Of a stretch of 64,000 nucleotides of DNA, positions 1-64,000 are shown piece after piece. The DNA is taken from NCBI GenBank assembly GCA_963771465.1, contig CAVYTU010000011.1, positions 128,001-192,000 on the forward strand, written 5' to 3'. Positions within the stretch are counted from its first letter, which is position 1, and the number at the start of each line of letters is the position of its first letter. This stretch comes from an uncultured delta proteobacterium (GTDB taxonomy: Bacteria > Desulfobacterota > Binatia > UBA9968). The notes below the pieces were generated by a model. It was given only the letters and a program-made list of their open reading frames with translations. It made no database searches and was not told where the DNA came from. A program made the position numbers and the translations under genes.

Positions 1-587
1 GTCGAGGTGTAGCCGACGATGAACTTGGGCTCCTTCATGTCGAGAAAATAAGCGAATAGCCGTCCGGCGACGTAGGAAGTATGGCCGACGGTTTGGCCGC
101 CAATACGGATACCTGGCTTCGCTCTCAACTTTTCCAGGCTGTCGAGTCCGAGTTCGCCCCGCGTATAGATGATCGCGTGGTTCTCATGCTCTGGCGTGCC
201 GAGATAGATGAACTTATCGACGTCGTAGTTGACACCTTGCTCACGCATGATGCCCAAGGCCACGAATGCGCCGCCGGCGCCGCCGATGGTGAGACCGTCG
301 GGACGGGCTGTATGAAACATGTGATTTGCCCCTTTGCGACCGCCGCCACCGTCCATGTACTCAATGACGACGGTGGGATTTCCCGGAATATGTTTTTTCA
401 GAAAGGGAATCATCGCTTTTACTCGAAGGTCCCCGCTTCCGCCCGCTGCAGTGAACGCGATGAGCGTGACGGTTTTGCCCTCATAGAAATTGGCTTGGGA
501 GTATGCCCGAGTCGACAGCAGCCCGAGCGCTGTAGTCGCGACGAGAAGAATAGCTACTGGAGAGAAAATGAGTTTGTTATACTTCAT
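1..587 (-). CDS. TctC/Bug-family substrate-binding protein, truncated by window edge
   Basis: Translated by hand. ATG at 587 after AAGGAGG; MKYNKLIF...QANFYEGKTVTLI...GDLRVKAMIPFLKKHIPGNPT...RPDGLTIG; frame open to base 1; close paralog of 722..1792. Confidence 0.85.
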   Translation of the reverse strand, partial: MKYNKLIFSPVAILLVATTALGLLSTRAYSQANFYEGKTVTLIAFTAAGGSGDLRVKAMIPFLKKHIPGNPTVVIEYMDGGGGRKGANHMFHTARPDGLTIGGAGGAFVALGIMREQGVNYDVDKFIYLGTPEHENHAIIYTRGELGLDSLEKLRAKPGIRIGGQTVGHTSYVAGRLFAYFLDMKEPKFIVGYTS

Positions 588-646
588 AATCAACCTCCTT
601 CAGTGCGTTCTTTTCGGCCCTGTATGGCGACGAAGAGAGTTTAGAA

Positions 647-711
647 CGTTCCAGCCGTTCAATCGCTACGCGCCGGTCAAAAGGATTTGAACCGCTTGAA
701 CGTTTTGAACC
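647..711. repeat. Intergenic GTTCAA/TTGAAC short-unit inverted repeat
   Basis: cgttccagccgttcaatcg...tttgaaccgcttgaacgttttgaacc; same unit at 27422 and 41870. Confidence 0.75.
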
Positions 712-721
712 TTCTTCATAT

Positions 722-1792
722 TTACCGCGGCGGCAGCTTCTTCGGGCCCGCGATTATTTTAAACAGCTCGATCGCCTCCGGATCGCGCGGGACTTCTTTG
801 ATCGCCTTCTCGTGATTTTCCGGTAGCAACGGCGACGGACTGTCGCCGGATAGTTTGAGATAATATTTAGCGAACTCGGGGTCCAGATAGGTCTTGCGGA
901 AAGCCTCCTTCAAAATATCGACGCGATCCTTCGGTGTTCCTGGGGGTAGCACGAAGGGAGTGCCGGTGACGCGAAAGCCCCGCTGCAGAGCGAGCATCTT
1001 ACGCTCGCGGTCGTTTTTGGCGAAGGTCTCGATCTCGGGAAGTTTGGCGAAGGTTGGATGGGGATGCTTGTCGCCTCTGGGTGTTTCCATAATCGCATGA
1101 ATGTTCACCAAACCCTTGTCGAGCCAATCGCGGTTGCGCTGCACGATGGTATCGGGGCCAGTGGCGCGGCCGTCGATCTCGCCGCGCATCATCGCCGGAT
1201 CGAGCTCGGCGCCGCCGAAGGCGGCGATAAACAGGGCCTCCTTTAGCCCAAGCATATAGACGAAAAGACGCCCCTCGTTATACGTGGAAAAGCCAATGGA
1301 CTGGCCGCCGATTTTGACTCCGGTGGCGGCGCGCAGCTTGTCGAGGGTATCGAAGCCGGCGTCTTTGCGGGTGACAAACACCGAATGGTAACTGCTATAC
1401 GGCGAGCCCAGGTAATGGAACTTGTCGATATCGTATAAGACGCCGGACTCTCCGAGTATGGCAAGGGAAACCATGCCCGAGCTCAGATTGCCGATGGTCA
1501 ATCCGTCGGGGCGAGAGGAGCGATAAACCTGATTGGCCGCCTTGCGGCTGCCGCCGCCGGGCACGAACTCCATGATGATGGTCGGATTGCCGGGAATATA
1601 TTTTTGCAGAAATGGCACCAGCGCTCGCACGCGCAGATCTCCGGTGCCGCCGGGATCGCGGCCTTGAACGATCGTGATCGTCTTGCCTTGAAAAAATGAC
1701 GCCTGGGAATAAGCCACAACCGGCGTTAGCGCCAGGACGAGCGATAGAGCTGAAAACCAACCAACGGTTAGGGTATTTTTGTCACCTTTCAC
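722..1792 (-). CDS. TctC/Bug-family substrate-binding protein
   Basis: Signal peptide, FFQGKTITIV, KYIPGNP, PGGG, PDGLTIG, PPGTP motifs. Confidence 0.9.
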   Translation of the reverse strand: MKGDKNTLTVGWFSALSLVLALTPVVAYSQASFFQGKTITIVQGRDPGGTGDLRVRALVPFLQKYIPGNPTIIMEFVPGGGSRKAANQVYRSSRPDGLTIGNLSSGMVSLAILGESGVLYDIDKFHYLGSPYSSYHSVFVTRKDAGFDTLDKLRAATGVKIGGQSIGFSTYNEGRLFVYMLGLKEALFIAAFGGAELDPAMMRGEIDGRATGPDTIVQRNRDWLDKGLVNIHAIMETPRGDKHPHPTFAKLPEIETFAKNDRERKMLALQRGFRVTGTPFVLPPGTPKDRVDILKEAFRKTYLDPEFAKYYLKLSGDSPSPLLPENHEKAIKEVPRDPEAIELFKIIAGPKKLPPR

Positions 1793-1986
1793 GGATCCAC
1801 CTCGCTTTCACGGTCGCTGTTGATAATTTATTCCAGGCATCAATTGCAAGCCTCGCCCAGCGTGACGATCAGCGCGGCAGCATCAGACGGAACAATTTTT
1901 GTTGTCCATGCATGTCCATTCGGTTATCACTTTGACGCACTGGGAAGCGATTTCATTTATCCGGGTTCGCATCTCCGCCAGCCGTA

Positions 1987-3024
1987 TCAGTTTCCTAAGA
2001 CCTTCTTCAATCGATCGGTGATCTCGGCGGGTTGACCGACGACTTCTTTTGCCAGTCGTTCCAATTCTTCGCCGCCCACCGGGTCGAACTCATAGTTGCG
2101 CTTTTTCACCTCGGCACGGAACTGCTCGTCGGCCATGGTCTTGGCGAAGCCGTCGCGCAGAGTCTTCAAGCGATCGGCCGGCATGCCGGGCGGGCCGAAC
2201 ATGGGCCGGCCCATGTCGTCGGCGCCGAGCAAGACCGTAGCGAGACGCCGTCCGGCATCCGCCGTTTTGTAACGATCCATCAATTCAAAAATGGTCGGCG
2301 TATTCGGCAGACGCGCGTCGCGCTTGCTGCCGCTCTGAAACAGGTGATGGGCGAAGCCGTTCTTGCGCCAGGTGTGATAGGGCTCTCGGCCGAAAAATGC
2401 TTCGATGGTAAATGCGCGGCAATGGATCTCACCGCGTTCGACGGCAAGGTCGATATCGGTGCCGCCGGGATAGCCGGTGACAATTTGGAATTTCGCGCCG
2501 ACTGTTTCTTGCAGAAGTTTCGGGAAATAGGAATCCGGGCCGGTGACGCCGGTGGCGCCGCATTTCGGCGCTTCTTTGGCCGTGCGCACATCCTCGATGG
2601 TTTTGTAAGGCGTGTCGCTGCGCATGTACATCTGGCTACTGCCGCGCGCCGGCGAGCCGATCCAAGAAAACTTCGCCCAATCGAACTGGATCTCGGATCG
2701 GCCGACCAATTGATTTAAGTAGAGCGATGGGATCACCGAGCCGATTATAGTCAGACCATCGGGTTTGGCGACCGTGTAGAGATGATTCACCGCCACCACG
2801 TGGCCCGCGCCGGGCATATTTTGCACGATGAAACTGGGATTACCCGGAATATGCCGGCCCATGTGATCGACAATCAGCCGCGCCCAGAAGTCATAGAGAT
2901 TTCCCGGCGGCGTACCGACGATGACGCGGATGGTTTTGCCTTGGTAGAAAGGTGTCTGGGCCTGGGCCGTGACGGTGAATCCTAAGAGAAAGCTACAGAA
3001 AACCAGCCGGAATAACCGTATCAT
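1987..3024 (-). CDS. TctC/Bug-family substrate-binding protein
   Basis: Signal peptide, FYQGKTI, HIPGNP, VQNMPGAG, AKPDGLT, GYPGG, ERGE motifs. Confidence 0.9.
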   Translation of the reverse strand: MIRLFRLVFCSFLLGFTVTAQAQTPFYQGKTIRVIVGTPPGNLYDFWARLIVDHMGRHIPGNPSFIVQNMPGAGHVVAVNHLYTVAKPDGLTIIGSVIPSLYLNQLVGRSEIQFDWAKFSWIGSPARGSSQMYMRSDTPYKTIEDVRTAKEAPKCGATGVTGPDSYFPKLLQETVGAKFQIVTGYPGGTDIDLAVERGEIHCRAFTIEAFFGREPYHTWRKNGFAHHLFQSGSKRDARLPNTPTIFELMDRYKTADAGRRLATVLLGADDMGRPMFGPPGMPADRLKTLRDGFAKTMADEQFRAEVKKRNYEFDPVGGEELERLAKEVVGQPAEITDRLKKVLGN

Positions 3025-3233
3025 GGCGCACCTCCCGAGACTTGAGCGTTGCGCCGGATACTGTACTAAAAAATTGGCGTAAAGCTAGAGGGATTTTTAG
3101 CGCCACTCGATTTCAGCTTTAACGACGGGAGCCCGTGGCACTCCGTATCTGGATTTCGGTTTATTTACCCCATTGGCCGCGGGAGCAAGATATAGTTCGA
3201 AAAAGCTCTTTGCCCAGGAGTTGAACTGCCCAG

Positions 3234-4358
3234 CTATTTCTTCGCCACCAGCGACTCCAACCAAGGCCGGAACTCGTTGATCTTGTCTTTGTGTTCTTCC
3301 AAGCCGGTGAAAAGATACTCCCTTTTGGCGTCGAGGACGTAGAAGGGGTTGATGATGCCGTCCTTAAGAATGTCGACTCTCAGTGAATTTTCCCGGGTCA
3401 ATTTTTGAAACTGGTTCTGACCGTCGCGACTTAGAATCCAGTTCAGAAAAACTTTGGCGGCGTTGGCGTTCGGCGATGATGCGAGCCACGACGCCGGGTC
3501 GGTGCCGGCGCCGACGGCGGCGATGCCTTCGAAATGGATCGGCACGACGGGCAAGCCTTTGGCGGCTAAGTCATCACAGTCGACGCCGCCGATGGCGATC
3601 GAGAATTTACCGCCGGCGATCCAGTCGGCGATCTGCGGCAAATTCCTAGAGATGGTGACATCCATCTCGCCGTAGAGGCGCTTTAAATATTCGGGCCCCA
3701 AGTCTTTGCGGAAATAGACCGTGTACATCTGATTGCGCGCGCTGCCGATGCGCAAATCCTGGGAAACGATTTTGCTTTTCCACTTGGGTTGCAATAGATC
3801 CCAGTAGCTTTTCAGTTCACTCGATTTGACGAGATTCGTATTGATGCACGCCGCCGTGTAAGGCACGGCGCGCCACAGGGCGACGAATTTGTCTTCGTTG
3901 TCGGCGAACCAGAGTTTGCCTTTGAACCAGCCATTCCCGTCGAGCACTTCAGCAAGCATCAGTGCCGGACGGATCGGTTGGAGCAGACCTTTGTCTTTGA
4001 GCGTGCCGAGCAGGATGTCGGTGCCGCCCAAGACGAGGTCGGCTTGGCGCATGCCGGCGCGCTGCTCGGCCATGATGCGAGAGATAATTTCGCTGATCCG
4101 GCCCGGCGTATAATTTACTTTGATCTTTGGAAAGGCTTGCTGAAAAACCTCGGTGTAGAGTTTTTGCTGGTCGGCGCCGGGCGGACCGTAGATGACGAGC
4201 TTAGCTTCCTTCTCGGCGGCGCGTTGGGTTGCTTCCCAATCGGCTTTCCAATTCGCTGGTGCTTGCCCAGCGAAGAGAACAGGGCGGGCGTGAAGCGTGA
4301 AGAGTACAAAGCATAATAACAATCCGCGTTCGACGAATCGTGATCCTCGATCTTCCAT
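3234..4358 (-). CDS. ABC-type extracellular solute-binding protein (Fe3+/polyamine-like cluster)
   Basis: AAEKEAKLVIYG, SYWDLLQPKWKSKI, PNANAAKVFLNWILSRDGQ motifs; start uncertain because the first codons overlap a repeat. Confidence 0.85.
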   Translation of the reverse strand: MEDRGSRFVERGLLLCFVLFTLHARPVLFAGQAPANWKADWEATQRAAEKEAKLVIYGPPGADQQKLYTEVFQQAFPKIKVNYTPGRISEIISRIMAEQRAGMRQADLVLGGTDILLGTLKDKGLLQPIRPALMLAEVLDGNGWFKGKLWFADNEDKFVALWRAVPYTAACINTNLVKSSELKSYWDLLQPKWKSKIVSQDLRIGSARNQMYTVYFRKDLGPEYLKRLYGEMDVTISRNLPQIADWIAGGKFSIAIGGVDCDDLAAKGLPVVPIHFEGIAAVGAGTDPASWLASSPNANAAKVFLNWILSRDGQNQFQKLTRENSLRVDILKDGIINPFYVLDAKREYLFTGLEEHKDKINEFRPWLESLVAKK

Positions 4359-4371
4359 CCTCGATTCCTCG
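4342..4371. repeat. Heptamer tandem repeat (GATCCTC-like)
   Basis: gatcctc gatcttc catcctc gattcctc. Confidence 0.6.
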
Positions 4372-4389
4372 ACCAGCAGTCGTCCGGAT

Positions 4390-5581
4390 TTAGATTCTCA
4401 CGACGCGCGGCCGGTGCTCGACCATCTCACCTTTGTTGACCAACCGGCCCGAGCCGACGACATCGAAGTGGAGCATTTCGGTGTCCTTGAGATCGCGAAG
4501 AATGCCCGGCGGATCATCGCCGCGCAGGACGGCTTGGATCGCCGCCATCCAGAGCTTGCGCACCTGAATGACACCGCGATCGGAGTAGCCGAGATGTTCG
4601 GCGGCGCGGTCGGCGATGCGGCCTTGGCCGATCTGCGCGGCGGCGTCTTGGCCATTCACCGTGGTCATGTCGAACTGCACACGGGTGCCGCGCATAAGCG
4701 GGGGCGGCCGCGGCGAATTTCGTTTGGGCCGAACAGTGGACTGGCCATCTTTGAATGGAAAAAATTTTAGAATGAACGATTGCGTACTAAAGTCGTCCAC
4801 CGGCACGCGCCACGCCACATCGGCGAAATAACCGTTCGGGTCGTCTGGGCTTGAGCCGCCGTCATGGATGACCAACACGGGCGGCGTGTAAGAAACCTCG
4901 CGATGCCATTCCTTGCCGGCCACCGGGCCTTGGCGCCGGGCGACATAGCTGGCGAATAAGTCGTCGGCGATAACTTCGAACTCCGGCGTCTCGGCGCGTT
5001 CGGGGTTTTCTCTGGCGCCGTTGACTTCGCGGCCGTGCAGAATGGTTGCGTGCACCGGATCGAGACAGTTGTCGAGCTGATTCATGAAGTTACACTCGCG
5101 CACATAGCCGTCGTAGGTGCGCTCGCCGTCTTGGCGAATTAGAAAGTCGTAGCGCGGAAACGGCGGCGGTTCGCCTGACCCCATGTAAGCGAAGATGACG
5201 CCGCCCACTTCACGGGTGGGATAGGCTTTGAGCAGAATTTTTGCCTTAAAATTGCTGTCGGCCGGTTCACCCGGCTGCTCGATGCAGCGGCCGTTCACAT
5301 CGAACACCCAGCCATGATAGCAGCAGCGGATGCCGCCGGCTTCGACCCAGCCATATTCAAGTGAAGTGCCGCGATGGGGACAAGTCGGTTCGGTCAAACC
5401 GACACGGCCAAACTCGTCGCGGAAGAGCAGTAAGTCTTCGGCCAAACGGCGGACGATTTTCGGTTCGTCGGAGTTGATCTCGGTCGGAAAAACTGACGGG
5501 TAGCCAATATCTTCGCAAAGTTTCGCCAGCCGGTGTGCCCGGGCCGACGCGGGTCATCATTTCGTTTTCTTTTTGGTCCAT
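4390..5581 (-). CDS. Rieske non-heme iron oxygenase (phthalate dioxygenase/vanillate demethylase-like), one frameshift
   Basis: N-terminus MDQKENEMMTRVGPGTPAGETLRRYW (5581) joins 4390..5445 if one A is removed from the A5 run at 5488-5492; Rieske CPH...CCYHGW and mononuclear Fe DPVHATILH motifs. Confidence 0.85.
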
Positions 5582-5749
5582 CGCGGTTTCTCAGGAGCAA
5601 CGAGAAGATGTAACGGTTATCGTCGAATAGCAATTGTCATGAAACGAAGTCGTTTACGCAAATCATTGTCAAAACCGCAAAGGCTGGCGTCGTTTGCCCT
5701 CGGCGCAATACGTGAGATCCAAGATCGTTCAATGCATTGGCGCGCGCTC

Positions 5750-7456
5750 TTATTGGGTGACGGGATGCTGCATTTGATAGCGACTGTTGCGCAGCACGCG
5801 GCCCGGCGTGGCGCCAGTGTGCTTGCCATCCTCGATCAACACTTCGCCGTTGACGACGGTTAAGTGCACGCCATCCGCGAGCGCGCACACGCGCCAGCCG
5901 TTGTTCGGCAGATCATGCACAACTTCTGGTTTGCGCGGTTGCACCTTGTCGGGGTCAAAGACAACCAGGTCAGCGGCCATTCCCGGCTGCAACAGGCCGC
6001 GGTCGTAAATGCCGAAGGCGGTCGCAGAGTCAAAAGTGAGCCGGCGCACGGCCTGCTCCAGCGGCATGATGCCGCGCTCGCGCACCCAGTATCCCAGCAT
6101 GCGCGTGCTGTAGCCGACTTGACAGTGAAACTGCACATGGGCGCCGCCGTCGGAGAGACCGACGACCGTATACGGGCTGGTCAGAAACTCAGTCATCGCC
6201 TGCCGGTCGGTATTGTTCTGGCCGAGCGTGAACAACGTGTTCAACTCCTCCTCCACGACCAGATCCAAAAAGACGTCCAACGGATCCCTTCTCTGAGCGG
6301 CGGCAATTTCCGCTATGCTCTGGTTCTTTAGTCCCTGATTACGGGCCAAAAACGGCTCTTCCACCAACAGCAGATCCCAGCGTTTGGCCCAGCGCGAATC
6401 CGGCCCCAATGGCGCGTCGATTTCCGCGCGCAGCTTGCCGCGCAGCGTCGGATCGCCGTAGGCGCGGATCTTCTCTTCATCCGGCGAATTCATGATTTCC
6501 AACCAGGTGGGCAGCTGGCGAAACGTCTGGCAGTTTTTCATGGTAAAATGTCCGACCACACTGTTCGGGCTGCAGAGCGGCACCGCGCGATTGCCCTGCC
6601 GGCAACTTTCCTCGACGAAATCCAAGTGCTGTTTCCAGCGCATCGGCGCGCGCGCGTTCTCTGCGAGCGCATTGTAGATAACCCGCCGGCCGCTGGCCGC
6701 GGATAGCCGGCTCATGAGCCGATCTTTTAGCTCCGGCGTCGTGCCGCCGCCGCTCTGAATTACTCCGGTACCAAATTCGCCGAGCGTCTCGGCCAAGGCA
6801 AACAGTTCCGATTCCGGGGCGAAAGACGCCGGAATGAGAGTTCCTCGCACGTCAAAATGGCTCATGTTGCGCGACAACGATAATCCTAGAGCGCCGCCCT
6901 CCACTCCCTGGCGGATCACGTTGCGCATGAGGTCAAGTTCGCCTTCGGTTGCCGCTCTTTCCTGGCTCGCTTCCCCCATGGCGTAAAGCCGTATCGCCGT
7001 ATGCCCCATTAACGCGCCGACGTTGACGCCGAGCTTGCGGTCGAGCGCGTCCATGTATTGCGGGAAGGTCTCCCAGTTCCACGGCACTCCAGCCTGCAGC
7101 ACATCCATGGGGATCGCTTCCACCTGGGATAACATGCTGATGAGCTTCTCGTGATCACGGTTCCGCACCGGTGCCACGGCGAGAGAGCAATTGCCGATAA
7201 TCACACTAGTCGCGCCGTGATAGCATGAGAACGTGCACAGCGGATCCCAGGTCACCTGCGCGTCGTAGTGACAGTGGTTGTCGATAAATCCCGGCGCGAT
7301 CACCTTGCCGTCCGCGTCGATCGTGCGCTCGGCAGCACCGCTTAGCCGGCCCATTTCCGCTATTTTCCCCCGAGTGACGGCCACATCACCGCGGTATGAG
7401 GGCATCCCAGAACCGTCGACGATACGGCAATTCTTAATCAACAAATCGTAAGCCAT
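5750..7456 (-). CDS. N-acyl-D-amino-acid deacylase-like amidohydrolase
   Basis: PGFIDNHCHYDAQ, GNC, SDGGAH, DRGLLQPGMAADLVVFD motifs. Confidence 0.9.
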   Translation of the reverse strand: MAYDLLIKNCRIVDGSGMPSYRGDVAVTRGKIAEMGRLSGAAERTIDADGKVIAPGFIDNHCHYDAQVTWDPLCTFSCYHGATSVIIGNCSLAVAPVRNRDHEKLISMLSQVEAIPMDVLQAGVPWNWETFPQYMDALDRKLGVNVGALMGHTAIRLYAMGEASQERAATEGELDLMRNVIRQGVEGGALGLSLSRNMSHFDVRGTLIPASFAPESELFALAETLGEFGTGVIQSGGGTTPELKDRLMSRLSAASGRRVIYNALAENARAPMRWKQHLDFVEESCRQGNRAVPLCSPNSVVGHFTMKNCQTFRQLPTWLEIMNSPDEEKIRAYGDPTLRGKLRAEIDAPLGPDSRWAKRWDLLLVEEPFLARNQGLKNQSIAEIAAAQRRDPLDVFLDLVVEEELNTLFTLGQNNTDRQAMTEFLTSPYTVVGLSDGGAHVQFHCQVGYSTRMLGYWVRERGIMPLEQAVRRLTFDSATAFGIYDRGLLQPGMAADLVVFDPDKVQPRKPEVVHDLPNNGWRVCALADGVHLTVVNGEVLIEDGKHTGATPGRVLRNSRYQMQHPVTQ

Positions 7457-7492
7457 GAGTTTCCTCCTAACTTAATTTCCAATGATTGGCCG

Positions 7493-7521
7493 ACTATAGG
7501 ACTCGCTCACAATGCTGTCAA
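7493..7521 (-). promoter_or_regulatory. Sigma70-type promoter of the amidohydrolase gene
   Basis: TTGACA-17 nt-TATAGT on the minus strand, ending ~37 nt before the ATG; AGGAGG RBS. Confidence 0.7.
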
Positions 7522-7694
7522 TTGACTCAAACCTTGTGATCACGCCAAACTGATAGCTTAATCTTTCGAATCTGATAGATCAGCAGCGAAGATTTTGCGA
7601 TCGAGGATGCGATCTCGGAGTAAGAAGCCTGTGAAAAGTTTAGCGGCGAAAACCAAAAATGCTGGGTTCAGCGGAATCCGGACGAAGCGATCGG

Positions 7695-7748
7695 CGTGCT
7701 CGTTTCGTGCTCGTCGGTGAGCATTCACGAGCACGAACCGCGAACACG
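7695..7748. repeat. CGTGCT/AGCACG short-unit inverted repeat
   Basis: cgtgctcgtttcgtgctcgt...acgagcacgaaccgcgaacacg, hairpin-forming, just after the ABM gene. Confidence 0.65.
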
Positions 7749-7754
7749 ATAGTG

Positions 7755-8045
7755 TCACTTAACCACGTGCGGCAAGAAATGCCCGCCGTCGCTTTTGGCC
7801 GTTTGATATTTGCCGGTTAGCTCGCGCATGGAATTGTACGTCGGCGTGCCGCGAATCTGTGTGTGTGCTTCGACGCTGTCCCAGTCCACCATCAGGATCA
7901 CACGGCTTGGATCTTCGATACTGGCAAAAAACTTGATGCCATGGGAGCCGGGATAATTAGCTTTGGCGAGAAACTCGCCAAACACTTTGATGTACTCGTC
8001 GCGTTTATCCGCCTGCACATGTTGAACGACGATTTCCTGGATCAT
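7755..8045 (-). CDS. Antibiotic biosynthesis monooxygenase (ABM)-family protein
   Basis: 96 aa; MIQEIV...SIEDPSRVILMVDWDSVEAH signature. Confidence 0.8.
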   Translation of the reverse strand: MIQEIVVQHVQADKRDEYIKVFGEFLAKANYPGSHGIKFFASIEDPSRVILMVDWDSVEAHTQIRGTPTYNSMRELTGKYQTAKSDGGHFLPHVVK

Positions 8046-8070
8046 TGATCACCCCTTGTGTCACTAACGG

Positions 8071-8119
8071 AAATGCCCCGCGTCCTTCCTGTGCGAGTGA
8101 AGAAGGGCGCGGGGCATTT
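8071..8119 (-). terminator. Stem-loop, probable terminator after the cupin gene
   Basis: aaatgccccgcgtccttc...gaagggcgcggggcattt inverted repeat. Confidence 0.6.
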
Positions 8120-8142
8120 ATTCGTGATAGGCAAAAACGCGC

Positions 8143-9378
8143 TTACACGCCGCCCGGCATGAAGGCGCCTTCGGGCGGGACGCGCTGGGTATAGACCCAA
8201 GCCGGCATGCCGGTTTTCATGCCTTCGGCGGCCAGCGCGGTTTCGTAATTTTTACGAACCTGTGGGTCTTCGTCGACGTAAGAGATCGCGTTGCCGCCGT
8301 CGCGGGTATCGGTTGCGCCGAGATCGCTCGCGTCGGCGCCGGGCGCGCCGCCGCGGCGAAAGGCCGGGCCGTAGGGGCCGTCGAATACCAGCAAGCGCAA
8401 ACCTTCGGGATCGGTGCCGAAGTGTTGATGATACCAGTCGCCGCGCATCGGCGCCGCGCTGATCATGCCGACCGGCTCGTAGGTTTGTCTTCTCACTTTG
8501 TCGCCTTGACCGTTTTCCCAGGGCTTCATGCCGAGAGTTTCCGGCCAGGTCTGGCTGTAGCCCTTGCCCTTGATACAGACGAGGATCGCGCCGGAGGAAT
8601 GTTTGTGCGCTTTGGAATACTGGCCGGTTTGGTATTGGGCGATCTTCATATAAAAGTTTGCGCTGGCCATATGCGGTTCGATGCGCCGGTAGTCGAAGGC
8701 GCGCCGATTGTCGCGCGGCAGCTCACAGCTGAGAATATCGGGAATGATATTGGTCTTGCGCATGGCGAGACCGCGCACCGGGTCGGCGAAAACATCTTCC
8801 ACCGGCTTGAAGTATTCATTCGAACCGTCGAAGCGGTTGAGAAACTCGTAGGGACAGTTCATGACGAAGTCGGCGTCGCGCACCAGGTTCATAATCGTCG
8901 GCGCCGTGGTGGCGGAGAGTAAAAGCGCCGGCGATGAGGTCGCGTTGACGATTTGGTGCCAGGCGTTCAGCGGGATCGCGAAGAGCGAGCCGGGTCCCCA
9001 CTCGAAGGTAAGTTTTCTTGACTTGTCATGCCAGACTTCCGTGGTGCCGCGGCCTTCGACGACGTAGAAAACTTCTTCATAAATATGGCGCTCGGCGTTG
9101 AGCGCGCCGGCGCCCGGCACTTCGACGACGTAGAGGCCGTACATGCCTTCGGTGCCGAGAAGCTGGATCGCGATGCCCTTGCCGCCCAAGCGCTTCCACG
9201 GTTTGAGCGGCAGGTCTTGGACCTTGTGGACACCGATATCGCGGTGCACTTCCAGTCCCTGCGCTTCGATGAACAAGTCGTACGGCGACTGAGGATTTTT
9301 CCACTTGCCGAAGCCGGCTTTTTTACCTTGTTCAGGTTCTTTCCAGTCAAATAGTTTTGCATTGGGTTCAACGCCCAT
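8143..9378 (-). CDS. Bicupin protein of unknown substrate
   Basis: ERHIYEEVFYVVEGRG...PLNAWHQ and KAHKH...WYHQHF cupin motifs. Confidence 0.85.
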   Translation of the reverse strand: MGVEPNAKLFDWKEPEQGKKAGFGKWKNPQSPYDLFIEAQGLEVHRDIGVHKVQDLPLKPWKRLGGKGIAIQLLGTEGMYGLYVVEVPGAGALNAERHIYEEVFYVVEGRGTTEVWHDKSRKLTFEWGPGSLFAIPLNAWHQIVNATSSPALLLSATTAPTIMNLVRDADFVMNCPYEFLNRFDGSNEYFKPVEDVFADPVRGLAMRKTNIIPDILSCELPRDNRRAFDYRRIEPHMASANFYMKIAQYQTGQYSKAHKHSSGAILVCIKGKGYSQTWPETLGMKPWENGQGDKVRRQTYEPVGMISAAPMRGDWYHQHFGTDPEGLRLLVFDGPYGPAFRRGGAPGADASDLGATDTRDGGNAISYVDEDPQVRKNYETALAAEGMKTGMPAWVYTQRVPPEGAFMPGGV

Positions 9379-9470
9379 ATTGTTTGATCTCCTTTCGCTA
9401 CGAGCTACAGAACAGAGTTGGTACCGTACTGAATCGACATTTCTTTTTCAACTTCACGCCATTCCAACAC

Positions 9471-10565
9471 TCAACTCCCGCCCAGAAGTTCTTTGACGCG
9501 TTGGATGATATCCGCCGGCTGATCGATGACTTCACGCGCGGAGGTTTCCAATTCGTCCGCAGGGATGTGATCGACTTCCCATTGTCGCTTCTTTGCTTCG
9601 TCCAAAAGCTCCGGCTCACGTAGCGCTTTGGCGTAAGCGTCGCGCAAGATTTTTACTCGGTCCGCCGGCACTCCCGCCGTCGCTACTGTGGGGAAGTTGC
9701 CGAAGTTGTCACCGCCAAGCAACACTAGCGCTACTCGGCGCTTCGCGTCCGACGGGCGATAACGATCCATCAGCTCGTAGATCGTCGGCACGTTGGCGAG
9801 CTTGGGGTTGCGCTTCGGCGGCGTCTGCAGCATGACTCGAAGAAATCCGCTTTTGACCCAACCCTGCATCGGGCCGCGGCCGAGAAACGCCGCGGTGGTG
9901 ACGCCGCGGCACTGTGTTTCGCCTCTTTCGAGAGCCAAATCTTGCTCTTGGCCGCCCTTGTAACCACTGATGATGTTGACTTTCAAGCCGAGTCCTTCTT
10001 CGAGAAGTTTTAGCGTCATGTAACTCGCCGAGCCGGGAGCCGTCGACGAACATTTCGGCGCGGTGCTGGCGTTGCGTATGTCGTCGAGCGATTTGTACGG
10101 CGCGTCGCCGCGCATAACAAACAGATATTCGTGGCGCGCCGAAGAGCCGATCCAGCTAAACTTACGCCAATCGAACTGCGCTTCCTTACGGCCCGCGAGT
10201 TGGTGAAAATAATGCGCTGCCGATACCGAACCCATGGTCAAGCCGTCGGGTTTGGCGACGCCGTAGACGTAATTCGCCGCGATCAAACCGCCGGCGCCGG
10301 GCATGTTCTGAACGATGATTTGCGGCTGTCCGGGAATATGCTTGGTCATTTGCCGCGTCAGCGAGCGCGACCACATATCGGTGGAATCGCCGGCCAGCAA
10401 GCCAACGACGTAGGTAATCGTCTTGCCGTGGTAAAAATCGCTCTGGGCGAATATTCCATTGGGACTTGCGAGAAATGCGACAACGAAGCCGACAACCCAT
10501 GGGATAGTACGGTAGCAACGTGGTTTTTGCCGTTTCGAGAAAATGACATCATGTGACATAAACAT
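9471..10565 (-). CDS. TctC/Bug-family substrate-binding protein
   Basis: FYHGKTI, VQNMPGAGG, AKPDGLT, GYKGG, ERGE motifs. Confidence 0.9.
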   Translation of the reverse strand: MFMSHDVIFSKRQKPRCYRTIPWVVGFVVAFLASPNGIFAQSDFYHGKTITYVVGLLAGDSTDMWSRSLTRQMTKHIPGQPQIIVQNMPGAGGLIAANYVYGVAKPDGLTMGSVSAAHYFHQLAGRKEAQFDWRKFSWIGSSARHEYLFVMRGDAPYKSLDDIRNASTAPKCSSTAPGSASYMTLKLLEEGLGLKVNIISGYKGGQEQDLALERGETQCRGVTTAAFLGRGPMQGWVKSGFLRVMLQTPPKRNPKLANVPTIYELMDRYRPSDAKRRVALVLLGGDNFGNFPTVATAGVPADRVKILRDAYAKALREPELLDEAKKRQWEVDHIPADELETSAREVIDQPADIIQRVKELLGGS

Positions 10566-10756
10566 GCTCCGACCTTATCCGATATCCATGGTTTCAATCA
10601 ACGTTTGGAGATGACGCCGCCGCCCATTGGCCGATTATTTTTGTTAATACTCAATCACGCGGTAAGTGTGGCCGAAACTATTACGAAGCTCTAGTGAATT
10701 CAATTCTTATCCTTGAAGCGTAGATCTCTGTGTCCATGGGCGACGGGCAATGCGCG

Positions 10757-11806
10757 TCACTGCAAAATCTCCTTCACTCGCTTGATAATCTCCGGCGGTT
10801 GGGTGACGGCGCGTTCGATGCGTTTTTGCAATTGCTCGCCGCCCATGGAGCTGCCCTCCCAGTCGACGAGTTTTTTCGCGTCGGCGCTGAAACCGGGATC
10901 GACGAGCATTTTCATGAACGCTTCACGCAATGTTTTAAGGTGCTCGATCGGAGTTCCTGGGGGCGCGGCGAAGGGACGGTCGAATTCGGTGTAGGCGAGC
11001 ATGACGTCCATCAAATTCAACACCGGCTTTGCCTGCGGCGTTACAAGTTCGTCAACAGTCGGCAGATCCTGCGGCAGCACGCGACTTTTTTTCGGACCTT
11101 GCTGCACGACGAAATTCATATAGCGCTTCTCCAGCCATTCGGGCCACGGCGATCGTAACACCGTGATGTCGGAGCTGGCGCGGCAGTCGGCTTCGCCGCG
11201 CTCCAGCGCGAGATCGATTTCCCGGCCGGATTTGTAGCCCATGACGTTTTGAAACTTAATGTTGAGCGCTTCTTCAACCAGGCTGCTGAAAATAAAGCTG
11301 ATGCTGCCGCTACCGCCCTGGGCAATACGCGGTGGTTTGGCCGCGGCGCGAATCTTGTCGGGGCTCGTCAATCCGGTGTCAGCTCGGCAGGCGAGCATCA
11401 TAGGCGCGTTGTTGAAACTACCGATCCAAGAAAACTTACGAAAATCGAAGCGGACTTCAGGTTTCCCGACCATTTGCTCCAGGTAATTGCCGCGGCCCAG
11501 GGCCGCGATGGTGAGGCCATCGCGCTTGGCGACGCCGTAGAGAAAATTCGCCGCGATGATACCGCTTGCGCCCGGCATGTTTTGCACGATCATCACTGGG
11601 TTGCCGGGAATATGCTTGCCGAGATAGCGGCCGACCAAGCGAGCCGAGTTATCGGTCACGCCGCCAGGCGCGAAGGCAACGAGGAGCTGAATCGTCTTGC
11701 CCTCGTAGTAGGGTCGCGCATTCGTGCTCGCCGCGTTGGCTTGTGCTGGAGCGATGGTGCACAGAAGAACGACCGACAAACGATTCAACTTCCTAAATAT
11801 TCGCAT
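10757..11806 (-). CDS. TctC/Bug-family substrate-binding protein
   Basis: YYEGKTI, FAPGGVTD, HIPGNP, VQNMPGA, ERGE motifs. Confidence 0.9.
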   Translation of the reverse strand: MRIFRKLNRLSVVLLCTIAPAQANAASTNARPYYEGKTIQLLVAFAPGGVTDNSARLVGRYLGKHIPGNPVMIVQNMPGASGIIAANFLYGVAKRDGLTIAALGRGNYLEQMVGKPEVRFDFRKFSWIGSFNNAPMMLACRADTGLTSPDKIRAAAKPPRIAQGGSGSISFIFSSLVEEALNIKFQNVMGYKSGREIDLALERGEADCRASSDITVLRSPWPEWLEKRYMNFVVQQGPKKSRVLPQDLPTVDELVTPQAKPVLNLMDVMLAYTEFDRPFAAPPGTPIEHLKTLREAFMKMLVDPGFSADAKKLVDWEGSSMGGEQLQKRIERAVTQPPEIIKRVKEILQ

Positions 11807-11854
11807 AACCGACTCTCTTTCGCGCCTTAAAGGCGCCGCCGGCCGTTGTCTAAT

Positions 11855-12898
11855 CTAATTGCCGCCCAGAAGCTCTTTGACTCTGCCGATTAGCTGCGGC
11901 GGTTGATCGATGACTTCCTTAGACAACTTTTGTAACTCGTCGCCGGCTATGTGTTCGACGCTCCAGTTGCGTCGTTTGGCTTCCTCAAGCAAGTCGGGGT
12001 CCTTCAGCGCGCGACTGTAAGCGTCGCGGAGAATTTGCAGACGATCCTGTGGCACGCCGGGCGGCGCCACCGCGAGGTATTGACCGAAGTAATCGGCGCC
12101 GAGCAGGACCGAAACGATGCGCTGCTTGGGCTCTGGAGTTTGATAACGGGTCATCAGCTCGTAGATCGTCGGCACATCGGGGAGAAGGGGACTGCGTTTG
12201 CGCGGGCTTTGTACCAGGACGCGGATGAAGCCATTCTTTTGCCAGGAGATAAACGGCTCGCGGGCATGGAACGATGAGGCGGACACCGACCGGCATTGTA
12301 CTTCACCGCGCTCGATGGCGAGGTCTTGATCGCTGCCGCTCTTGTAGCCGGTGACGATGCGGAATTTCGCGCCCAACGCGTCATCCAAGAGCCTCAGGTT
12401 AATATGCCCGCTCGATCCCGGCGCCGTGGCGGAACACTTGGGCGGCTCGCTGGCGGCTCGGATATCTTCGATGGACTTATACGGCGTATCGGTGCGCATC
12501 ATCAGCAACGCCTCCACTTTGCCCGCGGCGCCGATCCAACTGAACTTGCGCCAATCGAATTGGACCTCGCGTCGGCCCGTGAGCTGTTGAAAATAGAGAC
12601 CGGCGGAAATTTGTCCGATGGTCAGGCCGTCCGGTTTTGGGACGCGATAAAGATAATTCGCCGCGATCATGGAACCGCCCCCAGCCATGTTTTGTGCAAT
12701 GACATTGGGATTGCCCGGGATAAATTTAACCAGACTGCGTGTCAACGCGCGCGCCCAAAGATCGTTGACATCGCCCGCGGCCATGTTGATGATAAACGTA
12801 ATGGTCTTGCCGCGATAGAAGTCGGTTTGAGCTATCGCAGTGCCATGCGCGAGAACCGTTGTTAACGCCAATAGAAGCAGTGCAATTAGATTCTTCAT
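11855..12898 (-). CDS. TctC/Bug-family substrate-binding protein
   Basis: Likely start MKNLIALLLL at 12898 (signal peptide, avoids overlap); FYRGKTI, KPDGLT, ERGEVQCR motifs. Confidence 0.9.
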   Translation of the reverse strand: MKNLIALLLLALTTVLAHGTAIAQTDFYRGKTITFIINMAAGDVNDLWARALTRSLVKFIPGNPNVIAQNMAGGGSMIAANYLYRVPKPDGLTIGQISAGLYFQQLTGRREVQFDWRKFSWIGAAGKVEALLMMRTDTPYKSIEDIRAASEPPKCSATAPGSSGHINLRLLDDALGAKFRIVTGYKSGSDQDLAIERGEVQCRSVSASSFHAREPFISWQKNGFIRVLVQSPRKRSPLLPDVPTIYELMTRYQTPEPKQRIVSVLLGADYFGQYLAVAPPGVPQDRLQILRDAYSRALKDPDLLEEAKRRNWSVEHIAGDELQKLSKEVIDQPPQLIGRVKELLGGN

Positions 12899-12912
12899 TT
12901 TTGTTGAAACCC

Positions 12913-13641
12913 TTATCGAACCGGCAATGCCGGCCAAGTTGACAGTAGTTTGCCGAATCCGCTGAGTGGATGTTTCAGTCCGAGCTTTGACAGCATATAC
13001 CAATTCATCGCTGGATTGCTCGCGACCACGGGCAAGTTCAATTCACGCTCCATCTGCTCCAAACAATCCATCGGGTCAAGCACCGCGCCTTGGAAATAAA
13101 TCGCGTCGACTTGGCTTTGCTCGGCCATCGCCCGGCGCGCGTAGGCGATGACATCGTCGGGCGTCATTTTAAGCGCGTCGGTGTAGTGTTGCAAAATTTC
13201 GGCGGGCGAGGTGGTAACGATGTCGAATTGGGCGAGAAAATCGCGAATGAGTTGATTCAATGATGCGTCGAACGGAGTCAGCAGCAGAATTCGTTTAGCA
13301 GAAAAAGTTTTGAGCGCTGCCGCGGATGACCGCAGTGCCGTCGCTACGGGAATCTTGAGCGCCGAGGAAAATGCGCCAAACAAGGCAGGGTTCAAAACCT
13401 CGCGCGGCGCGCCGGGAAATATCAGGCCGTCCAGCCTTTGCTTTTGAGCGAACTGCGCGGCGCGGCCGACGATCAAGTCCAGCTTGCCTTGGACGTCGTT
13501 CAACACGCCATCGTGCAGCACCAGCTGCTCGTAGAGAACTTCGACATTGGCTGGAACCAGATTGAGAAACTTTTTGATATGCGAGCTCGACGGCACGCTC
13601 GGACCAAGCCAGCCGATTCTCACTTGTTGATTGTCAGACAT
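12913..13641 (-). CDS. Arylmalonate decarboxylase/maleate isomerase (Asp/Glu racemase superfamily) homologue
   Basis: RIGWLGPS, KRILLLTPF, LPVVASNPAMNW, GFGKLL motifs; usual catalytic Cys positions appear to be Gly. Confidence 0.8.
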   Translation of the reverse strand: MSDNQQVRIGWLGPSVPSSSHIKKFLNLVPANVEVLYEQLVLHDGVLNDVQGKLDLIVGRAAQFAQKQRLDGLIFPGAPREVLNPALFGAFSSALKIPVATALRSSAAALKTFSAKRILLLTPFDASLNQLIRDFLAQFDIVTTSPAEILQHYTDALKMTPDDVIAYARRAMAEQSQVDAIYFQGAVLDPMDCLEQMERELNLPVVASNPAMNWYMLSKLGLKHPLSGFGKLLSTWPALPVR

Positions 13642-13772
13642 TGACGCTCCATAAGCACAGCCGCTACGCGGGTGGAATTAATATGGATCCTGCACCGTCT
13701 CTTCATACAAGGCATCACTATACTATCTTTAACCTCGCTGGAAATTGGCCAACCGGCGGTTCATTTGTGGCA

Positions 13773-14876
13773 CTAAGCCTGCCCCCAGACTTTAACAGCC
13801 GTATCGACTACCAACTTGAGTTTTTGCCACTGCTCCGCTTCCGTGAGCAAGTTTCCTTCCATCGTCGAGGCGAAGCCGCATTGCGGACTGATGGCGAGAT
13901 TCTCCAACGGCACATACTTGCTGGCTTCGTCGACGCGCTTGGCGAGATCGTCCGCTGACTCCATTTCCACCACCTTGCTGCTGACGAGGCCGAGAACCAC
14001 GGTCTTGCCGCGCGGCACGAAGCGCAGCGGTTCGAAAGTGCCGGCGCGCGGCGACTCGTATTCGAGCAGAAACGCGTCGACCTGCAACTGACCGAACAGT
14101 TTTTCGGCGATGGCATCGTAGCCGCCTTCAGCGTACCACTGGCTGCGGTTATTGCCGCGGCACAGATGAATCGCCAAGATCAAGCCGTCGCGCTGTGCGC
14201 CTTCCAGACAAGCATTGTCGGCGCGGATTGCTTCGTCGAGGGCTCGGTCAGGATCGACGCCCGTTTCGCTCTTAATATAATTGCGCCACTTGGGATCGAT
14301 GTAATAGCTGTAGCGCGGAGCATCGATCTGGATGTAGTGCGCGCCATCGTTCGACAAGGCGTGAATCTCCGCCTTGATGATCGGTACGATATCCCAAAGA
14401 AAGGCGGAATGGTCGGGATAGACTTTATCGCTGACACCTGACTTGAAGTAAATCGCCGGAAATTGATTAGCTGTCGGCAGCGTGACTTTGATGTCTCCGG
14501 GATTGTGTTGCTTGAGGAAGGCAAACTCATGTTCGGTCAGGCGCCGGGTTTGTTTGATCTTGCCGACAACCGTGCCGGGTACCATCGAAGGGCGAGGTGA
14601 TGGCCCGGCGCCGGTTTGCCAAGTGCGTGGAACCGCCACACCTTCTTCGATTCCTTCCACGGCGTCGTTGAAGTCGCTCATGAAGTTGCCGCGGCGGAAT
14701 TCGCCGTCGGTGAAAATTTTGAAACCGAGTTCCTTCTGCCGTTCGACCGCCTGTAGAATGTACTTGTCTTCGAGCGCGTTCAGCTGCGCGTAGCCGATCT
14801 GCTCACTCCGCGCTTGTAAAAGCTCTGCCGGCCGAAGCAGGCTGCCAATATGATCTGCGCGATATTTGGCTGCCAT
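13773..14876 (-). CDS. Cobalamin-independent methionine synthase family protein (C-terminal domain only, YxjG/MesB-like)
   Basis: RADHIGSLLRP, TDGEFRR, HLCRGN, LLEY, SPQCGFAS zinc-site motifs. Confidence 0.9.
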   Translation of the reverse strand: MAAKYRADHIGSLLRPAELLQARSEQIGYAQLNALEDKYILQAVERQKELGFKIFTDGEFRRGNFMSDFNDAVEGIEEGVAVPRTWQTGAGPSPRPSMVPGTVVGKIKQTRRLTEHEFAFLKQHNPGDIKVTLPTANQFPAIYFKSGVSDKVYPDHSAFLWDIVPIIKAEIHALSNDGAHYIQIDAPRYSYYIDPKWRNYIKSETGVDPDRALDEAIRADNACLEGAQRDGLILAIHLCRGNNRSQWYAEGGYDAIAEKLFGQLQVDAFLLEYESPRAGTFEPLRFVPRGKTVVLGLVSSKVVEMESADDLAKRVDEASKYVPLENLAISPQCGFASTMEGNLLTEAEQWQKLKLVVDTAVKVWGQA

Positions 14877-14891
14877 AAAATCTCCTTAGGA

Positions 14892-14968
14892 ATGGAGTGA
14901 TAGAATGTTGGAACAATGGAGTATTGGGATTAGACAGCCCCGACCACTCCAGTACTCCATCTCTCCAG
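14892..14968. repeat. TGGAGTA/TACTCCA short-unit inverted repeat
   Basis: atggagtga...atggagtattgg...ccactccagtactccatctctcca; related copy at 17023..17078. Confidence 0.7.
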
Positions 14969-14980
14969 TTTTCATCGACT

Positions 14981-16048
14981 CTATTCCATCAATAACTTCT
15001 TCAGCCGTTGGACGACTTCAGGTGGCTGCGTGATCACTTCCTTCGCCAGCGCTGATAGCTCTTCGCCGCCGACCGCTTCCACCGGCCAGCTGCGCTTCTT
15101 CGCTTCGGCGAGTAGCTCGGGATCTTTCATGGTCTTGCTCCAACCGTCACGCAAAATTTTTAATCGATCGGCGGGCATTTTTGGCGGTGCTATCCACGGC
15201 CGTCCGAACTCATTGGGCGCCATTACCAGCGTTGCGAGCCGCCGGTCGGCATCGCGGACTTTGTATCGCTCCATCAGCTCGATCAGAGTCGGTGTATCCG
15301 GGAGCGACGAATCGCGTTTGCGACCCGTCTGAACGAACGGACGGGTAAAGCCTTTCTTGAACCAACTGATGTGCGGTTCGCGGCCAAAAAATGCCGCGAT
15401 GGTGATCACGCGGCAGTGCAACTCGCCGCGTTCAAGGGCGAGATCGATGTCCGGCGCGCCTTGGTAGCCCGTGATGATATTAAATTTCACGCCAAAGATT
15501 TCTTCCATGAGCTTGGGCGTGTGGTAGGTAATCGAGCCCGTGCCCGTGGAGCCGCATTTGGGCGGCTCGGCAGCTTTGCGCAGATCGTCGATGGTTTTAT
15601 ACGGCGTATCGCTGCGAAACAGAACTGCCAATTCGGTTTGCTCCGGCGTGCCGAGCCAGTTGAATTGCGCCCAATCGAACTGCACCTCGTTTCGGCCGAT
15701 CAGTTGGTCTATATAGAGTCCCGGGTTGATCGAGCCGAGAGTGAGCCCGTCGGGTTTGGCAACATTATAAATGTGATTCGCTGCGATCACCGAGCCCGCG
15801 CCGGGCATGTTTTGTACCATCATGCTCGGATTGCCGGGAATATGTTTGCCCAAGTAGGTTGCGATGTGGCGCGTCCACAAATCGTAAAGGTCGCCAGGCT
15901 GCCCGCCGCGGATAACGCGGACGGTTTTGCCTTGGAAAAAGTTCGACTGGGCATTTACTAATTGGGGTGATGGGAGGCTCGCAGCGATGGCAATGACCAC
16001 CGCCGCGATAGAAATAACTCGGGAAGCTTTCAACATGTGCGAATTCAC
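14981..16048 (-). CDS. TctC/Bug-family substrate-binding protein
   Basis: FFQGKTV, HIPGNP, VQNMPGAG, PPKCG, ERGELHCR motifs. Confidence 0.9.
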   Translation of the reverse strand: MNSHMLKASRVISIAAVVIAIAASLPSPQLVNAQSNFFQGKTVRVIRGGQPGDLYDLWTRHIATYLGKHIPGNPSMMVQNMPGAGSVIAANHIYNVAKPDGLTLGSINPGLYIDQLIGRNEVQFDWAQFNWLGTPEQTELAVLFRSDTPYKTIDDLRKAAEPPKCGSTGTGSITYHTPKLMEEIFGVKFNIITGYQGAPDIDLALERGELHCRVITIAAFFGREPHISWFKKGFTRPFVQTGRKRDSSLPDTPTLIELMERYKVRDADRRLATLVMAPNEFGRPWIAPPKMPADRLKILRDGWSKTMKDPELLAEAKKRSWPVEAVGGEELSALAKEVITQPPEVVQRLKKLLME

Positions 16049-16061
16049 TTGGCCGGCTCGA

Positions 16062-16988
16062 TCAATTACCTAAGGATTTCTTGATGTAATTGTATGCCGC
16101 GATCGCCGCGGTGGCGCCGTCGCCGGCGGAGGTGATCGCTTGGCGCGCCGAATCTTGGCGAATATCGCCGACGGCGTAAAGGCCGTCGCGCGCCGTCTTC
16201 ATCCAGGTGTCGGTCGGAACATGGCCGGTGTCGCTGAGCTTTACGAGTTTCTGCAACAGCGCCGTGTTCGGTTGCAAGCCAACATAAATAAAAATGCCTG
16301 CCAATTTGACTTCAGATATTACTCCGGACGCTAAGTCACGCACGCGCGCGCCAGCGACGACTTCGTCGCCCAACACTTCTTCAATGACCGTTTGGTGACG
16401 CGGCGTGATCTTCGCGTTGTCTAACACTCGTTGCACATAAGTCTGCTGCGCGGAAAACGATTCGCCCTGATGGAAGAGCAAAATTTTCTCGACGTAATTG
16501 GTCAGCGTGAGCGCTTCCTGCAGCGCCGAATCGCCGCCGCCGACCACGCCGACGGTTTGACCGTTATACAATGGCCCGTCGCAGCTGGCGCAGTGGCTGA
16601 CACCGCGGCCCATGAGTTTCTCTTCGCCAGGGACGCCCACATGCTTGAGCATCGAGCCGGTGGCAACGATTACTGTTTTGGCACGATGTTGCTCTTCGTC
16701 AGTAACGACCGACCAGATATTTTCTTGTGCTTCGAGGCGCACGACTTCGGCGCGCTGAAATTCGGCGCCGTAGTCGGAAGCTTGGCGTTGCAGGTTCGGG
16801 CAAAGATCGTAGCCGGTGATTGCGTCAGGGAAGCCGGGAAAGTCTTCGATCTTCTCGATGCTGATCAAATGGCCGCCGGGAATATTCGATTCCATAACCA
16901 GCGTCGCCAGACCGTGTCGCGCAGAGAATAGACCGGCGGTTAAGCCGGCGAGTCCCGAGCCGACGATTATTACGTCGTAGTCTGCCAT
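16062..16988 (-). CDS. trxB: Thioredoxin reductase-like flavoprotein (low-Mr TrxR family), atypical nucleotide-binding motif
   Basis: GSGLAG FAD motif, GRGVSHCASCDG, GGGDSA, GLYAVGDIR...RQAITSAGDGATAA. Confidence 0.85.
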   Translation of the reverse strand: MADYDVIIVGSGLAGLTAGLFSARHGLATLVMESNIPGGHLISIEKIEDFPGFPDAITGYDLCPNLQRQASDYGAEFQRAEVVRLEAQENIWSVVTDEEQHRAKTVIVATGSMLKHVGVPGEEKLMGRGVSHCASCDGPLYNGQTVGVVGGGDSALQEALTLTNYVEKILLFHQGESFSAQQTYVQRVLDNAKITPRHQTVIEEVLGDEVVAGARVRDLASGVISEVKLAGIFIYVGLQPNTALLQKLVKLSDTGHVPTDTWMKTARDGLYAVGDIRQDSARQAITSAGDGATAAIAAYNYIKKSLGN

Positions 16989-17022
16989 ATCGCTTAGCTG
17001 TTTTAAGTTTCGCTTATTGAAG

Positions 17023-17078
17023 CGGAGTGATGGAGTAATGGAGCGTTGGGTTTCGGAAGCACTACTCCATTACTCCAG
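17023..17078. repeat. TGGAGTA/TACTCCA short-unit inverted repeat
   Basis: cggagtgatggagtaatggagc...ctactccattactccag. Confidence 0.7.
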
Positions 17079-17088
17079 TTCGTTTACG

Positions 17089-18750
17089 TCATCTCCACTT
17101 ATCGACCGACACCGTCTTCTGATAATTGCAGCCCATGATGCGCCAGTAGCCGTTGGTCTCGCCGCCGACTACGACGATGTGAATTTCTTCGGGCTTGAAC
17201 ATATGCACCATTTCGTCGGGGGCGGCTTTGAGCTTGGTCGCGTAGGGTTCCTCGCCGAACGTCGCTCTAGGGTAAATATAATTCTGGATCAGTTGATAAT
17301 CCCAGTATTCACCGGCGGGCATGAGCGCATTGTCGTAAACCCATTCGATCATTTTCTCTTTGGTATCGAAGCCGCCGCGGTCGATAAACTGCCGGGCCGC
17401 GATGGGATCGAGCAGGAACGTCGGCGCGCTATGGGCGTCCATGCCGCGCAGCATGCTCTGCACATGCTGACGCCAATATTTTTGGCGCACGCCGAGAGTG
17501 AAAGCCGTCGAACGGCAGCCGGTGAAAATACTCACGGTGCTGTCGGTCGATTTAAATCCCTGTTGGACGTGAAACGGCGTCCATGGGTTGCGCTCTTCAT
17601 TCTCCGCGAAGGTGACGCTGCCATAGGCGTAGCCGTTACCCTGGGAGCCCATGTAGCTGTCGCCGGGAAGCGAGCCGCCCTGGAGATTTTGCGAGAGCAA
17701 GCCGTAGGCGCGGCCGATGGTTGCGTTGGCCTGATTATACGGCGCCATGGCGCCGGTGCCGGAGTTCATGGCGATTTCTTGGCGGATCGGTCCGTTGACG
17801 ACGACCATCGCGGCCATCGAACTGGTGGTGCTGCCGCGCGCGCTCACGCCGCTCGCCGCCAGCGCGAGGATCACGGGAAAATATTCCGGCCTCGCCCCCG
17901 CCATCACCGCGTTGACCGCGACTTGCTCGACGGTAAACTCCCAATGCTGGCGAAATTGGTTCGAGCGCAAATGACCGGCTATTTCGTCCGGCTTATGGCT
18001 CGTGTGCGCGAGCATTTCCTTGACCCGTTTTTCCGTCGGCAGGACAATCGGCAGCTTGTCGGTCCAATTATTTGCCAAAAACAAACTCTGCAGGTTGTCA
18101 TCCGTATCGGAGTCCACCAGTCGCGGCGTCGAGCGCTCAAATTTGACTTCCTTAAGACCATCTCCCTCAGCCGGACGGGTGAGCCCTTCGATAACTTCTT
18201 GCATGACCGGCCGGCCGCTGATCGGACTCTTGCCGTCGACATAGGCGCGCAGTTGGTCCGCGGTTTTGCCCATCACCGGTTGGGGCACGAAAGTGTAACG
18301 CGCTTCGGACATGCCGTGCATTCGGGTCACCGATTGCACCGCCTTCTCGAAGACGTTGGTGTGGATAGCGACGGTGGGCACACCGTATTTGCTATCGAGG
18401 GCGATTGCGTGCACGGCGACCGCCGGCGCGCAGGTGCTTCAATGGCCGACACCGATGACGGCGCCGTCGCCGTTGGCCTTGATCATCTCCCAGGTTTTCG
18501 GATCGTCCTTGGTGTAGACGCTCGACATTTCCACCAGCTTGGTTTTCACCGAGGGCATGTGCTCGGTGAACCAATTCTCCACCTGGCGCAGGAACAACCC
18601 CGAGTCGTCGAAGCGCGGGTCGACCAAATAGATCGTCTTGCCGTCCAAGCTATCCAGTCGAGGCGCCATCGCTTTCGGCGTGATCTTGGGTGGAAACCCC
18701 ACCGGGTTTAACACGGAAATATTTTGCGTTCCGTTAGTATCGTCAGCCAT
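17089..18750 (-). CDS. Selenoprotein, UGSC-family-like UxxC domain fused to a large domain of unknown function (553 aa, Sec104)
   Basis: ORFs 18439..18798 and 17089..18414 are in one frame: ...GTC GGC CAT TGA AGC ACC TGC GCG... = VGH-U-STC-APAVAVHAI; ATG at 18750 after GAGGAGG; SECIS-like hairpin follows the UGA. Confidence 0.85.
18406..18432 (-). promoter_or_regulatory. Putative bacterial SECIS element
   Basis: UGCG-C-GC-CGGC-[GGUC]-GCCG-U-GC-A-CGCA; loop begins with G after a 17-nt spacer from the UGA; bulged U. Confidence 0.65.
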
Positions 18751-18821
18751 GGATAAATCCTCCTCGTTCTTCTTATGATCTAGCTGAAAAGTAATCAACC
18801 GGTTTCTTGGCTAGCACACGA

Positions 18822-19925
18822 TTACTCGGCGAGAAGTTTTTTTACTTTCTCGATCACCTCGGGACTCTGTTCGATCACTTCGCGCGCCAACTTTTGCAAT
18901 TGCTCTCCCGGCGTGTAGTCGACATCCAGGTTGCTCTTCTTTGCTTCAGCGAGCAGCTCGGGGTCCTTGAGCGCTTGAGCGTAAGCGGCGCGCAGCATCT
19001 TCACCAGTTCAGGGCGCGTGCCCGGCGGCGCGATCATCGCCCGGCCGAAATCGTTTGCTGTGAGAACCGTTTCGGCGACGCTTCGGCTTACCTGCGGGGT
19101 CTTGTATTCGTTCATGATCTCCCAGATCGTCGGCGTCTCGGGCAGCCTGGGATCGCGCGTGCGCGCGTCCTGCACGAGGTGGCGGTCGTACCGCTTGGCA
19201 TGCCAGGTGTTAAACGGCTCGCGGCCGAAGTGAGATGAGATGTCATGACCGCGGCAAACCACCTCGCCCTTTTCCACGGCAAGATCGATTTCCTTGCCGC
19301 CGGAGTAGCCGACGATAACGTTAAACTTCGCGCCGACGGTTTCTTCCAAAACTTTGGGAAGAATGTAGCCGGAACTGGCAAATCCCGAGGCGCCGCACTT
19401 CGGCGGCTCTTTCGCCTTGATGACATCGCCGATGGTTTTGAACGGCGCGTCGGCGCGAAAGTAAAGCATCTGCGTCCATTTTTCCTGGGTGCCGATCCAC
19501 TCAAATTTGCGCACGTCGAACTTGACCTCGGTGCGTCCGACCAGTTGGGTAAGATAAAGACTGCTGTTCGGTATGCCGACGGTGAGGCCGTCGGGTTTGG
19601 CGACGCTGTAAACGAAATTGGAAGCCACCACGGAGCTCGCCCCGGGCATGTTTTGGACGATGAAGTTCGGGCTCCCCGGAATAAATTTCGGCATGCTGCG
19701 GGCAAACATGCGCGCCCATTGATCGGACAAACCGCCGGCAGTGAAGCCGACGATGATCCGAATCGTCTTGCCCTGGTAATAGGGCTCAGTCTGGGCGTAC
19801 CCCGGAGCCGTTACGGTTCCGTAGAGCAGAATCGAGAGCAGTAACACGTTAATTTTTAACGGATCGCTGCGAAACATTGTCGCAGGCTTCAACGCGCTCA
19901 CCGCATATCGCAATCGTTCAAACAT
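18822..19925 (-). CDS. TctC/Bug-family substrate-binding protein
   Basis: YYQGKTIRIIVGFTAGG, VQNMPGA, AKPDGLT, PPKCG motifs; start may be further downstream. Confidence 0.9.
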   Translation of the reverse strand: MFERLRYAVSALKPATMFRSDPLKINVLLLSILLYGTVTAPGYAQTEPYYQGKTIRIIVGFTAGGLSDQWARMFARSMPKFIPGSPNFIVQNMPGASSVVASNFVYSVAKPDGLTVGIPNSSLYLTQLVGRTEVKFDVRKFEWIGTQEKWTQMLYFRADAPFKTIGDVIKAKEPPKCGASGFASSGYILPKVLEETVGAKFNVIVGYSGGKEIDLAVEKGEVVCRGHDISSHFGREPFNTWHAKRYDRHLVQDARTRDPRLPETPTIWEIMNEYKTPQVSRSVAETVLTANDFGRAMIAPPGTRPELVKMLRAAYAQALKDPELLAEAKKSNLDVDYTPGEQLQKLAREVIEQSPEVIEKVKKLLAE

Positions 19926-20205
19926 TCTATACCTCGCTCCCTGTGTGTTGACCGCGCGCGGCGGCGAGCCGCCACTTTGCGGTAGTTGCTTCTTGCGGCG
20001 GGTGATTAAACGACGTAAGCGCGCTGCTTGTCAAGAAAAGGACTCAGTGTGATTCACTTTGCTGCCGGGATGATCGGGATTTTCATCTAGTATTCCCATC
20101 GAAATCAGACCAGCGATCGTCCTTGACGTTTAATTTGGATCTGCCTTATGTTGCAAACCGCACGAGGTCGCGTTGCTTGGGTCACCAATGCAGATTGGAG
20201 GCGAT

Positions 20206-21237
20206 ATGAAAAAGCTTTACGGATTGTTCATCTTACTTCTCATTGGGACTGCCGATGTCGCAGCGCAAACTCCCTACTTCCAGGGGAAGACCATAAGAAT
20301 TGTCGTCGGCTATCCCACCGCCAGCGCCCATGACCATTGGGCGCGCTTGATTGCGCCGCAGTTGACCAAATATATTCCGGGAAATCCCGCCGCCATCGTT
20401 CAAAACATGCCCGGCGCCGGCTCGATGACCGCGACCAATTATGTTTACAGCGTCGCCAAGCCCGATGGCTTGACCCTCGGTGTCAACAATGCGGCGCTCT
20501 ACTTCGAACAGCTTCTGAAAAAGCGCGAGGTCCAGTTCGATTGGGCAAAGCTCACCTGGGTCGGCAGCACGACGCCGACGACGCCACTCTTGTACATGTG
20601 GGCGAACACTCCCTACAAAACCATTCACGACGTGCGCACGGCATCGGTGCCGCCGAAATGCGGCGTCACGGGCACGGGCAACACCGGCTACTATCTTCCC
20701 AAATTGCTCGAAGAAACCATTGGCGCGAAGTTTCAACTGGTCTTAGGTTATGAAGGCGGCGCGAGCATCGAGTTGGCCGTGGAGCGCGGCGAGGTGCAGT
20801 GCCGCGCCTTTACCATCCAGGTTTTTTTTGGCCGCGAACCGTTTCATACTTGGCGCAGCAAAAACCAAGTGCGCGTACTGGTTCAAGGCGGCAAGAAGCG
20901 CGATCCGCGCTTGCCCGATACGCCGTTGCTTAGCGAGTTGATGGATCAATACAAGGTCTCGGAAGCCAATCGCCGTCTGGTGACCGTGATGATGGGCTCG
21001 GGTGAACTCGGCAGCGCGCCGATGTTCGCACCGCCGGGTGTCGGCGCGGAGCAAGTCAAGATTTTACGCGCGGCCTATGCCAAGGCGCTGACCAGCGCTG
21101 AGCTTATCGCCGAGGCCAAGAAGCAAGGTTACGATGCCGAGTTGATTCACGGCGAGGAGATTGAAGCACTCGCCAAAGAAGTTTTGACCCAGCCGGCCGA
21201 CGTGATCGCGGCGATGAAGAAGGTTATGGGAGAATAA
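20206..21237 (+). CDS. TctC/Bug-family substrate-binding protein
   Basis: ATG 20206 after GGAGG; YFQGKTI, VQNMPGAG, PPKCG, ERGEVQCR motifs. Confidence 0.9.
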   Translation: MKKLYGLFILLLIGTADVAAQTPYFQGKTIRIVVGYPTASAHDHWARLIAPQLTKYIPGNPAAIVQNMPGAGSMTATNYVYSVAKPDGLTLGVNNAALYFEQLLKKREVQFDWAKLTWVGSTTPTTPLLYMWANTPYKTIHDVRTASVPPKCGVTGTGNTGYYLPKLLEETIGAKFQLVLGYEGGASIELAVERGEVQCRAFTIQVFFGREPFHTWRSKNQVRVLVQGGKKRDPRLPDTPLLSELMDQYKVSEANRRLVTVMMGSGELGSAPMFAPPGVGAEQVKILRAAYAKALTSAELIAEAKKQGYDAELIHGEEIEALAKEVLTQPADVIAAMKKVMGE

Positions 21238-21384
21238 CTTCGAACAAACGCTCCGTCCAATTCTCCCAGCCTAGTACGCCGAAGATTCCTTCGGAGTCGT
21301 TCACTCGCTTTGCCGACGTCGGTTTGAATCAGCGGCGCGATTGCGATATTCGCTCATCGTATAAATAGAAAATCTTGGAGGTCA

Positions 21385-22128
21385 TTGGTGCTGGAAAACA
21401 AGGTGGTTGTAATAACCGGCAGCGGCCAGGGAATTGGCAAACATGCCGCGACAACGTTTGCCACGGAAAAAGCTAAAGTCGTGATCGCCGATGTCAACGC
21501 CGAGTTGGCGAAGAAGACGGCGGCGGAACTTAGTCGATTGACCGAAACGGTCGCCATCCCCGCCGACGTGCGCGATGAAGACAGCGTTAAAAAAATGGTT
21601 GACGAGGTGATCAAGCGCTTCGGCCAAATCGACGTGATGATGAACAACGCGGCGATTGTGCCGCATTTCGCCTGGAACATTCCGCGCTGGCCGCTGATTG
21701 CGGACATGCCGTTGGAATTTTGGCACCGTGTGGTTCAAACCAATCTTTACGGCACGTTTTTCGGTACCAAGCATGTCATTCCGCACATGACGAAACGAAA
21801 GGCAGGTCACATCATCAATCTCTATGGCGGCGGTGGCGTCAGACCCGGCGGCGCAGGAACTTACATGGTGACCAAGGACGGCATCCGCACCTTTACCCGT
21901 TACGTGGCGGAGGAAGTTCGCGACTCGAATATCTGCGTCGTGACGTTCTCGCCGCGTGTGCCCATCGCCACCGAGACTGCGCCCGAGGAAGCGCTCAAGC
22001 GTTTGCCCGGGCCGGCGGTCTTGGGAACCGGCTTCGTGCTTTGCGCGCAACTGCCCATGGAGCAGAGCGGCAAGTGCTTCGCCTACGATAACGGCAAGCT
22101 GGTCGATGAAGCGGTGCGGGAAGGATGA
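21385..22128 (+). CDS. SDR-family oxidoreductase
   Basis: TGSGQGIG, NNAA and YMVTK (YxxxK) motifs. Confidence 0.9.
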   Translation: MVLENKVVVITGSGQGIGKHAATTFATEKAKVVIADVNAELAKKTAAELSRLTETVAIPADVRDEDSVKKMVDEVIKRFGQIDVMMNNAAIVPHFAWNIPRWPLIADMPLEFWHRVVQTNLYGTFFGTKHVIPHMTKRKAGHIINLYGGGGVRPGGAGTYMVTKDGIRTFTRYVAEEVRDSNICVVTFSPRVPIATETAPEEALKRLPGPAVLGTGFVLCAQLPMEQSGKCFAYDNGKLVDEAVREG

Positions 22129-22166
22129 GATCGGCGCGAGGCTCGCGGCGTGAGTAGGAGAACCAG

Positions 22167-23186
22167 ATGAAAGTTATCGATGCGGACGCGCATGTGATCG
22201 AGAACGAGTCGACTTGGGATTACATGCTGGAGTCCGAGCGGGCATTCAAACCGAAAGTCGTTGGCGCGACCAGCGCCAAAGACCCGTTCGATTATTGGAT
22301 GATCGATGGCCGGGTGATTCCGCGTAACAACGTCGGCCGCGATCTGCCGGTGGCGGCGCGCGAGATGAGCGATTTGAGCGTGCGCATTAAACATATGGAT
22401 GAATTGGGCATCGACTGCCAAGTGATCTATCCGACTTTTTTCATCACGCCGGTGAGCCGGCGGCCGGACATCGATTTCGCTGTGTCGCGGAGTTACAACC
22501 GCTGGATGGCGGACATCGTAAAGAAAGCACCCGATCGTTTTCGCTGGGTGCTCGTGCCGCCGTTGCAGAGCACTGAGCATCTTTCCGAAGAGCTAAAGTT
22601 CGGCAAAGCGAACGGCGCCTGCGGTGTCTACATGCGCGGCCTGGAGGTCGAGCGGAGTCTCAGCGATCCTTATTTCTTTCCATTGTACGAGCAGGCGAGC
22701 GCGCTGGACTTGCCGATCTGCGTGCACTCGGCCAACGGCGCGTTTACGACTTATGATTTCTTCGCCGACGATCCGGGCTTTTCCAAATTCAAACTCGCCG
22801 TCATCGGCGCGTTTCATTCGCTGGTCTTTCACGCCATCCCGCAACGCTTCCCGAAATTGAAAATGGGCATCATCGAAGTGAGCGCTCAGTGGATTCCCTA
22901 CGCTGTCCATGATTTGTCGCGGCGCTTCGCCCGGCGCGGCCGGTCGTTTCCAAAAAATGTCTTGAAAGAAAATCGCATTTACGTAACTTGCCAGACCGAC
23001 GACGATCTCGATCACGTGCTGGGCTATGCCGGCGACGACAATCTAGTCATCGGCACGGATTATGGCCACGCGGATAACGCGGTCGAAATCGAAGCGCTGA
23101 GGAAACTGCGCACGGATGGGAAAATCAGCGGGCAGGTGGTCGACAAGATCTTGGCCGACAACCCGCGCGCTTTATACGGTCTGTGA
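22167..23186 (+). CDS. Amidohydrolase_2-family protein
   Basis: IDADAHVIE, YPT, ICVH, GTDYGH motifs. Confidence 0.9.
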   Translation: MKVIDADAHVIENESTWDYMLESERAFKPKVVGATSAKDPFDYWMIDGRVIPRNNVGRDLPVAAREMSDLSVRIKHMDELGIDCQVIYPTFFITPVSRRPDIDFAVSRSYNRWMADIVKKAPDRFRWVLVPPLQSTEHLSEELKFGKANGACGVYMRGLEVERSLSDPYFFPLYEQASALDLPICVHSANGAFTTYDFFADDPGFSKFKLAVIGAFHSLVFHAIPQRFPKLKMGIIEVSAQWIPYAVHDLSRRFARRGRSFPKNVLKENRIYVTCQTDDDLDHVLGYAGDDNLVIGTDYGHADNAVEIEALRKLRTDGKISGQVVDKILADNPRALYGL

Positions 23187-23213
23187 TTTCCGTAAAACTT
23201 TGGAGGACGTTGC

Positions 23214-24251
23214 ATGTTAAGCATCGATGCTGACGCTCATGTCATCGAGTGCGAGAAGACGTGGGATTATTTAGAAGGTAGCGACAAACGCTATCGCCCT
23301 GTGCCGATCGCCGTCGACATGCCGACGGGCAAGAAAAGCAACTTTTGGATCATCGGCGGACGCTTGATCGGCGGGCGCGATAACATCGGCCAAGATACTT
23401 CCAAAGAGTCGCGCGAAATGGCTAACATCGACTCGCGCTTGAAACACATGGACGAGATCGGCACCGGCGTACAGGTACTTTATCCGACGCTGTTCCTGCG
23501 GCCGGTGACGGACGATCCGCGCATCGAGCTCGCGCTTTGCCGTTCGTATAATCGTTGGATGGCCGATATCTGGTCGAAGGATAAGAAGCGCTTGCGCTGG
23601 GCGGTGCAGTTGCCACTCTTGTCGATGGATGAAGCCCGGGATGAATTGCGTTGGTCGAAAGGCAACGGAGCTTGCGCGGTTTTTATGCGTGGCATCGAGA
23701 CCAATCACGTCTTACACGATCCGTATTTTTTTCCGCTCTACGAAGAAGCGAGCCGGCTCAACCTGCCGATCGGCATTCATTCGGGAATAGGCAACTTCAC
23801 CGTCAACGACATGCTCGGCGGCGAGCCGTTTCGGGTCGCCAAGCTGATCGTCATCGGCGGCTTTCATTCGATGATCTTGAACGGCATCTTAGAAAAGTTC
23901 CCCAAGCTGCGCGTCGGCGCCATCGAAGTGGCGGCGCAGTGGGTGCCCTATATCGTTCACGATTTGAATCTGCGTTTTCCCAAGCTCGAAGGCAAAGAAG
24001 CGCGGCCCGACGTGCTGAGCGGCAGCAGCCAGCTATTCGTCGCCTGCCAGACCGACGACGATCTCCCCTACGTGCTCAAGTACGCCGGCGAGAATTGCTT
24101 GATGATCGGTTCGGACTACGGCCACGCCGACAATGCCAGTGAATTACTCGCGCTGGCAAAGCTCAAAGAGAACGGCGCGATCGATCCCAAGGTGATCGAC
24201 AAGATTCTTTACCATAATCCGGCGAAGTTTTATGGCTTGGATGTGGATTGA
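23214..24251 (+). CDS. Amidohydrolase_2-family protein, tandem paralog
   Basis: IDADAHVIE, YPT, IGIH, GSDYGH motifs. Confidence 0.9.
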   Translation: MLSIDADAHVIECEKTWDYLEGSDKRYRPVPIAVDMPTGKKSNFWIIGGRLIGGRDNIGQDTSKESREMANIDSRLKHMDEIGTGVQVLYPTLFLRPVTDDPRIELALCRSYNRWMADIWSKDKKRLRWAVQLPLLSMDEARDELRWSKGNGACAVFMRGIETNHVLHDPYFFPLYEEASRLNLPIGIHSGIGNFTVNDMLGGEPFRVAKLIVIGGFHSMILNGILEKFPKLRVGAIEVAAQWVPYIVHDLNLRFPKLEGKEARPDVLSGSSQLFVACQTDDDLPYVLKYAGENCLMIGSDYGHADNASELLALAKLKENGAIDPKVIDKILYHNPAKFYGLDVD

Positions 24252-24254
24252 GGA

Positions 24255-24283
24255 TCGTGACTCGTGATTCGTGCTCGTGGATC
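24255..24283. repeat. TCGTGA-like tandem repeat
   Basis: tcgtgac tcgtgat tcgtgc tcgtgga. Confidence 0.55.
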
Positions 24284-24321
24284 ATGTCGTGCGCGAAAAG
24301 TTTCGATGACGAAGGCAGAAG

Positions 24322-25467
24322 ATGGCTGACATGTTCGATCTTGTGCTAACCGGCGGCACGGTTCTCAATCCGGCGACGAAGACGAACCAAAAGCTTGATG
24401 TTGCAGTCGCTGGTAACAAAGTGGCGGCGATTCAAGCGAACATTCCCCGCACCGGGGTGAAGCGCGTCATCGATGTAACGGGTTGCTACGTGACGCCGGG
24501 CTTGATCGACTTCCACGTGCACAGCTATTGGGGCGTGAATCCGTACGGCTGCGATCTCGACGCACTTTGTCTTGCTTCCGGTGTGACGACGGCATTCGAC
24601 GCCGGTTCGGCCGGGCCGGTGAACCTGCTGGGCTTTCGCAAGCTCGTGTACGAGAGATCGAAGACCCGCATGATCGGCTTCGTTGCGCTGGCTCAGCATG
24701 GCGTGTTGAACGAACCGGGCGAGCTGCTCAATTTAGGCTTCGCCGATCTCGACGGCTCGGCGCAGGCGGTGATCGACAACCGCGACATCGGCGTCGGCAT
24801 CAAAGTGCGCCTGCACAAAAAATCCATCGGCGACAACAGCCGCGCGGCGCTGCGCCTGGCGATCAAAGCCGGCGAAGCATCGGGCACGCCGATCATGGTG
24901 CATGTCGGCAGCACGGCGATCGGCATGGATGAGATCGCCGATACTTTACGCCCGGGTGACATCATCACGCACTGCTACACGCCGCAAAAACCTTCGATCA
25001 TCGACGAGCAGGGAAGGCTTTTGCCTTTGGTTCGCAAGGCCAAAGAACGAGGGGTGATTTTCGACGTCGGCCATGCCGGCGGCCATTTTGATTTCGGCCT
25101 CGTCGAACGCGCTATGGGTGAAGGTATCATCCCCGATGTCATCAGCTCCGATCTGCATGGCCGCTTGAGCCAGCCGGGCTTCGGCGTCGTCGGAGATCTG
25201 CCGACGACGTTGACGAAGTTCTTGCCGCTCGGTCTGAGCTTGGAAAAGATTATCGCCAGCTGCACGGTGGACGCCGCGCGCGTGGTCGGCTGGCAAGACC
25301 GCATCGGCAGTTTGGAAGTCGGCCGCGAGGCTGACATCGCTGTGCTGCAGGTCGTTAACGAACCGATCAAGCTGCGCGATTCGGTCGGCGGCGAGAAAAC
25401 CCACGGACAACGCATTGCCGCGAAGTGGACGGTGCGCGCCGGCGAAGTGTTTGCAGGGCGATGCTAG
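24322..25467 (+). CDS. Dihydroorotase-like amidohydrolase/deacetylase
   Basis: PGLIDFHVH, DAGSAG, GIKVR, MVHVG, DIITHCY, DVGHAG, ISSDLH motifs. Confidence 0.9.
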   Translation: MADMFDLVLTGGTVLNPATKTNQKLDVAVAGNKVAAIQANIPRTGVKRVIDVTGCYVTPGLIDFHVHSYWGVNPYGCDLDALCLASGVTTAFDAGSAGPVNLLGFRKLVYERSKTRMIGFVALAQHGVLNEPGELLNLGFADLDGSAQAVIDNRDIGVGIKVRLHKKSIGDNSRAALRLAIKAGEASGTPIMVHVGSTAIGMDEIADTLRPGDIITHCYTPQKPSIIDEQGRLLPLVRKAKERGVIFDVGHAGGHFDFGLVERAMGEGIIPDVISSDLHGRLSQPGFGVVGDLPTTLTKFLPLGLSLEKIIASCTVDAARVVGWQDRIGSLEVGREADIAVLQVVNEPIKLRDSVGGEKTHGQRIAAKWTVRAGEVFAGRC

Positions 25468-25564
25468 AGATTATATTTGTCAAGAAGAGCGTCTAATCTA
25501 TTTTACCAACGTGCAGTTCTTACGGGCAAGGTGAACTTGCCCTTTGATCGTGTGGAGGAAGAAA

Positions 25565-26596
25565 ATGCGAAAAAAGATTCTATTTTCATTGTTAGTCCTG
25601 GTTGGGTCAGCTACTTCGGTGACGGCACAGTCGCCTTACTATCAAGGCAAGACGATTACTATTATCACCGGCAGCCAGACTGGCGATCTCTATGACATTT
25701 ACGCGCGCATGATCGCGACGCATATGGGCAAGCATGTTCCCGGCGCGCCGAATATTCTGGTGCAGAACATGACTGGCGCGGGCCACATTGTCGCGGCGAA
25801 TTTTGTTTATAGTGTGGCCAAACCCGACGGCCTGACGTTGCTTGCGCCGAACCCTAATCTTTACATCGATCAACTGATCGGTCGGCCTGAGATTAAATTT
25901 GACTGGGCCAAGTTTATCTGGCTGGGCAATGCGTCGCGCACGACCGACTTGCTTTACATGCGGTCGGACAGTCCATTTAAAACCATCGACGACGTGCGCA
26001 GCGCCAAGGAACCGCCCAAGTGTGGCGCTACCGGCACCGGCACGACCGGCTACACGGTGCCGCGACTGTTGGAGGAGACCATCGGCGCGAAATTTAACTT
26101 GGTCACGGGATACAAAGGCGGCAACGAAGTCGATCTGGCGGTGGAGCGCGGCGAAATACAATGCCGGGCATTCAGTCTCACGGCATTTTTCGGCCGCGAA
26201 CCGTTTCACACTTGGAGAAAAACCAACTTCGTGCGCGCGATCATTCAGCTCGGGGCCAAGCGCGACAGCCGGTTGGCCGACGTACCGACCCTCAATGAGC
26301 TGATGGAGCGCCATAAAACTCCCGATGTCGGCCGGCGGCTGGCGATGTTGATCACGGCGTCGGAGATCTTCCAGCGTCCGTACATGGCTCCGCCTGGCGT
26401 GCGTCCCGAACAGGTTAAAGTCTTGCGCGACGCGTTCCAGAAGACTTTGAAAGACACGGCGTTCTTGGACGAAGTGAAGAGCAGGAAGCTTGACGCCGAG
26501 TATACTTCAGGCGAAGAGATGGACGCTCTGGCCAAAGAGATGATGTCGCAGCGACCGGAGATTATCGAGCGGTTGAGAAAAATTCTTGGAAATTAG
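25565..26596 (+). CDS. TctC/Bug-family substrate-binding protein
   Basis: ATG 25565 after GGAGG; YYQGKTI, AKPDGLT, PPKCG, ERGEIQCR motifs. Confidence 0.9.
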   Translation: MRKKILFSLLVLVGSATSVTAQSPYYQGKTITIITGSQTGDLYDIYARMIATHMGKHVPGAPNILVQNMTGAGHIVAANFVYSVAKPDGLTLLAPNPNLYIDQLIGRPEIKFDWAKFIWLGNASRTTDLLYMRSDSPFKTIDDVRSAKEPPKCGATGTGTTGYTVPRLLEETIGAKFNLVTGYKGGNEVDLAVERGEIQCRAFSLTAFFGREPFHTWRKTNFVRAIIQLGAKRDSRLADVPTLNELMERHKTPDVGRRLAMLITASEIFQRPYMAPPGVRPEQVKVLRDAFQKTLKDTAFLDEVKSRKLDAEYTSGEEMDALAKEMMSQRPEIIERLRKILGN

Positions 26597-26706
26597 TTTT
26601 TTGTAGCTCGTCGGGTGAGTCTCGCAAATTTTCTCAAGAGACGCTGATTACGATTCGGCATTGTGCAAGTACACAGTGTACCATTCCTCTACAGTTGGAG
26701 GTGATC

Positions 26707-27414
26707 ATGGGTTCATCATGGGAAAATGTAAGTGTCGATGATTCCAAAATGCACACCTACGTCAGCGTGTCGGAAGGGTCGAGCAAAGTTCCCGGCATCG
26801 TCGTTGTTCAAGGCCAGACCGGAGTCAATGATTTTTTGAAGTTCTCAGATATGGTCGCGACGAACGGATTCGTTGCGGCGGCGCCGGATCTCTATCATCG
26901 CGATCCTGCGGATTGCAAAGACGATGCACCGACGCGGCGCATGCGTTTGACCGATGCGACCGTGATCGCGGACGTTAACGCGACCGTCAGTTATTTGAAG
27001 ACACATCCTGCGGTCGACTCCGCTCGTATCGGTATCGTCGGTTTCTGCATGGGCGGGCGCGCGGTGTATCTCATGTCAGCGTTAAATGCCGATCTCAAAG
27101 CCGGCGTGATGTACTACGGCGGCGATCCGTTTCATGCCTGGGGCGATGCCCCATCGCCCTTCGATCGCACGGCGCAAATTCACTGCCCGATCATGGGCCA
27201 CTTCGGCGAAGACGATAAAAATCCGTCGCCGGCAGACATGAGGAAGCTTGACACCGAGATGACGCGTCTCGGCAAGCTCCATGAGTTTCACTCCTATGCG
27301 AATGCGGCCCACGCCTTTGCAAACTTCGGTTCAGCCGCATACCGCGAGCACGCGGCCACGGCGTCGTGGCCGAGGACATTTGGTTTTTTTGCCAAGCATC
27401 TTAAAAAGACTTGA
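26707..27414 (+). CDS. Dienelactone hydrolase-family protein
   Basis: GFCMGG nucleophile motif, GEDD, AAHAF; ATG 26707 after GGAGGTG. Confidence 0.9.
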   Translation: MGSSWENVSVDDSKMHTYVSVSEGSSKVPGIVVVQGQTGVNDFLKFSDMVATNGFVAAAPDLYHRDPADCKDDAPTRRMRLTDATVIADVNATVSYLKTHPAVDSARIGIVGFCMGGRAVYLMSALNADLKAGVMYYGGDPFHAWGDAPSPFDRTAQIHCPIMGHFGEDDKNPSPADMRKLDTEMTRLGKLHEFHSYANAAHAFANFGSAAYREHAATASWPRTFGFFAKHLKKT

Positions 27415-27421
27415 GGTGGCC

Positions 27422-27471
27422 CCGTTCAATTCGTTCAAAAAGTTCAAATCGTTCCGCTTCGCAGCTTGAAC
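27422..27471. repeat. GTTCAA tandem repeat between convergent genes
   Basis: cgttcaatt cgttcaaaa agttcaaat cgttcc...cttgaac; 9-nt period. Confidence 0.7.
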
Positions 27472-27474
27472 TTA

Positions 27475-28470
27475 CTACCGGTAGAGTTTGTCGATAAACC
27501 CTTCCTTTTCCAATTCCGCGACAGTCGAATCGTCGACGATATCGTCGACTTTTACCGTTGAAGCTGGTTTCTTAGCCAACGCCTCTTTCAGCTGGATCTC
27601 CATGCCTTCTCGGCCGACGTAAGGCGCGCGTTCGAATAGTTTGGCGTTGATCTCGTAGGCGGCTTCTAAGTAGGCCTCGTTATTCTGGCGTGAATATTTC
27701 GCCAGGATTTGTTTACTCTCTTCCTTGCGCGTCTTGAAGAATTGTACGCCTTCGGTCAGCGCCATGACCAAACGCTTGACGGTTGCGCGGTTTGTCGACA
27801 GGAAGCTTCTTGTCGTCGTGCCGCAAATGTACGGAAACGGGTAAGGCTTTTGAAACTCCGCGGTGCTGATCAGTACTCGCTGCGGCACGCCTTTGGTCAG
27901 ATGCAAGACTCCTGGAGGCGCGGGGAAAGCAGCGATCCTGCCGGTGCGAAATGCCGCGGCCCGTTCACCGCCGCCGCCGACTTGGATGATCGCCACGTCT
28001 TTATCCGGTTCCAAGCCAAGATTTCTAAGAAACACCCGCGCGATCACATCCGATGAACTGCCGATGCGACTGATGCCGAGACTTTTGCCTTTGAGTTGCT
28101 GCGCGGTTTTGATCGAGTCCTGGACGATGAGCTCATACGGCAGTGTATTCATAAAACAAGCGACGGCGACCAGGTTGGCGCCACCGACGGCGGCGCTGGC
28201 GATGGTGCCGCCGGTGCCATTGCCGAATTTCAGTTGGCCGGCAACGAGAACCGCGACGTTGGTCGATGAAGCCGGTATGAAGATCGACTCGACCTCCAAG
28301 CCGTATTTTTTGTACAAGCCTTTTTCCTGGGCGATGTACCAGTTGGCGCTCGGCGCGTCGATGGAGCTGTAGGACACCGTGAGCTTTTCCTGAGCGGAGG
28401 GATTATCGACCGCAAAGAGCGCAAAGTACACAAGGAATAATAACCCGCGCGCTGTTTTAGGCGTCGTCAT
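27475..28470 (-). CDS. ABC-type substrate-binding protein (NMT1/SsuA-like)
   Basis: Signal peptide; EKGLYKKYGLEVE, QLKGKSLGISRIGS, GLEPDKDV motifs. Confidence 0.85.
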   Translation of the reverse strand: MTTPKTARGLLFLVYFALFAVDNPSAQEKLTVSYSSIDAPSANWYIAQEKGLYKKYGLEVESIFIPASSTNVAVLVAGQLKFGNGTGGTIASAAVGGANLVAVACFMNTLPYELIVQDSIKTAQQLKGKSLGISRIGSSSDVIARVFLRNLGLEPDKDVAIIQVGGGGERAAAFRTGRIAAFPAPPGVLHLTKGVPQRVLISTAEFQKPYPFPYICGTTTRSFLSTNRATVKRLVMALTEGVQFFKTRKEESKQILAKYSRQNNEAYLEAAYEINAKLFERAPYVGREGMEIQLKEALAKKPASTVKVDDIVDDSTVAELEKEGFIDKLYR

Positions 28471-28491
28471 TGGGCCTCCGTTTCGCGTGGC

Positions 28492-28520
28492 ATACTAGTG
28501 AAGGATTCTATTTCGGTCAA
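28492..28520 (-). promoter_or_regulatory. Sigma70-type promoter
   Basis: TTGACC-17 nt-TAGTAT upstream of the SBP gene; a divergent TTGACG at ~28528 faces the Lrp-like gene. Confidence 0.5.
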
Positions 28521-28578
28521 GGCGCCGTTGACGATAGTGTATTACGTCGGTTACTGTTCGAGCTGAAGGAGATCAAAC

Positions 28579-28863
28579 ATGCTCTCTGCTATCGTGCTGT
28601 TAAACACTGAACGAGACAAAACCAACAAGGTGGCTGAATCTCTCGCCGACCTCGACGGCGTGTCGGAGGTGTATTCGGTCGCGGGCCGCTACGACTTGGC
28701 GGCGATCGTACGCGCGAACGATAACGACCAGCTCGCCAAAGTCGTCACCGAAAAAATTCGCGCCGTGCCGGGCATCACCGGCTCAGAAACGCTCATCGCT
28801 TTTCGCGTCTACTCGCGCCATGATTTAGAGCGGATGTTCTCCATCGGCATGGAAAACCCGTAG
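28579..28863 (+). CDS. Lrp/AsnC ligand-binding (RAM) domain protein without HTH
   Basis: 94 aa; GVSEVYSVAGRYDLAAIV...SETLIAF. Confidence 0.85.
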   Translation: MLSAIVLLNTERDKTNKVAESLADLDGVSEVYSVAGRYDLAAIVRANDNDQLAKVVTEKIRAVPGITGSETLIAFRVYSRHDLERMFSIGMENP

Positions 28864-28866
28864 CTT

Positions 28867-28982
28867 GCGACTGAAAAGACTCATCTACTTCGTTGCGCTC
28901 GATCTCCTCGCGTCACTGTACAAACAAACGCCTCCGCTCGTCGATTCTTCGCGCGTCTTGTAGCTGAACCTTTTTGAGACGC
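28867..28982. repeat. ~116-bp non-coding element with imperfect terminal inverted repeats (MITE/REP-like)
   Basis: Left end gcgactgaaaagactcatctac vs reverse complement of right end gcgtctcaaaaaggttcagctac; between convergent genes. Confidence 0.5.
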
Positions 28983-28996
28983 CGGCTCAGAATCGC

Positions 28997-30484
28997 TCAA
29001 CTTCGGCGGAATAGTTTTACGATCAAGGGAATGAGCAGCAGAACTAACGAGAGCCCGAGGATGCTCGCGGAAATCGGATGAGTGATAAACACCGTCGCGT
29101 CGCCCTGGCTGATCGCTAAGGCGCGGCGCGCTTGAGTTTCGGCGAGCGGGCCGAGAATAAGGCCGATCACCGCCGGCGCGACCGGAAGATCCCAGCGGCG
29201 CATGGCGAAACCGAGCAGGCCAAAGACATAAAGCGTGATAAGATCGACCACCGATTGGTGCAAACTATAGGCGCCCAGTGTCGCGAAAACTAATATACCG
29301 CCGTAGAGCAGAGGCTGCGGTATCTCGAGCACCTTCACCCACATGCCCACCAATGGAAGATTGAGAATCAGCAACAGCACATTGCCGATGTATAAACTCG
29401 CGAGCAGTCCCCAAACCAGGTCGGGTTGCATCTGAAACAACATCGGTCCAGGTGAGATGCCGTAATTTTGAAATGCACTGAGCAAGACGGCGGCGGTCGC
29501 TGAAGTTGGAATTCCCAAGGTAAGCAGCGGCACCAGCGCGCCGGTGGCCGACGCGTTGTTCGCCGCTTCTGGTCCGGCGACGCCCTCGATGGCGCCCTTG
29601 CCGAATTCCTCGGGGTATTTCGTCAGCTTTTTTTCCATTGCGTAGGAGAGAAAAGTTGGGATTTCCGCGCCGCCCGCGGGAATTGAGCCGAAGGGAAAGC
29701 CGATCGCCGTGGCGCGCAGCCAAGCGGGCCATGAGCGCTGCCAATCTTGCTTCGACATCCACAGCGAACCTTTCAGCTCTTCGATCTTTTCTTCGAGACG
29801 GCTTGTGTAAGCGGCGACGTAGAGCGCCTCGCCGACGGCAAACAGTCCGACGGCGAGCACGACCACATCGATGCCGTCCAACAATTCCGGCACGCCGAAG
29901 GCGAAGCGTGATCTGCCGGTTTGACTATCGATGCCGACAACGCCAAGCAGCAAGCCGAGAAACAAACTGGTCAGGCCGCGTGAGGTGGAGCTGCCGATGA
30001 CAGCGGAGACCGTGGTGAAAGCAAAAACCATTAGCGCGAAATATTCCGCCGGGCCGAATCTCAGCGCGACTTCGACAATGATAGGCGCGAGGAGTGTGAC
30101 GAGAATAGTCGCGATCGTGCCGGCGACGAAGGAGCCGATGGCACAGGTGGCCAGCGCCGGACCGGCGCGGCCTTTCTTCGCCATTAGGTTTCCTTCCAAC
30201 CCGGTCACGATGGAGGCGGATTCGCCTGGTGTATTGAGCAAGATCGTCGTCGTCGAGCCGCCGTACATGGCGCCGTAATAAATGCCGGCGAACATGATCA
30301 GCGCGCCGGTGGGATCGAGCTTCACCGTGAGCGGCATAAGCATGGCCACGGTCAGTGCCGGTCCAACTCCCGGCAACACGCCGATAAATGTTCCGAGCAT
30401 GACGCCGAGGAAGCCCCAGAGTAAATTAATCGGCGTCAGCGCAATACTGAAGCCGTGCATTAGCGAGGTGAAAGTTTCCACCAT
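28997..30484 (-). CDS. tctA: Tripartite tricarboxylate transporter large permease
   Basis: [40 protein letters not shown] motifs. Confidence 0.95.
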
Positions 30485-30491
30485 GGCGAAA

Positions 30492-30992
30492 CTAAATCCC
30501 AGCGCCGCCGAGTAATGGCTTTAGCCAGCCGGCTGGCAAATTAACGTTTAGAAATTTGACAAAGAAAAAAAACACCGAAAGACCGAGCACGAGGCCGATG
30601 GCGAAGTCGCGCGGCATTTTGCCGCTGCCGAAACCGCGCGCAACGCACGCGAAAAGCGTCGCTTGAGCGAGGACGAAGCCGGCGCGGTGGATCAGCAGTA
30701 TCTGAGCGAACAGTCCGACGCTCACCCAGATGAAAGCGGCGGCCGAGAAGCGATGTTCGCCACGCGCTTCGGGTTCGTCCGGGCTTGTGTTGCGCCAGCC
30801 GCCGCTGAGTGTTTCGTAGAGCAACCAAATACCCAGCAGGATCAGGCCGCCGCTGACCACTGCGGGAGCGACGTTCGGTCCAATCTTGGCGTACCCACCG
30901 GCGCTGGACAGTTGTGAGGTGCCAACGGCAACCGCGACTCCCAGGACAAGCACGGCCAGCGAAAGAATCAGTTCGGCGGGTTTGGCTTTCAT
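30492..30992 (-). CDS. tctB: Tripartite tricarboxylate transporter small permease
   Basis: Several TM segments, [12 protein letters not shown]; lies between tctC and tctA. Confidence 0.9.
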
Positions 30993-31050
30993 AAGATAGA
31001 AGAGAGTAATCGTAGGAGCCAATCGACGCGCGGGTCAAAACCGGAATTTT

Positions 31051-31129
31051 CACCACGAAGTTCACGAAGGACACGAAGGTCTCGGAAAATTAATTTCCGA
31101 ACTTCGTGCTCTTCGTGTCCGTCGTGGTG
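31051..31129. repeat. CACGAAG/CTTCGTG triple inverted repeat
   Basis: caccacgaag ttcacgaag gacacgaag...tcggaaaattaatttccga...cttcgtgct cttcgtgtc cgtcgtggtg; between tctC and tctB. Confidence 0.8.
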
Positions 31130-31147
31130 CAGGAGTTTTTTGCCGCG

Positions 31148-32104
31148 CTATTTAGCGCTCTTGATCCCCAGCGAATCGATAATGCCGCCGACGCGTTTGG
31201 TGTCTTCGTCGACGAATTTCTTATAAGCATCGCCGCTCACAAAGATCGGCGACCAGCCAAGTTTATTCAGAGTTTCTTTCCATGAGGCTGATTCGGTGGC
31301 GCCGCGAACGATCTTGATCAAGGCGTCGCTTTGCGCCGGAGTTATTCCCGGCGCGCCGAAGATGCCGCGCCAGTTGGACAGCTCCACATCGATGCCTTGT
31401 TCCTTAAGCGACGGGTGGCCGTCGAGTTTTGTCGCGCTGGAAACCGCTAGGGCGCGCATGCGGCCGCCTTTGACCTGCTCGGCGAATTCGCCGATGCCGG
31501 AAACGCCGGTTGTGACATGGCCGCCGACGATGGCCGCGATCGCTTCGCCACCGCCCTTGAATGGTACGTAGTTAATCTTGGCCGGATCGACGCCAGCGGC
31601 CTTGGCGATCAAACCGACCAGGATGTGATCGGTGCCGCCCGCCGAGCCGCCGCCCCAGGAGATGCCGCCGGGATTCGCTTTGAAGGCTTTCACCAGGTCG
31701 GCCATTGTTTTATGCGGCGAACTTGCCGGCACGACGATGATTTCATATTCGCCCGTGAGCCGAGCCAAAGGGGTGACCATGGAAAGATTCACCGGCGAGT
31801 TCTCTAAATAGATGGCGCCGACCATGACCATGCCGCCGATCATTACGGCGTTTGCGTCGCCTTTGGATGAGTTGACGAACTGCGCCAGGCCGATGGTGCC
31901 GCCGGCGCCGCCCTTATTGTCAAATTGTACCGATGAAACCAGCTTAGCGCTCTGCATCGCGGCGGCGAGACTCCTGCCGGTCTGATCCCAGCCGCCGCCG
32001 GGGTTGGCGGGAATCATCATTTTTAAACTTGGCTGCGCGTGGGCTGCGCTGGTGGCAAATACCCACGCGACGGCCACGACCAAAATAGCAAACCATTTTT
32101 GCAT
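31148..32104 (-). CDS. tctC: Canonical tricarboxylate transporter binding protein
   Basis: IPANPGGGWDQTGR, NKGGAGGTIGL, GGGSAGGTDH, NWRG; ATG 32104 after AAGGAGG. Confidence 0.92.
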   Translation of the reverse strand: MQKWFAILVVAVAWVFATSAAHAQPSLKMMIPANPGGGWDQTGRSLAAAMQSAKLVSSVQFDNKGGAGGTIGLAQFVNSSKGDANAVMIGGMVMVGAIYLENSPVNLSMVTPLARLTGEYEIIVVPASSPHKTMADLVKAFKANPGGISWGGGSAGGTDHILVGLIAKAAGVDPAKINYVPFKGGGEAIAAIVGGHVTTGVSGIGEFAEQVKGGRMRALAVSSATKLDGHPSLKEQGIDVELSNWRGIFGAPGITPAQSDALIKIVRGATESASWKETLNKLGWSPIFVSGDAYKKFVDEDTKRVGGIIDSLGIKSAK

Positions 32105-32278
32105 ACTGCCTCCTTGTGATCTTGGGGTTCTAAATACGAACCGCGTTGACGATGTATAGTAGACGACCGACAGATTGACAAGCTTCATTTCCCTTTCACT
32201 TTCTTTACCAGGGCACTCGGACAAGCCCTGATGCCGGCGCGATTTGCCGCTTATTCCACCAAGCCGAGGAGTTCATTT

Positions 32279-33478
32279 TTACACCGCACCCGCTTGTCTA
32301 AACCTCGTGATTGCGTCGTCCTGGTAGCCGAGTTCTTTGAGAATGATTGCCGTATCGGCGCCGAGTAACGGCGGCGGATTTTTAGGCTCTGGGTCGCCGC
32401 TGTTAAGCTTGAAACCCGAGCGGACGACGGCGATGTCGCGATCGACGCCAACGGCGCTGTGAAATCGCTTGACCAGCTCGCGCTCGGCAATCTGCGGATG
32501 GTCGAGGATTTCCGGGATCGAGAGCACTTCGCCGGCCGGGACGCCGTTCCTATTAAAGAGAACCGACCACTCGTGCGCTGGCTTGACGGACAATGCTTGC
32601 TCGATTTCAGCCGTCAATTCCTGACGATATTTCTTGCGATCGTCGCGCTCGGCGAAGCGCGGATTAGTTATTAGGTCGGCGCGGCCGATCAATTGGCAAA
32701 GCTTTACGAACTGGTTTTGCTCATTGGCGGCGATATTGAGCAAGCCGTCGCCGGTCTTAAATGTTCCCGACGGGCTCGCGGTCATGTTCTCGTTGCCCAT
32801 CGGTTGCGGCTTGCTGCCCGCGATCAGCCAATTCGACACCGCCCAGCCCATTGTCACAAGCGTCGCTTCGAGCATCGACACGTCAATGAATTCTCCGATC
32901 TTGCTGCGTTCGCGGCGAAACAGCGCGGCGGCGATGGCGAAAGCGGCGGTGATGCCGCCGACGGTATCGGCGACCGGATAGCCGACCCGGAGCGGCGCCG
33001 AGTTCTGATCGCCGGTGACACTCATCACGCCGGACAGGCCCTGAATGATCTGATCGTAAGCCGGATTGTCTTTGAGCGGGCCGGTTTGGCCAAAGCCGGA
33101 GATGGCGCAGTAAATCAATTCGGGTTTGATCTGCTTCAGCGCGTCGTAACCGAGTTCCAGCCGCGCCATCACGCCGGGGCGAAAATTTTCCACAACGACG
33201 TCCGCGCTGGCGACCAGCCGACGAAAGATTTCTTTGCCGTCGACGTGTTTCAGGTTGACCGTGATCGAGCGCTTGCCGGCGTTCTGCGCGAGAAAAGAAG
33301 CGCCCATCCGTTGTTGGTTCAATTCCACATCGGCGCCGAGCTGGCGCGCGAGGTCGCCGGTTTTAGGCAGTTCGATCTTGATCACGTCCGCGCCCAACTG
33401 AGCGAGTTGATAGCAGCAGAACGGACCGGCGAGCACGTTGGTCAAGTCGAGCACGCGAACGCCTTCGAGGAGCGGCAT
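32279..33478 (-). CDS. CaiB/BaiF family III CoA transferase
   Basis: LEGVRVLDLT, LAGPF, NAGKRS, ENFRPG, ISGFGQTGP, PAYD motifs. Confidence 0.93.
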   Translation of the reverse strand: MPLLEGVRVLDLTNVLAGPFCCYQLAQLGADVIKIELPKTGDLARQLGADVELNQQRMGASFLAQNAGKRSITVNLKHVDGKEIFRRLVASADVVVENFRPGVMARLELGYDALKQIKPELIYCAISGFGQTGPLKDNPAYDQIIQGLSGVMSVTGDQNSAPLRVGYPVADTVGGITAAFAIAAALFRRERSKIGEFIDVSMLEATLVTMGWAVSNWLIAGSKPQPMGNENMTASPSGTFKTGDGLLNIAANEQNQFVKLCQLIGRADLITNPRFAERDDRKKYRQELTAEIEQALSVKPAHEWSVLFNRNGVPAGEVLSIPEILDHPQIAERELVKRFHSAVGVDRDIAVVRSGFKLNSGDPEPKNPPPLLGADTAIILKELGYQDDAITRFRQAGAV

Positions 33479-33631
33479 GGCTACTTCTTAGCCTAAAGGC
33501 GGATGGGATGAAACCGTTTGTTTGCACGGAATCTGCACAGATAATCCGCCGAACCAGCACCACCGATTCATTAACCCTGCATGCGCAATTCTTACACTTG
33601 CGGCATCTCAGTATCAGAAAGGGAAATTTTT

Positions 33632-34876
33632 ATGACCAAACATATAATCGCCATCGGGCTTATCTTCATCTGCACCACGGTGGCGTGGTCGGTTCTAGGA
33701 ACGACGATATTTTCGCGCACCTACTCGTTCGACGAGTCGCTCAAAGGGCGGGTGATGTCGATCTGGGGCGCGCCGCACGTGCAAAAGCCGCCCAAGGCGA
33801 CGACGACCAAGGAAGTCGCGAAGAAGGTGGAAGTAAGCGAGAACGGCAAAACCGTCATTCGCACGGAAAAAGATTATCTGACCAGGTCGCTCGAGCTCGA
33901 AGGAAGCAAACTCAGCGTCGCTCTCGACCTTGAACATCGGCAAAAGGGGCTGTTGTGGTACGGCACTTACAAAGTCGCTTTCGCTGCCGACTACCTGCTC
34001 AAAAATAGTACGGATGTCGATAACGTGGACTTCGTGCTCCATTTGCCGACGGCCCAGGCGAGCTATGACGAAATGATTCTCACGGTAGACGGCACGCCGG
34101 TGCCGTTCGTCAACGACAAATCCTCGCTGCGCGGTGCGGCTCGCATCCCACCCGGAGAAACCGCGGTGGTGACGGTGAAGTATCGCTCGCAGGGGCTGGA
34201 TAGTTGGCGCTATCATTTCGGCGACGAGGTTTCCCAAGTGCGTAACTTCCAGCTCAAGATGACGACCAACTTCAAGGACATCGATTTTCCGGACAACACT
34301 TTGGCGCCGGCGCAGAAGCTGGAAACGAAAAATGGCTGGGAGCTGACCTGGGAATCGAAGAATTTGCTGTCGGGATTTCAGATCGGCATGATCATGCCGG
34401 AGAAATTACAGCCGGGACCGTTGGCCGGCCGCATCAGCTACTTCGCGCCGGTGTCGTTGCTGTTTTTTTTCTTCGTGATCTTCATCATCACTACGTTGCG
34501 CGGTATCGATCTCCATCCGATGAATTACTTCTTTCTGGCGTGCGCGTTTTTTGCCTTTCATCTTCTGCTCGCCTACCTGGTCGACCATATTTCGATTCAC
34601 AGTGCGTTCGTGATCTGCTCGTTGGTTTCAATGACGCTAGTGATCAGTTATCTGCGCCTGGTGGTGGGCATGCGCTTCGCCGCGGTGGAGGCCGGCTTGG
34701 CCCAGCTCATCTATTTAGTGTTGTTCTCCTACGCATTCTTTTTCAAAGGCTTCAGCGGCTTGGCCGTGACGATCGGCTCGATTATCACCTTGTTCGTGGT
34801 CATGCAGCTCACCGGACGGATTCGCTGGTCGGAGAAATTCGCCAGCCGTAACCCGGCACCCGCCCATGGCGGGTGA
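33632..34876 (+). CDS. Inner membrane CreD-family protein
   Basis: N-terminal TM, large periplasmic region, C-terminal TM bundle with LHPMNY...FHLLLAYL; upstream of a two-component pair. Confidence 0.75.
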   Translation: MTKHIIAIGLIFICTTVAWSVLGTTIFSRTYSFDESLKGRVMSIWGAPHVQKPPKATTTKEVAKKVEVSENGKTVIRTEKDYLTRSLELEGSKLSVALDLEHRQKGLLWYGTYKVAFAADYLLKNSTDVDNVDFVLHLPTAQASYDEMILTVDGTPVPFVNDKSSLRGAARIPPGETAVVTVKYRSQGLDSWRYHFGDEVSQVRNFQLKMTTNFKDIDFPDNTLAPAQKLETKNGWELTWESKNLLSGFQIGMIMPEKLQPGPLAGRISYFAPVSLLFFFFVIFIITTLRGIDLHPMNYFFLACAFFAFHLLLAYLVDHISIHSAFVICSLVSMTLVISYLRLVVGMRFAAVEAGLAQLIYLVLFSYAFFFKGFSGLAVTIGSIITLFVVMQLTGRIRWSEKFASRNPAPAHGG

Positions 34877-34919
34877 TTGGAGTTTTTCGCTTTGAGACAT
34901 TATCCTAAGCGCTAATACT

Positions 34920-35612
34920 ATGCCGACACGAATCCTGGTCGTCGATGACGACGCGCATATCCGCGAAGTAGTGCGGTTCGCCCTGGAAAAAGCCGGCTTC
35001 GACATCGTCGAAGCCGGCGACGGCCAGAAGGCGCTGGAAGTTTTTCAGCGGACAAAAGCGGACTTAATCGTGCTCGATATTACCATGCCGGAAATGGACG
35101 GTCTGGCGGTATGCCGCGAAATTCGCAAAACTTCAGACGTGCCGATTCTGTTTCTTTCATCGCGCACCGACGAAGTCGATCGCGTGGTCGGTTTGGAAGT
35201 CGGCGGCGATGACTACGTCGTTAAGCCTTTTAGTCCGCGCGAATTGGTCGCCCGCGTGCAGGCGATCTTGAAGCGTACTCGCGCCAAGTCGAGTGACGGC
35301 GCAGAAATGAAAGTGCTCAATTACGGCGGGGTGCGCCTCGACGTGCTCGGCCATGGCTCCTACTGGAAAGACAAGAAAGTCTTGTTGACCGCCACTGAAT
35401 TCTCACTTCTTAAAACATTTCTGTCTCAGCCAGAACGGGTTTTCTCGCGCGATCAATTGATGGACCTGGTCTATGCCGGCGCTGTCAACGTGAGCGACCG
35501 CACCATCGATAGCCACGTGCGAAACTTGCGCGCCAAATACGCCAAAGCCGGCTGCAAAGAGTTGATCGAGACTTTGCACGGCGTCGGTTACAAATTGGGT
35601 CCATGCCGCTGA
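34920..35612 (+). CDS. OmpR-family response regulator (CreB-like)
   Basis: ILVVDD, LDITMP, GGDDYVVKPF, RTIDSHV, HGVGYK motifs. Confidence 0.95.
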   Translation: MPTRILVVDDDAHIREVVRFALEKAGFDIVEAGDGQKALEVFQRTKADLIVLDITMPEMDGLAVCREIRKTSDVPILFLSSRTDEVDRVVGLEVGGDDYVVKPFSPRELVARVQAILKRTRAKSSDGAEMKVLNYGGVRLDVLGHGSYWKDKKVLLTATEFSLLKTFLSQPERVFSRDQLMDLVYAGAVNVSDRTIDSHVRNLRAKYAKAGCKELIETLHGVGYKLGPCR

Positions 35613-37198
35613 TGGCGAAGCAACGACGCTGGCGTTTTAAGCTGCGGACAATTCTGCTGGCGGTGAGTTTGACAGTGTTAGTCATCCCAGCGGGCGGTAT
35701 CTACATTTTTCGCATCTATGAAGGCGAACTGGTTAAGCAGAGCGAGCTGGAGTTGATCGCGCAAGCGGCGTTGATCGCGGCGCTTTACAAAAGTGAGGTT
35801 GCAACGCTGGTCAAGCTCGACGGAATGGTCGGCGCGTATGGCCGCAAAGTAAATCCACCGGCCGCGGCGGATGAGTATTTCCGACCGGTAAAACCGCAAC
35901 TCAACTTGTCCCGCTATCGCATTCGTTCGCGCCCGGCGGATGCGGCGGCCAGCGAACTTCAAGCCGATCGGTTTGCCCGGGAAGTCGGCGCGAAGCTGAC
36001 ACCGATATTGCTCGATGCCCAACGCACCAACTTGGCGGGAGTGCGGCTGCTCGATGCTCAAGGCATCGTTACGGGCGGCCGCGAAGATATCGGCAAATCG
36101 CTGGCGCATGTCAGCGAAGTTCGCGAAGCGCTGCAGGGGCGCTACGCGAGCGCCATCCGCGCGCGGACCATTCGCCGCCCGCAACCGGCGTTGGCGTCGT
36201 TTAGCCGCGGCACGGGTGTGCGAGTTTTTGTCGCCTACCCCATCACCGCGGGCGACCGCTTGTTCGGCGTAATTTTCCTATCGCGCACGCCCAACAGCAT
36301 ACTCGAACATCTTTACAGTCAAAAAGAAAAAATCGCCCTGGTGGCCGCGGTCATATTGCTATTGGTGATTCTGCTGGTCGTGCTCACCTCCTATTCCATC
36401 GCCCGGCCGCTGCACGCCTTGATCGATCAGACCAATCGCTTCGCCGGCGGTGATAAAAAAGCGTTGGAGCCCTTGCCCAGACCAGTAACCGAAGAGGTGG
36501 CGCTGCTGTCGCAAAGTTTTTCCGAGATGGCGCGGAGTCTGGAACATCGCTCGGAATATATTCGTAATTTCGCCGCGCATGTGTCCCATGAGTTCAAGAC
36601 TCCGTTAACGGCGATCCAGGGGGCGATTGAATTGCTCGAAGAACATTCACACGACATGCCGGCGGAGCAGCGCGCGCGGTTTCTCCACAATATTTCGCTT
36701 GATGCCGAGCGTCTGAAGCGCTTGGTGGATCGCTTGTTAGAAATGGCTCGCGCGGACGTGCTCGATCCCGCGGCGGGTAGGACACTGCTGGCGCCGCTGA
36801 TCGAGGGGTTGAAGAGTCGCTACCAGGATTCCGGATTGTTGATCTCATTTGCCGACGATCGAAATATCGCCGTAAAAATCGTATCCGAAGTATTGGAAAT
36901 GGTTTTCACCAACCTGATCGATAACAGCCGTCAGAATGGCGCCAAGCGGGTCGATATTCGCGTTGAGGGTGTCGGCAGAAATATTTCCATACGGGTCACA
37001 GATAACGGCCACGGGATATCTCAGGCCAATGCGGATCAGATCTTCACGCCGTTTTTTACCACTCATCGAGATGAAGGCGGCACGGGTTTAGGGTTGGGTA
37101 TCGTCCGATCGCTGCTCAAAGCTTACGGCGGCGACGTTTCACTGGAGCCGAGTTCCGGGGGAGCGGCATTCCGCATATCTGTACCCCAGGCCGAATAG
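35603..37198 (+). CDS. Sensor histidine kinase (CreC-like, HAMP)
   Basis: Two TMs, HVSHEFKTPL H-box, NLIDN, DNGHG, GTGLGL. Confidence 0.93.
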   Translation: MPLMAKQRRWRFKLRTILLAVSLTVLVIPAGGIYIFRIYEGELVKQSELELIAQAALIAALYKSEVATLVKLDGMVGAYGRKVNPPAAADEYFRPVKPQLNLSRYRIRSRPADAAASELQADRFAREVGAKLTPILLDAQRTNLAGVRLLDAQGIVTGGREDIGKSLAHVSEVREALQGRYASAIRARTIRRPQPALASFSRGTGVRVFVAYPITAGDRLFGVIFLSRTPNSILEHLYSQKEKIALVAAVILLLVILLVVLTSYSIARPLHALIDQTNRFAGGDKKALEPLPRPVTEEVALLSQSFSEMARSLEHRSEYIRNFAAHVSHEFKTPLTAIQGAIELLEEHSHDMPAEQRARFLHNISLDAERLKRLVDRLLEMARADVLDPAAGRTLLAPLIEGLKSRYQDSGLLISFADDRNIAVKIVSEVLEMVFTNLIDNSRQNGAKRVDIRVEGVGRNISIRVTDNGHGISQANADQIFTPFFTTHRDEGGTGLGLGIVRSLLKAYGGDVSLEPSSGGAAFRISVPQAE

Positions 37199-38844
37199 AA
37201 TTGCGGTGAAAGCAGTTTCCGTGCGAATTCGTCGACAAGGACTTTGCCACTATCCTGACAGGTGATTGCGCCGATCTGAGACAAGACCCGAGCGAATAGA
37301 TCGGTGCGAAATTTCCGATTCTCCACCCCGCCTCGCGCGGTCGAGAAAAATAACCGGCCGGTTTGGAAAAGCTGGTTCAGCAAGTCGAAGCCGACCTGGG
37401 TTCGTGGGTCAGAGCAATTTTGGCTTATGAGCTCCAACAAACTCGTTGGCGCGTCGAGGGACAATCCTTTGAGGAAATTCACGATGCGCGTGGTGACAAA
37501 GAGCGTGTAAATGTCGTCGCGGCAAAAGTTATCCGTCTCGATTGCAAGGGCGGTCAAGCGCGCTTTGACGAAATCAGCTTCATTCAACTCCAAACCGCGG
37601 GCGATCGGCGCACTCGGTGTTTGATAGAACGGTGAAGCGCCGAGCAGCACCGGCAGGCGCGCGTTGAACGCGAGAGTTTGAATCATGCTGTCGAGAGTTT
37701 CGTTTGGCAGACCGAGGATTTGATAAGAGACAATCTTGAAGCCGAGCTGATGGGCCTTGTCGACCACGTTCAAATAGGCTTCCAGCGTATGCGGCCGCTT
37801 GGTGGTTTCGCGCACGGTTTTGTCGGAACTGACCAGCGCGAGATTCAGATGAGAAAAGCCCGCTTGGTACATCAATTTCAATAATTCGTCGTCGAGGCTC
37901 AGGTAGCTGATGCCGTTCATGGCGACGAACTCCATCTCACGCCTGGGAAAATGCGCGATCAGGCGCCGGCAAAGTTCTTTAAACGTCTGCTTGTAGTAGG
38001 TGAGGTTGTCGTCTTCGAAGTCGATGACGCGATAGCCTTGTTGGTAGCGCAAGACAATTTCTTCGAGAACGTTTTCCAGCGAGCGGCGCCGATAGTCGGT
38101 GCCGAAAGTCGTGTGCACGGAGCAGAACGAACACTTATGCGGACAACTGCGCGAGGTGATCATGAAGGTCATCGGCTTGCCGGCGAGGGTGTAAGTTGCC
38201 GGGGCGAAGTCGCTCAGGTCGGGGATCGGTAGCTCGTCGATCGGAAAGTTGTCTTGGATCGGGTTGAGGATAAACTCGCCGAGATGCTTATACCCGAGAT
38301 TGGCAACCCGCTGGGCCGATGTCTGATTTTGCAGACAGCGCAAAAATTCAACGAATGGCTTTTCGCCTTCGCCGCGAATGATGTAGTCGACATACGGCGA
38401 CGCCAGCAGTGATTCCGGCACGGCTGATGCGTGGGAGCCGCCCATGACGACAGTGGCGTTGGTTGCTTTTTTCACCCGCGCCGCGACTTCGAGCGCCTCG
38501 CGATAGTACGGCGTGAACAATGATGAGATGCCGACGATATCCGGCTTCAACGCAGCGACGTCGGATTCGATGTCATCAAACGATCGGCCGAAGTGATAAT
38601 ACTGATGAAACGTCGAGAACGGGGATTTGTCGGCGACCGGGTAATACCCGGTCAAGTAGTACAGCTCTTTTGGAATCTGCACGGTCTTTCGCCCGCAGCC
38701 ACCGTGATAATCTTTGATGATGACTTCGATATCGGGAAGATGTTTCGCGACGGCGGCCTTCAAATAAGCCAGACCGATCGGCTGGAGCCGTACGTCGGTG
38801 TCGTAAAAATCTCGCACCGGCGGTTGGATGAGCAGAACTTTCAT
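37123..38844 (-). CDS. B12-binding domain radical SAM protein
   Basis: PIGLAYL, PDIVGIS, GGSHAS, RGEGE, CPHKCSFC (CxxxCxxC), FEDDNL. Confidence 0.92.
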   Translation of the reverse strand: MKVLLIQPPVRDFYDTDVRLQPIGLAYLKAAVAKHLPDIEVIIKDYHGGCGRKTVQIPKELYYLTGYYPVADKSPFSTFHQYYHFGRSFDDIESDVAALKPDIVGISSLFTPYYREALEVAARVKKATNATVVMGGSHASAVPESLLASPYVDYIIRGEGEKPFVEFLRCLQNQTSAQRVANLGYKHLGEFILNPIQDNFPIDELPIPDLSDFAPATYTLAGKPMTFMITSRSCPHKCSFCSVHTTFGTDYRRRSLENVLEEIVLRYQQGYRVIDFEDDNLTYYKQTFKELCRRLIAHFPRREMEFVAMNGISYLSLDDELLKLMYQAGFSHLNLALVSSDKTVRETTKRPHTLEAYLNVVDKAHQLGFKIVSYQILGLPNETLDSMIQTLAFNARLPVLLGASPFYQTPSAPIARGLELNEADFVKARLTALAIETDNFCRDDIYTLFVTTRIVNFLKGLSLDAPTSLLELISQNCSDPRTQVGFDLLNQLFQTGRLFFSTARGGVENRKFRTDLFARVLSQIGAITCQDSGKVLVDEFARKLLSPQFYSAWGTDMRNAAPPELGSSETSPP

Positions 38845-38959
38845 TGGCCCTTGAGTTATATCCCAACTGTTGGCCGAGACGGAAGTAGTTGTAATGTCGA
38901 AGCATCAATACTAGATATTTTGCGAAGCTGGTGATTTGCGACCGCATTCTGGAGCGCCG

Positions 38960-40027
38960 ATGAGAATCGAAAGAGTTGAAACCAAGAAGCTCGAGATGCC
39001 TTACACCAAGCCGCTGGTGACGGCGACGAATAATTTTACCGTCGCGCGGGGTTTGCTGGTTACGGTGGGCACCAGCGGCGGCGTGGAAGGTTATGGCTAT
39101 TCGGATTTGTTCCCGCGCGCGGGGGAAACGCCGGAGACGGCGCAGCATGTGATCGAATCGGTGTTGAAGTCGAAAGTGATCGGCAAAGAGTTGGAAGACT
39201 TGGCGCGGATTCGCGCGGACATCGATCATTTCCTAACCGGCCACCCGCGCGCCAAATCCGCGCTAGAGAGCGCTATGGTTGATGCTTTGGCGCGCAGTTA
39301 CCATATTCCTCTCAGCGTCATGTTCGGCGGCAAATATCGCGGCGAGATCAAGGTGATCAAGATGGTCAGCATCGGCGATCCCGACGCGATGGCTGAGGAA
39401 GCCAAGGAGTTGGTCAGCCAAGGATTGGCGTTAAAACTCAAAGTCAGCGGCAGCATCGATAGAGATCTGCCGCGTGTTGCTGCCGTGCGAAAAGCCGTCG
39501 GCGACAGCGTCTTTATCAAGATTGACGCCAATGAAGCCTATGACGCCAAGTCAGCGATCAAACTCGCCAAGGGATTGGCCGATCTCGGCGTCGAAGTCTT
39601 CGAACAACCGGTGCCGCGCGATCAATTTGACGCGCTCTGGGAAGTGAAAAAGCATTCGCCGATCAAGATCGAAGCGGACCAGTCGTGCCGCAACTTCGCC
39701 GACGCTCAAATGTTGATCAAGAATCGCATGGTCGATTCGATCAACACCGGCATTGCCAAAGTCGGCAGCATCGGCGAAGTGCGCCGCATCGCCGAGCTGT
39801 GCGAAGCGAATGGCATCCGCTGTGCGCTATCCAACACCGCGGGCAGCATGGTCGGCGACGCGGCGGCGGTGCATCTGGCGGCGAGCACGCCGGGAATTTC
39901 TCCGCTCTGTGAGCTGGGCGAGTTCGAAGTAATCACCGGCGATCCGTTTTTCGGCTTGACCGTCGACAAGGGCAGCATCACCGTTCCTGATGGGGAAGGG
40001 TTGGGAGTGAGTCTGAGGGGATTCTAA
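38960..40027 (+). CDS. Enolase superfamily enzyme (muconate cycloisomerase/dipeptide epimerase-like)
   Basis: KLK, IDANE, FEQP, EADQS metal and catalytic motifs. Confidence 0.88.
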   Translation: MRIERVETKKLEMPYTKPLVTATNNFTVARGLLVTVGTSGGVEGYGYSDLFPRAGETPETAQHVIESVLKSKVIGKELEDLARIRADIDHFLTGHPRAKSALESAMVDALARSYHIPLSVMFGGKYRGEIKVIKMVSIGDPDAMAEEAKELVSQGLALKLKVSGSIDRDLPRVAAVRKAVGDSVFIKIDANEAYDAKSAIKLAKGLADLGVEVFEQPVPRDQFDALWEVKKHSPIKIEADQSCRNFADAQMLIKNRMVDSINTGIAKVGSIGEVRRIAELCEANGIRCALSNTAGSMVGDAAAVHLAASTPGISPLCELGEFEVITGDPFFGLTVDKGSITVPDGEGLGVSLRGF

Positions 40028-40028
40028 A

Positions 40029-40060
40029 AAGGATAAAGGCAAAAGGATGAAGGATGAAGG
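40029..40060. repeat. AAGGATG heptamer tandem repeat
   Basis: aaggata aaggcaa aaggatg aaggatg aagg. Confidence 0.6.
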
Positions 40061-40082
40061 CTGTAATGAGTGGAGGTTTTGA

Positions 40083-40778
40083 ATGAGCTCAGCTTTTGCC
40101 GTGACGATGGATAAGATCGTTGCTGATTGTAATGATCGGCTTCTCTGGGTGCCGTTTTCGAAAGACCGACTGACCAAGGAAGCGGCGCGAGTCTTGATTC
40201 AGCAGTGGTCCAGTTTTACCCGCCATAGCCGACAGTGCTGGGCCCACGTGGTCGGCAACTGTCCGCATGTCGAAGTGCGCAAGTTCATCGTCACGGAAAA
40301 TTTGTATGAAGAAGAAGCCCAGGAAGGCCACTCGCATTTCGAGATACTTGCACGCATGGGCATGGCGTTGGGATTGACGCGCGACGAGATCGTCAACGCC
40401 AAGCCACTGCCGACGACGGTTGTGACGATGCGTTGCTGGGAGGCGTTGACCAAGGACCGCACGTGGTATGAAGGACTGGCCGCGAAATCGGTGCTCGAGC
40501 GCACCAACAATCCCAACTGCGGCAACTTCTCGCATCATCAAGCCGAGCACTGGATGCGCCAGTTGGGGCTTTCAAAAGACGATACCGAATTTTGGTGGAT
40601 GCACGATTCGGTCGATCAGATTCACGGCGATGGTTCGCTTAACTTGCTGGAAAAATTTTTGACTTCCGACGCCGAGAAGCAGGCGGCATTGCAAGCGGCG
40701 GAAGAGTCGATGATGGCGTGGCAGGTTTATTTCGACGGCTTCTACTATGAAGGCCTGCGCCAATCGGGAAAGGCTTGA
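40083..40778 (+). CDS. Heme-oxygenase-like diiron oxidase (HDO; CADD/PqqC/TenA fold)
   Basis: ENLYEEE...HSH, SVLE, HDSVDQIH give the E..H / E / HxxxDxxH ligand pattern. Confidence 0.8.
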   Translation: MSSAFAVTMDKIVADCNDRLLWVPFSKDRLTKEAARVLIQQWSSFTRHSRQCWAHVVGNCPHVEVRKFIVTENLYEEEAQEGHSHFEILARMGMALGLTRDEIVNAKPLPTTVVTMRCWEALTKDRTWYEGLAAKSVLERTNNPNCGNFSHHQAEHWMRQLGLSKDDTEFWWMHDSVDQIHGDGSLNLLEKFLTSDAEKQAALQAAEESMMAWQVYFDGFYYEGLRQSGKA

Positions 40779-40780
40779 CC

Positions 40781-41866
40781 ATGGCGAAAAAAACTTTGCA
40801 GCAATTCGACGAGGAACTGAAGCAACTGCACATCAGTGGCCAGTGGGTTTACGAAGGCTTGCTCACGGCTTGCATCGGCGGCCCGCGGCCGCGCGGCGAC
40901 GCATATCTTTGGCCGTGGAAGATGATCAGTGAAAAATTGCTCGAAGCTTGCGACGTGCTCGAAGAGAGTTTCACCGCGCGCCGCAGCCTGTTGTTCAACA
41001 ATCCGGCGCTGCCCATGGGCGGCACGACGCACACGCTATTGATGGGCATTCAAATGATCAAAGCCGGCGAGATCGCCTGGGCGCATCGCCACACTTTGGC
41101 GGCGGTCCGTTTCGTCATCAAAGGCGACGGCAAGGTCTTCACGGTCGTCAACGGCGAGAAATGTCCGATGGAGCCCAACGATTTGATTCTCACCCCGCAG
41201 TGGACCTGGCACGATCATCAGAACCCGACCACTGAAACCGCCATGTGGGTCGACGTGCTCGACGTGCCGTTTATGCTCGGCCTCAATCAGCCGTTCTATG
41301 AGCCCTATCCCGGCGACAAGCTGCAGGCGGTGCGAGAAAAACCGAGCGAGCATTTGCAGCAGCGCGCCGGTTGGGTGCGGCCGGCATGGGAAAATTCTCA
41401 GCGAGAAAATTTGCCGCTGCGCTACGCCTGGAAGGATATCGAGCCGCAATTGCGCGCCTTGGCCGATAGCGCCGGCAGCCCCTATGATGGTGTGGCGCTC
41501 GAATACATCAATCCGATGACCGGCGGCCCAACGTTGGCGACGCTCAGTTGTTGGATTCAACTCTTGCGTCCCGGCGAGCGCACCATGAAGCATCGCCATA
41601 CTTCGAGCGCGGTTTACTTCGTCGTCAGCGGCGAAGGCACGACCATCGTCGGCGATAAGCCTTTGGAATGGACAAAAAATGATTGCTTTGCCGTGCCCAA
41701 CTGGGCGTGGCATGAGCATATCAATCGCTCGAAGAGCGACGAGGCGCTATTATTTTCCGTCAACGATGCGCCCATCGTCAGCGCCTTTGGCCACTACCGC
41801 GAGGAGCCGGAAAATTCATTGCGAACGATGTCAATCCCAGCCGTGCCGGCAGCAGTGACAAAATAA
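40781..41866 (+). CDS. Gentisate 1,2-dioxygenase-like bicupin
   Basis: RRSLLFNNP, AHRHTLAAVRF, WTWHDH, YINPMTGG, HRHTSSAVY, WAWHEH. Confidence 0.88.
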   Translation: MAKKTLQQFDEELKQLHISGQWVYEGLLTACIGGPRPRGDAYLWPWKMISEKLLEACDVLEESFTARRSLLFNNPALPMGGTTHTLLMGIQMIKAGEIAWAHRHTLAAVRFVIKGDGKVFTVVNGEKCPMEPNDLILTPQWTWHDHQNPTTETAMWVDVLDVPFMLGLNQPFYEPYPGDKLQAVREKPSEHLQQRAGWVRPAWENSQRENLPLRYAWKDIEPQLRALADSAGSPYDGVALEYINPMTGGPTLATLSCWIQLLRPGERTMKHRHTSSAVYFVVSGEGTTIVGDKPLEWTKNDCFAVPNWAWHEHINRSKSDEALLFSVNDAPIVSAFGHYREEPENSLRTMSIPAVPAAVTK

Positions 41867-41869
41867 CTC

Positions 41870-41917
41870 TCGTTCAAGCCGTTCAAAACGTTTTGAACGG
41901 CTTGAACGATTTGAACC
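41870..41917. repeat. Perfect 40-bp palindrome of GTTCAA units plus one extra unit
   Basis: 41870..41909 tcgttcaagccgttcaaaac|gttttgaacggcttgaacga is self-complementary. Confidence 0.9.
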
Positions 41918-41945
41918 ATTGCACTGAAGTTAGCGAAAGGAACTT

Positions 41946-43373
41946 ATGGCGGACTTACGCACTGGTTAGATGAAGTAGATAAACTCGGTCAATTGATGAC
42001 CGTCGATAACGCCGACTGGGATCTCGAGTTGTCGACGTTGACCGAGCTCATCAACGAGCGCTCGAAAGTTCGCCCGGCGATCGTTTTCGATAAGATCAAA
42101 GGCTACCCGGAAGGCTATCGCGTCGCGGTGAATCTTTTATCGTCGTTGCAGCGGCTCGCCTTGACGCATGGGCATGGATCCAAAGATCGGCGAGTTCGAT
42201 TTCGTTCAGACGTGGCGCAAGCAGGTAAAAAACCTCCAGCCCATCGAGCCGCGCAAGGTCAAAAGCGCGCCGCTATTCGAGAACGTGCAAAAGGGCGCCG
42301 ACATCGATCTGTTAAAGTTTCCCGTGCCGCGTTGGCATGAGCTCGACGGCGGTCGCTATATCGGCACCGACGATCTGGTGGTCACGCGCGATCCTGAGGA
42401 GGGTTGGGTGAACGTCGGCACGTATCGGATCATGATCCACGGCCGCGATCACATGGGCCTGCATATGTCGCCGGGCAAACATGGCCGCGTCCACCGCGAC
42501 AAGAATCACGCCGAGGGTAAGGCGTTACCGATCGCGGTATCATTCGGTCATCATCCGATCAATTTTCTGGTCGCCTCCACCGACGTGCCGAACCGCGTCA
42601 ATGAATACGCTTACGCCGGCGGTATTACCGGCGCGCCGCTAGATGTCGTCGACGGACCGTTGACCGGTTTGCCCATTCCCGCCGACTCTGAGATCGCCAT
42701 CGAGGGCGAAGTGTTGCCTAATGATTTTATGCCCGAAGGACCGTTCGGTGAATGGACCGGTTACTACGCGAGTAATCAGCCCGCGGTACCGGTGATTCGC
42801 GTCAAGGCGGTCTATCATCGCAACGATCCGATCCTGTGCGGCTTCCCGCTGCTCAAACCTTCCAGCGGCGATAATCAGCATTTTTCTCTGATGCGCTCGG
42901 CGTTGATTTGGAACGCGCTCGACGAAGCCGGCGTGCCCGATGTGCAGGCGGTATGGGCGCATCCATCGGGCGGCCGCTTCATGACGGTATTGGCGATCAA
43001 GCAACGCTATCCCGGTCACGCGCGGCAAGCGGCGATGATCGCCAGCCAATGCCGTTCCGGCGCCTATCTCGGCCGCTACGTGATCGTCGTCGATGACGAT
43101 ATCGATATCACGAACACCGAGGAAGTGATCTGGGCGATCAGTTCGCGCTCCGACCCGGTAGAGTCCATTGAGATCCTGCGCCGCTGCTGGAGTGGTCCAC
43201 TCGACCCGCGCATCGCGCGGGATCAAGTAGGCTTCAGCTCGCGCGCGATCATCGACGCGACCCGGCCCTACGAGTGGCGCGACAAGTTCCCCAAGTCGAG
43301 CGGCGCCAGCCGGGAGTTGAAGGAAGACGTAGCGAAAAGGTGGAAAAATCTGTTGACGGAGAAAGTTGGCTAA
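41946..43373 (+). CDS. UbiD-family (prFMN) decarboxylase, two frameshifts
   Basis: MADLR start at 41946; frameshifts near 41960 and 42167; DGGRYIGT, NVGTYR, EGPFGEWTGYY, VVDDDID motifs. Confidence 0.85.
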
Positions 43374-44373
43374 CACCATGAAGCGGACGGAGATTGGATT
43401 AATGACGACGGCGCGACTTACTCTGCTTGGCTCAATGGCCCTATTGTTACTGAGCGCGAGCGTTTTTGCCCAGAGCGCGCCGGAGCGGATTCGCGTCAGT
43501 TACTCCAGCGGCGGGATGACGTCGATCGATTTGTTCATTGCCCGTGACCGGAAATACTTTCAGCAGCAGAATCTTAACGCGGAGCTGATTCGTGTGCCGG
43601 CCAACCTGGCGATCACCGCGGGCATCTCCGGCGATGTCGACGTGCTGGGCTCCATCGGCAGCGCGATCCGCTCGATTCAGCGCGGCACGCCGCTCAAAGT
43701 GATTTCCGTGACGCTGCGCCGGCCATTATTTTTTCTGGTGGCGCGCCCGGAGTACAAAAGCATCAAAGACTTGAAGGGCAAGACGCTCGGCATCGTCACC
43801 TTCGGCGGCAGCCAGCATACCACCGCCAAGCGGATGTTCTCGCTGCACGGCCTCAACGCTGACAAGGAATTGACTGCGATCCAAGTCGGCGAGGAATCGG
43901 TGCAGCTCCAGGCGCTGACGACCAATGCCATTCAAGTGGCCGCCATCAGTCCGCCCTACGCGCAGATCGCCAAAGAGAAATTCAACATGAATATTCTCGA
44001 AACCTCGACGGATAAGTTCGCCAGCATCCAAAACGGCGCGGCGGTGAACGTTAAAATGCTGCAAGAGAAACCTGACTTCCTAAAGCGCTTCCTGCGCGCG
44101 CGCTCGCAAGCGAACAAATATTTTCTCGAACGGGAGAAAGAGGCGAGCGAGTTGCTGGCGAACATCTGGAAGTCCGACTACAAGATCGCCAACGACAGTT
44201 ACCGCGCTTCCAAAGCGGCGTTCACCGGCAGCGGCATTCCGAGCGACGACGAGATCAAAGAATACTTGGCGCTGGACGCGCAAATCCTCGGCTTGCCCCA
44301 GCCGATGCCGGCGGCACAGGTTTTCGATTTCGCTTTGCAGCGGGAGATCAACAAAGAGTTGGGGATAAAATAA
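43366..44373 (+). CDS. ABC-type substrate-binding protein (NMT1/SsuA-like)
   Basis: Signal peptide, DLKGKTLG, QVFDF; true start probably 43378 or 43402. Confidence 0.85.
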   Translation: MANTMKRTEIGLMTTARLTLLGSMALLLLSASVFAQSAPERIRVSYSSGGMTSIDLFIARDRKYFQQQNLNAELIRVPANLAITAGISGDVDVLGSIGSAIRSIQRGTPLKVISVTLRRPLFFLVARPEYKSIKDLKGKTLGIVTFGGSQHTTAKRMFSLHGLNADKELTAIQVGEESVQLQALTTNAIQVAAISPPYAQIAKEKFNMNILETSTDKFASIQNGAAVNVKMLQEKPDFLKRFLRARSQANKYFLEREKEASELLANIWKSDYKIANDSYRASKAAFTGSGIPSDDEIKEYLALDAQILGLPQPMPAAQVFDFALQREINKELGIK

Positions 44374-44484
44374 GTTTACTTGTCATCCGAGAAATCCTGC
44401 GTCGTCGTTGGCCCCCGTACCGTTGACTTCCTCCTGCCGGGCACCCTATATGTTTAAGGACAATTTTCGGAGGATTCGACCGCA

Positions 44485-45510
44485 ATGAAATTTGGTTCGC
44501 ATTATTTACCCACTTACGTTGCCGATCTCGACGGGTCGGTGACGGAGTTTTACCACAAGATGTTTTCTCAAATGGAGGAAATGGATAGGCTTGACTACGA
44601 TCACATCTGGGTGACCGAACATCACTTCGCGCACTACGGCGGCGATCTGCCGCATCCACCGACGTTCATGTCGGCGATCGCGCGCACGACTAAAAAAATT
44701 CGCCTCGGCGTCGCGATCAACGTCTTGCCGCTGCATAACCCCATCGACATGGCCGAGTCCTATGCCATGGTCGATGTGATTTCCAACGGCCGGTTGGATT
44801 TCGGCGTCGGCAAAGGTAGCGAGGCGCACGAGTATAAGAAATATCGCGTCGACCAGAAGGAAGCGACCGGGCGCATGTATGAAGGCGTCGAGGTCATGCT
44901 GCAAGCGTGGTCGGATAAGCCGGTGAACTTTAAGGGGGAGTTCTTTAACTATGAAAACGTGCCGGTCTATCCCAAGCCAGTGCAGCGGCCGCACCCGCGC
45001 GTTTGGGTCGGCTGCGCGCGCACTGAAGATTCGTTTCGCTGGGCAGGAGAAAATAAGTTTAATCTAATGACGCTACCCTATCTCTATCGTGATCCGGCAG
45101 CGTTACCGGCGTTCGTTAAAATTTATCGCGACAATTTGGCTAAAGCCGGCCATGACGCCGGTAAAATGGATATTCTGGGAAAGTTCCATATTTACGTGTC
45201 GAGCAGTTTGGACAAAGCCATCGAAGAAGCGGCGCCTTACTTGGACAATTATCTCGAGGTTCACACCGCGGCGGATACCGATCGCAAGGAAGTGGGATTG
45301 CTGATTCAGCGCGATGCTAAAACTCAGATAGCCGAAGGCTTCGTGCTGGCCGGCGACCCGCAACGGGTCGCTGACACCATACGCAAATGGAGCGAACCCA
45401 ATGGGCTGACGACAATCTCCGGGACATTTCACTTCGGCGGCATGCCGCAGGAAATGGCGCTGAAAAACATTCGCTTGTTCGCCGAGAAAGTCATGCCGCA
45501 GTTCAAGTAA
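44485..45510 (+). CDS. LLM-class flavin-dependent oxidoreductase
   Basis: IWVTEHHF, SNGRLDFGVG, PKPVQRPHP motifs. Confidence 0.92.
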   Translation: MKFGSHYLPTYVADLDGSVTEFYHKMFSQMEEMDRLDYDHIWVTEHHFAHYGGDLPHPPTFMSAIARTTKKIRLGVAINVLPLHNPIDMAESYAMVDVISNGRLDFGVGKGSEAHEYKKYRVDQKEATGRMYEGVEVMLQAWSDKPVNFKGEFFNYENVPVYPKPVQRPHPRVWVGCARTEDSFRWAGENKFNLMTLPYLYRDPAALPAFVKIYRDNLAKAGHDAGKMDILGKFHIYVSSSLDKAIEEAAPYLDNYLEVHTAADTDRKEVGLLIQRDAKTQIAEGFVLAGDPQRVADTIRKWSEPNGLTTISGTFHFGGMPQEMALKNIRLFAEKVMPQFK

Positions 45511-45567
45511 GACGAGAATTCGGATTCGCAAGATTGGCCGCAAAGACGCAAAGAATCGGGACAAGTC

Positions 45568-45594
45568 GGGCGGGATTCATCCCGCCCTTTCTTT
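45568..45594 (+). terminator. Intrinsic terminator
   Basis: gggcggga-ttca-tcccgccc followed by tttcttt. Confidence 0.75.
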
Positions 45595-45669
45595 ATCCGT
45601 GGTCGGTTGGCAAGGTTTTAGAACTGTGGCATGAGTAGAAAACTTTTTTTGTATTTTTAAGGAGGCAGG

Positions 45670-46611
45670 ATGAAAGTTAAACCGAAACGTAAGCCGATCA
45701 AATGGCCCAACGGCGCGCGCATCGCGATTACGCCTTGCGTGGCGTTCGAAACTTGGCCTGAAGATCTCGGCGGCCCCAACACGTTGCAGCAGGAGAACCG
45801 GCGCAGCTTTCCCCGCAACGCTGAAACCAAGAGAAACTTGGCGATTATCACCGACCGCGAGTTTGGCGAACGAGTCGGCATCTACCGCATGCTCGAAGTA
45901 TTCGAAAAAGAAAAAATCCGCACGAGCTTTTTTCCGACCGGCATTACAGTGGAAAACTATCCGGAGATTTTCCAAGACGCGGCGCAGTATGGCCATGAGA
46001 TCGGCACGGAAACCTGGATACACGATTACAGCTACATGAAGAAGCGCGCCCAGGAGAAGCGCGATTTGCTGAAGACCGCTGCCGCGGTGAAAAAAGTCGT
46101 CGGTAAAGCACCGGTCGGATATCTCTCCACAGGCGTGGCGCCGAGCGCGTCGACGCCGGAAGTGATCTTGGAGTGCGGCTATACTTACTGGATGGATCCG
46201 CAGCATCAGGAGACGCCCTACACGCTCAAGGTCAAGAGCAAAGAGTTGACGGTGCTGTCCTATTTCCAGGATCTAAACGATTATTCGAGTTACCAGCGCG
46301 CCGGTAGAACGCCGCGCGATATGTTGCAGATGTGGAAAGACTGTTTCGATTGCCTGTACGAAGAAGGCGCGAGCGATCCCAAGTTCATGATGTGGGGTAA
46401 TCACCCGTTTGTCGGCGGCCGGCCGTTTCGCGCGTTGCTCTTGCGTGAGTTTATCCGTTACGCCAAGAAACATGGCAAGGTGTGGTTCGCCACGGCCGGC
46501 GAAGTGGCGCAATGGTATCGTGAAAACTACCACGACGCGCAGGTTGAAGAGTGGCCAAATTTCAACTTCGCAGGCAGGCGCGGCAAGGTCAGCGACCTGG
46601 CGAAGCTGTGA
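45670..46611 (+). CDS. Polysaccharide deacetylase/PuuE-like protein
   Basis: WPNGARIA, EFGERVGIYR, GHEI, LYEEG, HPFVGGRPFR, VWFATAGEVA. Confidence 0.85.
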   Translation: MKVKPKRKPIKWPNGARIAITPCVAFETWPEDLGGPNTLQQENRRSFPRNAETKRNLAIITDREFGERVGIYRMLEVFEKEKIRTSFFPTGITVENYPEIFQDAAQYGHEIGTETWIHDYSYMKKRAQEKRDLLKTAAAVKKVVGKAPVGYLSTGVAPSASTPEVILECGYTYWMDPQHQETPYTLKVKSKELTVLSYFQDLNDYSSYQRAGRTPRDMLQMWKDCFDCLYEEGASDPKFMMWGNHPFVGGRPFRALLLREFIRYAKKHGKVWFATAGEVAQWYRENYHDAQVEEWPNFNFAGRRGKVSDLAKL

Positions 46612-46624
46612 TGAAGGAGATTTA

Positions 46625-46696
46625 GCCGCAAACGACGCAAAGCCCGCAAAAGTCGGAGATCGTTCTCAAAGAGGCGCAGCTTGCTGCGCCTCTTTG
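46625..46696. terminator. CGCAAA tandem repeat plus perfect hairpin between convergent genes
   Basis: gccgcaaac gacgcaaag cccgcaaaa followed by caaagaggcgcagc-tt-gctgcgcctctttg. Confidence 0.65.
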
Positions 46697-46712
46697 CGTT
46701 TGTAGCGATTCG

Positions 46713-47654
46713 CTAGCGCGCCGGCAGGTAGGAAAAATCGAAGACCTGATTGGCGGGAATTTCTTTGGCGATGTTTTCAGTTTGGCGGGCGTCGCGGATG
46801 GTGTCGGCAATTAGAGTGGCGTCGACTTTGCCATCGGCGGTTTCTACTTGTTTGTGTTGGTCGTAGATCTTGGAAAGCAGATCTTCATCGTCGATGCGCA
46901 TGGCGCGCTTGAGTGTCGGCAACACTTTGGCCTTGTTGTCTTTGGCGAAGGCGCGGGCGCGGGTGAGGGCGCGGATGAGGCGGCGGACTTGTTCCGGGGC
47001 GCGCTCGAGGGTTTCTCCTAAGGTTGCCAGCCCGGTGCTGGGCAGACGGACGAAGTTGCCGGAGAAACCTAAGTTGTTCAGTCCTTCGCGATAGGCGAGA
47101 AAATTGTACGGCGGATTGAGCAAGGCCGCGGCGATGCGGCTGGTCTTGAGAGCGGCGATCATCGCGCTCTGTCCAGGGATCGTTATGGTAGTGACTTGGT
47201 TGGGATCGATTTTCGACTGGGTGAGAATGCGGCGCATGATGATATCTTGCAAGCCGCCGCGCGATGAGAGCGCAAGCACTTTTCCTTTTACGTCAGCAAT
47301 CGATCCGATGCCCGGTGCACCGACGAGATCCTGCAGCGGCCGATCGACGAACAGCATGACCGTGCGCACATTGATGCCGCGGATGGCGGCGGCGACCGCG
47401 GAGCCAATGGTCGCGGCGTATTGGATATCTCCGGCGAGCAGCACTTTGATGTTGAGCGATGCGGGCATGACGACCATCTCGGCGGTTAGTCCTTCCTGTT
47501 GAAAGAAACCATGTTCTTTGGCGACGAAAAACGGCATGGCGGTGATGGTCACCGACGGCAGGCCGATTTTGATGTTTTCGGCGCGGGCGGAGGATAGGAT
47601 CGCTCCGATGAATAGGACGGATGAAACAAAGCTGAAGAGAAGTCTAAACTGCAT
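46713..47654 (-). CDS. ABC-type substrate-binding protein (NMT1/SsuA-like)
   Basis: Signal peptide; VAKEHGFFQQEGL, DVKGK, QVFDFS. Confidence 0.85.
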   Translation of the reverse strand: MQFRLLFSFVSSVLFIGAILSSARAENIKIGLPSVTITAMPFFVAKEHGFFQQEGLTAEMVVMPASLNIKVLLAGDIQYAATIGSAVAAAIRGINVRTVMLFVDRPLQDLVGAPGIGSIADVKGKVLALSSRGGLQDIIMRRILTQSKIDPNQVTTITIPGQSAMIAALKTSRIAAALLNPPYNFLAYREGLNNLGFSGNFVRLPSTGLATLGETLERAPEQVRRLIRALTRARAFAKDNKAKVLPTLKRAMRIDDEDLLSKIYDQHKQVETADGKVDATLIADTIRDARQTENIAKEIPANQVFDFSYLPAR

Positions 47655-47666
47655 GTCGGCCTCTTT

Positions 47667-48764
47667 TCAGTCCAGCGGGTAAAGTTTACGCGCGTTGTCG
47701 TTGAGGATCTTGCGTTTGGTCGCGGCGCTCAGTTTCGAATGATCGACGATGGGCTCGGAGGCGCCGGGCCAGCGGCTGTCGAAGTGGCTGTAGTCGGAAG
47801 CGAAGACCAGCCAATCGTCGCCGAAAATCTCGACGACGTGAGCCAGCTCGTTTTCATCGGCCTCGAAGGAAAAATAGAGCTGGCCGCGTTCCAGCAACTT
47901 GCTCGGTTTAGATTTCAAAGCGGGCGTTTGGACGCCCAAGACTTCGTAATGCTCATCCATGCGGTGAAACCAGTAGGGCAGCCAACCGCAACCGGATTCT
48001 AAAAACACGAAGCGCAGTTTGGGAAAGCGGTCGAGCACGCCTTCGCCGAGGATGACCGAGAGCGCGATCATCTGCTCGAAGGGGTGGCCGAACAGGTGCG
48101 AATAAAAAAACTTGTCGACGCGCTCGGTACCGGTGGCATCCGAGCCGTAGCGGCCTAGGAACATATGGACGCAGATGGGCACGTTGAGCTTCTCGGCTTC
48201 GGCATAGAGTGGAAAATAGTAGGGATCGCCGAGATGGCGTCCCTTTAGATTGGGAAAAACCGAGGCGCCGACCATGCCGAGTTCTTTGACGCAACGGCGC
48301 AATTCGATAACGCTCGCATCGATGTCTTGCTGCGCCAAAGCAACAGTGCCTTTGATTCGTTTTGGGTCCTCGGCGCAATACTCGGCCAACCAAGTATTGC
48401 GTGCGGTGGCAAGCGCGGCGGCGAGTCCGGCATCTTCTAATGCGGGCAGCGTTCCCGCCAAGCCGGCGCCAAAAAGCACGGCGACGTCGATCTTTTCGGT
48501 GTCCATGTCGACCAGGCGCGCTTTCGGATCGGTCATGCCGGGACGGCGCGGGTGCGGCCGGCTGTACGGGCCGCCGACGCCGATGCCGAGTCCGTCGGGA
48601 CGCGGCCAGGCTTTTCCCTCGATGATCGTTCGCAATTGGCCGTTGCCGCTGTCGCGCCGCTCCGGCGCTTGGCTTTTATACTTATCCGGCAAGCGCGCTT
48701 TCCAGTCGATGTGATTTTCTTCTAAGTGGCCGTCGGCGTCGATGGTACCGAATAAGTTCGCCAT
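47667..48764 (-). CDS. Amidohydrolase_2-family protein
   Basis: IDADGH, ICVH, LESGCGW, FASDYSHFD; likely start 48764. Confidence 0.9.
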   Translation of the reverse strand: MANLFGTIDADGHLEENHIDWKARLPDKYKSQAPERRDSGNGQLRTIIEGKAWPRPDGLGIGVGGPYSRPHPRRPGMTDPKARLVDMDTEKIDVAVLFGAGLAGTLPALEDAGLAAALATARNTWLAEYCAEDPKRIKGTVALAQQDIDASVIELRRCVKELGMVGASVFPNLKGRHLGDPYYFPLYAEAEKLNVPICVHMFLGRYGSDATGTERVDKFFYSHLFGHPFEQMIALSVILGEGVLDRFPKLRFVFLESGCGWLPYWFHRMDEHYEVLGVQTPALKSKPSKLLERGQLYFSFEADENELAHVVEIFGDDWLVFASDYSHFDSRWPGASEPIVDHSKLSAATKRKILNDNARKLYPLD

Positions 48765-48789
48765 GATCATCCTCGCTGCGCTCGACGGC

Positions 48790-48819
48790 ATTTGCAGATT
48801 ACAAATTCCAGATTGCAAA
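48790..48819. repeat. Heptamer tandem repeat (GATTNCA-like)
   Basis: atttgca gattaca aattcca gattgca; similar to 59616..59695. Confidence 0.55.
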
Positions 48820-48824
48820 ACTAA

Positions 48825-49856
48825 TTACGTATCGAGCAGGCTTGGGGAAAATACTTCTTCGATCTTAGCGAGACGCTGCGTCAAGCCTTCTGTGTGCGAG
48901 TTGTGAAAAAGCGTTTCCAGCATCTTGCGATTGGCCTTTATGCCAAATGGAAATGGATCGTTGCCGACCATCTTCTCTTGGCTCGCGCGGTCGCCGTTGT
49001 CGAAATAGAGGTATGCGGGGCTGCCGAAATTACCGAGCTCGTAGGCGATCCGTTTGCTCTCGCTAAAGAGCCGCAGGAGCTCGCTCGCCAGCCAGGGATT
49101 TTGTTCCAGCGCGCGGCGCTGAGCGACGATGACGTGATTGGCCGGGACGATGCCGGTTTTTTTGTGAAAAGCTTCGACGATCGACAGACCGCCGTCGGCG
49201 AACATTTTTCTTAAGCGCGGATTGCCTTCTAACGGCGTGCCGCCGTAGCGGTCGATGTTCAAGGTCATCAGCTTGGGATCGTGGCGCGGCGCGAAGCCGT
49301 AGGCGGCGTCGATTTCTCCTTTATCCAGCATGACGTCGAAGGTTTGCGCCGCGGTGAGCCAAGTCGTGGACACACCGGCCGGCGGCCTGGTGTCCATACC
49401 AAGCAGGCCGCCGTGGCTCAGGTCTTGAACCCGGCCGATGTACCAGGAAATTTCATTGGGTTGAATGGCGCAGAGCTCTTTGAGAATTACTCTGAACCAT
49501 AAGCCCGCGGTCATGACGTAGTCGGGGATGCCGACCCTTTTGCCTTTGAGGTCGCAGAGCGCTTCTATGCCGGCGCCGGTGTTGACGAACAGTGTCATCC
49601 AGACAAACGCTTTGGCGGGAAAGATCGGCAAGGCTTGCCACTGCCAGCGGTCGCCCTTCGCCTGCTCCCGCGTGATGAGGAATTCGGAGAGCGACATTTC
49701 GAAAACATCGAACTCATCGTTTTTCAGATTCTTGAAGAACAGTTCAGGCGGCGTGGTGACGTGAATATTGAGATTCAACTTATCCGACTTGACGCTGCCG
49801 TCGATCAACGGTTCGAAGCGGGGATTTTTGGTGACGCCCAATTTTAGGTCCAACAT
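48825..49856 (-). CDS. 4,5-dihydroxyphthalate decarboxylase-family protein
   Basis: PLIDGSV, PPELF, FDVFEMSLS, DLKGKRVGIPDY, PANHVI, DPFPFGIKANR. Confidence 0.8.
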   Translation of the reverse strand: MLDLKLGVTKNPRFEPLIDGSVKSDKLNLNIHVTTPPELFFKNLKNDEFDVFEMSLSEFLITREQAKGDRWQWQALPIFPAKAFVWMTLFVNTGAGIEALCDLKGKRVGIPDYVMTAGLWFRVILKELCAIQPNEISWYIGRVQDLSHGGLLGMDTRPPAGVSTTWLTAAQTFDVMLDKGEIDAAYGFAPRHDPKLMTLNIDRYGGTPLEGNPRLRKMFADGGLSIVEAFHKKTGIVPANHVIVAQRRALEQNPWLASELLRLFSESKRIAYELGNFGSPAYLYFDNGDRASQEKMVGNDPFPFGIKANRKMLETLFHNSHTEGLTQRLAKIEEVFSPSLLDT

Positions 49857-49975
49857 GATCGGTTCTCGATTCTCACTGTTTCACCTTTCATACGACGAGA
49901 TGGGAGATTGGGTCAAACGCGCGGGCGAACAATGTGGTTAATACAACTAGAGCGAATTATTCATGGTGCAGCAGC

Positions 49976-50149
49976 GATCGAATGCAACCCTTCCGGAACG
50001 AAGGCAAAACAGTTGTGCCTTGAAGGTGCAAGTGGGACGAGTTGTTTATGAGAAATCAACGGCGGAAAGGTCAAACATTGATCCGAGCGCCGGCACGAAA
50101 CGAACAGTTAGCGCTGATGCCTTCGTTCCTCCAGGGTCACACTTCGATC
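49976..50149. ncRNA. Putative structured non-coding element (long closing stem, branched interior)
   Basis: gatcgaa/ttcgatc, accct/agggt and perfect 12-bp ggaacgaaggca/tgccttcgttcc; inner gtgcc/ggcac, gttg/caac, ggcg/cgcc, ggtcaa/ttgatc helices. Confidence 0.4.
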
Positions 50150-50196
50150 AACTGAGTGTCGTCAAGTTTCCACGTTGAGGAACAATCCCCGGGCTA

Positions 50197-50227
50197 GGCG
50201 AGTCGAACTCGATCGACTCGCCCTTTT
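50197..50227 (+). terminator. Intrinsic terminator oriented on + strand
   Basis: ggcgagtcga-actcga-tcgactcgcc followed by ctttt. Confidence 0.65.
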
Positions 50228-50248
50228 GCTGAAAACAATTCTGAAAAT

Positions 50249-51059
50249 TTACGACGGATTGCGCACGACGAAATGTTGTTCGGGCACGGGATAGCCGGCG
50301 GCGCCGCAGGTTTCGCGGATGACTTTGTTGGTATCGAAATAAACTTGCCAGTAGTGATCGGTGTGACAATACGGCCGTACGGCGAGCACGGGGCCATTGA
50401 AGTTGAACTCAAGTAGTTCGACATCGGGCGACGGATCAGTTTTGATATTCGCTACCTTGCCGACCCGTTCTTTGAGCAGTTTGATCGCTTCATTATGATC
50501 GACCGAGTGGGCAAGTTGGGCTTTCAAGTCGACGCGGCGATATGGATTCGCGCGAAAAATTTTGGATGGTATCGGAGAATATCTTGTTATTACCGAGCAT
50601 CGTCAGCACATTATCCGGTGTGACCACCGCGGTGAACAAATAGGCCGATTTCTTTAACGGTTCCGGTGACGCCCGCTGCGGTGACGAAGTCCCCGACCTT
50701 GAACGGCCGGAGCACAATCATAAATGCACCGGCGGCGAAGTTGGCCAACAGGCCGCTCCATGCCATGCCGATGGCGACGCCGGCGGCGGCGAGGATGGCG
50801 GCGAAGCTGGTGGTCTCGACGCCGAAGTAGCCGAGGATGGCGACGACCAAAATGACATTCAGCGTCACCGAAATCACCGTGCCGATATAACGCAGCAAGG
50901 TGGGATCGACTTTTTGTTTTTCCAGAGCCGAGGTCACCAATCGGATCGCCAAACTGATGAGCCAACGGCCGATCAAATAAAAAATAATCGCGCCGACGAT
51001 TTTGAAACCGACTAGAATGCCGACGTCGATAATGATTGCATTGTTTTTCCTACGTCCAT
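50249..51059 (-). pseudogene. mscS: Small-conductance mechanosensitive channel with about 3 frameshifts
   Basis: Pieces GVETTSFAAILAAAGVAIG...LRPFKVGD, TPDNVLTMLGNNKIF and PYRRVDLKAQL lie in different frames (shifts near 51040, 50640, 50555). Confidence 0.8.
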
Positions 51060-51298
51060 GAGTCCGCCCTCCTTAGCTTGTCATGAATCTTTTTCTTGGT
51101 TGAGACGCTCAATCACTGAGGATCTTCCATTTTTTCTTTAGGCTAGGCAATGTACACTTGTCAATGAAAACTTGCCGGTCGTTGCGTTAATTCGTCATTA
51201 CATTGTTTGTACATGAGCGCCGTTGATTCATTGGACATTGACGGGAGCTTCAGGTATGAGAGGAAATCTCACGATGGTAGAAACTCGGAGGTTCGCAG

Positions 51299-52186
51299 AT
51301 GAAAGTTTGTCATTACAATAACAATCAAGCCGGCGTAGCGGTTGGCGACAAAGTAATCAACTTCGGCGACGCGTTGATCAAAGCCGGCTTGGCGCGCCAA
51401 GGCTACACCATGCTCGAAATCATCGACGCTCTGGCGAACAATCCGGCGGCGATGCAAATCGCGCGCGATGCGGCGAACAGTTCCGGCGGTGTGGACTTAA
51501 GTTCGGTCAAATTGCTCGCGCCGATCCAAAATCCCGGCACGCTCTGGGCCGCGGCGGCCAACTATGGCGCGCACCGCGCCGAGATGGTCGACCGCATGGG
51601 CAGCGCGAACAAGCAGATCGTCAACAAAGACGATTTGATGGCGGAGTTTTTCATCAAGACCTCTTCGTCGATTATCGGTCCCGGCGACACGGTGATTCTG
51701 CCGAAAATGTCCAAGTTGGTCGACTTCGAGTGCGAGCTGTGCGCCGTGATTGGCAAGAAGGCGCGCAAAGTGACCGAAGCGCAGTCCCTCGAACATGTCT
51801 TCGGTTACATGATCTGCTGGGACATCAGCCAGCGCGATCCGTGGGGCAAGGGCATGCACAACACGCGCAACATGCGCAAAGGCTTCGATACGTTTACCGC
51901 GCTCGGTCCGTGGATCGTCACGCGCGACGAAATCGAAGAGCCGCAGAATCTTTCAATCACGGTCTTGCAGAACGGCGTAGACGCAATGATCGCGCATACC
52001 AGCGACATGATCTGCGGCCTGCGCGAGCATATCCGCTTTCTCAGCAACTGTCTGACCTTGCGCAGCGGCGATCTGATCACCACCGGCACGCCGGCCGGCG
52101 TGAGCAAGTTGCATGACGGCGATCGTCTGCACGGCACGATTGAAAAGATCGGCAGCATGGAATTGTTCGTCAAAGACGAAAAATAG
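51299..52186 (+). CDS. Fumarylacetoacetate hydrolase-family protein
   Basis: VDFECEL, DISQRD, KGFDTF, GDLITTGTPAGV. Confidence 0.92.
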   Translation: MKVCHYNNNQAGVAVGDKVINFGDALIKAGLARQGYTMLEIIDALANNPAAMQIARDAANSSGGVDLSSVKLLAPIQNPGTLWAAAANYGAHRAEMVDRMGSANKQIVNKDDLMAEFFIKTSSSIIGPGDTVILPKMSKLVDFECELCAVIGKKARKVTEAQSLEHVFGYMICWDISQRDPWGKGMHNTRNMRKGFDTFTALGPWIVTRDEIEEPQNLSITVLQNGVDAMIAHTSDMICGLREHIRFLSNCLTLRSGDLITTGTPAGVSKLHDGDRLHGTIEKIGSMELFVKDEK

Positions 52187-52201
52187 TTATCAGGAGTTTT
52201 T

Positions 52202-53311
52202 ATGTCTGCAGCGCCGAAAGCCAATCCGCCGATCCGAACATTGCTTGGCCCCGGTCCGAGCCCGGTTAGCCAGCGCGTGCTGAACGCTTTATCGCTCCCA
52301 GTGGTCGGCCATCTCGATCCTAAATTCTTGGAAATCATGGATCAAAACATGGCGATGTTGCGGGAAGTGTTTCAGACCACCAATCGCGTCGCTTTGCCGA
52401 TGTCGGGCACCGGCAGCGCCGGGATGGAAACCTGCTTTGTCAATTTGCTGGAGCCTGGCGAGAGCGTGTTGATCGGCGTCAACGGCGTCTTTGGCACGCG
52501 TATGGTCGACGTGGCGCAGCGTTGCGGCGCGCAGGTCGATACGGTCGACGCCGAGTGGGGCACGGCGCTCGACGCCGAGAAATTCAAAACCGCGCTGGCG
52601 CAGAAAAAGTATAAGCTCGTCGCCATCGTGCACGCCGAGACTTCGACCGGCGTGCTGCAACCGCTCGATGACATCGCCAAGCTGGTACACGAAAGCGGCG
52701 CGCTGCTGTTGGTCGACGCGGTGACTTCCCTCGGCGGCGCGCCGGTCAGAGTCGATGAGTTGGGGATCGATGCCTGTTACAGCGGCACGCAGAAATGTTT
52801 GGGCTGTCCGCCGGGGCTGTCGCCGGTGACGTTCAACGAGCGGGCGATCGAAGTCATTCGCAAGCGCAAGACCAAAGTGCAGAGCTGGTATCTCGATCTA
52901 TCATGATCGAGAAGTACTGGGGCAGGAGCGCGTCTATCACCACACCGCGCCGATCTCGATGAACTACGCGCTGCACGAAGCGCTGCGCGTTGTTCTCGAA
53001 GAAGGCTTGGACAAGGCGCTGGCGGCGACACAAGCGAACTGCACGAACTGTTCGTCCGCGAAATGCGCAAGCTGGAGATCGAACCCGCGGTAGCGGAATC
53101 CATTCGCGCGCCGATGATCAACGCGGTCAAAATTCCTGACGGCGCAGACGACGCTAAAGTGCGTGCGCGCTTATACGATGACTTCAATATCGAAATCGGC
53201 GCCGGCCTCGGCCCGCTCAAGGGAAAAATCTGGCGCGTCGGTTTGATGGGCCACGGATCGAGAGCGGAGAACGTCGAGATTCTAGCGAAGGCGTTGAAGC
53301 AGCTGATCTAA
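52202..53311 (+). pseudogene. Alanine/serine-glyoxylate aminotransferase (class V PLP) with several frameshifts
   Basis: LLGPGPS, HAETSTG, SGTQKCL; continuation [17 protein letters not shown] and IEIGAGLGPLKGKIWRVG lies in shifted frames between 52900 and 53040. Confidence 0.85.
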
Positions 53312-53451
53312 ATAATACCTCTCACATAGCTTCGGATTTGCGTATAGACGATCGAAGCTGGCGATCCGCTATCTTCCATGATCACCCTCGCGGCTAGGCA
53401 GACAACGTCGCCGCCCACTCCCCATATCCGTTATGCAGCAGCGCCCGAGGA

Positions 53452-54360
53452 TTATTGCTGTGCCACTTCGATCGGCTTGACGAACTCTTTACGGATAAAA
53501 CCGGTCGGCCCAGCGTTGCCAGCGCGGACTTCGAACCAATCGCCATGCCGTTTCACCAGCGTTACTTTCGTGCCGATAGCAAATGTGGTTAGGGAGTTCG
53601 ACGAGAAATTGGGATCCTTGCGCAGCAAGGTCGGATATTTGATTTGAAATTCGCTGGGGTCGGCTTTGATTCCGCTCTGCGCGGATGATTTCGTGTTGAC
53701 CACTGCGACTGGGGCAGGGGCAATGGAAACCGGCGCTTTTGCTTGGGGCTTGATTGTGCTGATCGCCGCCGTCTGGCGGCTCTGCGCAGTATTGTCGCCG
53801 AGGCTGGCTAAAGATTTTTCCCAGAGCACGAGAGTTGTTATATCCATTCCCTCGCGCACGAAAAGCAGTGGGCATGTCACCGTGAGGGTTTCCGATACGA
53901 CATCGGCGAAAGACCATTTCGACACTTCGGCGATCACCGCTTTCTTGAAGTCGACATCATTGACGCGTGAGGACAGTTCTTTTATCTGACTGACTTCGCC
54001 CGAAGGCGAGATGTTGAACTGAAGCATCACGCTACCGATCAGGTTGGGATTTTTCGCAGTCTCTTGGCGATACAACTCGCGTACTCGCTGCAGGTGACTT
54101 TCAAGCCGCAGCATAATTTTGCCAGACTCAAGGGGAAAGTCTTTATCGCTCCGAATGCTAAAGCCAAGGTCTTGTGCAAGAAATACCATGTCGCCTAGAG
54201 CCATGTTCATGGCTTGCGCGGGCTTTTGTGCTGGTGCCGCCACTTTAACGCTGGCAATTGCTTCTTTCTTAGGTGACTGGTTACCCGTCCCGAATCCAAA
54301 GTAGGCAGCCCCTAAGATGACAAGGCAGAATATCAATCCGATGATTGTTTTCATCCCCAA
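53452..54360 (-). CDS. Membrane-anchored AgmX/PglI-C (TonB-C-like) domain plus SH3 domain protein
   Basis: N-terminal TM; LYRQETAKNPNLIGSVMLQFNISPSGEV...KWSF; C-terminal LRKDP...GTKV...GDWFEV...GFIRKEFV. Confidence 0.7.
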   Translation of the reverse strand: MGMKTIIGLIFCLVILGAAYFGFGTGNQSPKKEAIASVKVAAPAQKPAQAMNMALGDMVFLAQDLGFSIRSDKDFPLESGKIMLRLESHLQRVRELYRQETAKNPNLIGSVMLQFNISPSGEVSQIKELSSRVNDVDFKKAVIAEVSKWSFADVVSETLTVTCPLLFVREGMDITTLVLWEKSLASLGDNTAQSRQTAAISTIKPQAKAPVSIAPAPVAVVNTKSSAQSGIKADPSEFQIKYPTLLRKDPNFSSNSLTTFAIGTKVTLVKRHGDWFEVRAGNAGPTGFIRKEFVKPIEVAQQ

Positions 54361-54805
54361 CCCCCAACTGTGTTTCTTACTGATTATAAAAAATTTCCTC
54401 TGGTCAGTGTCGTAGCCGCTTGCTGACCAAAGGGATAGATATCACAGCAACTTTTGTACCGTCAGAGCCGCTGGGCTGACGTAGAACAAGGTAATCTTTC
54501 GTTGTCTTTGCCTGATAATGGAACTAGCTGGGAAACAAAAGCGGTATGGGCGTTATCGGAGATGTTATTCGCGTTACAATTGTCCATCCATGGCATGGAG
54601 TTTACGACTACGGCGATCGCTTCCGCTCGCCCTCAGTGGACATTTTTTGGCCGGCTACCGGATAGTTCGGACGGTTTTCTATTCGCTCGGAGTCTGGGGT
54701 GGATTCCGATCAGAGTACTTTATGATGCTGTCATGGGTTCGGCGAAGGAGACGTTGGCATGAAGCAAACTTGGCTCGTTCATAAGTTGTTACGCATTGGT
54801 TATGT

Positions 54806-54981
54806 CATTGTCTGGCGACTGGGCGCTTTGGCGCGGCCGTGGAGAAAGACCTCGCTGACGGCAAACTCGCGGGATTGACGGCAACCCCGGTTTCTACATC
54901 AATCGACGAATGCTTTGCGGAGCGCAGCCGAGGGAAGCTTTTGTCAAGCTGATCGAGCAAGAGTTGGCGCCGCGGCGCTGA
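54806..54981 (+). pseudogene. Remnant of the C-terminus of a DsbA-family oxidoreductase
   Basis: Translated by hand: CLATGRFGAAVEKDLADGKLAGLTATP / FYINRRMLCGAQPREAFVKLIEQEL; one frameshift; no N-terminus or CxxC. Confidence 0.6.
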
Positions 54982-55068
54982 CGAGTTATTTATTAATGAT
55001 GCTCGGCAGCGCCGCAATTCTGGCGAGTTAACGTTATTGCAGGGTGAAGGATTTTGAAGCGCTGCCGT

Positions 55069-56085
55069 TTACGCCACCGACGGTGCTGTTGGCTTGACTT
55101 GCCAGTTGCCAAGCGGGTCTCGGTTATGGATGCGATATTGATAGATTGCGATGCCATTGGCCGCCGTGATAGCGCTCGCATTACTGACCCCGCCCGTAGG
55201 CGTGGTCATCGTTAAGTTTACCGTCACGTTAGGCGCGGGAGCGCCGTTGACCGTGACCGTCGTGGTAATCCGCACATTCTGACGCCGAGTGTAGCTGGCT
55301 TTGTCAGTAGCGACAGTCACATTGACCGATGCGATTGTGTAAACGACCACCGCGCCGCTGACGCTGTCGGTGTAACTCGCGTCGGCGCCGTGGGTCGCTG
55401 AAGCTGATAAATTGTACATCCCATCGGTGCTGGCCGCCGGCGCAGTTAACGTTAAACTCGTATTGGCCGTTCCGCCAGGGGCTATAGCTATCGAACTGCT
55501 GCCGAGACTCGAACTCCAGCCGCTCGGCGCACTGCGGACGATATTGAAACTAGCGGTCGCACAGCCGCCGTTATCGTTGTTTTTCACCGAGAGTGTGTAG
55601 CTGGCGGATGCTCCCGCCGCGATCGTTTGATTGGTCGTCGGCGCAATGGTGATGTCCGGAACGCCGCGAACGCAGGCCAGCGCGCCGTAGGAGACGTAGA
55701 TACTGCCGTTGAGAGAATTTGAACAGGGAACTTCGGGAGTCAGCGTCACACCGGATACGGCATCGGTGAAACTCGAGCCGACGATCAAGCCGGGATCGTT
55801 CCACGACGATGTCTCAGGTGTGAGGTCCAACAAGTAGCTGCTGTCACTGCTGGCTTCGTCGCCGGTGTGGATGACGAAACCATTGAGTATGTTTGGGCTG
55901 CTCGCAAGACTGGCATCGAAGCCAAGCGGACGGCGGCATTCGGCATAGAAATATTGTCTCTTGCCGCTGGTCGGGTTGGTGTACTTGAGAATCTTGACCG
56001 CTTTGGCATTGTTTCCCACCGTTTCAAATGGATGGAGGGAGTAGCTGCCGTTGCTGATCGCAGTCGTGATCGGCGGCGATGTGCA
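55069..56085 (-). pseudogene. C-terminal part of a secreted M11/M6-like metallopeptidase with NEW3/Ig-like domains
   Basis: Frame extends above 56019 (SPPITTAISNGSYSLHPFETVGNNAKAVKILK) without start or signal peptide; YAECRRPLGFD, SYLLDLTP, APSGWS; no HExxH. Confidence 0.55.
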
Positions 56086-56436
56086 ATGAGTTGGTGGTCA
56101 CTGGCGGCGCCCTTACCGGCTTGATACGGTCACGGTCGTCGCTCGTTGCCGTGTTGGATGTAGTCGTTAAAGCTGATTGGCACCTTACCAAGGCAAGCGT
56201 TAAGCCAGTGGATTGTCGGTGGGGCTGGCAGGGATCGAACTAGGATGGCAAGGGATGGCGAACTGAACAGTTCGAGGTTCGCGCGCACGGCGCACCGAGT
56301 GCGCTAATCCGTGGCAAATTTGTGCGCTTGGATGGCGCCGCCAAGTTTGGCAATTTGTTGCATTTGATGGTAACGAGACTTACGACAGGAAATGCCATCG
56401 TAGTTTCTGCAAACAATGTTTAAATGAGGAGGAAGT

Positions 56437-57465
56437 ATGAGACGACTAGGATTTTTTATCGGGTTGATCATGGTTATAAGCCCAGAGGCCCGTGCGCAAT
56501 CGCCCTATTATCAAGGCAAGACGATTAGTTTCGTGGTCGGTTCGGGGGCTGGGACCGCCTATGATATTTACGCGCGCTTGCTGGGAAATCATATCGGCAA
56601 GTATCTTCCTGGTAATCCGTCGGTGATCATGCAGAACATGCCGGCGGCGGGCGGCATTGTCGCCGCCAACTATGTCTACGGCGTAGCCAAGCCCGATGGT
56701 TTGACAATCGCCTCGATCAATCCGGCGCATTATTTCAATCAGATTCAGGGCAATAAAGAGATCAAATTCGACTGGACGAAATTTACCTGGATCGCCAGCT
56801 CGGACAAGTCGGAACACATGCTCTACATGCGCGCCGACGCGCCGTTCAAGACGATGCAAGATATTCGCAACGCCAAGGAGCCGCCCAAATGCGGTGCGAC
56901 TGGAACGGGCACCAGCGGTCACTACATTCCGCGCTTGCTCGAAGAAACTCTTGGCACCAAGTTCACCATCGTTACCGGTTACGCCGGCGGTAACGAGATC
57001 GATCTGGCGACGGAGCGAAATGAGGTGGTGTGCCGGTCGTTTACCACAGCTGCATACTTCGGCCGCGAGCCGTATCACACGTGGCGCAAGAAAAATTTTG
57101 TGCGCATTCTCTTGCAGACCGGCCGCACGAAAGATCCCAGATTGCCGGACACACCGCTTTACGGAGACTTAATGAACGAAGCGAAGACCCCCGATTTGGG
57201 CCGGCGCGTGGCGACCGTTATGTTGGGGTCCGGCGAGTTGGGGCGGCCGTACGTCGCCCATCCGAATACATCGCCTGAGATTACCAAAGCCTTGCGCGAC
57301 GCGTTCATGAAAAGCATGGCCGATCCGCAACTGCTCGCCGAAGCGACCAAGGTTAATTTGGAAATCACCGCCGTCAGCGGCGAAGAGCTGGCGAAGACGG
57401 CCAGGGACGTGATCAATCAGCCAGCGGACGTGCTCGACCGGATCAGAAAGATATTGGCGCAGTGA
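56437..57465 (+). CDS. TctC/Bug-family substrate-binding protein
   Basis: YYQGKTI, QNMPAAGG, AKPDGLT, PPKCG, ERNEVVCR motifs. Confidence 0.9.
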   Translation: MRRLGFFIGLIMVISPEARAQSPYYQGKTISFVVGSGAGTAYDIYARLLGNHIGKYLPGNPSVIMQNMPAAGGIVAANYVYGVAKPDGLTIASINPAHYFNQIQGNKEIKFDWTKFTWIASSDKSEHMLYMRADAPFKTMQDIRNAKEPPKCGATGTGTSGHYIPRLLEETLGTKFTIVTGYAGGNEIDLATERNEVVCRSFTTAAYFGREPYHTWRKKNFVRILLQTGRTKDPRLPDTPLYGDLMNEAKTPDLGRRVATVMLGSGELGRPYVAHPNTSPEITKALRDAFMKSMADPQLLAEATKVNLEITAVSGEELAKTARDVINQPADVLDRIRKILAQ

Positions 57466-57514
57466 CGCCAGGCAATAACGCGGAGCGAGAATTTCGCAAT
57501 CAGTAGGCTCACTG

Positions 57515-58456
57515 GTGGCTTTATTGCTTCGACGGTCGGAAGTTTCGGGTTTGCTCGATTTGCGTCAAGCGATGGGCGTGCTGGAGCAGACGTTTCGCGA
57601 ACAATCTGAAGGCAAGGTCAAGCAAGTGGCGCCGCTACGCTTCATGAATCGCGGCATGCGCATGGTCGTCGGCGGTTTGGACGCGCAGGACAAGAATGGC
57701 TTGCGTGTGAGCGTTACCGGCGGCAAGTCTTTGGCGATGTTGTTCGAAATCAGCTCGGGAAATTTACTTGCCTTGATGGGTTATCCTTACAGCGAGTTAC
57801 GAATCAGCGCGACCGTGGGACTAGCCATCAAGCGATTTACGAATTCGCATGCGAAGACGGTGGCGATGATCGGTAGCGGCCGCCTGGCGCTGCCGATTCT
57901 CGAACCTGCGTGCGCCGTTCGTTCCATTGAGCGCGTCTTGGTTTACAGCAGGAACGCGGAAAATCGCGAAAGCTTTGCCGCGTAAGGCAGCCGCGTGCTT
58001 AAGACTTCGGTGGTAGCGGTGACATCGGCTCAAGCGGCGATCGATCAAGCGGACTTCGTACTCGTCAGCACGAATTCGCCCGCGGCGGCACTGCTTGGCG
58101 AGTGGCTGCGTCCTGGGCTTGCGGTCTTCGGCATCGGCCGGCCCAATGAATTCGACGACGAAGTTTATCTCCGCGCGAACTTGATTTGCGTGACCAGTAA
58201 AACCCATGAACTTGACTACTACGATCGGAAACTCGATCAGCCGTTGATTCGGCTGTCGCAGGGGAAAGCGATTGCGTGGGATGGCGTCGCGGAGCTTGGC
58301 GATGTCTTGAGCGGCAAAATTGCGGTGCCAGATTTATCGCGCAGTCTGATCGTGTTTCGCGACTCCCAGGGTGGTTATGGCGACTTGGCTTTAGCAGCGT
58401 GGGTGTACGAAGAGGCGCGACGACGCGGGTTAGGCCACGAGATCAGTACGGAATGA
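57515..58456 (+). pseudogene. Ornithine cyclodeaminase/mu-crystallin family protein with one in-frame TAA
   Basis: 57515..57985 and 57995..58456 share a frame (GCG TAA GGC AGC CGC GTG); IGSGRLA, VYSRN, ELGDVL, DSQGGYGDLA. Confidence 0.8.
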
Positions 58457-58483
58457 ACGGTCGAGCGATCAGAGGGTGAGGCG

Positions 58484-59607
58484 ATGAAGAATCGGACATT
58501 CAGCTTCGTTTCAGTTTCCCTTGGGAGTCTATTGCTTGAGCCAGGTCGCAGTGCGCGGCGCAGGCGCGTTGGGAAGATGTCGTTCGAGCGGCGGAGAAGG
58601 AAGGCGAGGTGACGGTCTACGCGACCAACTCGGTCGGCGACTTGCAAGTCATTTGGGATGCGTTCAAGAAACAATTTCCCAAGATCAAGCTGAACTCCGT
58701 CGGCATCAGCACCACCAGCGAGATCGTTACCAAGATCATGGCCGAGCGGCGGGCGAATCAGTTTATCGTCGACGTGGTGCTCGGCGCGCCGGGCGCGACT
58801 TACAATAGCCTGCAACGCGGCAAGGCACTCGATCCATTGCCGCCGGCGCTACTACTTCCGGACGTGACCGATCTGTCGAAGTGGTGGAAAGGCAAGCACC
58901 GTTATGTCGATCCGGAAGGCCAGTACGTCTTTGTCTATCAAAGCTCGCTCTACGGACCGCCGGTGTATCACCATACCAAGTTGGTGAGCTTGGATTCGAT
59001 CCGCTCAGTGTGGGATCTGCTCGATCCCAAGTGGAAGGGCAAGATCATAGCGCTCTGGCCGCGGCCCAACTATGTTTCGACGGCGCTGCTGTTCATGTAT
59101 CACCACCCGCAAATCGGGCCCAAGTTTCTCGAACGCTTTTACGGCGGCGAGATGGATCTCACTTATTTTAGCGACTTTCGTCAAGGCACGGATTGGCTCG
59201 CCGCGGGAAAATATCCGGTATGTTTTTTGTGCCGACTCCGGCGCGCGCAGGAACAAGGACTGCCGGTGGCCGAAATCAGCCCGTATCATTTCAAAGAGGC
59301 GCCGGGGATAGGTTCGAATAATGGCGTCATCGGCTTGATGAATGCTCAGCCGCATCCGAACGGCGCAAAGGTTTTCATCAACTGGTACCTATCGCGTGAA
59401 GGCCAAATCGCATTTAGAAACGCCAACAATACCATCGAGGACGAAACCACCACGTCGCTGCGCGAGGATCTGCCGTTGAACGTCGTTCCGGAAGCAGCGC
59501 GCCGGCGCAAAGATGTCGACTATATCGAAATCAGCCGCCACGACTGGATGGAGTGGAAACCGGTGGGCGATTTGATTTCGGCGGCGCGGCAGAAGTCGGG
59601 GAAATAG
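58484..59607 (+). CDS. ABC-type extracellular solute-binding protein, frameshift in signal peptide region
   Basis: ATG 58484 is out of frame with WEDVVRAAEKEGEVTVY; WDLLDPKWKGKI, PHPNGAKVFINWYLSREGQ; paralog of 3234..4358. Confidence 0.8.
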
Positions 59608-59615
59608 GATGATGA

Positions 59616-59695
59616 CAGATTCCAAATTTCAGATTCAAAATTAAAGCGGGCGACATCCAATCGTTTGGAATCTTGAATCTGAAATCTGGATTCTG
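59616..59695. repeat. Heptamer CAGATTC/GAATCTG inverted tandem repeat
   Basis: cagattc caaattt cagattc aaaatt...tttggaa tcttgaa tctgaaa tctggat. Confidence 0.75.
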
Positions 59696-59712
59696 AGTGA
59701 AGCGAGGACAAA

Positions 59713-60897
59713 ATGATTCCACAATTATCCATTCAAGAGCGGGACCGGCGTTATAAAATCGTTCGCGCCGAGATGGCCAAGCGCGGTATCGACGTGTTGC
59801 TGGCGCCGGCGAATACCGGTCGATGGGAGCAGCTGCAAGGGGACTCGCGCTATCTGACGACGATCGGTGGCTTCGCCACTGAAGTCTTCACGGTGTTTCC
59901 GCGCGAAGGCGATGTCACGGCGTTTATCTTCAACCGCGCTGCCTGGTGGCAGAAGGCGCAGAATTGGGTGACCGACGTGCGCGATGGGCGCAACCGTTGG
60001 GGGCAAAACGCGATTGACAGAATTAGCGAGCTTGGTTTGCAGGACGGAACCATCGGCGTTGCCGGTCTTGCGGGTTTGTTTCGCGCGCCGGAAGGCATCA
60101 TTCCCTATTCTTCGATCAAGGCGATACAAGACGCGTTTCCGCAGGCGAAGCTCGTCAACGCGACTGAAATGATGCAGGAGATTCGCGCGATCAAGAGCGC
60201 GGAAGAAGTCGCGCTGCTGGAACATTCGGCGGCGATCACCGAGAAAACGATCGACGCCATGATCGAGAACGCCAATCCGGGCGTGAGCGAAAAAGAACTC
60301 TACGGCGCCATGGTGCATGCCATGCTCGCCAACGGCGGCGAGTTGCCGACGCTATTCTTTCTCAGCGCCGGTCCGGGCATCACCAACAGTTCTTTCGTGC
60401 CGACCGACTATCGGATTCAAAAAAATGATCGCTTGATCAACGAGATCGAAGCCAAGTACGCCGGCTACGCCGCTCAAGCCGTTGCGCCGGCGGTGATCGG
60501 CGCAGCCGATGACGAGTTTGTGAAAATGACCGAGATGTCACGCGCGTGCTTCGACGCGATTCTCAATGCGATGAAGCCTGGCGTGACGTTTGGCACTCTA
60601 TTCGATCTCTATAGAGAGACCGTCGAGCAAAAGGGCAACGGGAAATATCTCTGGAGCCATCCGATGATGCACGCGCGGGGCCTCGGTGACGACGGGCCAG
60701 CGCTGCTCGGCGACAAAGACCTCGAGCGTTTTTCGCAAATTCAGCTGCAGACTGGAATGACCTTCATACTCAAACCGCAAGTTCGTCCGGCGCAAGGCAA
60801 AGGGCGCGCGAGCCTTGGCGATACGGTGACGGTGACGGAAAACGGCGCGCGCCGATTAGGGAAGCGCGAGCTGAAGTTGATCGTGAAGAAGGTTTAG
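59713..60897 (+). CDS. M24 (pita-bread fold) peptidase/creatinase-like protein
   Basis: Creatinase-type N-domain, RAIKSAEE, PGVSE, HARGLG, GDTVTVTENGARRL. Confidence 0.85.
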   Translation: MIPQLSIQERDRRYKIVRAEMAKRGIDVLLAPANTGRWEQLQGDSRYLTTIGGFATEVFTVFPREGDVTAFIFNRAAWWQKAQNWVTDVRDGRNRWGQNAIDRISELGLQDGTIGVAGLAGLFRAPEGIIPYSSIKAIQDAFPQAKLVNATEMMQEIRAIKSAEEVALLEHSAAITEKTIDAMIENANPGVSEKELYGAMVHAMLANGGELPTLFFLSAGPGITNSSFVPTDYRIQKNDRLINEIEAKYAGYAAQAVAPAVIGAADDEFVKMTEMSRACFDAILNAMKPGVTFGTLFDLYRETVEQKGNGKYLWSHPMMHARGLGDDGPALLGDKDLERFSQIQLQTGMTFILKPQVRPAQGKGRASLGDTVTVTENGARRLGKRELKLIVKKV

Positions 60898-60979
60898 CTG
60901 CGAAACACGCAAAGGGCAAGAATTATTTCCGATCTTTGCGGCTTGACACGAAAGGTTTCTCAACGTCCGGCGACCTATC

Positions 60980-62194
60980 ATGACTGAACTTTATCCTTAT
61001 CCACGCTTCTCTCTCGCTGAGCGCGACCGGCGCTGGAACGCCGTCCGCGCATTGATGCGCGAGGGCAATCTCGACGTCATCGTCACGCCGCAGAACAGCG
61101 GCCACTCCGCCGACTATCAGGCTAATACGCGCTATCTGACCCACTGCGGTGGTGGCGAACCCGATCTTGCGTCGGTATTTCCGCTCCAAGGTGAAGTGAC
61201 GGCGATCGCCACGTCCGCGGCGCCGCGCTGGCCGACCGTGCAAGATTGGGTGACGGACGTGCGCGAGGCGCGGCGCAATTACGGCAAGGTAATTGTCGAG
61301 CGCTTGAGAGAATTAAACGTCGAGCGCGGCCGGATCGGTATCACCGGTCTCGGTGAAGTCGAAGGCACGCGCACGCCGGAAGGGACGATCTTTTACGGCA
61401 CATGGAAGCAAATCCGTGAGGCGTTCCCGTATGCTGAGTTGGTCGACGCGACTGCGATCCTTGACGAAGTGCGTTACGTCAAGAGCGCAGAAGAAATTGA
61501 CGTGTTAACCAAGTCGATGGAAATTAACGAATTAGCGATCGATGCAGAGATCGAAGCCGCGAAAGTCGGCGTCAAAGATTGGGAAGTGTGGGCTGCGGTT
61601 CATTACGCGATGACGCGCAATGGCTCCGAGCTGCCGATCCATTGCTTCTGGGTGTCGGGAAAAAATCCCAAGCGCACGTTGACCCGGCCGAGCATGCGGC
61701 TGCTCGAGCGCGGCGATGTGATTATCAACGAGCTGGAAGCTTCCTGGATTGGCTACCGCGCCCAAGGTGTGCAGCCGGTCTTCGTCGAAGTCATCGACCC
61801 GGTCCAAGCTGAGCTGATCAAAGTGCAGCGAGAGATTTTCAATCGAGTGGTCGAAAGCTTGAAGCCCGGCATCACCGTCGGCGAGTTAGCTGAGCTGACC
61901 CGAAAAACCGCGGCCAGCGCGGCACCGAAAACTGGCCCGGCGGCGGGCACGCGCGGCGAGCTCAACATGCACGGCCGCGGTCAAGGCGACGACGGGCCGA
62001 TCATCACGCCGCACGCTAAAAGCCCGCGCCAGTTAGCGGTTGAGATGCGCGAAAATATGGTCTTCATCTGTAAGCCGTCGGCACTATCGGCAGATGGCGC
62101 GTATATCTGCCAGTGGGGCGACACGGTTGTGGTCACGAAAATCGGCGGCCGGCGCCTCGGCAAACGGGCGCATGAGCTGTTAGTTTCAAAGTGA
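60980..62194 (+). CDS. M24 (pita-bread fold) peptidase/creatinase-like protein, tandem paralog
   Basis: RYVKSAEE, NELEASWIGY, HGRGQGDDGP, GDTVVVT. Confidence 0.85.
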   Translation: MTELYPYPRFSLAERDRRWNAVRALMREGNLDVIVTPQNSGHSADYQANTRYLTHCGGGEPDLASVFPLQGEVTAIATSAAPRWPTVQDWVTDVREARRNYGKVIVERLRELNVERGRIGITGLGEVEGTRTPEGTIFYGTWKQIREAFPYAELVDATAILDEVRYVKSAEEIDVLTKSMEINELAIDAEIEAAKVGVKDWEVWAAVHYAMTRNGSELPIHCFWVSGKNPKRTLTRPSMRLLERGDVIINELEASWIGYRAQGVQPVFVEVIDPVQAELIKVQREIFNRVVESLKPGITVGELAELTRKTAASAAPKTGPAAGTRGELNMHGRGQGDDGPIITPHAKSPRQLAVEMRENMVFICKPSALSADGAYICQWGDTVVVTKIGGRRLGKRAHELLVSK

Positions 62195-62207
62195 GGAGTC
62201 GTACTTT

Positions 62208-63041
62208 ATGCCGAGCGTGAAGCTGCCGACCGGTGTCGACCTTTATTACGAAACCCACGGCCAAGGCGAACCGCTGATCTTCGTGCCATCGACCGCTTAC
62301 TCCGGCGAGGTGTGGAAGCCGTCGCAGATGCCGCTAGCAAGTTCTTTGAATCTCATCTTTCACGATCCGCGCGGCTGCGGCCGTTCGCTGCCGACTCAGA
62401 GCGTATACACCATTGAGCAGATGGCGCTCGACATCATCGCGTTGATGGATCATTTGCAACTACCGGCGGCGCACTTGATCGGTCACTCCATGGGCGGACG
62501 TATCGCGCTGTCGCTGGCGGAGAATTTTCCGGGGCGCGTCAAAAGTTTGATCATGGCGGCGAGCGGTTCCGGCACGGCGGGCCGGGCCGGTTCGGATTGC
62601 GTCCCCGGTCTGCCGCATCGGCTGGTTCTCGATCTGGTCGAGATGGGGTTTGAGAAATTCATCTACGACGAGATCGTCGTGTCCGACACTTTTTTCACCA
62701 AAGACTTTCGCGCGGCGCATCGCGACCAGGTCGAGGAGTTTTTCAAGATCGCCTGGGCGACCCACGCGAAGCTCGATCCGTTCATTCACCTCTGCATGGC
62801 GCGGCATAATTTCGAAGGCACGCACCGGCTGGGCGATGTCCAAGCGCCGACGTTGGTTCTGATCGGCGAAGCCGACACCGTCGGCAGCAATCATATCGCG
62901 CAGGCAAAAGTTTTACTGGAGCGGATTCCCGGCGCGGAAATGACAGTACTTAAAGGCCAGTCGCACGGTTTTTTCTGGCAAGCGCCGCAGGAAACCAATC
63001 GGGTAATTCTCGATTGGGTGATGCGAAATTCAAAAAACTGA
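62208..63041 (+). CDS. Alpha/beta hydrolase (enol-lactone hydrolase-like)
   Basis: DPRGCGRS, GHSMGG, GEAD, SHG catalytic triad pattern. Confidence 0.9.
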   Translation: MPSVKLPTGVDLYYETHGQGEPLIFVPSTAYSGEVWKPSQMPLASSLNLIFHDPRGCGRSLPTQSVYTIEQMALDIIALMDHLQLPAAHLIGHSMGGRIALSLAENFPGRVKSLIMAASGSGTAGRAGSDCVPGLPHRLVLDLVEMGFEKFIYDEIVVSDTFFTKDFRAAHRDQVEEFFKIAWATHAKLDPFIHLCMARHNFEGTHRLGDVQAPTLVLIGEADTVGSNHIAQAKVLLERIPGAEMTVLKGQSHGFFWQAPQETNRVILDWVMRNSKN

Positions 63042-63182
63042 GTTGGTTGGATTTGCCCGGATGCCGCACTTGAAATTGATCTAGCGTGTGACCGCGGCCA
63101 TTACTTCAACTGCCAATCCGGGTTTTACTTACGCGCGGAACGCTCCGTCACCTTGCTTCGCGTGGCGAATCACCGGCGCGGA

Positions 63183-64000
63183 TTACGGCAGCACACGGAA
63201 ACAATATCGCGGGAAAACTCCAAAGGCGTGAATCTGCTTTCCCGGATTGCCGCCAACATCGGCCCAAAGATTGGCGCCGATGCCCAAGTAGGAACTACCT
63301 CCGCCACCCGGCCAGCGCACGGAAACTTTCAGGCTACGTGTTCCTCGGCTAATTGAAATTCTTGTTCCGCCGTTGGTTCGATGCGTATCGCCGGTGCAAT
63401 TCCCGCGCGATGCCGGATACTGTTCCAGGTAAATTGCCATGATGGCTCGATCCGAGGACGCTAGGGTGTAGCGCAGTTCTAGGGTGAATGTCGGCGGCGC
63501 GCTCGCGCGCAACGTCGTGGATACCGGCGGCGTAAGAGAAATAATCGATACCGAGTCGCCTGCGGTTGACGAAACGACGCCGTCATTTCCCGGCGAAGCC
63601 GCCAATTCCGCCAGCGCGGATTCCGCGACCTGAGCCATGTCTCGGGTGATTTGGAAATTTTGATCGGCGACGCTGGCCGCAGAAGTAATCTTTTCCGCCG
63701 CGCGAATCGCGCTGTCACTAGCGCGCTCGGCACCGACGTTGTCTGAAGATTGTTCTGCCGCCGTGACAAATTCCCTGACGGTGATCAACTGCTGGTTTGC
63801 GCTTTGTTCGCTGTCTTTTATTTGCCTGAGCGCATTGGACGCTTTGGCTCCGGCGTCGCGCGCCCGCCTGATGATTTCCAAATTCGCTTGGCTCGACGCG
63901 CTGTAACGTCCCGCATTCACCCCTGCAGCCACCGCTCGCTTTGCATAGATATTTCCGTCCTGCACCAACTGCGTAATCCGGGATACGCCTCGCGCGGCCG
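63183..64000 (-). CDS. Hypothetical protein, 5' end outside the window
   Basis: Frame stays open to the window edge; Ala-rich helical region followed by a beta-rich C-terminal domain with two Cys. Confidence 0.55.
   Translation of the reverse strand, partial: AARGVSRITQLVQDGNIYAKRAVAAGVNAGRYSASSQANLEIIRRARDAGAKASNALRQIKDSEQSANQQLITVREFVTAAEQSSDNVGAERASDSAIRAAEKITSAASVADQNFQITRDMAQVAESALAELAASPGNDGVVSSTAGDSVSIISLTPPVSTTLRASAPPTFTLELRYTLASSDRAIMAIYLEQYPASRGNCTGDTHRTNGGTRISISRGTRSLKVSVRWPGGGGSSYLGIGANLWADVGGNPGKQIHAFGVFPRYCFRVLP

What the first reader, a model, noticed from the sequence alone, without database searches (positions are those of the whole stretch)
16062..16988. Thioredoxin reductase next to the selenoprotein lacks the NADPH-specificity arginines
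Seen: CASC and GGGDSA are intact, but the segment matching E. coli HRRDGFRA reads HQGESFSA, so all three Arg are gone. Known: these Arg bind the NADPH 2'-phosphate and are altered in TrxR homologs that use ferredoxin, F420 or NADH. Inference: a dedicated reductase for the upstream UxxC selenoprotein with a non-NADPH electron donor. No thioredoxin gene is present in the window.
Basis: partly seen in the sequence, partly recalled or inferred. Interest (0 to 1): 0.75.

Follow-up and report, generated by a model that had tools for sequence, protein, structure and literature searches.

The report
Thioredoxin-reductase paralogue paired with UGSC selenoprotein
A second, atypical thioredoxin-reductase gene that has lost the arginines used to hold NADPH sits directly behind a selenium-containing protein of unknown function, and the same gene pair recurs in many soil bacteria, which suggests a private electron supply for that protein.

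Summary
Window 16062-16988 (-) encodes a 308-aa low-Mr thioredoxin-reductase (TrxR) homologue with CASC and GGGDSALQE intact and HQGESFSA where NADPH-type enzymes have HRRDxxRA. The genome's housekeeping TrxR, on another contig, keeps HRRDKLRA.

It belongs to a distinct TrxR subfamily. In a 73-row tree, 34 of 35 TrxR-likes found beside UGSC/Unknown_1 proteins form one clade (SH-aLRT 98). In this clade:
- His precedes the first Cys in 34/34, against 0/33 canonical enzymes.
- The active site is CA[S/A]C in 34/34.
- The pyrophosphate motif is intact.
- Arg177 is present in 0/34, Arg181 in 4/34 and Arg176 in 21/34.

All 10 genome loci whose TrxR is at least 68% identical carry the UGSC/Unknown_1 selenoprotein directly upstream. 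The reverse link is weaker: 22 of 61 UGSC-long metagenome loci with enough downstream sequence have the TrxR adjacent, and only 1 of 22 Sec forms do.

Best reading: a dedicated, probably NADH-preferring reductase for the UxxC centre. A ferredoxin or F420 donor is unlikely, because the dinucleotide motif is kept. I found no paper describing this pairing. I rate it a new variant of a known kind.

The parts
16062..16988 (-). TrxR-family flavoprotein disulfide reductase paralogue, 308 aa (member of the UGSC-linked subfamily)
   Evidence: ORF. Pfam Pyr_redox_2 7e-37. TIGR01292 321.3 bits, below the 343.45 cut-off. Best solved relative 5uth_A, E 5.5e-68. Clade placement.
16944..16961 (-). FAD-binding GxGxxG (GSGLAG, residues 10-15)
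   Evidence: Read from the translation. G10, G12, A14 and G15 are invariant in alignment A2.
16581..16592 (-). Redox-active CASC (Cys133, Cys136), preceded by His132
   Evidence: C133/C136 invariant. His before the first Cys in 34/34 linked-clade members against 0/33 canonical.
16515..16541 (-). Dinucleotide pyrophosphate-binding motif GGGDSALQE (residues 150-158), intact
   Evidence: Motif definition from PMC5627308.
16449..16472 (-). HQGESFSA in place of HRRDxxRA (the 2'-phosphate site); no basic residue
   Evidence: Alignments; column counts.
16989..17088 (-). 100-nt intergenic gap between the selenoprotein gene and the TrxR gene
   Evidence: No promoter-like or terminator-like hit on the - strand inside the gap. 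A 435-nt contig of an RNA library (X15, 2 differences) covers 16675-17109, that is the whole gap plus 21 nt of the upstream ORF. This is a weak hint of read-through only.
17089..18798 (-). UGSC/Unknown_1 fusion selenoprotein. The ORF runs from TTG at 18798; the likely start is ATG at 18750. UGSC domain ~res 25-195, Unknown_1 domain ~res 196-569.
   Evidence: Translation with TGA=U. PF24696 hits on both sides of the TGA. NF041046 61.1 bits, below the 125 cut-off. Fusion named in PMC2398784. AF2 pLDDT 82.7 for the whole protein and 91.4 for the C-domain.
18439..18441 (-). In-frame TGA = selenocysteine 120 in GVGH-U-STC
   Evidence: Cys at this position in 71/71 full-length homologues. tRNA-Sec, SelA and SelB are present in the genome.
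18406..18432 (-). SECIS-like hairpin starting 7 nt after the TGA, apical loop GGUC
   Evidence: RNAalifold on 10 orthologues: 10 pairs, loop and inner stem identical in 10/10, only wobble-compatible changes, 0 compensatory pairs. The single-sequence fold is not better than shuffles, z 0.00.

Best explanation
The gene encodes a low-Mr thioredoxin-reductase-type flavoenzyme: FAD, a redox-active CASC, and a functional dinucleotide site. It belongs to a separate subfamily that travels with UGSC/Unknown_1 proteins. Proposed mechanism: a reduced pyridine nucleotide, most likely NADH because no basic residue is left to hold a 2'-phosphate, reduces FAD. FAD reduces the Cys133-Cys136 disulfide. That dithiol then reduces the selenenylsulfide (Sec120-Cys123) of the UGSC domain encoded just upstream. 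The UGSC domain in turn serves the fused Unknown_1 domain, whose reaction is unknown. Shown here: the motif state, the subfamily, and the conserved adjacency. Inferred: the donor, direct contact with the UGSC domain rather than via a thioredoxin, and co-transcription.
For: (1) Motifs: CASC, GRG and GGGDSALQE are kept; HRRDxxRA is replaced by HQGESFSA.
(2) Lineage trait: 115 close homologues have Arg177 in 0 and Arg181 in 0. The 34-member linked clade has Arg177 in 0/34, Arg181 in 4/34 and Arg176 in 21/34, against 33/33 for each in canonical TrxRs.
(3) Donor logic: PMC5627308 (passages) states that GGGxxAxE is highly conserved in NADPH-type TR1 and NADH-preferring TR3 and highly degenerate in the NAD(P)H-independent TRi. 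PMC6262447 (passages) states that the NADH-dependent T. acidophilum TR lacks HRRxxxR.
(4) A housekeeping NADPH-type TrxR exists elsewhere in the genome (415.4 bits, HRRDKLRA), so this copy is free to specialise.
(5) Linkage: 10/10 genome loci with a TrxR at least 68% identical have UGSC-long directly upstream. 22 of 61 UGSC-long metagenome loci with at least 900 bp downstream have a TrxR-like within 400 bp on the same strand, and 7 more have one elsewhere in the locus. 34 of these 35 linked TrxR-likes form one clade, SH-aLRT 98, which holds only linked rows. One unrelated TrxR-like (CAFC, LIEAMPECTA) follows a GVGD-U-GSC UGSC/Unknown_1 gene in a Dehalococcoidia MAG.
(6) Apart from solute-binding proteins, which are common nearby, only the pair itself recurs; the other flanking genes differ between lineages.
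(7) No terminator-like site in the 100-nt gap, and an RNA-library contig covers the gap.
(8) Precedent: a Trx system encoded in the grd operon is described as required to reduce the selenoprotein GrdA (PMC10880999, passages).
Against: No biochemical or structural test of the donor or the partner was possible.
- The UGSC domain models as a flavodoxin/CheY/B12-binding-like parallel alpha/beta domain (VIA Z 9-10.8), not as a classical thioredoxin fold. To my recollection, all known low-Mr TrxR substrates are Trx-fold proteins, so an intermediary thioredoxin encoded elsewhere (8 PF00085 matches) cannot be excluded.
- The link is one-sided. 20 of 22 Sec-form loci and 7 of 32 Cys-form loci in the metagenome sample have no TrxR-like in the locus. 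20 of 20 UGSC/Unknown_1 loci fetched from other genomes of the phylum, and 3 of 3 further paralogue regions of this genome (holding four more UGSC/Unknown_1 systems), have none within about 6 kb. Five such genomes hold only CATC-type TrxRs.
- The 10/10 figure comes from loci chosen by TrxR similarity in related organisms with conserved synteny, so it is not 10 independent events.
- In the wider clade Arg176 is kept in 21/34 and Arg follows Ala182 in 12/34, so residual NADPH use is possible in relatives.
- Glu176 of this protein aligns with Asp178 of the canonical motif, which is also acidic, so it is not a classical NADH-discriminating acid.
- The 'FF to PL' change is not diagnostic, because DGPLF occurs in HRRD-type enzymes.
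Confidence: 0.5

Rival explanations
1. It is a second general thioredoxin reductase that reduces ordinary thioredoxins, which may then reduce the UGSC protein among other targets. The adjacency reflects co-regulation, not direct contact.
For: The G-R-G thioredoxin-contact motif is kept (motif role from PMC5627308). Thioredoxin genes exist elsewhere in the genome. The UGSC domain does not model as a Trx fold. In the grd precedent electrons pass through a thioredoxin (PMC10880999). Most UGSC-long genes lack an adjacent TrxR.
Against: No thioredoxin gene accompanies the pair in the window (PF00085 only). None appeared among 98 neighbouring ORFs scanned in 13 loci. The clade has its own active-site signature, His-CA[S/A]C in 34/34 against 0/33 canonical, which suggests a changed partner or redox tuning. 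All 34 sampled clade members sit beside UGSC-long, although most of that sampling was done through UGSC.
Confidence: 0.2
2. It still prefers NADPH. The loss of the three arginines is compensated by other residues, so it is an ordinary NADPH-dependent TrxR in donor terms.
For: The dinucleotide pyrophosphate motif is intact. His175 is kept. Relatives in the wider clade keep Arg176 in 21/34 and have Arg at position 183 in 12/34.
Against: This protein has Q, G and S at the three Arg positions. Its 115 close homologues have Arg at 177 and 181 in 0 and at 176 in 14. PMC5627308 states that 2'-phosphate binding in E. coli TrxR needs salt bridges with three arginines and that one lysine in DvTRi is not enough. 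TrxRs lacking the motif that were assayed use NADH, F420 or an unknown donor (PMC6262447; PMC5627308).
Confidence: 0.12
3. It takes electrons from a non-pyridine donor (ferredoxin, flavodoxin or F420), like FFTR, DTR, TRi or DFTR.
For: Loss of the 2'-phosphate arginines is shared with those enzymes (PMC5627308 and PMC6262447). In the Dehalococcoidia locus L026 a short ORF about 2 kb downstream begins like a flavodoxin. I read this by eye and did not verify it.
Against: GGGDSALQE is intact here, and GGGD[ST][AG] is kept in 34/34 clade members. PMC5627308 reports that motif as highly degenerate in TRi and less conserved in the ferredoxin and F420 enzymes. By sequence the protein is far closer to NADPH-type TrxRs (E 5.5e-68 to 1e-50) than to 6gna/6gnc/6gnd (E 2e-25 to 5e-24) or 5n0j (8.6e-13); that those entries are FFTR and DDOR is my recollection. 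No ferredoxin or F420 gene was seen in the pair's neighbourhoods.
Confidence: 0.08
4. It is not a protein-disulfide reductase for the neighbour. It reduces a small molecule instead (a low-molecular-weight disulfide, a selenium compound or a peroxide-related substrate), and the UGSC protein works in the same pathway.
For: Solute-binding proteins (TctC, NMT1-like) and MarR regulators recur near the pair. The function of the Unknown_1 domain is open.
Against: The domain order, the CxxC placed in the nucleotide domain, and the GRG motif are those of protein-reducing low-Mr TrxRs. No small-molecule-specific family scored near TIGR01292.
Confidence: 0.07

Closest known systems
Canonical low-Mr NADPH-thioredoxin reductase (TrxB; TIGR01292; e.g. 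5uth, 1tde)
   Same: Same length and domain order, FAD GxGxxG, CxxC in the nucleotide domain, GRG, GGGxxAxE. About 45% identity to solved enzymes (E 5.5e-68).
   Different: HRRDxxRA replaced by HQGESFSA. CASC instead of CATC. His instead of Tyr/Ala/Phe before the first Cys. Scores below the family cut-off (321.3 against 343.45). Encoded behind a selenoprotein rather than standing alone or with trxA.
NADH-preferring TR3 of Desulfovibrio vulgaris with its own Trx3 (PMC5627308)
   Same: A duplicated TrxR that keeps the pyrophosphate motif, has lost the 2'-phosphate motif, and is encoded next to a dedicated non-canonical partner (passages).
   Different: According to the paper, TR3 has CxQ in place of G[R/K]G and His in place of Ser in VSY. 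Here GRG and VSH are found. The partner here is a UGSC/Unknown_1 protein, not a thioredoxin. I could not place TR3 in my tree, because no TR3 sequence was available to me.
Thermoplasma acidophilum TrxR (NADH-dependent; 3cty)
   Same: Low-Mr TrxR lacking HRRxxxR and reported active with NADH but not NADPH (PMC6262447 passages). It is a PDB hit of the query at E 1.1e-51.
   Different: Archaeal housekeeping enzyme that reduces a thioredoxin. Its residue-level motif was not compared, because the alignment was not shown and the primary paper PMC5579543 is not held.
TrxB3/TrxA3 of the clostridial glycine reductase (grd) operon
   Same: A thioredoxin-system reductase encoded in the operon of a selenoprotein (GrdA) whose selenide-sulfide centre it keeps reduced (PMC10880999 passages).
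   Different: TrxB3 keeps the NAD(P)H motifs GxGxxA and HRRxxxR and works through a co-encoded thioredoxin. Here the arginines are lost and no thioredoxin gene is present.
FFTR / TRi / DTR / DFTR (NAD(P)H-independent flavin TrxRs)
   Same: Loss of the 2'-phosphate arginines.
   Different: According to PMC5627308 those enzymes also lose the pyrophosphate motif: it is highly degenerate in TRi and less conserved in the ferredoxin and F420 enzymes. Here it is intact. Sequence similarity to them is much weaker.
UGSC/Unknown_1 fusion selenoprotein (Zhang and Gladyshev 2008, PMC2398784): the partner gene
   Same: The upstream gene is this fusion: a UxxC motif in a UGSC domain followed by the conserved domain the authors called Unknown_1.
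   Different: The passages I read call its function unknown and mention no reductase neighbour. Their Figure S1 is a PDF I could not read.

Membership tests
Low-Mr thioredoxin reductase (TIGR01292 TRX_reduct) | Whole-protein score above NCBIfam's curated cut-off (343.45 bits) | tested here: not met
   321.3 bits over positions 1-300 of 300; 320.9 bits in the six-frame genome search. The genome's other copy scores 415.4.
Low-Mr thioredoxin reductase (TIGR01292 TRX_reduct) | FAD GxGxxG, and a redox-active CxxC located in the nucleotide-binding domain | tested here: met
   GSGLAG (10-15) and CASC (133-136), aligned with the CxxC of solved TrxRs.
Low-Mr thioredoxin reductase (TIGR01292 TRX_reduct) | Thioredoxin-contact G[R/K]G and Phe after the CxxC (PMC5627308) | tested here: inconclusive
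   GRG is present. CDGPLY replaces CDGFFF, but CDGPLF and CDGAFF occur in HRRD-type enzymes too.
NADPH-dependent TrxR (NTR/TR1) | 2'-phosphate motif VxxxHRRDx[F/L]R (PMC5627308) | tested here: not met
   ILLFHQGESFSA: Q, G and S at the three Arg positions.
NADPH-dependent TrxR (NTR/TR1) | Pyrophosphate motif GGGxxAxE | tested here: met
   GGGDSALQE.
NADH-preferring TR3 group (PMC5627308) | Pyrophosphate motif kept, 2'-phosphate motif lost | tested here: met
NADH-preferring TR3 group (PMC5627308) | CxQ in place of G[R/K]G; VHY in place of VSY; a Trx3-type partner in the genome | tested here: not met
   GRG and VSH are found. A Trx3 partner was not searched for. The paper's logos were seen as text passages only.
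FFTR / TRi (NAD(P)H-independent) | Degenerate pyrophosphate motif as well as loss of HRRD (TQ/NGK in TRi) | tested here: not met
   GGGDSALQE is intact; HQGE is found, not TQ/NGK.
DTR / DDOR / DFTR | Family-specific C-terminal tail or F420 site (recalled; no definition was read here) | not tested
   Only phmmer E-values to 5j60 (2.8e-47) and 5n0j (8.6e-13) were obtained. That these entries are DTR and DDOR is my recollection.
AhpF | N-terminal double thioredoxin-fold domain fused to the TrxR-like part (about 520 aa) | tested here: not met
   The protein is 308 aa and matches only positions 212-512 of the AhpF model TIGR03140 (215.9 bits against a 502.9 cut-off).
UGSC family (PF24696 / NF041046): the neighbour | UGSC-domain match with U/C-x-x-C at the conserved position | tested here: met
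   PF24696 matches on both sides of the TGA, 27.7 and 36.3 bits against a cut-off of 25. GVGH-U-STC. NF041046 scores only 61.1 against 125, so it is a divergent member.
UGSC-linked TrxR subfamily (defined here) | His-CA[S/A]C, GGGD[ST][AG]x[DQGS]E, non-Arg at position 177, placement in the SH-aLRT 98 clade, and adjacency to UGSC/Unknown_1 | tested here: met
   The defining set was gathered partly through the adjacency itself, so that feature is circular for subclade B.

The most novel reading that the evidence does not exclude
The pair is a self-contained, pyridine-nucleotide-driven selenoenzyme system of a new type. A specialised low-Mr TrxR (His-CA[S/A]C, NADH-linked) directly reduces the selenenylsulfide of a domain that is not thioredoxin-fold but flavodoxin-like (UGSC). 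That domain acts as a built-in redox arm for the Unknown_1 domain, a large family (3925 representative clusters) with no Pfam family and no solved structural relative found here. The Unknown_1 domain would carry out a still unknown reductive reaction on a substrate imported through the neighbouring solute-binding systems, loosely analogous to the glycine and proline reductases.
Probability: 0.25. Interest if true: 0.75.

Novelty: new variant of a known kind. Interest (0 to 1): 0.55.

Why it matters
UGSC proteins are among the most abundant selenoproteins in aquatic metagenomes, and the papers I read, from 2007 to 2026, still call them proteins of unknown function. A reductase subfamily that travels with the UGSC/Unknown_1 fusion gives the first concrete handle on how its Sec-Cys centre is recycled. 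It also turns an open question into a two-protein assay. For thioredoxin-reductase biology it adds a lineage in which the 2'-phosphate site decays stepwise (Arg177 first, then Arg181, then Arg176) while the dinucleotide site stays. That makes it a natural series for studying how NADPH/NADH preference shifts. It also offers a possible case of a low-Mr TrxR serving a partner that is not thioredoxin-fold.

Tried and rejected
- Foldseek on the whole selenoprotein and on the Unknown_1 domain alone found no match at E<=0.001. VIA-align wide on the Unknown_1 model (pLDDT 91.4) gave a best Z of 4.2. So no solved relative was found, which does not prove a new fold.
- Unknown_1 has no usable Pfam or NCBIfam hit: Pfam's best was RPN13_C at E 0.12, and NCBIfam gave only UGSC_fam. 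The ESM Atlas returned only UGSC-type or unnamed clusters.
- Pfam on 12 longer or stand-alone relatives gave only UGSC or nothing.
- The hairpin after the TGA, folded alone, is no more stable than shuffles (z 0.00). Rfam gave nothing relevant (one snoRNA hit, E 0.97).
- I first took 'FF to PL' after the CxxC as a sign of a changed partner. I dropped it because DGPLF is common in HRRD-type enzymes.
- The SAR202/Dehalococcoidia sister group (CRSSSLHA, 46-47% id) looked like a second Arg-poor linked group. It shares its neighbourhood with an HRRD-type orthologue and has no UGSC gene within 8 kb, so it looks like housekeeping.
- Looking for more pairs of the L026 type among 301 Dehalococcoidia genomes found only L026's own genome among the 30 loci inspected, each with 1.5-kb flanks.
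- Looking for Cys-form orthologues in 401 genomes of an alphaproteobacterial order found none at E<=1e-100, and none in 4 named genomes.
- PMC5579543, the NADH re-examination of T. acidophilum TR, is not held. The phrase search 'NADH-dependent thioredoxin reductase' found 0 papers.
- RNA-library contigs leave parts of both genes uncovered. I draw nothing from those holes.
Full report
THE OBSERVATION

The ORF at 16062-16988 (- strand) encodes 308 aa. It has the full build of a low-Mr thioredoxin reductase:
- Pyr_redox_2 at 7e-37.
- TIGR01292 matched over all 300 model positions, but at 321.3 bits, under the curated cut-off of 343.45.
- Best solved relatives are bacterial TrxRs (5uth_A E 5.5e-68, 2q7v_A 1.1e-65, 7aaw_A 6.4e-64).

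The sequence reads GRGVSH-CASC-DGPLY, GGGDSALQE and LLFHQGESFSAQQ. The printed alignments put 'fhqgesfsa' opposite 'ihrrdefra', 'ihrrdtlra' and 'vhrrdtlra'.

THE OTHER COPIES IN THIS GENOME

The genome is 6.9 Mb in 19 contigs; the window is C11:128001-192000.
- A second TrxR lies on C15. It scores 415.4 bits and reads HRRDKLRA.
- A third, 590-aa TrxR-like ORF lies on C13. It has no CxxC at the aligned position.

The window's gene is therefore an extra copy beside a normal housekeeping enzyme.

THE NEIGHBOUR

- Immediately upstream on the same strand, after a 100-nt gap, lies ORF 17089-18798.
- It has an in-frame TGA at codon 120 inside GVGH-U-STC.
- Both halves hit Pfam UGSC. The read-through protein hits NCBIfam 'UGSC family (seleno)protein' weakly, 61.1 bits against a 125 cut-off.
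- 71 of 71 full-length homologues (546-569 aa) among the 120 best hits carry Cys at the TGA position: 70 GVGHCSTCAP and 1 GVGHCSSCAP.
- The genome has tRNA-Sec, SelA (614 bits) and SelB (359 bits).
- A hairpin with a GGUC apical loop starts 7 nt after the TGA. Its loop and inner stem are identical in 10 of 10 orthologues. The only changes are wobble-compatible and there are no compensatory pairs. Folded alone, it is no more stable than shuffles.
- The C-terminal ~375 residues have no Pfam family.
- Zhang and Gladyshev 2008 describe a 'UGSC/Unknown_1 fusion' of unknown function (PMC2398784, passages). A 2026 review still lists UGSC among uncharacterised selenoproteins (PMC13188914, passages).
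- Unknown_1 is a large family: 3925 representative clusters at E<=0.001.
- It also occurs split from UGSC. In this genome two short UGSC genes on C17 are each followed by a separate Unknown_1 gene.
- AlphaFold models are confident: pLDDT 82.7 for the whole protein and 91.4 for the domain alone.
- The UGSC part resembles flavodoxin, CheY or B12-binding-type alpha/beta domains (VIA Z 9-10.8).
- Unknown_1 found no solved relative (Foldseek best E 9e-3, VIA best Z 4.2).

IS THE ARGININE LOSS A LINEAGE TRAIT?

Yes.
- The 120 best database homologues are 77-99% identical and all carry CASC.
- 115 of them were scored. Arg is at position 176 in 14, at 177 in 0 and at 181 in 0. Position 178 is acidic in 109. 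His precedes the first Cys in 114.
- The other five read GAGDSA and were not scored.

IS THE LINKAGE CONSERVED? FROM THE REDUCTASE SIDE

- A scan of one genome per species returned 80 loci.
- All 10 whose TrxR is at least 68% identical (L015-L023, L040) have the UGSC/Unknown_1 gene directly upstream on the same strand.
- In L040 a TctC gene has been inserted between the two genes.
- These loci also share TctC, MetE-like and Amdase-like neighbours at 73-93% identity. They are related organisms, not ten independent events.
- The next group by similarity is SAR202/Dehalococcoidia (46-47% id, CRSSSLHA). It has no UGSC gene within 8 kb and shares its neighbourhood with an HRRD-type orthologue, so it looks like housekeeping.
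- One distant case is independent. In a Dehalococcoidia MAG (L026) a GVGD-U-GSC UGSC/Unknown_1 gene (28% id) is followed by a different TrxR-like (37% id, CAFC, LIEAMPECTA).
- Among 301 genomes of that class I inspected the 30 best loci, with 1.5-kb flanks. No other had the pair. That sample includes one unpublished genome, G647, on which no claim rests.

IS THE LINKAGE CONSERVED? FROM THE SELENOPROTEIN SIDE

The link is looser in this direction.
- In 401 genomes of the window's phylum, 47 have a match to the fusion model.
- I fetched 20 such loci with about 6-kb flanks, and three further paralogue regions of this genome, which hold four more UGSC/Unknown_1 systems. None has a TrxR-like gene.
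- Five of those genomes hold only CATC-type TrxRs, at best 34-40% identical to the window's enzyme.
- A metagenome scan with a Cys-form orthologue (P0224) gave 80 loci. 61 have at least 900 bp downstream:

| Form | Loci | TrxR-like within 400 bp, same strand | TrxR-like elsewhere in locus | None |
|---|---|---|---|---|
| Cys | 32 | 19 | 6 | 7 |
| Sec | 22 | 1 | 1 | 20 |
| Undetermined | 7 | 2 | 0 | 5 |

- Outside the pair the flanking genes differ between lineages: MarR regulators, TctC or NMT1-type binding proteins, and others.

A SUBFAMILY

- I aligned 73 TrxR-like sequences: 34 linked ones, L026 and its relative, four SAR202 enzymes, and 33 canonical ones that include this genome's own.
- I left out L032, L025, L037, L038 and the C13 paralogue as long or odd rows.
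- In a quick IQ-TREE run, 34 of the 35 linked sequences form one clade (SH-aLRT 98) that contains only linked rows.
- Its sister is an HRRD-type Dehalococcoidia enzyme plus the SAR202 group. The genome's own canonical TrxR lies far away. L026 is separate (a 51-row tree agrees).
- Column counts:

| Feature | Linked clade (n=34) | Canonical (n=33) |
|---|---|---|
| His before first Cys | 34 | 0 |
| CA[S/A]C | 34 | 0 (CATC in 30) |
| GGGD[ST][AG] | 34 | not scored in this form |
| Arg176 | 21 | 33 |
| Arg177 | 0 (Gly in 26) | 33 |
| Arg181 | 4 | 33 |

- The window's subclade has gone furthest, with Arg176 in 2 of 10.
- Caveat: most of the wider clade was collected through its UGSC neighbour. 'Only linked rows' is therefore not an unbiased estimate.

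THE DONOR

- Valette et al. 2017 (PMC5627308, passages) define the low-Mr TrxR signatures: GGGxxAxE for the pyrophosphate and VxxxHRRDx[F/L]R for the 2'-phosphate.
- They report the first motif as highly conserved in NADPH-type TR1 and NADH-preferring TR3. It is highly degenerate in the NAD(P)H-independent TRi and less conserved in the ferredoxin and F420 enzymes.
- Buey et al. 2018 (PMC6262447, passages) note that the F420-dependent M. jannaschii TR and the NADH-dependent T. acidophilum TR both lack HRRxxxR.
- The window's enzyme keeps the pyrophosphate motif and has no basic residue left at the 2'-phosphate site. By that logic it should still bind a pyridine dinucleotide and prefer NADH.
- This is inference from motifs. 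The acidic residue in HQGE aligns with the Asp of HRRD and is not a classical discriminator. Relatives that keep Arg176 may retain some NADPH use.

EXPRESSION

- There is no promoter-like or terminator-like site on the - strand inside the 100-nt gap.
- Near-identical DNA occurs in soil metagenomes of several studies.
- In one soil RNA library a 435-nt contig with 2 differences covers 16675-17109. That is the TrxR 5' part, the whole gap and 21 nt of the upstream ORF.
- A second contig from that library spans the junction between the upstream TctC gene and the selenoprotein gene.
- Contigs cannot prove a single transcript, and DNA carry-over is possible, so this is only a hint.

COMPARISON WITH WHAT IS KNOWN

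- In behaviour it resembles the D. vulgaris TR3/Trx3 pair: a duplicated, NADH-leaning TrxR with its own partner.
- It also resembles the TrxB3/TrxA3 system in the clostridial grd operon that recycles the selenoprotein GrdA (PMC10880999, passages).
- It does not meet TR3's other published signatures: it has GRG, not CxQ, and VSH, not VHY.
- It fails the NADPH-type 2'-phosphate motif and the TIGR01292 cut-off.
- It does not show the degenerate pyrophosphate motif of TRi or FFTR.
- It lacks AhpF's N-terminal domain.
- Two searches, 'UGSC' with 'selenoprotein' (9 papers) and 'UGSC' with 'thioredoxin reductase' (6 papers), found no passage linking the two. Supplementary Figure S1 of PMC2398784 could not be read.

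VERDICT

A dedicated partner is supported by conserved, partly independent adjacency and a subfamily-specific active site. A donor other than a pyridine nucleotide is unlikely. NADH preference is the best guess.
- The co-fold that might have tested contact could not be run.
- Confidence in the combined reading is about 0.5. Novelty: a new variant of a known kind. Interest is moderate to good, because it gives an abundant orphan selenoprotein family a testable redox partner.

Noticed in passing
window 17092-18213 (-): The Unknown_1 domain gives a confident model (pLDDT 91.4) with no solved structural relative found (Foldseek best E 9e-3, VIA best Z 4.2) and no Pfam family. Yet it has 3925 representative clusters at E<=0.001. 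It is a large orphan domain family.
   Followed up: partly
own genome C17:441233-442876 and C17:457746-459002 (outside the window): Two short UGSC selenoprotein genes (each with one in-frame TGA) are each followed by a separate Unknown_1 gene. This is the split form of the fusion seen in the window. Two more fused paralogues lie at C18:174761 and C17:61103. None has a TrxR within about 6 kb.
   Followed up: partly
window 11855-21237: At least five TctC-family (tripartite tricarboxylate transporter receptor) genes lie within 10 kb around the pair. With them are a MetE-like (Meth_synt_2) gene at 13773-14876 and an arylmalonate-decarboxylase-like (Amdase) gene at 12913-13641. This set is syntenic in the close relatives.
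   Followed up: partly
L040:6347-7800: In one relative a TctC gene (63% id to the window's 14981-16048 copy) is inserted between the selenoprotein gene and the TrxR gene. It is followed by a duplicated 29-codon copy of the selenoprotein's 3' end.
   Followed up: no
L015, L016, L019-L021, between the TrxR and the next shared gene: Several relatives carry 3.4-5 kb of extra DNA after the TrxR. In L016 and L020, the two inspected, it holds tandem ~330-aa ORFs with signal-peptide-like starts. These ORFs were not identified.
   Followed up: no
L027-L033 (SAR202/Dehalococcoidia MAGs): The apparent housekeeping TrxR of this marine group reads CRSSSLHA in place of HRRDxxRA, keeping one Arg of three. 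It retains CATC and GGGDSALQE and the same neighbours as an HRRD-type orthologue (L024). A ~530-aa ORF about 3 kb upstream begins like a translational GTPase; I did not identify it.
   Followed up: partly
own genome C13:475470-477239 (outside the window): A 590-aa ORF whose C-terminal ~330 residues are TrxR-like (221.5 bits to TIGR01292) but have no CxxC at the aligned position. The N-terminal ~260 residues were not analysed.
   Followed up: no
L181:3879-5656: In one metagenome contig the UGSC-linked TrxR-like is followed directly by a canonical HRRD-type TrxR. Both kinds therefore sit side by side.
   Followed up: no
L023 and L021: The pair in these two long-contig MAGs shows apparent frameshifts in both genes, probably assembly errors. 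In L023 the TrxR is also cut off by the contig end.
   Followed up: no
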